This document shows positions 1 to 42,399 of a DNA stretch of 42,399 bases, piece after piece. Each line of letters opens with the position of its first letter. Position 1 is the stretch's first letter. Under the pieces are notes generated by a model. It was not told the origin of the DNA. It saw nothing but the letters and a program-made list of their open reading frames with translations, and searched no databases. Source of the stretch: Trypethelium eluteriae. Lineage: Eukaryota. The position numbers and the translations under genes were made by a program. The DNA lies in NCBI GenBank assembly GCA_051942245.1, contig JAVECL010000017.1, positions 62,001 to 104,399 on the forward strand, given 5' to 3'.

Positions 1-1
1 T

Positions 2-3000
2 GAATCTGTCGAGACGCTCTTACCTGGATACAGGTCACATCACCAGGCGAGCAAAGAATCTTCCAGTATCGAAGCCTTCGCCAAGGCAAACGGAATGTCT
101 CAGGGACCGTTGCCTCCTGTGACGAATGGTCGAGTCAATGGCCATATCAATGGTCATACCAACGGCCATGTCAATGGTCACGCCAATGGCCACGCCAATG
201 GTCACGCCAATGGTCACATCGATGGCAATGGCCGTGCTCAACTCAGCGGAAACAATGATTCTATGATCAATGGAAATGGTTATAGGTCAAGGCCAACCAA
301 GGACCGTTTCCTCCTCCCATTCTCGGCGCATGATGAGAAGACACTACAGGCCAATTACGATGCGTTAGCTAAATCCGTTACCAATTGGGACTTGATGGAT
401 GTTGCGTTCACCCTCAGTGCTAGGCGTAGTTTACTAACTTACCGGTCGTTCATTATAACGAGCGTCAACGAGGCCGAACAAGATCTCCCAGAAGCAAAAC
501 TAAGCATCGCGAAGAAACGTTCCGCTGCCACCCCGGTTCTTGGTTTTGTCTTCACTGGACAGGGCGCTCAGTGGCCTCAGATGGGGAAATCACTCATGAA
601 AGAATATCCGAGCTATCTAGCAACAATCCGGAGACTCGACAAATACCTTGACGATCTTGATGAAGCCCACGGCCGAGACTGGAGTATCGAAGGAGTCATG
701 AATCAAAGTCCGGAAGAAAGTCTGGTCCACAACGCGGAGCTTTCGCAGCCTCTAGTGACTGCATTGCAAATTGCGCTTGTTAATCTAATTTCTCAGTGGA
801 ATGTGACGCCAAGCGCCGTTGTCGGCCACTCATCTGGTGAAATCGCCGCCAGCTATGCTGCAGGCTTACTGACTGAAGAAGAGGCTATGATCGTAGCTTA
901 TCTTCGAGGAAAGACACTCGCGCACAACAATAAAAAGGGATTGATGATGGCTATTGGTGGCCACCTCTCCGAGATCCAACCTTTGGTGGATGAATTTGAC
1001 GGCCAAGTCACCATCGCGTGCCATAACTCCCCAGAAAGCTACACATTGAGTGGAGATGCCGACGCAATGGTTCGACTCAAGGAAGTCTTCGACGAGAAGA
1101 AGATCTTCTGTCGTACACTCGTCACAAACAATAACGCCTACCACTCGCATCACATGAAAGCTCTTGGTCCACAATACGAATCGGAGCTCGAGTCTTCCAT
1201 GCCTAAGAGCTCGGCTGTCAAATCTCTCAAGCAAAGTTCAAAGAGCCGTTCTGTCCAAGCTGTTTTCTTCTCATCTCTCTATGGTCACGCCGCACCCTGG
1301 TCATTGCTAGGTCCTAAGTACTGGCGCCAGAACCTTGAGTCTCCGGTACTATTTCATCAGGCCGTCGGGGAAATGGTCTCGCAGCTACCCGTCGATATTC
1401 TCATAGAGATTGGGCCTCATGGGGCACTCCAAGGACCTCTTCGACAGCTGTCCAAGACGATGGACAAAGATATCAAGTTTCCCGAGTATCTCACGGCTAT
1501 ATTCAGGGGCAATGACAACGTGAAAGATGTCCTTTCACTCGCGGGTAACCTTTTCAATAAAGGCTATGATGTTGACCTCGCACGTGTCAATGCCATTGAA
1601 GGCAGAGGAGGGAACCAGTACCAATTTGGTAAGGTCATCACCGACTTGCCTCAGTATCAGTGGCAGTATCCAAAGGAAATCCTCCTTTATGAGAATCGCT
1701 ACACTCGGGAATGGCGATTGCGCATGCATCCGCGTCATGATTATCTTGGGAGTCGCATTCCAGGTGCAAACAAGACCGAGCCAACATGGCGAAATATGCT
1801 CTCCATGAACAACGTCCCGTGGCTCACGGATCATCGCGTGAGTAGTCTTTCCATGTCTTCAAACGGAATCTGACATATTGTTATAGCTCGGAAAGGAGAT
1901 TGTGTTCCCCTCCACTGGCTACCTTTGCATGACCGTAGAGGCAGCTACTCAAGTTGTCGAGTTGGGAGGCTATAGTGCCACTGACGTCGAGTATTACGAT
2001 ATCAGGGATGTTAGCCTTTCCAAGGCTTTGATTGTGCCTGAAGACGATCGTGGTATCGAGACCCTGTTCACCTTGCGACCAGCCTCGCTAAATGCTGTGT
2101 CCCGCCACCAGTGGGTCTTTGAATTTGTTCTCACATCCGTCTCAACCGAAGAGGGGCAAGATATTTTTTCGGAGCATTGCCGTGGCCTGATAGAAATTAG
2201 CTTTGAACAACACGGTAAGTTGTCCATGCATCTTCTGCCATGATGATTCTGACGCTAGAAGAATTTCCCGAGAGTCAAGTTGTCAAAGACATCCAAGCTG
2301 CCTCCTCCGTCCAAAAACATATCAATGCTGCACAGTGGTACGAAACTTTTGCGAGGGTCGGACTTTGTTATGGTCCAATGTTCCAAGGTCTCTCCAACAT
2401 CACCGCCGTGGGGGAAACCAACATGACCGAAGCACGAGTGAACCTAGAGCCTACTGCAAAGATCATCAATGGAGAATCGAGGTCCCTCTTGCATCCTGCT
2501 GCGCTTGATGCTAGCTTGCAGCTCTCCATTCTCGCAGCGCACAAAAGCGTTGCCACAAAATTTGAACGAGCTTTTATGCCTACAGCATTCGAAAGCGTCA
2601 AGATTTGGCCAAAAAAGGTGAGACAAAGCCATACATCTGCCAAGTCATATGCTGGTGCTACGTTGAAAGGTGTTCGAGGGCTATCATCGGACGTTGTGCT
2701 CCTAAGTACGGAAGGACAGCGACTGCTGGAGGCTACGAACATTTTCCTTACCGCTTCCGATCAATCCGCACCAAAGCTCATTGACGATCCAAGTCCGTAC
2801 ACCCGTATTGTCTGGAAACCAGGCTTTGATCACCTCACTACAAACATCATGGAGCAGATGTATCCGCCAATTGCTCTGAGTGACGATGCCGTCATTCCCT
2901 CCTTGAACCATCTTGCATTGCACCAACTGATTCATTTCAAAGCCACAAATCCGGCTGTTTTCGAAAAGGGTTCGGAGCAGCCTCATTTACAGAGGCTCCT

Positions 3001-6000
3001 TGATTGGACAACGAAGAAACTCGACCTTGCCAAAGCAGACTCCAACTCTCCTGCTCGAAAGATTATGGAATACAGCAAGGATTTCAGGGCCAAGGAAATA
3101 GAACGTCTGTCAGGAAATTTGATGCCACAGTCTTCTGAAGCTCGACTCATGTGTCGTCTCTATAGTAACCTCCCAGCGATTTACAGTGGAGACAAGACAG
3201 GTATCCAGGTCGCACTTCAAGACAATTTGCTTCTTGACAACTACGAGACTGGGCAAGTATACCGAGAGGGAAATCGGCGCCTGGCTTCCGCAGTAGCACT
3301 TTATGCTCACCAAAACCCCAGACTCAAGATTTTGGAGGTTGGCGCTGGTACCGGAAGTGCGACTAACGAGATTCTACCTGCTCTGAAGGGCGACAGTGTC
3401 TGGAGACAGTACTTGGAGTATCGCTTCACAGACACGACTACTTCCTTTTTGGCCGGAGCAGAAGAAAGATTTTCCACGTTTAGCGGGATGACATTTGGGG
3501 CTTTTGATATGGAAAAGAGTCCAGCGTCTCAAGGCTATCAGCAAGATTGGGACGTCGTTGTTGCCTCAAATGTCATTCATGCTACATCGGACATCAAGAG
3601 CACTCTGCTCCATATTCGAAGTATTCTCAAGCCCGGCGGCAAGATGATTTTGTTGGAATTGACTCAATCTCAGCTCAGTGCTGGCTTAGTCTTGGGAACC
3701 TTCAGCGACTTCTGGAAAGCCGATCACGACCCTGAATATCCACGATACGATGGCCCGTTCTTAAGCAAGTCACTTTGGAAAACGGTATTGCCAAATGCTG
3801 GGTTCCAAGGTCTCGATTTCTATCTTGATGACTATGCCGGTGACAATGTCTCCGCAACGGTCGTTTGTGCCACTGCCGCGGAACCTGAGACAAGAATTCC
3901 GGATACCATAGCAGTACCGGGACAAGAGGGCGTCACAATGGTCTATCGAGACGCTCCAGCTCCCTTCATGAAACCAATGGCTAACCATATCGCAAAATCT
4001 GTTGCAGTACCAGTCGACACGATACCCCTTGCGAACATCGACACTGCTCGCTATAATAGATTTGTCTTCCTTCTGGAGACCAGCAGTCCTTTCTTCATCG
4101 ATGTCGCACCTCAGGAGTGGGCAGCTCTCCAGTTAGCTCTGAGCCGATCAGCTTCTTCCCTCTGGCTAACCAAAGGAGATCTTATGACCGGCAAGGAGCC
4201 ATTGCATGCAATGATTTCAGGTCTGGCCAAAGGCATGAAAACCGAAAATAGCTCCCTTCGCTTCAGCATCCTCGACCTCGACAAAGTCCCAGATGGCTCA
4301 GAGATCGAGCTATTCAGCCTCATTGGGCAGCTTGAGAGCAGAGTCTCAGATGTCACTAGAGTCAACGATGATTCCGAGTTCAGATATAAAGACGGAATTC
4401 TCTACATCAGCCGTCTCATAGCTGATGACGGTCTGAATGAAAGGTCAAAAGCCATTACCAGCCAGGATTCCCACAGTGAACAAGTGCCCCTCAAGGATTT
4501 GAAGACTACGCCCGTCCAACTTGCGATCGAGAAGCCTGGCGTCCTGAGTACAATTTACTTCAAGCAAGATCCCAAGTTTGCCAGACCGTTAGCTGCAGAC
4601 GAAGTAGACATCGAAGTCAAGTTTGCGGGCGTCAACAACAAGGATATCTCGGTCCTTACGGGTCGACATCATTCCGACTCCTTCAGCGATGAATGCTCCG
4701 GAATCATCGTCCAAACCGGCAGTGACGTTAAAGACCTGAAAGTCGGCGACCGTGTGTACTGCCAATCCTTCTCCAAATTTGGTAACTTTGTCAGAGAAAA
4801 GGGGGCATTCTGCCAGCGTCTCGAGAATAACGACACCCTAGAGGGAGCGAGCACATTGCCGATCGCCTTCAGCACCGCGCTCTATGGCTTGGTCGACCTA
4901 GGCCGTTTAACTAAAGGTGAATCGGTGCTGATACAGTCTGCGACCGGTGCTGTCGGTCTTGCGGCCTGTCAGATCGCCCATATGCTTGGGGCTGAGGTGT
5001 TTGCCACAGTCGGTACAGAGGAGAAGAAGAACGAGCTGCTGGGAATGGGATATGGAATCAGGGAAGACCATATTTTTTGGTCGAGGGACAGATTCACGGC
5101 AAAGAAACTGCTGCAGGAAACCGGCGGTAAGGGCATCGACGTTATTCTGTGCAGTGCTCGTGGCGAGCTCATGCACGAGTATTGGAGATGCATTGCCACT
5201 TGCGGTAGATTCGTCGAGATTGGACGGACGGAGGTCTTGGATAACGGGAAATTGAGCCTTGACGTCTTCGGACGCAATGCTACCTTCGCCTCGTTCGATC
5301 TCGAGGTTATGAGCAAGAATAAGCCACAAGTGACCGCTCGGTAAGGTCTTGTCCACATGGTCATGATGCGAAGCTTACGCTACATAGGTTGATGAAAAGA
5401 ATTCAGCAACTGAGATCTGTGGGCTTCATCAAGCCCTTGCCTGTTCAGAAATTCCATGTTTCTGAGATCGACAGAGCTTTCATGACATTTTCTAAAGGCA
5501 CTCACATCGGAAAGCTGGCCATTGACTACGATGATTCGTCCGATCAGGGTTTGAACGTTGGTTGCGTCCCGTCAATTCATGCTTCACCACCACTGACATG
5601 ATCACAGTTGCGGAAAGATCCATTCACCACCAAATTCGACCCAAATGCATCTTATTTGCTAGTTGGCTGTCTGGGAGGCTTGGGTCGAAGCTTCAGCGCA
5701 TGGGCAGTCTCACGGGGAGCCCGTAACCTGATCTACCTTTCCCGCAGTGGAGCTGCCAAAGACGAAGCTAAGATCTTCCTTGACGCCTTGAAAGAACAGG
5801 GTGTTAATGCTTCAATTGTCAAGGGAGACGTGACATCTCTCTCCAATATACAAGCCGCAGTGAAGAGCAGCAAGCTGCCCATCAAAGGCGTCGTCCAAGG
5901 CGCTCTCACACTCCACGATGGTCTCTTCGAATCCATGTCACTTGAGCGATTCAACGCCACCGTTCATCCACGTGTGATTGGCACATTGAATCTCCATGAA

Positions 6001-6765
6001 GCTTTGAAAGATTCTCCTCTCGAATTCTTCGAGATATGGTCTTCGTGGACTGTCGTCTTCGGTACTGCTACCCAGAGCAACTACCTAGCCTCAAACTCAT
6101 TCCTCGACGCGTTCGCACGACATCGTCGCGCTTCTGGACTGCCATGCACGAGTTTGGCTTTAAGTCAGGTTCTGGGTATCGGTATTGTCTCGTATATGCC
6201 AGAGTATCAGCAGGCCATGATCCGAAACGGCTTCTATGGCAACGATGAGAACGAATTCCTGCAGTACTGCGAAGCGGGTATCATGCGCCCAAATCCGGAA
6301 GAGGATGACGACGCGACATTCAAGTACGATCCGCAAACCCTGGGTCACCTACTCGTCGGCATCGAGCCCGCAGGTCTCCAGAACGTAGATCGAAAGTATC
6401 CGCTTTCGGAAATGCTCTGGTACCGCGATCCTCGATTCAAGAACCTCATCCAAGCAACGTCCCTCCTTTCATCCAGTGATCAGGATAAACGTACTGGCAG
6501 CGGAGAGGAGGGCACTGTCTTGGACAGGATCAGGATGAAAATCTCCAGGTTGCTATACGTGCCGCTTGACGAGGTGGACGTTGAGACGGCAATTAATGAT
6601 TACGGTATTGACAGTATGATTGCAGCAGAGTTGCGGAATTGGTTCTTTACGAGTTTTGGGAAGAATGTCAGTCTGCTGAAGTTGCTGAGTGCAACAATGA
6701 CGATTCAGAAGTTGGCAGAGGAAGCAGCAACGGGAGAAGGAGGAGGAGGAGAAGAAGAGCGGTGA
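2..6765 (+). CDS. Highly reducing iterative type I polyketide synthase, 5'-partial ([KS]-AT-DH-CMeT-ER-KR-ACP)
   Basis: Frame is open from base 2. AT: VFTGQGAQW, GHSSG, AYHSHHM. DH: spliced WLTDHR|LGKEIVFP and HPAALDASLQ. C-MeT: ILEVGAGTGSAT. ER: LIQSATGAVG, GRFVEIG. KR: GCLGGLG, QSNYLASN. ACP: GIDSM. Four GT-AG introns keep the frame: 1838-1886, 2215-2258, 5341-5387, 5557-5607. Stop TGA ends at 6765. Confidence 0.97.
125..220 (+). repeat. Coding 12-bp minisatellite (8 imperfect units, AAYGGYCAYRYC) encoding NGHx repeats in the KS-AT linker
   Basis: aatggtcgagtc aatggccatatc aatggtcatacc aacggccatgtc aatggtcacgcc aatggccacgcc aatggtcacgcc aatggtcacatc. Confidence 0.9.
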
Positions 6766-7762
6766 TGTGGAGCTTGGACTCCGGAATGAGTTGGAGGCTT
6801 TGAAGGAGCAGCACGCGGGTCTGGAGCGGCAGCAGGCGGTGGGGGCGAGTATATTAGATAAAATCTATGGTCCAGTTAATTGGCCAAGAGAACTACGTTT
6901 TTAGGAAAATGACTCCTGTTTAGGTACGATTCTGTACCCACAGGATACTCCAAGGGTACCGCATAATTAAAGGTCTTATGGTCTTTCTTATTCAGCTGTC
7001 AAGAATTTTGCTTTTGCGCCTGTTGCTTTTCCTTTCGTTGTTGGAATTCGGGTTGCATTTTACCAGCTAGAACAATTCTGCCTAAGCAGGAAAATGATTC
7101 AACGTGCCAGAGCGGCTACTGTGCAATAAAACCATAGGTCCTTGAGCAGTCATTGCCTCATCCCCCAATTGCCCTTCACCAGGCTGAGGATCATTGTAGA
7201 AAGTACCTGGAACACAGCACGTTGTTGAGTCCTGTGTGGTCTCCTGCTTCTCGGACTTGGGGGGTACCTCGTCAGGTAATGCGACTGTCCTAGAGTAGCC
7301 AAGCAGGCGCCTTTCTTGACGTTTGAAGGGTAGAATTAAAAATGTCTCAGCAGATGTGCTTATCGTCAGATGCAGTCACTCCATTACCAGCTCTTCGAAT
7401 TCTTTATAGGGGGGAGGGGGAGTGATGCTTTGTACCAAGCTAGTGGGCCTGCTGTTACTGTTGGATGCAGGTGTGCATCTTGGAGAGTAGTTTTCGACCA
7501 TTGTTGCGAAGAAACCCATTGCGTTCTCCGAATGTCTGGCTGCTCGAGCTTTGGCCTCATTCCACGCTTCAGGCTCAAGATCGAAATTGGAGTAATACCC
7601 TTTCTTAAACCTATGATCGGTGTGAGTATTGAAAATTCAATGCCTGACTGATGGTTCACTTACAGCTTATATTGCACTCTACTCCACATACTCTTACCAG
7701 AGAGTATCAATATGTGCGGCATCTCAGTCCTTGCCGGAAAGTAGACGTTGGAGATCCAGAAG

Positions 7763-8106
7763 TCAGGTATTAGTACACAATAAATTTAACGTATGTAGCC
7801 CTCTTACCAATGCTGCGTAACGGAAACCATCCTCTCGGGATACTTCCTGCCTTCTGACGTCACTTTCAAGATAGACAGCCATGATATGTCGACGTCGTCT
7901 TTCCGTTCGAGCTGCTTTGTTCCATTCCTTGCGCAATCTATTCCATTCCCGGTAATCGTGAGGGTTTCTAATCATATAGCGCCAGATAACATGTAGATAA
8001 AGGTAAGAATAAAAGGCAGAACGAACAAAATAATAACGCTACCGGCCACGATCGCTGCAACGATAAAAGCACTGGATACGGAGTCCTGGTTTGGTATCGG
8101 GGCCAT
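7763..8106 (-). pseudogene. Small single-pass membrane protein, apparently frameshifted
   Basis: ATG at 8106 gives MAPIPNQDSVSSAFIVAAIVAGSVIILFVLPFILTFIY (hydrophobic helix), which stops shortly after. A different frame continues with a basic juxtamembrane segment VIWRYMIRNPHDYREWNRLRKEWNKAARTERRRR. Frameshift is inferred near 7990. Confidence 0.45.
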
Positions 8107-8549
8107 TTCGCGCGTAGTGTGATTTGAGTGTTAGTGACAAAGTGGGTCATCTCGTTGCATACCAATACTAGGGAGGTCCAGGTACTAATATTATGTAGGT
8201 CTCTGTGCGTTTTTACAAGCTACATTTGCCTAATGCCTGTGCAGCTATGTGTTATTTTTGGTAGGAGCTAGCTAGATGTGGAAGAGTCCACGGAGAGTAG
8301 TCCTCATGGCCCGTAGACTCCGACATTCTGTAAATTATTTTCTGTGTGCGTGTCTATTTTCTGCAGAATAAGGTTCTCAACAGTGTAGATATGCTCAAAT
8401 GCAGATCACGCACGGTGCTGCGGCCATATCTCGGGCGACGTTGAAAATGACTCCACCTCGGAGGAGGATGACTCCTTCAACGTAATCGTTATGTAGATGA
8501 CCATATGTATATATGCGCTATTTAGTAGTCAGAAGAATTGTGATATAAG

Positions 8550-8565
8550 AAAAAGAAAAAAAAAA
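8550..8565 (-). terminator. Oligo-T run, Pol III terminator-like, downstream of the tRNA 3' fragment
   Basis: Minus strand reads T10-C-T5, starting about 15 nt after the tRNA acceptor end at 8580. Confidence 0.5.
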
Positions 8566-8579
8566 GGGTTAGAAAGACC

Positions 8580-8615
8580 AGATCTCGCAGGGATTCGAAC
8601 CCCGAATTTCTTGAT
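8580..8615 (-). tRNA. tRNA 3' fragment (anticodon-stem 3' strand, variable loop, T-arm, acceptor 3' strand), Arg-like
   Basis: Minus strand: A TCAAG AAATT CGGGG TTCGAAT CCCTG CGAGATC T. T-stem pairs (one G-U) and the B-box is canonical. ATCAAGAxATT resembles fungal tRNA-Arg as I recall it. No contiguous 5' half found. Confidence 0.65.
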
Positions 8616-10506
8616 AGCAAGAGATAGCTTTTGTATTACTCCGTATATTCTCTCGCATTGAAGTTGGAGTTAGATAAAACGAAGCCATATTTTCTTACTT
8701 CATGGGTATGTAGTTGAACTCAAATAAGAATCATTTTCCTCGATGCTTACTTTTGCGAATCAAGCTACCCGTTATAGTCTTACAAAACTCACGTGCATGT
8801 GAGGCATGTTTGGATATAGCTGCTGTCCCGCAGCGGCGCAGCCTCGGCCAGGCCTTATATAGTCTCTTCCTACTTCAGTCGGTGTTTGGTCCTCTCGTTC
8901 CCAGGTCTGACCTTCCTAGGACACAAGGTTCTCCGTGGGTGTGAATGTGATGAACGTCTACTTCGCTTATTTATTATATGTTGTAAGATTGTAAGTAGAA
9001 ATATCTAATAATTGAGGCTGCGCATGGGGAAAGAAAGTCCGCAGATTCCATGGATTACCTGGGTCGGTCTTCCGACTGCACTACTAAGAGTAGGCTAAAT
9101 CTACATATCTTTATCCCATTAGATGTATATCTGCATTCGGGACAGAAAACCCTCTGCCTCATTACCAAAACAAGAAAAGCCGGAGCAATCAATATTACTA
9201 CACTAAAGCATAGCTGGTCAAGCCAGATTTTTACTATTACTATTTACTATTACTATCATGAGATTTGCGTTACTACGTTACTGTTACTTAGTAAAATAGT
9301 AATTACTAACATGCGGCAGGTCATGGCTTCGCATATTGACCATGAAAACGATAGTTTCTTTGTCGTCCGTCAAAAAACTCCTTTTTTTTTTCTTTTCCCT
9401 TATATCTGAGCCGATGCTTCCAGTGGAGCGGAAGGGCCTGAAAGGATATGGATGCACTCCTTACAGCGTCGGATTGTTGAGTTTATTAATGATTGTCCAT
9501 GGTTGGACCAAGCTACTTAAGTGTTTTCCTGCCGCAGTTGGGTAAATATTGGAACAAGGCCCCTATTACCCCGCAGCTAATGTCGACCTGAGAATGGACG
9601 TAAAGCCGCGGATAGTGAGGTCGAAAAGGGTAGATGTTCACCGGAACATGGGAGTTATGGGAGTTTCATGCGGATGTTCCTCATGTCTGGAAATTTGTGT
9701 CATAATATACTCGTGAAATTCATAAAATTTGCACATAGGCTGTATATGAGTTACTATAGCAACCCTACACATATGTGTAAATTGTAGAGCAGAAGGTCCA
9801 TCTGCAGCCAATTGATCTAGATGCATCACATAAACAAGCACATAGACCTATGTTTTATGATAAAACTTATGGTAACTTAGAACAATTATACAGAAAGTGT
9901 AAAATTATGTCTCGGCGGCTTCCGTCATTCAAATCCTCGAATCAAGTGGGTTGAACCTGGAAACCAGGAAGGCTCAATATTGACAATATACTCGATTAAG
10001 TCTGCAGCTTTGTGTTTTGTCCAACATCGGCCGAAAGCGCGTATATTACATGGTGAAGTACGTAAACATGTACTCCGTGCGGAATAGAGCGCAGCACTCA
10101 TACTTATTGTATATCCACCTCAGCCTTGCTAAAGTGGATCACCAGCGTCGCAGTAAATCGTTTGAGGCTCAATGAGCATCGAAGGATCAGCCACTGAGCT
10201 CATTTTACATCTAAGCTCACCCCAAGTTGGAGTACAAAGCTACTGTAGTTGGCTCCCGTCTAGAGCGCCATCCCTGTTTATTTAAAGTCCAAAGCAAACT
10301 ACTTCATCACTGTCCATATAGGTTCGTTCAAGACCTTCAATTGAAACGGGAGCTCCGTACCCCTAAGAGAAACACCTACTGACGATGAACGGACGCTGCA
10401 AGAATATCACGCGAGAAGAGGAATGATATTGTGTCCGTGAAGTTATTATACCAGTGATGTAAATTTACTAAGTATTCGATGTTTGCGAACTATAATCCAA
10501 AACTTT

Positions 10507-10601
10507 CCTTGGCGTTATTAACACCACCTATTCGATGTTAGATTGTTCCTCAAAGGATCCTGCAGTGACACTTACGCTCTAACCAACTGAGCTAATCGAC
10601 C
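10507..10601 (-). tRNA. tRNA-Ile(AAT) 5' two-thirds, interrupted by a 48-nt spliceosomal-type intron (10528-10575); 3' end not found
   Basis: Exon 1 (10601-10576): GGTCGAT TA GCTC AGTTGGTTA GAGC (acceptor 5' strand, paired D-stem, A-box). Insert: GTAAGTGTCACTGCAGGATCCTTTGAGGAACAATCTAACATCGAATAG. Exon 2 (10527-10507): G TGGTG TTAATAA CGCCA AGG (5-bp anticodon stem, AAT anticodon). The joined sequence closely matches the eukaryotic tRNA-Ile(AAT) pattern TAGCTCAGTTGGTTAGAGCGTGGTGYTAATAACGCCAAGG. Confidence 0.8.
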
Positions 10602-11015
10602 GTAGATAGCAAATGTTCATTAAATATATTGAAAATAAATTTTACCCACTTTGGACCTCTTAGCAATCGGCTCAATACTTTTTTGGCGAGCAACTGTAGG
10701 CTCATTACAGTCTCGAGTTCACCCCACTTCGTCTCCCAAACAAGTTTACTTTCAATTCATATACAACAGTACGCTCCAAAACTCGCTTACAATCTGTACC
10801 GTAGTACGTACCATAGACTGTATAGACAAGGCAGGCACGCGGTTGACAGAAAAACCCGCACACGAAAACTGGGGGGTGCTTCATAAGGTAGACAAAAAAG
10901 ATCACATATTTATATTAGGCTTGTCTGCTGTTGCACAGTCACCAACTTCTAGACTCAAGAGATTGTCAAATAATAATTTGTACCCTGTAGAGGACAGTAG
11001 AGGTGATCTACAGGT

Positions 11016-12239
11016 ATGGCTGCTTTTCTGGCGAGGCACCCCCCAGTTCCGCTGTGCGAGTTTTTTTGTCAACCGCGTGGCAGGCTACAGGGACTTGGTC
11101 ATCAACTGGCACCATGGATTCGTATCGATTATGGATGGAACGAAAGTGAGCTTCAGTATCCGAGACCTAGGTCGGGTCCATTCAAGTACATACGATCATC
11201 GGAGGATAAAGGTTTTCTCGAAGTCGACAACATCAAACGATACAGCAGTGATTGCCTATTGTTCATGCTCACTAAGAAAGGCAAACCTAGAGTCCATCGG
11301 CCACCACCGCACAAAGACGAGACAGGCAGGTTCTACAGCGCACAGTGTGTGCATTACGGGATCAAGTCAAGATCTAGCAAGGAACTTGCAAAGAAAGCGT
11401 TATCTGCGTATGCGAAAGCCAACGATGGCAAATTCGTAGTGCCACCCGAAGTTGCAAAGGTCACTGCGGAGCTTGAGAGCGAATATAAGAGCAAGAAAGC
11501 CGAATACGATGCGAAGATGCACGCTATTAAGACTCGAAAGAAGTCAGCGGAGGAAGTGTCACGAAAGAAACGGAAAAGAGAAGAAGGTCGGCTTCTAAAT
11601 ACTATAGCCAAGAGATCAAAGAAAGATACAGCGACGGTATGTACTTATCATTGAAACTTGCCCGCTATATTTCGACATATCTGACTCTTGGCAGGTGATC
11701 CCAAAAAACCTTAGAGGCGGTGGAGCGTATACCGTTGCTGCTCTAGCAATCAGTGGAGGCTGGGACATTTCCCAGTCCCTAAGACTTCGCCTCTATCAAT
11801 CCCAGAGCAGCTACCATGTGTGGGGTGATCTCGACTTTGGTGTCTTTAGAGGTACACCTTTCGTTCTGAGCGACTCCCGCAAAGCCAAAATGGCACAATC
11901 AAGTGCCATTTGAGAGGACGCGACACAGGCACAGGGGAGTCGAGCTTTGGACTAGATAATGTGATAGAATTCCAGTTCCTTGACGAGAAGACTTTTCGAG
12001 GCTCCATGCATTGGGATACTGTTGGACGATTCGACATCGCTGGCGAACTCGACTGGGAGCGCACGCGTAATCGGGTCTTCTCGATGAACATTCGCAGATG
12101 AAAGGATGACTATCGTCAACTCGGCGAAGCCAACTACGACGCTGAGGCGAGACGCAGCTGGGGAGTTCCTTACATTTCGCTTGATCTTGGATCGCCAGCG
12201 GTCAACTTTGCTCGGCTATCTAGATGTATGAGGCTGTAG
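11016..12239 (+). pseudogene. Conserved-looking fungal hypothetical protein, disrupted
   Basis: Exon 1 has FYSAQCVHYG...AKKAL...VPPEV and a K/R-rich coil. Intron 11637-11694 (gtatgt...ctgac...gcag). Exon 2 has HVWGDLDFG, then needs a frameshift near 11855-11862 to reach LRGRDTGTGE. In-frame TGA at 12099-12101 (probably TGG) precedes KDDYRQL...RRSWG. Start codon uncertain. Confidence 0.65.
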
Positions 12240-12480
12240 CGTAATAAGGCCTACGTCGCTTGTCCATGGCGTATAGATTGGCCCTTGCTTCGATAGGAAG
12301 TCCGTAGGGGTAGTTTTGAGTCTACCCAAAACCAGTCCGATCCACTTGTGACAGTTAGACATGAATATACATTGATACGCCGATATTAAGCGCTACTGGA
12401 GTACCCTCACGCAAGCACGCCATGCGGTCCGGGGCAAGGTATGTAAATTTTGTTAAATCGGGAGCGAAAATGGTTAGCAG

Positions 12481-14635
12481 TCATCCAACTTCTCTGAGCA
12501 ACATCGTCGCGCCCTCCATTGCTCTCTTCAGCTCGTCTTGTCCGTCGATTTCGTAAACCATGCCTTGCTTCTGAGGAACGACCTCTGTGTACAGCAGTTC
12601 CTTCCGATCCAGTCGAACCTGTTCTACCAGCAACTCATGCGCAAGATCAAAATGGTCATCATCCCCAAGAATTAAGAAGCCATGACAATTTTCCAGAATA
12701 TCTTCAGCTGACAACCCGTCACGAATAGGCCACACAAGACCAATTTGTTCAATCAATGCCTTGCGCGGGACTGGCGACTTAGCGGAATAAGCTCCAATCA
12801 AGGCAGCCGTGCCGATCTCGCGGGCATGAAAATTAAACGCATCAGGCGCGATCCTTCCAAGGACCCTCCGAAATATGCATCCTAGTGGATCTTGCAGCTC
12901 GTCCTTTATGCTTTTTTGGCTATGATAAGTACTTATCAGAACTTCCAACTGTAAGAGATGGCACCAAAAAGCTTCATCAGGAACAGGCATCAGCCTCTTT
13001 ACTCTTTCTCCATAAAGCTCCATTTCTTGAATGAGTTGATCGTCAACGATCTGAAATGCTAATTCGTGTAGCGAAGGATCTATGAAGGGCGATTTGATTG
13101 CTGCGAGCTCCAGGCCGTGCCGAAGATTTATCGTAGACACATCCTCGAAATCAAGGGCATTGCCCGCAGGATCGCTGCTCGATATGAGGACCTTCACTGG
13201 AAAGTATGACTTACTTATAATTATACGAAGGGCACCCAAGAGCTCGTCTCGACAAACAGGTCCACAATCGTCCACTTTGTCAATGATGATTTTAACTGGT
13301 CTCCTTTCGGTTAAATTTAAAACGAGCCCAATGCACTTTTTGAGATCCAAATGCGGTGTCGCCTTCGTTTCACACATGCGGAGAATTTCAGATGGATCCC
13401 GTCTCTCTGAATCAAGGAAACAGAGCTGCTCGATGAGTGCTTGCGCTATCATGTCTGATCTTATCCTTTCAGGCTGGCAATAGAAGAAGGCTACTGAAGC
13501 AGCTTCGGGTGATTTCTGTGCTTTCTGTATCAAAGCTTCCGCCACTAGTGCCATTGCTTTAGATGTGTTGGATCCATGATTGCTCTGTAGCCAAATGATT
13601 GAAGAGGCGGAGCGGGTCCCGTCTTGCTTGTGTGTCAGCCAATTTGCAGGGATTGACGGTACGTCCTCCAGCAGTTTTGCGTGATGCTGACGATACTGGC
13701 TTGTAGGGAGCCGTGGAATGGAGCACAAAGGCTCATGCTCTGTCTTTTGCTCACGAAGCTCTTCGACTCGCGTGGTGATACCAGCCATAAGTCTTTCGAG
13801 AGAATCGCACGTTGACTGGAGACGAATCCGTTCCTTAGCATGATAGGCCTCCAGCTGTATTTGACGTACACGGATTTCTCTCAACTGTTCTTGTGTTTGT
13901 GAGACAATTTCCGCATCTGCCAGCTTGGCAAGCTGCATAACAGATGACTCCTCAACTTTGACCTTCTTGAGCAGTTCTCCAACAGCCCACTGCGGGGAGG
14001 TTACTGCGCTTTTTGCAATCCTTCTGACTGCACTTTTCTCGTAAAATCGGCCCGCGTTGGAGAGATACACGAGAATGGCTGCATATAAGCGAACAAGGGC
14101 GCGTAGGAGTAGCTCTTTGACTTTGACAGGCTGCTTGCAATACATAGCCTCGAGCATAGCATAATGTGCTATCAGACGAGATACTTGCTCGAGTCCTTCG
14201 GTCATAGCCCCAAAAATCTCTGCTTCATTGACCGTGACCTATCAAGGTTTAGCGCAAGGAATGCGTGATGTTCGCATGGGTGCATAGTCACACCTGAAGT
14301 ATAAATCGTATTATACCCCAAGGCAGCGAGGCATGAACTGGATCGTAATTGGCAACTACATCGCCAATCTCTTTGAATCTGTGAATCCATTTGGCAATCT
14401 TGTCCACGACATCCCTGATGAGGATCTGCTCGCCGCCACTCTTCCGGTACTTCCAACCTTGCCTCTGGCACAGGTCTCTCTTCTGCTCTACAACTAATAG
14501 TAGATCCTGAAGGATGGCATTTTCAGTTGAGAGAGACGATCTGATGTGTGTTTGATCCCGCTCGGGAAGCGTGTGGAGTGCCTGTTCCCACAGGGAAGCT
14601 GATGCGCTCGGCGAAGTGATGAGTAAGGACGACAT
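12481..14635 (-). CDS. Fungal NLR-like protein: N-terminal helical domain plus degenerate NACHT-type STAND domain, about 700 aa
   Basis: Exon 1: SLWEQAL...FKEIGDVVANYDPVHASLPWGIIRFILQ (typical NACHT N-terminal region). Intron 14239-14293 joins in frame to VTVNEAEIFGAMTEGLE. NACHT landmarks: IIWL, VAFFYC, KIIIDKVDDC, VKVLISS, LAHELLVE. Confidence 0.8.
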
Positions 14636-15982
14636 ACATCCGACAATACGCGCAAGGCTCTGAGCCGAAATGACTGAAACCAGAAAGTGAGACGAGATTA
14701 TTGGAGGGGCAGACGCCTAGTCTGAAATACGAATCCCATCGTCACGATGAAGCGGGGCGCAGCAAGGCTGAGACTTTGTTTTTCTAAACGAAGTTGGTAT
14801 GCAACATCTTCGCGATCTGTGACCAATGACGCCGGGGACACGCAGAGCAGATATTCGCGCTATGTTATGCGTTGGCCGTGCACTGATGATAGATTAATTA
14901 TGCATGCATAAGGGTAAAAATCGAGAGGTACGGTACAGCAGGCGCATCACGCCAAAGCACTTTGTTCGGGAAATCTAGCCTATCTTCAGAGTGTCGTTAA
15001 GCCAAAGAGGGCAATAAGCCCAGGATTATCTCTCTGATAGGACAAAATTAGGTACTGCCCATGAAACCAAAAGAGGGTGGTAAGAATATTCGCTGTTACG
15101 CCCGTGTGGTTGCTGGAGCAGCAGCCACCACCCCGCCCGCATGCATAACAGTCTGCTGCCTTTGTCCGCACGGCGCAGATATCTTTCTGACCTCCATTCA
15201 ATCACCATCCAAGCTTCGTTTAGATTGATGCATTTGTTTGGCAGTGATATAAGAGCTGCCCCTCTAAGATTTCACAGGGTCCTTCACTATAGGGTAAACT
15301 GATACGACTAGGCTCTACCCAAGCGTATAGTCATTCTTTTCCTACTCTTTACCCACTTTCGACTCTAATGCCTACCTTAATAAACCGATCGAACTCCAAT
15401 GTCTATGACAGTAAAGATCCCAAGAAAATCAGTGTTTACCTCCTAATCCCCGGCGAAAAGTTGTTACGGAGAGGTCGTGGGTGTTGATATCTACAAACTC
15501 ATCGATGACAAGAAGCCCAATGGCATCCCAACCCAAAAAGGAGACAAAGCTTACGGAGCACATATCGCAGTGTCAAGGACTCACTCTCGGGGACTTGAAG
15601 CTTACCATAATCTACTGCCATTAAGGGAATTCCAGTGCTACAACTACGCTGCACGGCGGCGTGTGTTGGTCAGAAGAGCGAGGGAGCGAGCGACAACGCA
15701 GCATGGCCACCGACTTGATTATCTATCTCGATGTGATGATTTCAAACTCTCGGTCAGATAAGAAACTGGTTACCTAAATCAATACATGATTTTCCTTCAG
15801 ACATTTGTTTACTCAAAATCTCGAATCTGGAATGTTCCATGGGAACTCGAAGGTACTCCGCAAGAGCACAGATCAAGCAAAATAAGTCGGATGCAACGCC
15901 TTCCGGAAACGCCGTTGATGATCCAAAGAACAATCTGGTCGGTACCGAGCATATCTACCCAAGCATGGTGCTCCGTGCCGGC

Positions 15983-17420
15983 TCAAGGCCGCGTCTGAAT
16001 CCGAGCATAAAACCCCGTCTCGAAAAGGCACCACCAATTCTCAACCGCAAACCTCTCACGGTCGGCAATCTGTATCTAAAGGGACTTTCGCCATCCTAAA
16101 GATCTCGAGACAGTCTATCGGAGTATACTCATGTGGTAATCTAGCACAAGAAATGGGACGAGTTTCTTGATCACTAAAATCCCTACATGTTTGCCTAAGG
16201 AAACCCGTCTACCAGCACCAAACTCGATTAATCAGATCGGTTAGCAAGACCAAGGCCAGAGTAAATGGGGACAAAGCTACGGTCAGCACTTCTTAATCTA
16301 TCTTCCTTCGACGCGCTTCCTCACCTTCGATCCATCTTTCGGGCCTCCATGACTCCGCATCCTGGCCGAACGTTGCCTTTTGCCTGTTTGCCACATATTG
16401 ACTCCCTTCCACTATAGCACCTTGGGGAGATCATGTTCGAGAAATGTGACGCCGCCATCTGATATATCGTGCTCGAATGACAGTGCATCTGGCGGATGCA
16501 TCCGTGTACCCCCTGGATGCATGCATCTAGGTATGCGATCTCGCATTTCGCTGTACCATGGGTATGAGCGTGAAAGGTCCTCAAATTGAAGCTCCTCATG
16601 AAGTCTCTTTATGGTGTGAGAATACGCAAGAAGATCCAACATAATGGTGCGCATGTCTCTACCCACAGAGTCCGATCCTACAAGCACACTTGAGAAACTC
16701 CACCTTATCGGAGCCCTGGGATAATATGAATGAGAGTCTGTACTCAGAAGTTTCTGTCGTCGGTGTTGACGTGGACTGATCAGTGAGATATTTCAGAGTT
16801 GTTGTCCCGAAACTCTATACATCGAGTTCAGACATCTTTCCTTCCGCTCTCGTCTGATACCTTTCTTTTTTCAACCTCGCCATTTGCCATCTTCTCTCTC
16901 TTCTCGTTGACGGCTTTGGCGACACAGCTAAGTGTTGAAAGGGATGCCTTTTGATGGGTATATTGCCGGAGACCATCAGCGATCCGGTTCTTCGATATGA
17001 TCATGTCGAGTAAAGGAAATCGGGTCATCTTGAAGATACAGTCATGCGAAAAAAGTGTCCGTTCGCTGAAGCGAGAAAATTGCTGGGGGTTGCCTGGACA
17101 TTTTTATCCTAGTACTGTACATTAGTCACTTCCGATACGCTCTTTGAGGATATACGTGGCTCAGGAATTGTCTAAACGGTGCGACACCACCCGTACAGTC
17201 GACAATGGTGCTTAGCATTCCTTCGACGTCCCTTTCTTCATCCAGAGATCTATAGCATATGGAGAAAGTCAGGATACCCATTACATCAAACGCGAAAAAA
17301 ACTGCAACCACTGGCCCAGATCAAAGATCTCCCCAGTCGAAGCAAAGCGTTGGTCAAATCTCTTGGACAGACACTCCAGAACATCATCGACAAGACCCTC
17401 AACTGTTGTCATTCTTGACA
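15983..17420 (-). pseudogene. Cytochrome P450 pseudogene (pisatin-demethylase-like group), N-terminus not found
   Basis: Ordered fragments: FDLGQWLQFF/AFDVMGILTFS, LLDMIISKN, I-helix LVGSDSVG, YLDACI, RMHPP...GGVTF, heme motif [12 protein letters not shown] with Cys replaced by Ser (codon TCC at 16199-16201), last exon VENWW...RIQTRP* ending at 15983. Multiple frameshifts. Confidence 0.9.
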
Positions 17421-18395
17421 GGGGAAAGATCCTAGAAGCTGTTAGTGACCATTACACGCATGCATGTGTGACTGGATCAGAGGTAGGCAAACCTGTTTTG
17501 CTGTCGATCCGCAGAAATTGACGTCTGGACCTGGCACTTGGCTCCAACAACTGGAGCACTGGTCGAAGCTCCTCAAAGCCGACCGTCCGCACCGCCTGAC
17601 TCCAGTTTGTGCCATGTTTCCGGAAAGTTTCAAGCAATTATTCGTCCTCCTCCCCAGTCCACGAGCCTTTCGCTATGCCATGCGCAAGAGCTTTCCACCA
17701 TCTTCTCCGGCAATCTCCATAGGATCGGCCAGGTACACTCTTCACCAGTTCTCGCCAGAGAAGTGGACGAACTTGCGTCAATGCTACAAGCAGTCAGCAT
17801 GACTTGTTATGGTCCGGTTTGTTTTAGAGCTGAGCCTGCTCGCACCATTTCTAACCATACGCCGGTGGCGGGCATCTTCCTCTCGTGTCCACTTCCGTCC
17901 GGCGCGACCCGTAGTCTTCAACTCGCGATTCTCAGCCACCAGGACTTGTTGGCAAGGGAGCTATACATTGTCAACCACCCTCTGACGGCTGCTTAGCGCG
18001 GGCACGGCTCAAAGCTCGAGAAATTCACGTTATCATTGCTGTAGAGGAGAATTCAGGAAGAGCTTAGCCCGCATTAAATTGTAGCTGTTGCGAGTAATCT
18101 TAGGATCACGTGATACATACGTCAACCTTCTACCTTAGTAGCTGTGCACAGCAGCCGATTAGAGTAAGACCAGGACCGGGAATACAAAGCCGCACGGCGC
18201 GTCCTCAATGAAACGACGTTACTTGGACTCGCCTCTGTTGACATTTGGATTGTCTTCGCATATTTGTTCGTTTTCAAACAACGAATTTTTAGGATCTAAG
18301 AATCCACGCCGAAGCATAACGCACCAAGTCCATGACGGCTAGCCGGTTAACCTCACTTATACGATAATTTACTCTGCAACTTGGCCGTTCAACGA

Positions 18396-19432
18396 CTAAC
18401 TTCCGTTAGTACCATTTCCAACCTGGACGAAGACAACTTGCACAGCGGAGAATGCTGCCGTGAGAGCAAAAATCTCAGTCCGTTTAGCGGAAGTGAAAAA
18501 TGCCAAAGAGAAGGACAATATCACGGTAAAGATTGCGATGATTGCCAGTCTCATCTTCATTGAGCTGACAAAGTGGAGCACGACAATAGAAGCGATGGGT
18601 AGGAGCGACGCCAGCGCCGTTGTCATCAAATACGTCAGGCGGAAAAGGGTGCTTTCCTCATAGCCTGCCAGCCCGTGAACCGGCGATGGCTTCAAGAAAC
18701 GGCCTAGGCCACAGTCGAAGAACCTCTGTGTGCCCTCTTCCATGAGTATCTTTGTGAACATGTCTGCCTTTTTGCGAGGCAATAAGGTCACAATATCTGC
18801 CTCATGACCTTTCGGACTGTGAACAGATCCCCAGATTTCTGAATCGATACCTGCAAGAGCGAAGGGGCCCATCTCTGGAGATGCGATGTACTTCTGGATA
18901 TAGTCAAGATCGTAGCTGCCTGGAGAACTCATTCGGAGGATTTGTGTTTGCTGAATTAATGCTGTATCTGCTCCGAGTTACATTCGATTGGTTCAAGAAA
19001 TGGAAAGATAAAGGGCTGTAGCCTACTATATTTCTCTAGTTTCTTGCGGATATCCATCATCAAGTCTAGTTGCTCATTGTCACCCTCCCCCGTGTCACTC
19101 AGAAAAAAGAAGTCTTTTGCATAAAGCCGTTCATCTCCGTGGCTCTGACCATCTCTTCGTTGTACCTTAATCAGCTTCTCCTCCAGATCCTTCAATTCGG
19201 CCTGCATATATAGGAGATCCAACTTATTCAAGAATCCAAATCTCCGGAATATCGCTGTCTCTGGTATGAGACTCATCAATCTCCCCAGTTTAGGATAACC
19301 CGCAGGAACATTCTGTGACTCTGCTAGCTGGGCGCTTGCAAGTTCAGTATCATCCAATCCAGGTGATGCACTTTGCGTTGCTGCGTGAGAGCTTGTGACA
19401 TCTTCCAGGGGTATGACCGTAGACTGGCTCAT
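18396..19432 (-). CDS. DUF6594-like protein with C-terminal transmembrane helices
   Basis: GYPKLGRLM...AIFRRFGFLNKLDLLYMQAELKDLEEKL. Intron 18968-19026 gives KY|NTALIQQ in frame. C-terminus ASLLPIASIVVL...RLAIIAIFTVILSFSL...RTEIFALTAAFSAVQVVFV. Confidence 0.85.
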
Positions 19433-22014
19433 AACGAGTCCAGTGTCAGAGCAAGGCTGAACGAGCTCACGTAGGAAAGAAAAAATTTCTTAGCGAGAAA
19501 AGCCGGGCAAAATAGCGAGAAATATAACAATACGCCCCATAGCCTTGCAAGCGGCTCATTCCACCGGAAACGTCCTAGTAAGCTTGTCACAAGAAGAGGT
19601 TCTGAGGGATATTCGAGCAAGCCTTGCAGGTGCGGAACCTCATGTCTGTTTCCGACAGGTCTGTATCTTTACCACTTGACGTGCACAACATGCGGTCTCG
19701 CGCAGCTAGAGGAGACATCTCAAGTGCGTTACTTCGACGTCCACACATCCCCGTAAGGATAATCAGTATGTAGTCAAGACGATGAGCAAAGGATACTTAT
19801 ACAAGCCAAATCTTATCGAGTTACCATACACAACATCGATTGTTGAGGATTGGCAAGGCGATGTGATACTTGACAGACTGCGTAATGAATGCGACATTAT
19901 GTCAGTAGACTCGAGCTTGCCCACTATAAGAGTCGGCTCGGATTGGCCATACAAATAGCAGTCCTTTGGTTGGTACCGTGGTATGCTAAGAGCTTTGGGA
20001 GTCCTCCAAAGTGGTTCCCGCTAATTGGTCAATGCTGGGATGCTGGGCTCCGTCTAGATTTTGCTTTCCGCCCGAGGCGTTTTGTCGGGATCTGTACCCT
20101 GCGATGTGCGCTCATGGCCTCCCAAGTGGGTTAATGACACTACATGATGCGCTATGCAATTAGGTCGACGCCGGTAATCTCTAAGCCTGTCCAAGCAATC
20201 TGCACAAGGACCTTAACGGGTTGATGACATTATTATCTCACTTTCTCTCGTCAAGTAGCGATTACACATTGCGTGATGTATGAAAGCGCGCCAATGGACT
20301 TCACATAGTAGCGGGACGCAATAAGATGGTACAAGACCTTCTGCACGTGTCGCCTTCCGTATGAGAAGTTTGGCGGCTTGGCCGGCCGGACACCTGCACC
20401 TTGAAGCAACTCATACTGACTGGATCCGGTAAACCCTTGGCAGCAACGGGGTGTACAGAAATAAGATCTAATCGTGATCTTTGTACGTGATAGGGGAGAC
20501 ATCATTACGTTCGGAACAGTTCACTGGGGAAATCGAACCTAATAAGTGTTTCCATACATACTGTATCAGGTAAAATCTAGCCACGCTAGCAGATCCCTGC
20601 ATAAAACTTCGTCTTGTGTCCGCTTGCGTCCGATAGTATCATGCAGTTGGTGTCTGAGGCTTCATGAATTGGGGATGTGTCAGCCTAATTTGGTGGACCA
20701 GGCCAAGAAAAATTTAGTAAAAACAACGCTTCCTTAAGCCTTGATAACCTATTTCTTAATATTACGCGAAATGTACGTCCTAGGCTCTGGATGTGATGCT
20801 TCGCCAGGTTGCAGGGATGCTACGTCTGCGTACCGAAGGTATCCATACGATACCTTCTATAGGTGTAGGTACATGTGGTCGCACTAGCAGCATCCTCCCG
20901 GCGCCCCGGGTTCAAGGTCTGGGTGGTCTGACTACGTACGGCAACGGAGCCAACATCAACCAGCGGAAGCCCGATCGAACCAGCTACATAAGTATGTATG
21001 GCCTGATGTCCTAGTAATCCGACCTTTGCATCTTACCTCTGATCCTTCTAACTTCTGATCGCAGACATTACAAACCTCTGTCCTCCACTTTTGCAGGTCT
21101 TCGGTTGGAGCTGTCTTGATGCTGTTTTTCCTACAACTGCGGTAAAATATTAAGGGTGGTAAGGCAGAGGCCACCTACGCAAGCGTCACTAAGGCTCGGT
21201 GGCTCCTTACCTACCGCAGTGCGGTGCGGCAGCCAATGGGCTGTAACTCCGGGGCATAGCAAATAACGGTATTCATGTGTACTAAGCTCAAAACGGTATC
21301 AATCCCTGCGAAACTACTGCAGGAGCGTCGATGCCTGTCTCGAACGCAAACGAGATCTCTCGATCGCGAGCCCTCTCTATCTATCGAGCCAATGGTGTGG
21401 CGTCCGTGCTCGGCGACATGTCTCCATGGACACCTATGCTGACCAAAGCTGGCAAGGCTTGTCGTAGTGAAAGAGTGGGTATGAATAGAGTTCCTACATT
21501 CCTACGGAGAAGCTCCTAAAACAGTAATGTCGCCGAGCCATGCGTGTCAACTTAACATTGACGCCAACGAGGCGAACGAATGACGCCGTGCTATTGGACA
21601 CTCGTCCTGCTGTCCACATATGGGGGACCTCTGGCTGACGGAAGAGTCTTTGGCTCGGAAGACCTTTGAGTCCTCCAATGCGAGGGGATGTAATTGAGGC
21701 AGCAATCGAGAGCCGAAACGTTCCCGATCTTGGTCTAATACCGTGGGGGAGCGGTCATTGATTGGATTCCTCCCAACCGGGTAACTCAGAGCTGTGTCCT
21801 TGCCTTGGCGTCAATACGACATAAATTGAACAACCCGGAATCTCCTCCCACACCATCGACCTTTACATACCCAGAGATCAACGATATCACTCTGTTCATG
21901 TCGACTTCACTCATACTGCTCTCCCACTTCGCATTAGTGACCATCATTTTAGTTTTCCTCCAGGGAGAAGCTAGAAAAGAATAGCTCCTCGTCTCGAGAG
22001 ACCGAGATCCGGGC

Positions 22015-22569
22015 ATGCCATGTTGTACGAAGAGCTTGTCGCTCTTTACAAATTCCCTTAAACCATCAACCCGAAAGCATCCCAAGGTTCGTCGTGTTGC
22101 TTCATAGCCCTTTTCTTTCCTTACGCTGTCTCTTCCCTCAAGCAAATCCCATGTTTGCATGCCTCAATTGGACATAGGATAGATATTAACGACGCATGAA
22201 TCGTAGATACCCGACGATGAACCGGCCACATACATTTCTATACACGTTCGGCAGAGGACGGGCAGTAAAATTTCCAGAACAGCGATGCTATGGAGCCCAC
22301 AAGAAAACTGGGACATGAGTTTTGTCGCTTCGCACGTCGTCACGGATGTATTACGTCTTGAAGTACAACCATCAAAAAATTTGCCGAACCCAATACAATT
22401 CGCTGGAAGAATGATGGGGTTTCAGGGATACATCGATTTGGAATGGGAAGTTGAGAGGACGAACCGTATTTACCGCACGCAGTTCCTGGTGGCTACAATA
22501 GAGGATGCTCCGTTTGACGTCGTTCTTGGAAGAAAATTAGCAATCGACTATGGTTTGACCAATCCTTGA
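22015..22569 (+). CDS. Small retropepsin-like (aspartic protease fold) protein lacking the catalytic DTG
   Basis: Exon 22015-22086 (MPCCTKS...HPK), intron 22087-22206 (gttcgt...ttaac...tag), exon 2 in frame: YISIHV...AMLWSP...SFVASHVV...GYIDLEW...QFLV...PFDVVLGR. The FDVVLG motif and spacing fit a retropepsin monomer. Confidence 0.55.
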
Positions 22570-24313
22570 GTGTCTTCCCGATCTTTTCCTTGCACCGGTA
22601 TCTGCATTGGAACTATGGCATGACGGCTGTTGAGCTCAGGTTGGGGAAATCGCGAGTAGAGGAGTTAGTCGGCCCTGCGCGTATCCTGAAGTTCAAGGCA
22701 GCCTTCGTGGGGTATGTACAGGACAGAGTTGACGGAACTCGCCGCGTTTGCATCGTCTACATCGGTGACGTCATCAGCAAGCACATGTTCTTGTACTGCT
22801 GTAAGTGAAGGACTCAAAGCGACAACCGCACGCCAACCCCCGACTCCAGTACAATACCGGCTGGGCATTACACAGGCAGAATGCCGTCACGAATTGTTAG
22901 TGCGTGTGCTTGGTTTCCATCTCCAACCCTGAGCGGGTTCATTCGCATGGCACTTGGTACCAATCAGGTCTCTCATGTAATTTGTGCAATTGGGTATGTT
23001 CTAGCGTTGCACAACGTGCTCGGTCCCAAAAATGTACTCTGTCATTTGTATGCGGAGGAAAGGGTGTCACCATAGTCTTCCACGTGAGCACCAGCATTTC
23101 ATATGTTGGCCAAATCCGACGCCTGTAGTGGTCATCAACCTGCGTAACGTACCCCTGTGAACAGTGCATCATTTCAGTCGACTATAGTATACTTAAGTTA
23201 TTACGCAAGGAAATATAGATGGATATATAGAGTCATCACGTGCTGTTGCTTTAGCATTGGAGCGATTCAGACGACGACATCAGCACTGATGGGTTTCTTG
23301 GTGTAGCATGGATTAGAAAGCATTCGGGAGCTTATCGACATGCTGACCGCTATAGATACGTGATGTTACAATCTAATGTTCTCTTAGAGCTGAAAGGTGG
23401 AATGTTCAAAGCGAGCCGTACCATATCATGACAGGCGGCTCTCACACCAGTTCCGTTCCAGTGTTGCCAGTAAGCGCCTGCCCGTTTAATATCACTTTCG
23501 GGTTGGCCGAGAGCAGAGCTCAAGGGCCGGAGTCGAAGCCTTGAAAGTCAGAAAAGGAATGCGGACAGTAACAGAGCCAGGTGGTATGATATGTTTGAAA
23601 AGCTCCGCAGTTGAGGACATGGCTAGCAAGACGGCAGGTAGGTAATTAATGCTAGCAAGCCTGCACCGATTTCCAAACATGCTGACACGGATCAGGCAAG
23701 ATTGTGAACAAGATGCAACTAGAAAAAGCAAATCAATCAGCTGAAAGCAAGAGAAAGAGAAAGGGCTATGCAAATAACCGCAAAACTCTAAAAGCGCTAT
23801 CTCGGTCCGACTCTAGTAGCACATCTTGCAGTCCCTCGTCTCTCAAGAACATCACAAATCCTTCAACGTAATCCCTTTAACGCAATCCGGGGCCTCCTTG
23901 GCTCCCCTCCGCTCTATGCAAATATGCGCAGTGTCTCTGCTTACTCACGCAAAAACGCACCATAGCTTGTTGTTCTTGGTCTGTCGATGCAAATCATGAA
24001 TCCTGGGTCACGTAATCCGTAGCGACGAGCCTGCTGTGGCAAGCTCATAGGTATGAAGTGAGGGTCACCATGAAGATGACAGCCCCTCCGGAGACAGTCC
24101 CAAGACACCGTCAAGAGACTGAGTCGATATTTTTTGGTTGATGCACCCAAGATAGAGCAGCTCTGCTGGGCATGGTAAGCTACTTGATGCGAAGCTCACC
24201 AAAGTCTCAGCTCGCCTTCGCATCCGAGCTAGTCAGCCGTAACGTATTGGTGTAGTATCTATACGTTGTGAGACCACCGAGCGCCGACAGCCTCGTGTCT
24301 TCCTCTCCTGTGC

Positions 24314-25304
24314 CTACCTCCCCTGTTGTGCTCCCTCATTGTTTCGTGGTGCTCTCTCCCCGTCTTGTCGTGCATCATTCCCGCCTCGTTGGGACCTCGC
24401 TCTATCTTGCTGTGCCCTCGCTCTCTCCCGCTCTTCTCTTCTCCCAGCAAGATCCGCCCTTTCCCTATCATGTTGGTCGCGCGACGCTTGGCCTATTTCA
24501 AGAGTTAGGCGGTAGACTCAATAATATACGAGACAAGCACATACTCGTATCAGGCTCAACCTTCGGAGATATTAATGAAACGTCCAACAATGGCCTTTTG
24601 TCAAGACCCAATCGCTTGACTTCAGGGTCGCCAATTATCATGTCGAGCTGCAGCTTTTCGAAAATGACAGCCTGACTTTCCATCATCGACTTCGGAAAGA
24701 AGTACTTTTGCTTTCGACGGTTCTTTGCGCCCAGATCCTTGTTCCAGCGTATCGTGCATCCTTCACCAGTATATCCTTCATTAGTCTCCCGAAACGCATC
24801 CTCGCACTCAATCGTTTTCAGCCCATGGCAATTCTCTTTGTCAGGGAGGCCAATCTTATTAGCGAAGTCTTTGCTGACAAGGATGCCGTCGAGATAACAG
24901 CATGGATCAAATAAAGCTCTTGCTACTATGGTGCGACCCGCGTTCGCCTCTTCAACCCTGATATCATACATGTGCTCGTCTCCATTATGGGAGTTCGTTG
25001 TATCGCCACGCCTTAAAGTCCGTAGGTATCTTTTCACCTTGCCGACCAGCTTCGATCTTCCGAGACTGCTGGAAATCCAGTTCCAGAAGCTATTGGCTTG
25101 CTTCTGCTTTCTAAAACCTTTCCCGTACGACTTGGCGGTGAGACCATTCAGGGCGAGCGAGGAGCGGGATGACGATTTATTTGGAGGCGAAGGCCGTGAA
25201 GCGATGAGTGAATTGCAGCTCTCGGTGGCGCTACTTGCGGGTACTTGCTGTAGAATGTCCCATTGTTTAGGTACATCGTGTACATTGACGGCCAAGTGAG
25301 ACAT
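24314..25304 (-). CDS. Retropepsin-like domain protein with low-complexity N-terminus and charged C-terminal tail
   Basis: YDIRV...ARALFDPCC...LVSKDFA...TIRW...LDMIIGD. Intron 24493-24544 (GTATGT...CTAAC...TAG) splices in frame to SQASRDQHDRERADLAGRREERERARAQQ...GR* (stop ends at 24314). Confidence 0.65.
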
Positions 25305-25680
25305 GGATAGTCTGTGTAACTTTTCAAAGAATGCCCAATCGCCAGACAGGTTTGCCGTGTGTTGGATAGCGACTGGGCAAATGTACTATCTTGAGATTGG
25401 GACAGTGGAGCTCTGGTGTGAGAAGTTGGCTCAGGATGCCGCGAGGCAGAATCGAAGGTATCACTACCTCACACTCCGGCACTGATTTTTAGAGAAAGGT
25501 TTTGCATGTTGTGAGGAATCTTGCCGTCAAAAAATGCTTCAGGAGAGCTGGCGTGGCTCTCTTGCCAAGCAATAGTAAGATGGCACGGATGGGAAGACTA
25601 TTTGGTGATCAATAGAGAGGTACAGCGTAACTGATCAATTGGGGCAAAGCTAAGCGGACGATCCCGAGGGTGGTATTCGG

Positions 25681-25934
25681 TATGTGCACCGCTGGGGGAC
25701 AGCAGTACCTGCCCACGCCATACTTTTTAGGTCCGTGCAGCCCATGTTATCTTATAGAAATCTCACTTTCGGTGCCTTCTATCTCAATGGATTTAGGCTC
25801 TCTATGCTTGATAAGACTTAGATATATAGTTAGAACTACATAGAACTTAGTCCAAGCAGTCCGACGCTGAGGTTGGATGGGATGGGGGGTGTTGCAGGGG
25901 CGGGCAGATACTGCTGTCCCCCAGGGTGTGTGTA
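25681..25934. mobile_element. MITE-like non-autonomous element (about 250 bp) with terminal inverted repeats
   Basis: 25692-25714 ctgggggacagcagtacctgccc is the reverse complement of 25902-25924 gggcagatactgctgtcccccag (22/23 match). The repeat extends imperfectly out to TA dinucleotides at 25681-25682 and 25933-25934. Interior is AT-rich with no credible ORF. Confidence 0.6.
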
Positions 25935-26076
25935 TAAAAGTCAAACTGCTACATACTGCGCTGGCGCAGGCACCCTACGCTACTGCAGCCTGCTCGCCCT
26001 CTCCGGGTAGGGGTCAGGGCACAGACTTACACCCCTTCCTACGATGTAAATCTTTCCATTCCAGGCTTGATCGGCC

Positions 26077-26700
26077 ATGGCTGACCCAAGACTTCCCACC
26101 CCTCATTACGGAGTACCTACCTAGTCTTTCATTACCACACCAATGAGCGGACGGAGTCCCGCTGGATACGGTTACGCAAACTTTATACCTTGGCAGCTGT
26201 GTTGGCTGCCAGCAGTGTCATGGCTTATCAGCAACGCTCAGAAATGCCTTAACGCACAATGAACCCTCGCTTGCAGACCAGACCTACAGTACTAGGACGA
26301 AAGTGTCCGGGCAACCCTCAGCAATTTTCCCGCACCAGCGAGCGGACGCTTCTTTCGCATGACTATATATCCCGACAACCTTGAAATGCCAAAAATTGCA
26401 ACCGATCTAGCCAATAGCTACTGGCAAGCCTAAGGTATACAGCATCTTCCTGCGTCCGATATCTACGCCCCAGACCTATGCAAGAGATTTATCCAAGAAT
26501 CTTGGCGAATCAAAATTGAAGGACCTACGATACTCCACGATCCTCCAAATGTCCTCCTTGAATACCGATCCCTATCATGTTCTATATTAGCACGCTAATG
26601 CAAATCGCAGAAATTGGACGAAGGAAGATGGCGTAGAAAGCAATTACTACGATTTCACGTAGTCCCAGAGTTCCATGGGAGTTTGTCAGACGGCTAGGGG
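26077..26700 (+). pseudogene. Unknown gene inactivated by C-to-T-type nonsense codons
   Basis: One frame from ATG 26077 to about 26550 reads as protein-like except for TAG 26122, TGA 26260, TAG 26293 and TAA 26431. A branch point/acceptor (gctaat...gcag) ends at 26610, followed by a short last exon. TATAAAAG at 25933. Confidence 0.4.
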
Positions 26701-27852
26701 GAGGCAATTTTGGCCTTTGGGCACCTACTCATGCCAGACCGCAGCGGGAATCTGGCCATGTGGGCCTGAAATCTGTGTACTGTACTGTGGATATAGTATT
26801 GAGTAATTACCTTACCTACCTAAGGTAGGTGCAGGATCAATGACGTAGGATGGAAGCCTCGGAGGAGGTGTTTCAGATCGCATCTCAGTACGGAACGGAA
26901 CGCCTCTCTCCTATTAATTCCTGTATTATCTGATTCCCAGGGCGCCCATCTGGGCAATTCGCCACCCCGGCCACGCGGGTGACCAAAAAAGCGGCACACG
27001 CAAGTTAACCCATATATCATTGCATCATAAATCCTTTTGTAAGAATTAAAAAAAAAAAAACCTTTACTTTATATCATATAATTCCATAACTCTTAGGATC
27101 ACTTATGTACACTAATATTCGTAAATTGTATTCTCAGAAGGGGTAGCTGGCGCAGTCACTCTTACTTGCTGAGGGGCCCCCCAATTTGGGTGTATCGCTC
27201 TTCATGTCACTCGTACCTATCAAATGCCTGTCAACCAAGCGCCGGAGGGGTACGATACGTCTTCCTTCCGTGTCCACTTTCGCCTTACACAACCCATTAT
27301 CTTTGATTCGAGATTATCAGCCGCCAGGATTCGCTGACAAGGGAGTTGTACACTGTTAATTATATACCCTCTGACGATTGATTAGCGTGGGCATAGATCA
27401 AAACTTGTCAACTTACCCTGTTCACAGCACTTTAGATTTCTTTTGGGTAAAAAAACAAAGGCGCATCTAATTGGACTGTGTCATAGTATAACCAGCTTTG
27501 TTGAAGAAACGCCGGCACGACCGGTCACACACAGTTGAACGGGAAGGAGTTGAAGGATCGGTCTAGCGGTAAGACGTAGGTTGTCGGTGGATCTCAAACC
27601 TCAAACATCCATACATCCAACATGTCACTACCAGAATATCTATTCTTTGTGCTTGAAGTAAGACTACTTTGCGTGACGCCATATATCGCACTTCCTGGAT
27701 CCGCAATCCTGTTCCGACAGTGCAAATATCTGAGGTGAAATCGTAAACAACTGAACATATAATGGACACCAAATAGCGGTCGCAACTTAGAGGCAGAAGA
27801 GCATGGTCAGATATCGGTACCGACGTTTGCTTCTCTCTACAGATGGTCTTCT

Positions 27853-30219
27853 TCAGTAGGCTACCATCACGGATGCTCCATCTGCAAGCTCCATGCATAA
27901 ATCTTCTGGATTCCGCACCAGCTCTACCGCAAAGTCAACATTGAAGCGTGAACGGAATTCTTCGTACATTGCTGCAATGCAAAGCGCAGCAATGGGCATC
28001 CTGCAGAGCAGAATAAGCACCACTTGCTTTCCAAAGTCTTTCCGGGGGCTGGCCTTTGGGACAGATTGGTGCGAATCGCTTGGAGCAAGTCGAGTATAGT
28101 CCATAGTCTCGAGGCCGACAGCTTGAGGCAGAACGATTCGGTTGCCATGGAAGTCGCTTACCTTGGCCGGTACTAAAGTTATACCTCTTTCCAAGACTGA
28201 CGTAATATCAGAATAATCTGCTGTTTTCCAGGTCAGTATCGATTCCTGTCTTCGCTGACTTTCTGATACCCTCCTTCGAGCTGTTATGATGATGTCGTTC
28301 TCGAGAGTTTCCTTCCAAGAAACAAGTGCTCGCAGGATGCTGAGTGCCGGCATCCGGGAGATGATGCGTCCATTGTGACGGAAAGCGAGTATCACGCTAG
28401 TAACATCATTTTCCCAGTCCGGCTCAATGTTACAGGTAAAGTCTGTATCGAAATCATTATTGTCTGCCTCTTTCTCGCTCGTACCATCGTAGTTGTCCAG
28501 TCTAAGGCATGTAAGTAAGTTCTCCATGCTACCTGACCTGCTGTCTCCAGGCACTCTTTTCGCTGTAATGCCTGCAGCACTGCTGGAGCTGTCGCGGATA
28601 AGACCGGATGTTGTTGAAGGGATAGAGCTGGTGTCGCAATCTAAGAGACAATAGATTGGCGCATGATCAACTCTTGTTGCTTTCCCAAGTAAGATTGAGG
28701 ATATGAGAGAAAGTTTCGATGTGATACCAATGGTCTTGCCACCAGTTTCGAAAACGGGTAAGCCTGCTTCGCCTCCTGCGAAAAGAAATGCTGTCAGAGA
28801 AAGCATAGCTTCACGAGAGAAATGCTGAACACTGTCGTGTTTCGACACCTTCACCGTGCTCCGTTTAGAGAGTCTGATTGTGGTCTGGATCAGATCAAGA
28901 AACCGGTGGCTGTGAAAGCCCCACGAGCCATATACTTCTTGTTGATCTAATGAAGAGCAATCGACGAGCGGGCGGAGTAAAGCATAGTAGTAGCCCAAAA
29001 GGAGCGCCTGCAACTCCTCTCGCACCCTGTCGATTGATATCCGCTCGCTATCTGTTGTATTCTTCTCGAGTTCTTTGATCTCCTCCGGAGCCCACGTTGT
29101 GAGCAATTCTTGGACGCATCTTGACATTCGTGTAGAGTGAGCTGGTAAGTAGGCTCTAAATATTCGCACGAGGAGGGTCTCATTTCTGTACTTTTTAGAA
29201 TCATCACTTTTGTCGCTTATTGCGTATTCAAAGTCCCATCCAGCCGAGCCGATATCAGTCGCAAGTAGCTCGACTTCTCCGTTAGAAGCTGCTTCCATGC
29301 CGTCCTCAAAGAGAGTTCTTAAGCGTCCGCTGATATCCCGGCTGCCGGGAAACAGTGACATGCACTCCTCCATATGGGCAAGTGGAACCCGCATTCCTTC
29401 TCTTGCTCGTTTTTGAGATCTCATAGCAGTATCGCTCATCGAAGACAGATCGAGCACTATATCGACGGTACTTTGCACATTGTCAGTTTGGAGGTTGAGG
29501 TCCGCCTTCCTTAAGCATCGGATTTGATCCAACCCAAGTTCATGAAGTACCAATGCGAAGCCGAACGCGTCGGAAGATGAGGTCGAAAGTTGCAGCTCAG
29601 TCGTGGTCGAGAGCCAAAGCAGTAGGCGTATGATTTCACGGTAATCAAGCTCAGGGATCCAGCCAGGCCAATGCTGGCCTTGGATTCCTAGCTCGGTCCA
29701 GACATTGTCAGCTTTCTTCAGCAGACCGCGAACACAAGCACTGGACCTCCAGCCCTGAATGTGATGAGGGATTTCGCGCAACAGATACTCGATTCCGTCC
29801 GGAGTATCTTCAAACATCTTGCACAGAAAATCAGTGACGAGTCTGCGGACCTGGCGAGGCTCCACCGCTGCATCCAGAGCTGCTATTATCAAGGTCATTA
29901 GCCAAGTGAACCTATCCATATTTTCGATGACTGGCAAATGGCCTCCAGCAGGATTAGATACGTCAATCGGAGTACCGTTCCGCAACAGCGTGATTTTGGA
30001 ATCCCATCTTTGGTGAAGTTTGATCACATCGACCAGGCCCCGTCTTACGAAAACACTGTCAATATCTAGCTTGAGGAAGTCCAGCAAGTTCCGGTCCTGC
30101 ATCTGTGCCATGAGCCAGTTACCGGCCTTTCGGCCTGCGCCTGCTATAGTTGCTACATCACCCACACTGAAACCCCATGAGATGAGTTTACTTGAGCCAG
30201 CGGCAAATGTAAGCGCCAT
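27853..30219 (-). CDS. Hypothetical protein, 788 aa, intronless
   Basis: Uninterrupted 2367-nt ORF with protein-like composition; N-terminal SWGFSVGDVATIAGAG. No catalytic motif recognised. Confidence 0.85.
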   Translation of the reverse strand: MALTFAAGSSKLISWGFSVGDVATIAGAGRKAGNWLMAQMQDRNLLDFLKLDIDSVFVRRGLVDVIKLHQRWDSKITLLRNGTPIDVSNPAGGHLPVIENMDRFTWLMTLIIAALDAAVEPRQVRRLVTDFLCKMFEDTPDGIEYLLREIPHHIQGWRSSACVRGLLKKADNVWTELGIQGQHWPGWIPELDYREIIRLLLWLSTTTELQLSTSSSDAFGFALVLHELGLDQIRCLRKADLNLQTDNVQSTVDIVLDLSSMSDTAMRSQKRAREGMRVPLAHMEECMSLFPGSRDISGRLRTLFEDGMEAASNGEVELLATDIGSAGWDFEYAISDKSDDSKKYRNETLLVRIFRAYLPAHSTRMSRCVQELLTTWAPEEIKELEKNTTDSERISIDRVREELQALLLGYYYALLRPLVDCSSLDQQEVYGSWGFHSHRFLDLIQTTIRLSKRSTVKVSKHDSVQHFSREAMLSLTAFLFAGGEAGLPVFETGGKTIGITSKLSLISSILLGKATRVDHAPIYCLLDCDTSSIPSTTSGLIRDSSSSAAGITAKRVPGDSRSGSMENLLTCLRLDNYDGTSEKEADNNDFDTDFTCNIEPDWENDVTSVILAFRHNGRIISRMPALSILRALVSWKETLENDIIITARRRVSESQRRQESILTWKTADYSDITSVLERGITLVPAKVSDFHGNRIVLPQAVGLETMDYTRLAPSDSHQSVPKASPRKDFGKQVVLILLCRMPIAALCIAAMYEEFRSRFNVDFAVELVRNPEDLCMELADGASVMVAY

Positions 30220-31299
30220 CCTGCACTCGGTACTCGTACAAAGATATCACGGGGAAATGACTGAGGTTTGAGCTGACAGGCGACGCCGATGAAAGAGAAA
30301 CTGAAAGGCTGAGTCCCCAAGTGGCAAGGCAGCAAGGCTGTACATTTTAGAGTCATTTTGATTCTAAGCCCTTCTGGGCCGTAGTCATCACCAATAAGGT
30401 GTTTCTCTTGAGATTCCTTGTGGGCTAAGTGAGGGAGCCTATCGAGTACCCCGAACATCATTGAATTCCACAACGGACACCTGTTCGTCTGCTCTCATTT
30501 CGGGTTGCGCATTCGTGTAGACATTACAGCGGCACGGAATGCGCAAGGATATGAAAAGTATTAGATAGTGGAGTGGAACGTCTGATTGGCTCAGTCCACA
30601 GATCTCAATAAAGGCTGCGGAGTCGAGCCAAACCCTGCAGGCTTACGGCCCGCATGCTGATCTTCTTGGAAAAAAAAAGTCGAGAAAGAAGAAGTGCTGT
30701 TGGGAATATTGGCAAATTCATTTCCAGCTTAGCTTATATAAGCGGATTTGGAGATTTTTACATCAACCCTTATTTACATTTCCACTCAACCTAGACTGTT
30801 ATGACCATGTTGGCCCATGTTAACGTCGGTAATAGTGCATCAGAGGTAACATTGTATTTATTACCGGTTGAGGACCCCCTCGACCATGGTAAGGTAGTTA
30901 TTGGGTCTGACAGGTACGAGCCTGTAATAAATGCTTAAGAGTTCAAGATCTTTTTCCTCCTCATGTAATCCATACACATCGAATTCTTATAGTATTCAGG
31001 TGTAGGCGCTCTCGTGCACGGTAAAGGATTTGGATGCACCCCATAGAGTACCTACGTGGACGCACGTCATCGGCGCTTGGAGCACTTAGCAAAGTCTACA
31101 GAGTACTCTGTATGCAATTCGCAAAATATCTATTTCCGTTCATAACCGGCAACTGAGAAGGCAAGGACTTCAGTGCTAAGAACTGCATGCCTTTCACTTT
31201 CTTTACGGTCAGATCTACTTATGAAGAGGCATGAGTGGTCTCACAGCCCATATGACCCACAGAACGCCGCAAACGCCAATCCATGCAACGGAAAGACTA

Positions 31300-32742
31300 T
31301 CATTTAGCCACAGCCGCGCTAAGGACCTGCGTCCTGAAGAAACCGCCCTTGGTCCTTTCGATGACCTGCTGGTAGACAGATTGAGGCGGATGGTTCATTA
31401 CGACGGTACCCTCCTTGTAATCAATCTTTGCGTCTACACGCGTATCTCGAATGAGATTAACAATCCATTTCTCACCCTCGTCCTGCGTGAGCCCCAAGCG
31501 TGTCGAAAGATCCCTAGTAATTCTGTCAGTCGGCAGCATTTGGAAAGACCTGAAGAAAAACTTACTTGATATCGATCCGCTGGTGGATCTTGCAGTATGA
31601 TTCCGAGATCAAATGTCTCGCCGAGTCGACGAATGCATCGGCAGAGCCAGCAAGGAAGAAGTCATTTCTGAGAATGGTCTCTGCATCCACCAATTTCTTC
31701 TGAGCCTCCTCGAAATCGAAGTCGACGTACAAAGCTTTGACGAAGTCGGTCAGGGGATCGGTATATTCGTAACCCTCTTGCCTCACTATTCTGACGAGGT
31801 CTTTCAGCTGCTTCTGATGTGTCCCTGTATTTTTGGTCCGGTTTCGGTTTGTGATCACGGCAGCAGTGAGATATCGCAAGATCCAGGGGCAGTTGGTTTG
31901 GATAGTGTTGATGTAGGTTGGAGAGAAAAACATGTCAGTAAGGGTATCCCGAGCGACGTCGTAGTTGAAGAAAGGGAAGAGGCACCAGTGGACTAGCCAG
32001 GTTCGGTGTTGAAGTTGCGCAAGGGGATTGTTGAACAGCCGTGTGTCGATCGAGTCACGGACTTTTTGAACTTCTTCCATAGCCCCCTCCCATTCTGCAG
32101 ACACTATCAGAGCGCTGAGACGTCCCCATGTAGCAGCGTTAACCTTGTCACTGTCTGTAGACTGTAGAACTGTTAGAGAGAGATGCATCAGATGGATCAA
32201 AAACAATTTACCAGCACTCTAAACTGGTATAACGAGTCTGCCGCGCCACCGTAGTCTCCGCAGCTATATTGAAACTGCCCCATATCGTAAAGTGCGTTCA
32301 CCATCTCGATGGTGACACCATGCTGTTCTTTGAGATAATTCAAGTTCGCAACCTTGTCGCTTCGTAGATTCGATACGACTTCCTGGTCCTCTAGCAACCC
32401 CACAATCTTCTCCGTCTCCTCATGATATTGCTCTCGCTTTCGTAAAATTTCCTCTCTTTTATTCACATACTCTTGCGGGTTTTCGTCCAGGTGGTGGATT
32501 TGGGCGTACAAGTTTCCAACGAAATCAGCCATGTTGGTATGCCGGAGGAGCTCGAACTTTGCTTTGGTGATTGAAACATCCTCTTCCTCTTCTCCATCGC
32601 CTCCGGCAAATTGGAGTAGAGGGAAAACCAGATGTCGGTCGAGGTGAGGGATCAGTTTTGGGAGAAGGTCGTACTGCTTTGCGATGTCTATAGGCTGATC
32701 GGTCGCACCGTTCAACCCATCTGGTGGTTTGCCGTCGGCCAT
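31300..32742 (-). CDS. int6: Eukaryotic translation initiation factor 3 subunit E (Int6)
   Basis: [71 protein letters not shown] (PCI domain). Introns 32162-32211 and 31514-31565. Confidence 0.97.
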
Positions 32743-32990
32743 GATGAGTTCTGTGGAGAGTATCCTTGATCTCAATCCCTAGTGAGCACACGGGGTTAGA
32801 AAATGGCTGCTCGTGGGGCAAGAGGCGGAGGTGAGCATGGTGAATTTTGTGCCGCCGCATTTCCTCGCTAAAATTCTTGCGAGCAGGGACCTCTAAGCTT
32901 CATCACCTTGTGAAGCGCAACCCCAGCAAGGTCCCGGCCATATCAGACGTGCAAGCCATCACTGATGTTGGCTTCACGCTCACATCCCAG

Positions 32991-33746
32991 ATGATGTCTT
33001 CTCCATCTTCCTTTCTCTCATTTCTTCGACCTCTCGGTCTTCCACGAGCATCAACTTTCCAGCGATTCACGGTTCCTCGAAGATACGCCGGGACTGCAGC
33101 AATCAACCGACGTCCATCACCCAAGCGTATTAGTATGATGAACGTGAAATTCAAGTCGAAGATTTCAATGCTGATATAGTACAGATAAGGCCAAGACGTC
33201 GTTCTCTGAGCCCATTCAACCCGGAAAGAAGCACCCCAAGCCATCCCTTCCACGACCCAAGAAAGAAAACGCCATCGGTTCTCGCAAGATTGGTGCACCA
33301 GCTTCAAATCGAAGACGTGTCACTGCTTCTCCGGGTGTGACGGCCGAGTTGACTGCCTCGACTTCTCCCTCCGCTCCCGCTTCTCCAGATCCACCATCAG
33401 AAAAGATTCCAAGTTTACTTCCTTACCATGTCGCTCGAACAGCCACAAACCATCTCCCAATTTACTTGCAGGCAAAGCGAGGTGGCAATCTGCATCAGAC
33501 ATTAATCCGCAAGATCAGTGGGAAGGTGAATGAGCTAAAGCAAGAATTGGCTCAGAGCCTTGAATTGGAGGGTCAGGACGCAGTAGTGAATCCTGTTACT
33601 GGGCATATTGTTCTAAAGGTAGGTCGGCACACACTTGAGCAGCTTGCTGGGTCTTTCCCTCAAGGAAAGCACACCTATAACTAACAGGGTGACAGGGATG
33701 GTGGAAGCCGCAAGTACAACAGTTCCTAGAGAAAAGGAACTTCTAA
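32991..33746 (+). CDS. IMG2: Mitochondrial large ribosomal subunit protein mL49 (Img2)
   Basis: R/S/L-rich presequence MMSSPSSFLSFLRPLGLPR; LPYHVARTATNHLPIY...KRGGNLHQTLIRKISG...NPVTGHIVLK|GWWKPQVQQFLEKRNF*. Introns 33133-33184 and 33619-33695. Confidence 0.9.
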
Positions 33747-33864
33747 ACGTTACGTTGGGTCCGACTTTGTAAAATATTTATGTACAGACTATGTACAAAA
33801 TCTCTGGATCGCTAGCTTTTTGAGCTTGTCGATGAGTATCAGCATCCACAAGTAAAGAAAATCT

Positions 33865-36014
33865 TTACAATTTCGCTTTCACCCGCGTCTCTGTTGCCTT
33901 GTGCAGATCCTGTCCTTTGATCTTAAAATATTCCCCTATCTTTTCTCTAGCTACCTCAATAACACTTGCATCTTCTACAGTTGCGGGCACTTGGACTTTC
34001 TTCTGGACCTCGTCGTGCACTGCATTCTCAAGCATCTCCCGTAGAACGCGGCGCAGCGTTTTACCACTTCTCGTTTTTGGAATCATGCCCTTGCCTTGGA
34101 TCATTCCCCCGAGAGATGCGATAGCTCCTATTTGTTCGCGTACGAACTTCTGGATTGCTCCAGTGAGCTCGTCTGAGGGAATAGGCGAATCTGGATGCGG
34201 CTCTGTAGAGAGTGTCACGAACGCGAACGGGAGATGGCCCTTCAAGGCATCCGGTATGCCGACAACGCAAGCTTCGGCGACGGAAGGGTGAGATGATATA
34301 GCCTGCTCGATGGATCCTGCGAGACCAGTCAGCAAAGAAATGTATATTGCATCAAGGGACCCCGATTCTTACCTGTGCTAAACCTATGAGCAGCGACGTT
34401 GATTATGTCGTCACTTCTGCTCATGATATGTACGTATCCATCTTCATCCACCATGCCAGCGTCTCCCGTATCCATCCATTTCCCATCGAACCTCTTCAGA
34501 TAGCCTTTATAGAATCTTTCCTCGTCCTCCCATAAAGTGGTCAGGGCGGTCGGCGCCAAGGGAAGCGCCAACACAATGTTTCCCATTCCACCCTTCTCCA
34601 CCTCCTTACCATCATCATCGACTATCCGCACGTCGAACCCTGGCATAGGCTTCCCTGCGCTTCCCGGCTTGATTGGTAATGGATCATGTGCTTCTTTGCT
34701 ATTGAAATTCGTTCCTACCGCAGCTTTCAATGCAATTCCGGATATGGGGGAGCCGCTTTCGCTACTCCACCAATTGTCCACCACTAGGGCACCGGGCGCG
34801 CAGTGTTTCTTGAGTAGGTCCGCATACATGCTTACGATACTAGGTTCGCTTCTTTCGCCAGCGAGAAACAACGCTCGAAAGTTTTTTAGGCCACCTCTCT
34901 TTCCAGCCTTCTCGAAGAACCCGTTTTGCGGGTCATCCCGTCGGATTGCGCGTAATGCCGTGGGCGCGGTGGATAGCACGTTAACCTTGTGTTCTTCCAG
35001 TATCCTCCAGAATATTCCAGCGTCAGGTGTGCCTACTGGCTTGCCTTCGAAGAGCACAGTAGTGCAGCCCGAGAGCAACGGCGCGTAAATGATGTATGAA
35101 TGGCCGACGACCCAGCCAATGTCGGATGTGCAGAACATGGTATCGCCTGGAGAAAGGCCGAACAAGTATCGCATGGAGAGATGCAATCCTACCACATGAC
35201 CACCTGCTGGTCGCAACACACCTTTAGGCGTACCTGTTGTACCGCTTGTATAGATGATGTACAGCCCGTCATCGCTTTTGACTGGTACACAGTCTGCCTT
35301 CAACCCCCTGTTTCTCGCGCTCTTTACTAGCCGCTGCCAATTCCTCTCGCCATTCTCTTTTCGTATCGGATCCCACCTTGGTTCCTCCCTCTGCCACACA
35401 ATCACCTTGCTCGGCTTGAAGCTACTCTTCTCCAGCGCCCCCTCTACAAGCGGCTTATATGACATCGGTCCCTTCGCGCCTTCAATCCCACACGACGCCG
35501 TCATAACAGCACGAGGCTTCGACGACTCAATCCTCTGAGCCAATGAAGGTGCGCTGAATCCTCCAAACACGACCGCATGGATTGCGCCCAGTCGCGCAAT
35601 CGCGAGCAGCGCCGTGATCGCAGCCGGTATCATCGGCATGTAGACCAGCACGACATCCCCCTTCTTCACACCCTCCTCCCTCAACACCCCTGCCAGAACC
35701 TCGACTTCCGCGAGCAGCTGGTTGTAGGTCCATATCTCCTTCTTCCCCGTCACCGGGCTTTCCCACACGATGGCGCTCTGATCGCCTCGTCCCGCTTCGA
35801 CCCAGCGATCGACGCAGTTGTACGTAGTGCTGATCTCTCCGCCAGGGAACCACGTCCATGTAGGATGCGAGGTTCCTGATGGGAGCTTGCGTGTGGAGGT
35901 GTGAAGGGCGCGAGCGGGGGGCTTGTGCCAGTGGAGGTGCTTGGCATGGGCGAGCCAGAAAGATTCGGGGGAGTTGAGGGAGTGCGACTGTACTTCGTCT
36001 TGGGTGTGAGGCAT
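33865..36014 (-). CDS. Propionyl-CoA synthetase / short-chain acyl-CoA synthetase (ACSS3/PrpE-like)
   Basis: YIIYTSGTTGTPKG, SDIGWVVGHSY, DNWWSSESGSP, TGDAG, RSDDIINVAAHRFST|GSIEQ, PKTRSGK. Intron 34317-34372. C-terminal AKL. Confidence 0.93.
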
Positions 36015-37236
36015 GTTTATTTCGGGGGGAGCAGACGCTAAACGATGAAAGATGATGAGAGAGAGCAATTGATTGTCTACTGGTCAATTCTCAAGATTTT
36101 CGAAGAGAGAGCGACACCATTGACTTCGTAGAAAGGATCGACATGAAATAGCCATGCCGAACCGACTTCAATTGTGACACCACTTCATGCACCACTATAG
36201 CTCCGAAATAAATGCGTTCGGCTCTGTCCCGGGTGACCGGATATAGCATGGGATAGGTTACCGAGCTTCAGGCCAAGTCTAGATAGGTACCGACGGTATG
36301 TAGATACCTTACAGAGTTAATAATGCGGCTTGGTGCAAATCCCCGCATTTTGCATTTCGTTGGCCGGGGAAGCGCTTTGACCATCTTGTGGCTTGTGTTG
36401 CGACAGCCGATTTTGCTCTCGAGATGCCAAGGACAGCCAGGAGATGGTCTCTCAGAGGAATAAAGGCACAGCGGAAAGTCTGGTCTTCTTAGACGATGCG
36501 GTAATGCAAGCGCGGCTCTAGTATTCAAATTCGGACCCGTTTTCTTGGCTCCGATCGCATTGGGAGAAGCCTATATTTTTTATATTGTGGTTATTGAATT
36601 TTTAAGATGCTGAAAATGACCCAAAGATCTATTTGCCTTGTCCTTGAAATACTCGGCAACAAACGCGATACCGCTGGACTAGTTCAAATCAAATTAAAAC
36701 TAGATCATCGCCTCTAGAGCATGCAAAGCGTACCTTGCTATTGAGTCTGCACGATAGAAAGAGGCGTCAAGGCCTTGACTAAGCATATCGAATCAAGTGT
36801 CGCTCTTCTGGTATCGAACCATAGATCCGTACCAACTAAAGGCATGCTCAGCAATCTCCCCACAGATCTAGCGCCAGTCCGATGTTGAACATCAGGAGAC
36901 CAAAGTGTTTTGGTAGACGTAAAATATCAAGTACGCATGCAATGATTCCTATAGAAAGGCACAGGCGCGAAACTAACTGCAGCTGTGGAACAGGGACACC
37001 AACCGGCCTCTGTGCACCAAGGATGATGAACGCAGCCGGAAACCTCACCTTCGCAGACTCGAGACTCCTCTGCGAAGATCTAGGAAGCACCAGCCTGGTA
37101 CAAAGACCCAAAGGAGCGGAAGAGAAGGATGAGAAAGAATGATTAGAATAGCTACGCAAGTACCGAGTACAGCAATGCCGCTACTTCTTAACATGAGCCG
37201 GTGAACCCCCAACGAAAACCTTGGCCGCCCTCGACA

Positions 37237-38121
37237 CTAAAGAGAATTTGCTGCATCCGTCATTCCCTTCTTCCAGACATTTTCATTATTAGCACCAGCC
37301 GATAGACCCCTTTTCCTGGTTCTGTCCACGTCAACGCCCAATTTCTCTGCCAATGCCACAAAGCCATCCTCGTCCGCCCTCACCCACAGATCCACAAATC
37401 CCTCCCTTTTCGCCTCATCTCTATCCATCGTCTCCTCTTGAGGTCTCTCGACATAGATTGTCTTCAAACCGTTCGACTTGGCCGCTTTCAGATCTCCCAA
37501 ATGTGCCGCTATCATAGCACACTCACCTGGTTGTAGACCTAGCTTCTTCGCAGCGCCAAGGTAGACCTTCGGGGATGGCTTATAGCTATCCCACATGTTG
37601 GAGCTGAAGATGTGCGTCCACTCAAGCTTCCCGTGCTTCGCCAAATCGCGCAGCAGCTCCATATTACCGTTGCTCAGCGTGCACGTCCAATATAGCTTAT
37701 TGAGCTCGCGAATCCCAGAAGGAGCCTCTTTCCAGGGTTCAAGACGGTGCCAGACCAGACTGATGGTCTGAATATCAGTCAAGCGCCAGAGTCCCACAAG
37801 ATCCCAGTCATGAACGAGAGTAAGTAGGGACTCATAGTGATGCTCGTCGATAGTCTTGTACTCGGAGGGAGGGATATCACCACGGGCAATGCCTCGAACG
37901 TATGTCATATAGGAGTTGCGCCACTCCTGGGCAAATCTCCCCCAATCCTCATCTTCAAGATTCGAGGCACGCAGCCGGAGCGCGCTGGCTAGGGACGCTG
38001 AGGCGTCATTTAGAGCCCTGTGCTTCCACTCGATGAGGCTATCCACAACAGTTTTCCGCCAATTGACGCAAGTACCGAAGACGTCGAAGAGGAGGGCGCG
38101 CGGTGGATCGGGGAAAGCCAT
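37237..38121 (-). CDS. HAD-superfamily hydrolase, haloacid dehalogenase type II-like
   Basis: LLFDVFGTCVNWR (motif I), TLSNGN (II), YKPSPKVY (III), MIAAHLGDLKAA (IV). ATG 38121 preferred; an in-frame upstream ATG at 38196 is possible. Confidence 0.92.
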   Translation of the reverse strand: MAFPDPPRALLFDVFGTCVNWRKTVVDSLIEWKHRALNDASASLASALRLRASNLEDEDWGRFAQEWRNSYMTYVRGIARGDIPPSEYKTIDEHHYESLLTLVHDWDLVGLWRLTDIQTISLVWHRLEPWKEAPSGIRELNKLYWTCTLSNGNMELLRDLAKHGKLEWTHIFSSNMWDSYKPSPKVYLGAAKKLGLQPGECAMIAAHLGDLKAAKSNGLKTIYVERPQEETMDRDEAKREGFVDLWVRADEDGFVALAEKLGVDVDRTRKRGLSAGANNENVWKKGMTDAANSL

Positions 38122-39875
38122 CTCAGAGGTGGTCGGTAGAGGAGTGCTTCGGGATGGGAGGGGACAAGGTGACCGAGGATCAAAATGCACATCCATGGCA
38201 ATGACTAATTGCTAGAGTATGTTGGTGGGGTACACGAGTCTCAAGGACAAGACGATTACTTCTAGGTCAGGACATGGTTAGGGCCCGTACAGATCATAAA
38301 GAGCTTAAAAAGGATTGTTCGAGGGACCATTTACCAGTACTTTTTGATATCCTAGGGAGCTCTTATCCACGATCCTTGACTCAATGTTGCTGAGGAGCCC
38401 CGAAACTCGTGAAAACCAAGATATAAACTATTTCCAATGGCCCTGAGACTTCTCACTCCCCGCCAAATAGGGCGTCGACTTGATTGAAAGAAGGTCAATC
38501 AAGCGACTTGCTGAGTATTTCAAGCTTTCACAAGAAAAGCCTGTTCCGAATACAGCCGCCTGGAGTCTGCGTATGATACTTCGAAGTTGCAAAGGTAGAT
38601 GGACTGAATACAGTGATGCCCTTTGCGACATTGAGGATGATAAGAGAGCCGAGTAAGAGCCATGGTCGCAAAGCGATTGCCTTTTAAAAAATAGGAGCCT
38701 TGGTGGAAGCGGCGGCAGACTTTGTTTGCTGATGATGGTGAAAAGTTCGCAATTAATCGGCAGGGACGTGATGACGTAGGTATATGTCGTAGGAGCGAAC
38801 GCATACCTTCGGCGCTGCAAACGCTCCCCGGACGTTCTTGAGAAGTTACGTGAGACTGAGGTATCCTGCAGTACGCTATGCTTTTTCATCTGAAACATAG
38901 AAATTCAGGCTGCTGAGGAATCTAAAAACCAAGGCTGTCTGGCGCAAATACCTCCTGCGTTCATCTAATTAACTCGTGATGAGAAAATCTCTAGCCAGCA
39001 TGTTTCAATGACCAACACGCCCACGCTCATTTAACGCTACTTTTGTTTCGATTCTCGTAAAAATCTGCTTGTGGTTGCCTACGAATATACATCACTTGAT
39101 TTGAATCTTCCCTTGTCATGTATCCCACGCGCATACCGTAGACGAAGGTTATGCCTACCACTCACACGTACTAAATGCCAATATCATGAAAAATAACCCT
39201 TCATCTCGTTGTTCCGCTTCCTGATTGCTAGAATTTCCTACTCCTAATGTCTCCTAAACCTCGTACTCAATTGCAACAGACCTCAAGGTTGAAGTTTCAA
39301 TAACCCCCGGGATGTCTATCGAAATCTTTCTCACGTGGACATGTCGAGCGCGGCAGAAGTTGTGCGAGCAAGTTTCCTCGAAGGACTACCACCAGAGGTA
39401 TACGAACACCACATACTACATAGGCTTCAGCGAAACGATATTTTGAGCCCGAGGCGCTACCTCTTTGGATATTTATGTCGATAACCACCAATTACTAGTA
39501 GGTCCGGGAATCATGCCATTGGATTATCGATACAATTATAACTGGAAGTTCAAGCAACAAGGCCACAATTGGGAACTCCAGAATAAATTATTTCTCATTC
39601 GATCTTTGATGGGCCTCTAAGGACATACTGAAGTGATTGCTGATGACACATTATCCCTTCAGAAGGTAAAGACCGCCAAATGTGAAGACGAAGGGATCTT
39701 ATGGGATTGAATCCTCAAATACTAGACGTAAACATGCTGGACGCGCCGCGCGCAAAAGCACCAATCAACATTATAAGATCCAGCCATAGGTCACAAGACA
39801 AGAGACATATTCAGCACGATGAGTCATAGTAGTATGTTTAATAGAAAGTTGATTGAATTATCCGGTATCAATTCA

Positions 39876-40478
<603 letters not shown>

Positions 40479-41053
40479 TGTGAATGAAGTTGAAGATAGA
40501 AGTGAGTTGGAGGTGAAGTTGAGTGGATAGTTCGATGAGAACTTCGTTTCTGGTTGGTTGGATGGGGAAGCGTGGATGGAGATAGTAGAAGTCTTTTTGT
40601 AGAGGGAGAGGTGATCTATTTGAAGAGGGAAGCGGCGTCCCGCATCAAGCGGCGTCCCGCATCAGGCGGAGCCAGATCATATCCGCCGACTATGCCGGAA
40701 ATGGTATTCGGGGTTAAGCGAGTGATCCCGCACTCCCATTGGCTTGATCCCAGCCGGGCTTGGTGAGGCGAGCGTTGGCCTGCGCTTTCCACTGCAAAGT
40801 CGCAGCGCCCAAACAGCTCTTACGAAGTGCCAGATTCCGACATGTCAAAGTTCTGATTTTCATGCCAAACCGCGCTAACAACCAGAGCAGCGCTGCCTGA
40901 TCACAACTGCCCTCCCACCCTATAAAGGCGCTTCCCCCCGCTTCTGCTGCAATCTTTCCTTCTACATCCACCATCCACTCTCGCCACAACAAATCTACTA
41001 CTTCATCAGCCACAACTCCATTTTCATCGAATACCACAATACAATCATCTGCA
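40479..41053. promoter_or_regulatory. Bidirectional H4/H3 promoter
   Basis: Divergent histone pair. TATAAAGG at 40921; ATTGG (reverse CCAAT) near 40738; 17-bp tandem duplication agcggcgtcccgcatca at 40631-40664. Confidence 0.75.
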
Positions 41054-41695
<642 letters not shown>

Positions 41696-42399
41696 GCGCC
41701 TCGACCATTAGGAAATACTTGACATCTTCGTCTCCCGTCACATAATGACAACGACATCGACCATAGATACCTTTTCAGGTTGGATGTGATGGACCGATGT
41801 GCTTCATGGAGTTTGGGGCCTTTGCTTGTGTATGGGTTGAGGGTTAACTAGGGGAACTGCTCAGGGCTTTTGCTGCCTTTGCTTTACTGGCTTGATGATC
41901 ACAGAAGGATAAACTTTTCATGCATGTATAGTAATCATCATCAGCGGCATGAATTGATGATATCCATTTCAAATATTTGTTGCCTCTCCTAATGACTCCG
42001 CCTTGTAATTTTGTGGCGAGCTGCCATTTGCGACGCGTAAGCTAGAACCATGATGATAGTAAACAATCACGCTATCTCTACGAAGGCCTCATAGCCATTG
42101 GTTTCCGGGCCGCACAGTCTATTCAGCTGCAGCGTATTGCAGCAAATTTGCATGATCGTGTCCAAAACCCCAGAACGCTATCTATCCATCATGCACGCCC
42201 GCAGAAAGCTAGATAATGTTTCATGCCATCTATCCAGTCGAAACGCCAAATCGCACAAGCTTGGGGTCCTGCTGAGAATCCACTTCGCTATTCTCTCGCG
42301 CTTGATATGAGAACCTCTGGGGCACTCACTCGCATCCCCTCGCATACCAGCGCGAGATTCCTCCCTCTCTCAACCCTTCGTAGCAAGCGCAACGCTCCC

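Follow-up and report, generated by a model that had tools for sequence, protein, structure and literature searches.

A candidate relic of a tRNA-Ile(AAU) gene with two short spliceosomal-type introns in Trypethelium eluteriae

A locus on the minus strand of a 42,399-nucleotide stretch of DNA from Trypethelium eluteriae (contig JAVECL010000017.1, positions 62,001 to 104,399; this whole stretch is called the window, and all positions below are its own) is best explained, with moderate confidence, as what is left of a three-exon nuclear tRNA-Ile(AAU) gene whose exons were separated by two short introns of the spliceosomal type. The DNA itself shows how exons and inserts are laid out, how rare the intron signals are, and that the pieces lie contiguously in a related genome; removal of the inserts by the spliceosome in an ancestor is what we infer.

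Results

Anatomy of the tRNA-Ile locus

The window is fungal. A gene for a highly reducing polyketide synthase (PKS) with AT, DH, methyltransferase, ER, KR, and ACP domains occupies positions 1-6765 on the plus strand, an NLR-like gene with NPHP3_N and DUF7708 domains lies at 12481-14716 on the minus strand, and an acetyl-CoA-synthetase-like gene is found at 34329-36083. The locus under study is located at 10507-10601 on the minus strand, where direct reading gives a first exon from 10601 to 10576 and a second exon from 10527 to 10508, with 48 nt between them.

Exon 1 (10576-10601, minus strand; GGTCGATTAGCTCAGTTGGTTAGAGC) corresponds to tRNA positions 1-25. It consists of the 7-nt acceptor 5' strand GGTCGAT, T8 and A9, and a 4-bp D stem (GCTC/GAGC) in which all four pairs form around a standard D loop. 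The D arm holds an intact A-box-like sequence, TAGCTCAGTTGG, and a strict motif scan returned exon 1 as the sole perfect D-arm match in the window. Exon 2 (10508-10527, minus strand) corresponds to positions 26-45, with G45 at 10508. The sequence from 10527 to 10507, GTGGTGTTAATAACGCCAAGG, comprises G26, the anticodon arm, and the start of the variable loop. Its anticodon stem (TGGTG/CGCCA) pairs in five out of five positions, one of them G-U, and the 7-nt loop TTAATAA carries the anticodon AAT.

Insert 1 (10528-10575, minus strand) occupies the 48 nt between tRNA positions 25 and 26 in our own numbering, and its removal places these two positions next to each other. An earlier note on this DNA had described a D arm and an anticodon arm split by a 48-nt GT-AG insert, whose excision restores normal tRNA spacing; our reading of the minus strand agrees with this description to the base and rejoins 25 and 26 as claimed. 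The D arm and the anticodon arm are thus present as in a tRNA, and so is the acceptor stem if the candidate third exon described below is accepted. The sequence supports that the piece at 10508-10601 derives from a tRNA-Ile(AAT) gene.

Intron signals of insert 1

Insert 1 starts with GTAAGT, carries CTAAC at insert positions 35-39 with the branch-point A 10 nt from the 3' end, and ends with TAG. The GT/AG ends with their extended consensus, the branch-point distance, and the length are all those of a U2-type intron. We searched for such signals with a strict intron pattern (GTAAGT, 15-45 nt, CTAAC, 3-15 nt, YAG), using block-wise shuffles as a control. On both strands of the 42.4 kb, this pattern matched only once, and the match was insert 1 itself; shuffled sequences gave a mean of 0.18 matches per window. 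A looser intron pattern returned 14 segments of 40-59 nt in the window, several of them at ORF junctions, and both the 48-nt insert 1 and a putative 49-nt insert 2 (see below) fall inside this range.

The earlier note had also compared the length of the insert with the introns of the PKS gene (44-51 nt). Removal of GT..AG segments of 49, 44, 47, and 51 nt from the PKS gene leaves a reading frame that is open from base 2 to 6765. The comparison is consistent with this set, which, as one of 480 combinations that keep the frame, agrees with the range of 44-51 nt without proving it. Overall, the sequence supports that insert 1 has every signal and the length of the mRNA introns of this genome.

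Other types of insertion left no comparable trace. When all 4-mers within a few nucleotides of both cuts were considered, no central 4-bp helix of a bulge-helix-bulge (BHB) motif was possible for either insert, and the positions of the inserts, 25/26 and 45/46, likewise do not fit a tRNA-type, endonuclease-cut intron. Direct reading revealed no target-site duplication and no inverted or transposon ends at insert 1. A blastn-short search of the inserts against the window found no further copies beyond an 11-mer that the two inserts share. The locus does not have the properties of a multicopy element such as a SINE, a MITE, or an introner-like element. The claim of a spliceosomal-type intron in a tRNA gene, put forward in the earlier note, gains from the mRNA-intron signals and length and from the lack of a BHB helix and of transposon ends, but it is weakened by the state of this copy, which is split and dead. 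We also scanned metagenomes for relatives that carry an insert: neither a pattern made of the end of exon 1, 30-60 nt, and exon 2 nor a pattern of exon 2 followed by GTRNGT matched any locus (0 loci each).

A candidate 3' exon on the opposite strand

No T arm or 3' acceptor strand was found directly downstream of exon 2 on the minus strand. The 3' third, which the earlier note had reported as missing, is indeed absent there, but a candidate is present on the plus strand at 9320-9342. This putative exon 3 consists of GTC (tRNA positions 46-48) at 9320-9322, a T-arm remnant at 9323-9334, the heptamer ATTGACC at 9335-9341, and A73 at 9342. The heptamer pairs in all seven positions with GGTCGAT of exon 1, including one G-U pair. 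The T-arm remnant is 12 nt long compared to the canonical 17 nt; it contains the T-loop-like TTCG, and only three base pairs (ATG/CAT) are left for its stem. Direct reading of the plus strand further shows a run of 10 T at 9382-9391, 39 nt after A73, which is possibly a former Pol III terminator.

The two parts of the gene are joined in a contig of a related genome. This genome, termed X1, is represented by a public set of DNA contigs from a relative that is ~90-95% alike; the contigs cover part of the region and contain 0.26 of the words. The putative 5' part of insert 2 lies at 10471-10507 on the minus strand; it starts with GAAAGT, and hence with GA instead of GT, and ends where X1 leaves this strand. 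Its putative 3' end is located at the X1 junction, at 9304-9319 on the plus strand, with TACTAAC at 9304-9310, CAG at 9317-9319, and six bases between the two. Joined in silico as in X1, insert 2 comprises 49 nt at position 45/46 (GAAAGT...CAG), and its branch-point A is located 10 nt from the end, like that of insert 1. In the X1 arrangement, the site at 45/46 is an AG/GT proto-splice site, and removal of insert 2 rebuilds the variable-loop sequence AGGTC.

How readily such a 3' exon could arise by chance depends on the pattern that is counted. If G-U pairs are allowed, many heptamers can pair with the acceptor strand (163 seen, ~166 expected), and a loose module with a branch point and YAG upstream of a pairing heptamer was not enriched (2 seen, 3.7 expected). 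A strict 3' module, composed of a branch motif, YAG, GTC, 7-22 nt, a fully pairing acceptor strand, and A, was unique in the window; at least one match was obtained in 21 of 1000 shuffles (0.022 per shuffle), for a pattern that was written after the site had been seen. The X1 junction, which falls within 4 nt of TACTAAC, is independent of this pattern. Since pairing heptamers are common and the loose module is not enriched, the case for exon 3 rests on the strict pattern and the X1 junction, and on these grounds we consider it likely that 9320-9342 is the missing 3' exon of the tRNA-Ile gene.

The 11-mer shared by inserts 1 and 2 is AACATCGAATA. The score of the alignment was reached by only 2 of 2000 shuffles, which hints that the two inserts may be related, one being derived from the other. 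Insert 2 also resembles exon 3, but not significantly: 357 of 2000 shuffles reached the score of this match.

Comparison with the related genome X1

Relative to the window, the X1 contig runs from 10667 to 10471, continues from 9308 to 10446, and, after 81 unaligned letters, proceeds from 9225 to 9000. It joins 10471 directly to 9308, positions that lie on opposite strands in the window. Window and X1 therefore differ by the orientation of a ~1.1-kb segment, 9308-10446, which parts exons 1 and 2 from exon 3. In the window, this segment is bracketed by a perfect 11-bp inverted repeat, TACTTAGTAAA, which was identified by a repeat search and has its left arm at 9285-9295 and its right arm at 10464-10474. 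We read the X1 arrangement as the ancestral one, because an inversion in X1 that created such a layout would be a remarkable accident; X1 would then keep the colinear gene and the window would carry the inversion. Alternatively, the window may contain an assembly error that mimics such an inversion.

Both borders of the inversion, 9226-9307 and 10447-10470, could not be aligned to X1. The former is a TTACTA-rich low-complexity tract, in place of which X1 has 81 other letters. These unaligned stretches may record how the inversion happened. A further difference is located just upstream of exon 1, where the 50 nt at 10668-10717 are absent from X1 and replaced by the four letters TGAA.

Along 10471-10667, X1 differs from the window by 11 other letters and 5 gap letters in 197 nt (~94% identity), and its contig runs over this stretch with no joint that skips insert 1. 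The inverted flank shows 94 other letters and 59 gap letters in 1139 nt. Conservation of the locus thus does not exceed that of its flank, and selection on it is not apparent. Exactly one X1 contig covers the bins at 10404-10637, with a summed depth of 481-495 compared to the contig's own depth of 495.1. Since the summed depth matches that of a single contig, the locus is not a multicopy repeat (SINE or introner) at a likeness of at least 80%.

State of the gene and performance of tRNA finders

ARAGORN did not call any tRNA gene in the whole window. The earlier note had suggested deleting 10528-10575 in silico and scoring the product again, but ARAGORN still did not call a tRNA-Ile after removal of insert 1. 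The joined and spliced form, which folds with a 7-bp acceptor stem, likewise yielded nothing at default or lowered thresholds. With Rfam, no tRNA was detected in the window at the gathering score, nor around either piece at E values up to 10, and in-silico splicing did not change this outcome. Two types of calls were rejected. With the intron option and thresholds lowered to ps50, ARAGORN returned, on unspliced sequence and on sequence lacking insert 1, only a spurious antisense tRNA-Leu(taa) at ps70 and ps50. In mitochondrial mode, the program calls Ile(aat) on the joined and spliced form; we give this call no weight, since it was also obtained with random 24-mers of the window in place of exon 3 (1766 of 2000) and from most arbitrary deletions of the window's own downstream sequence.

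A motif scan revealed no B-box match near either piece, and a 17-nt T arm with a B box is lacking at the locus. X1 has GG inserted behind 9324. Because this extra GG does not restore a T stem either, the T-arm defect probably predates the split between the window and X1. Moreover, the exons are not colinear in the window, with exons 1 and 2 on the minus strand and exon 3 on the plus strand; they lie on one strand only in the X1 contig. Judged from its sequence, the gene is dead in the window, because the inversion has split it, 5 nt are missing from the T arm with its B box, and insert 2 starts with GA instead of GT. The caution in the earlier note that this copy may be dead was right, and it applies more strongly than it was worded there.

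Repeats and a second tRNA fragment near the locus

A MITE-like element is located at 10836-11079, ~235 nt upstream of exon 1. Its terminal inverted repeats (10836-10879 and 11036-11079) measure 44 nt and are 86% alike. The X1 bins at 10755-11105 sum to a depth of 5755-9061, compared to ~430-495 elsewhere, and one variant occurs in 13 contigs, which identifies the element as multicopy. The long stop-to-stop frames that overlap the element are unlikely to be genuine.

A second orphan tRNA 3' fragment was found at 8604-8581 on the minus strand. It consists of a perfect T arm (CGGGG TTCGAAT CCCTG) followed by CGAGATC, with a run of 10 T at 8565-8556. We rejected this fragment as the missing end of the tRNA-Ile gene, since its acceptor strand, compared by hand, forms only 4 of 7 pairs with the 5' strand of the Ile gene. 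A 5' part for the fragment was not found: removing one or two GT..AG segments upstream of it gave 3211 variants and a single, implausible ARAGORN call. The surroundings of the T runs at 9376-9406 (plus strand) and ~8571-8542 (minus strand) have a 31-nt stretch in common, with 29 matches and 2 gaps, a score that none of 500 shuffles reached. The 3' flanks of exon 3 and of the second tRNA fragment may stem from a duplicated flank.

Discussion

According to the explanation that we favor, a living ancestor of this tRNA-Ile(AAU) gene would have been transcribed with both inserts, and the spliceosome would have removed them: a 48-nt intron from position 25/26 and an intron of 49 nt, in the X1 arrangement, from position 45/46. 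The U6 snRNA of fission yeast likewise needs the spliceosome for its intron. Decay would have begun with a partial loss of the T arm, in which 5 nt disappeared together with the B box. Later, an inversion of ~1.1 kb with a breakpoint inside the second insert would have carried the 3' exon 1.2 kb away and onto the other strand.

Three other explanations have to be weighed against this one. The locus could be a fragment representing the 5' two-thirds of a tRNA-Ile gene that took up an unrelated 48-nt insertion with splice-like signals arising by chance, in which case the resemblance of 9320-9342 to a 3' exon would be a coincidence. The fact that no tRNA finder calls the locus fits this idea, as do the misfit T arm, the GA at the start of insert 2, and the lack of insert-bearing relatives in our metagenome scans; acceptor-pairing heptamers are common, and the strict 3' module was formulated with the site already in view. 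We nevertheless regard such a coincidence as unlikely: the strict intron pattern has a single match in the window, located precisely at an exon boundary, against 0.18 matches in a shuffled window, insert 1 came without a target-site duplication or inverted ends, and the X1 junction lies within 4 nt of a perfect TACTAAC, behind which come CAG, GTC, and an acceptor strand that pairs at all positions. Slightly less probable still, in our judgment, is a relic that forms part of a Pol II transcript, for instance of a long non-coding RNA or a UTR; the inserts would then be ordinary introns that this transcript acquired or retained, irrelevant to tRNA maturation. Spliceosomal splicing is normally coupled to Pol II transcripts, and the locus is situated in a 4-kb stretch without long ORFs between the PKS and the NLR-like gene, where unannotated transcripts are possible. 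But removing both inserts rebuilds the junctions at 25/26 and 45/46, whereas the introns of a host transcript need not respect tRNA boundaries unless they were inserted precisely. Moreover, no coding frame passes through the minus-strand exons, where a 54-aa stop-to-stop frame ends inside exon 1, and upstream on the minus strand, 1.9 kb separate the locus from the end of the nearest gene at 12481.

The remaining alternative is that the gene is alive in this lineage and that an arrangement like that of X1 yields a tRNA with a short T arm, or a tRNA-like regulatory RNA, that needs splicing. Exons 1 and 2 are free of disruptive changes, the joined and spliced form has its 7-bp acceptor stem, and the locus has been kept in X1 at ~94% identity. 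Yet the flanks are conserved about equally, without a sign of selection, the B box is gone, the extra GG of X1 gives no T stem, and the gene is physically split in the window. We consider a living gene improbable, and the least probable of these alternatives. The relic of a three-exon tRNA-Ile(AAU) gene hence remains our preferred reading.

Tentatively, and with less than even confidence, this reading can be extended to the lineage as a whole, which may have, or may recently have had, tRNA-Ile genes that need the spliceosome for two introns at 25/26 and 45/46, the locus described here being a decayed copy. The shared 11-mer would then suggest that one intron spread from the other.

Canonical nuclear tRNA introns are located at position 37/38 and are cut by the SEN endonuclease, and BHB introns at non-canonical positions of tRNA genes occur in archaea, red algae, and nucleomorphs. 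As with both of these types, removal of the inserts described here restores a cloverleaf sequence. The inserts differ from them by their positions, 25/26 and 45/46, by the lack of a BHB central helix, and by their spliceosomal boundaries together with CTAAC or TACTAAC. Like the tRNA pseudogenes and fragments found at rearrangement breakpoints, the locus is truncated, is missed by tRNA finders, and has lost its B box, and its intergenic surroundings contain repeats, among them a MITE-like element, as well as a second tRNA 3' fragment. Unlike a plain tRNA pseudogene, it retains intron-like inserts, which points to an origin from an intron-bearing gene, either by copying at the DNA level or as an orthologous relic, and not to a retroposed tRNA. 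In Dothideomycetes, introner-like elements are spliceosomal introns that exist in many nearly identical copies. Two inserts in one gene with a common 11-mer and similar ends recall such elements, but no more copies are present in the window, one X1 contig covers the locus, and the inserts are much shorter than described introners.

Spliceosomal introns outside of mRNA genes are documented, according to excerpts of a published account (PMC5855946), for the U6 snRNA of Schizosaccharomyces pombe and other fungi (Tani and Ohshima 1989, 1991, in PMC5855946), for U2, U1, and U5 of Rhodotorula hasegawae (Takahashi et al. 1993, 1996, in PMC5855946), and for rRNA genes (Bhattacharya et al. 2000, in PMC5855946); in the same excerpts, reverse splicing is the favored origin of the introns in snRNAs and rRNAs (PMC5855946). 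As in the U6-type cases, a short GT..branch point..AG insert interrupts a conserved gene for a structured RNA that is normally made by Pol III. In contrast to the snRNA and rRNA cases, the host here is a tRNA gene, it probably had two inserts, and it is represented by a dead copy. The earlier note knew of no described case in a tRNA, and our full-text literature search, which covered few subscription journals, also found no published spliceosomal intron in a tRNA gene; a candidate paper, PMC3879985, proved irrelevant.

The locus hints that mRNA-type introns can live in tRNA genes, although this copy cannot prove splicing. It makes a weak demonstration of a spliceosome-dependent tRNA but a good lead. 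Inserts that persist in a pseudogene would show that they belonged to the DNA of the gene, and the value of the locus is that of a lead for a genome-wide, exon-wise search for tRNA genes in this lineage.

In the textbook view, two separate systems exist: the SEN endonuclease acts on the introns of tRNAs, and the spliceosome removes GT-AG introns from Pol II transcripts. To our knowledge, the exceptions to this split are U6, a few other snRNAs, and rRNAs. If our reading is true, these exceptions would extend to tRNA genes, the most abundant class of Pol III genes, and the question would arise by what path a ~170-nt Pol III transcript encounters the spliceosome. In the reading extended to the lineage, spliceosomal introns would be spreading within and into tRNA genes, by reverse splicing or by an introner-like route. 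A tRNA gene with such introns would also mean that the tRNA genes of some fungi are undercounted by standard tRNA finders.
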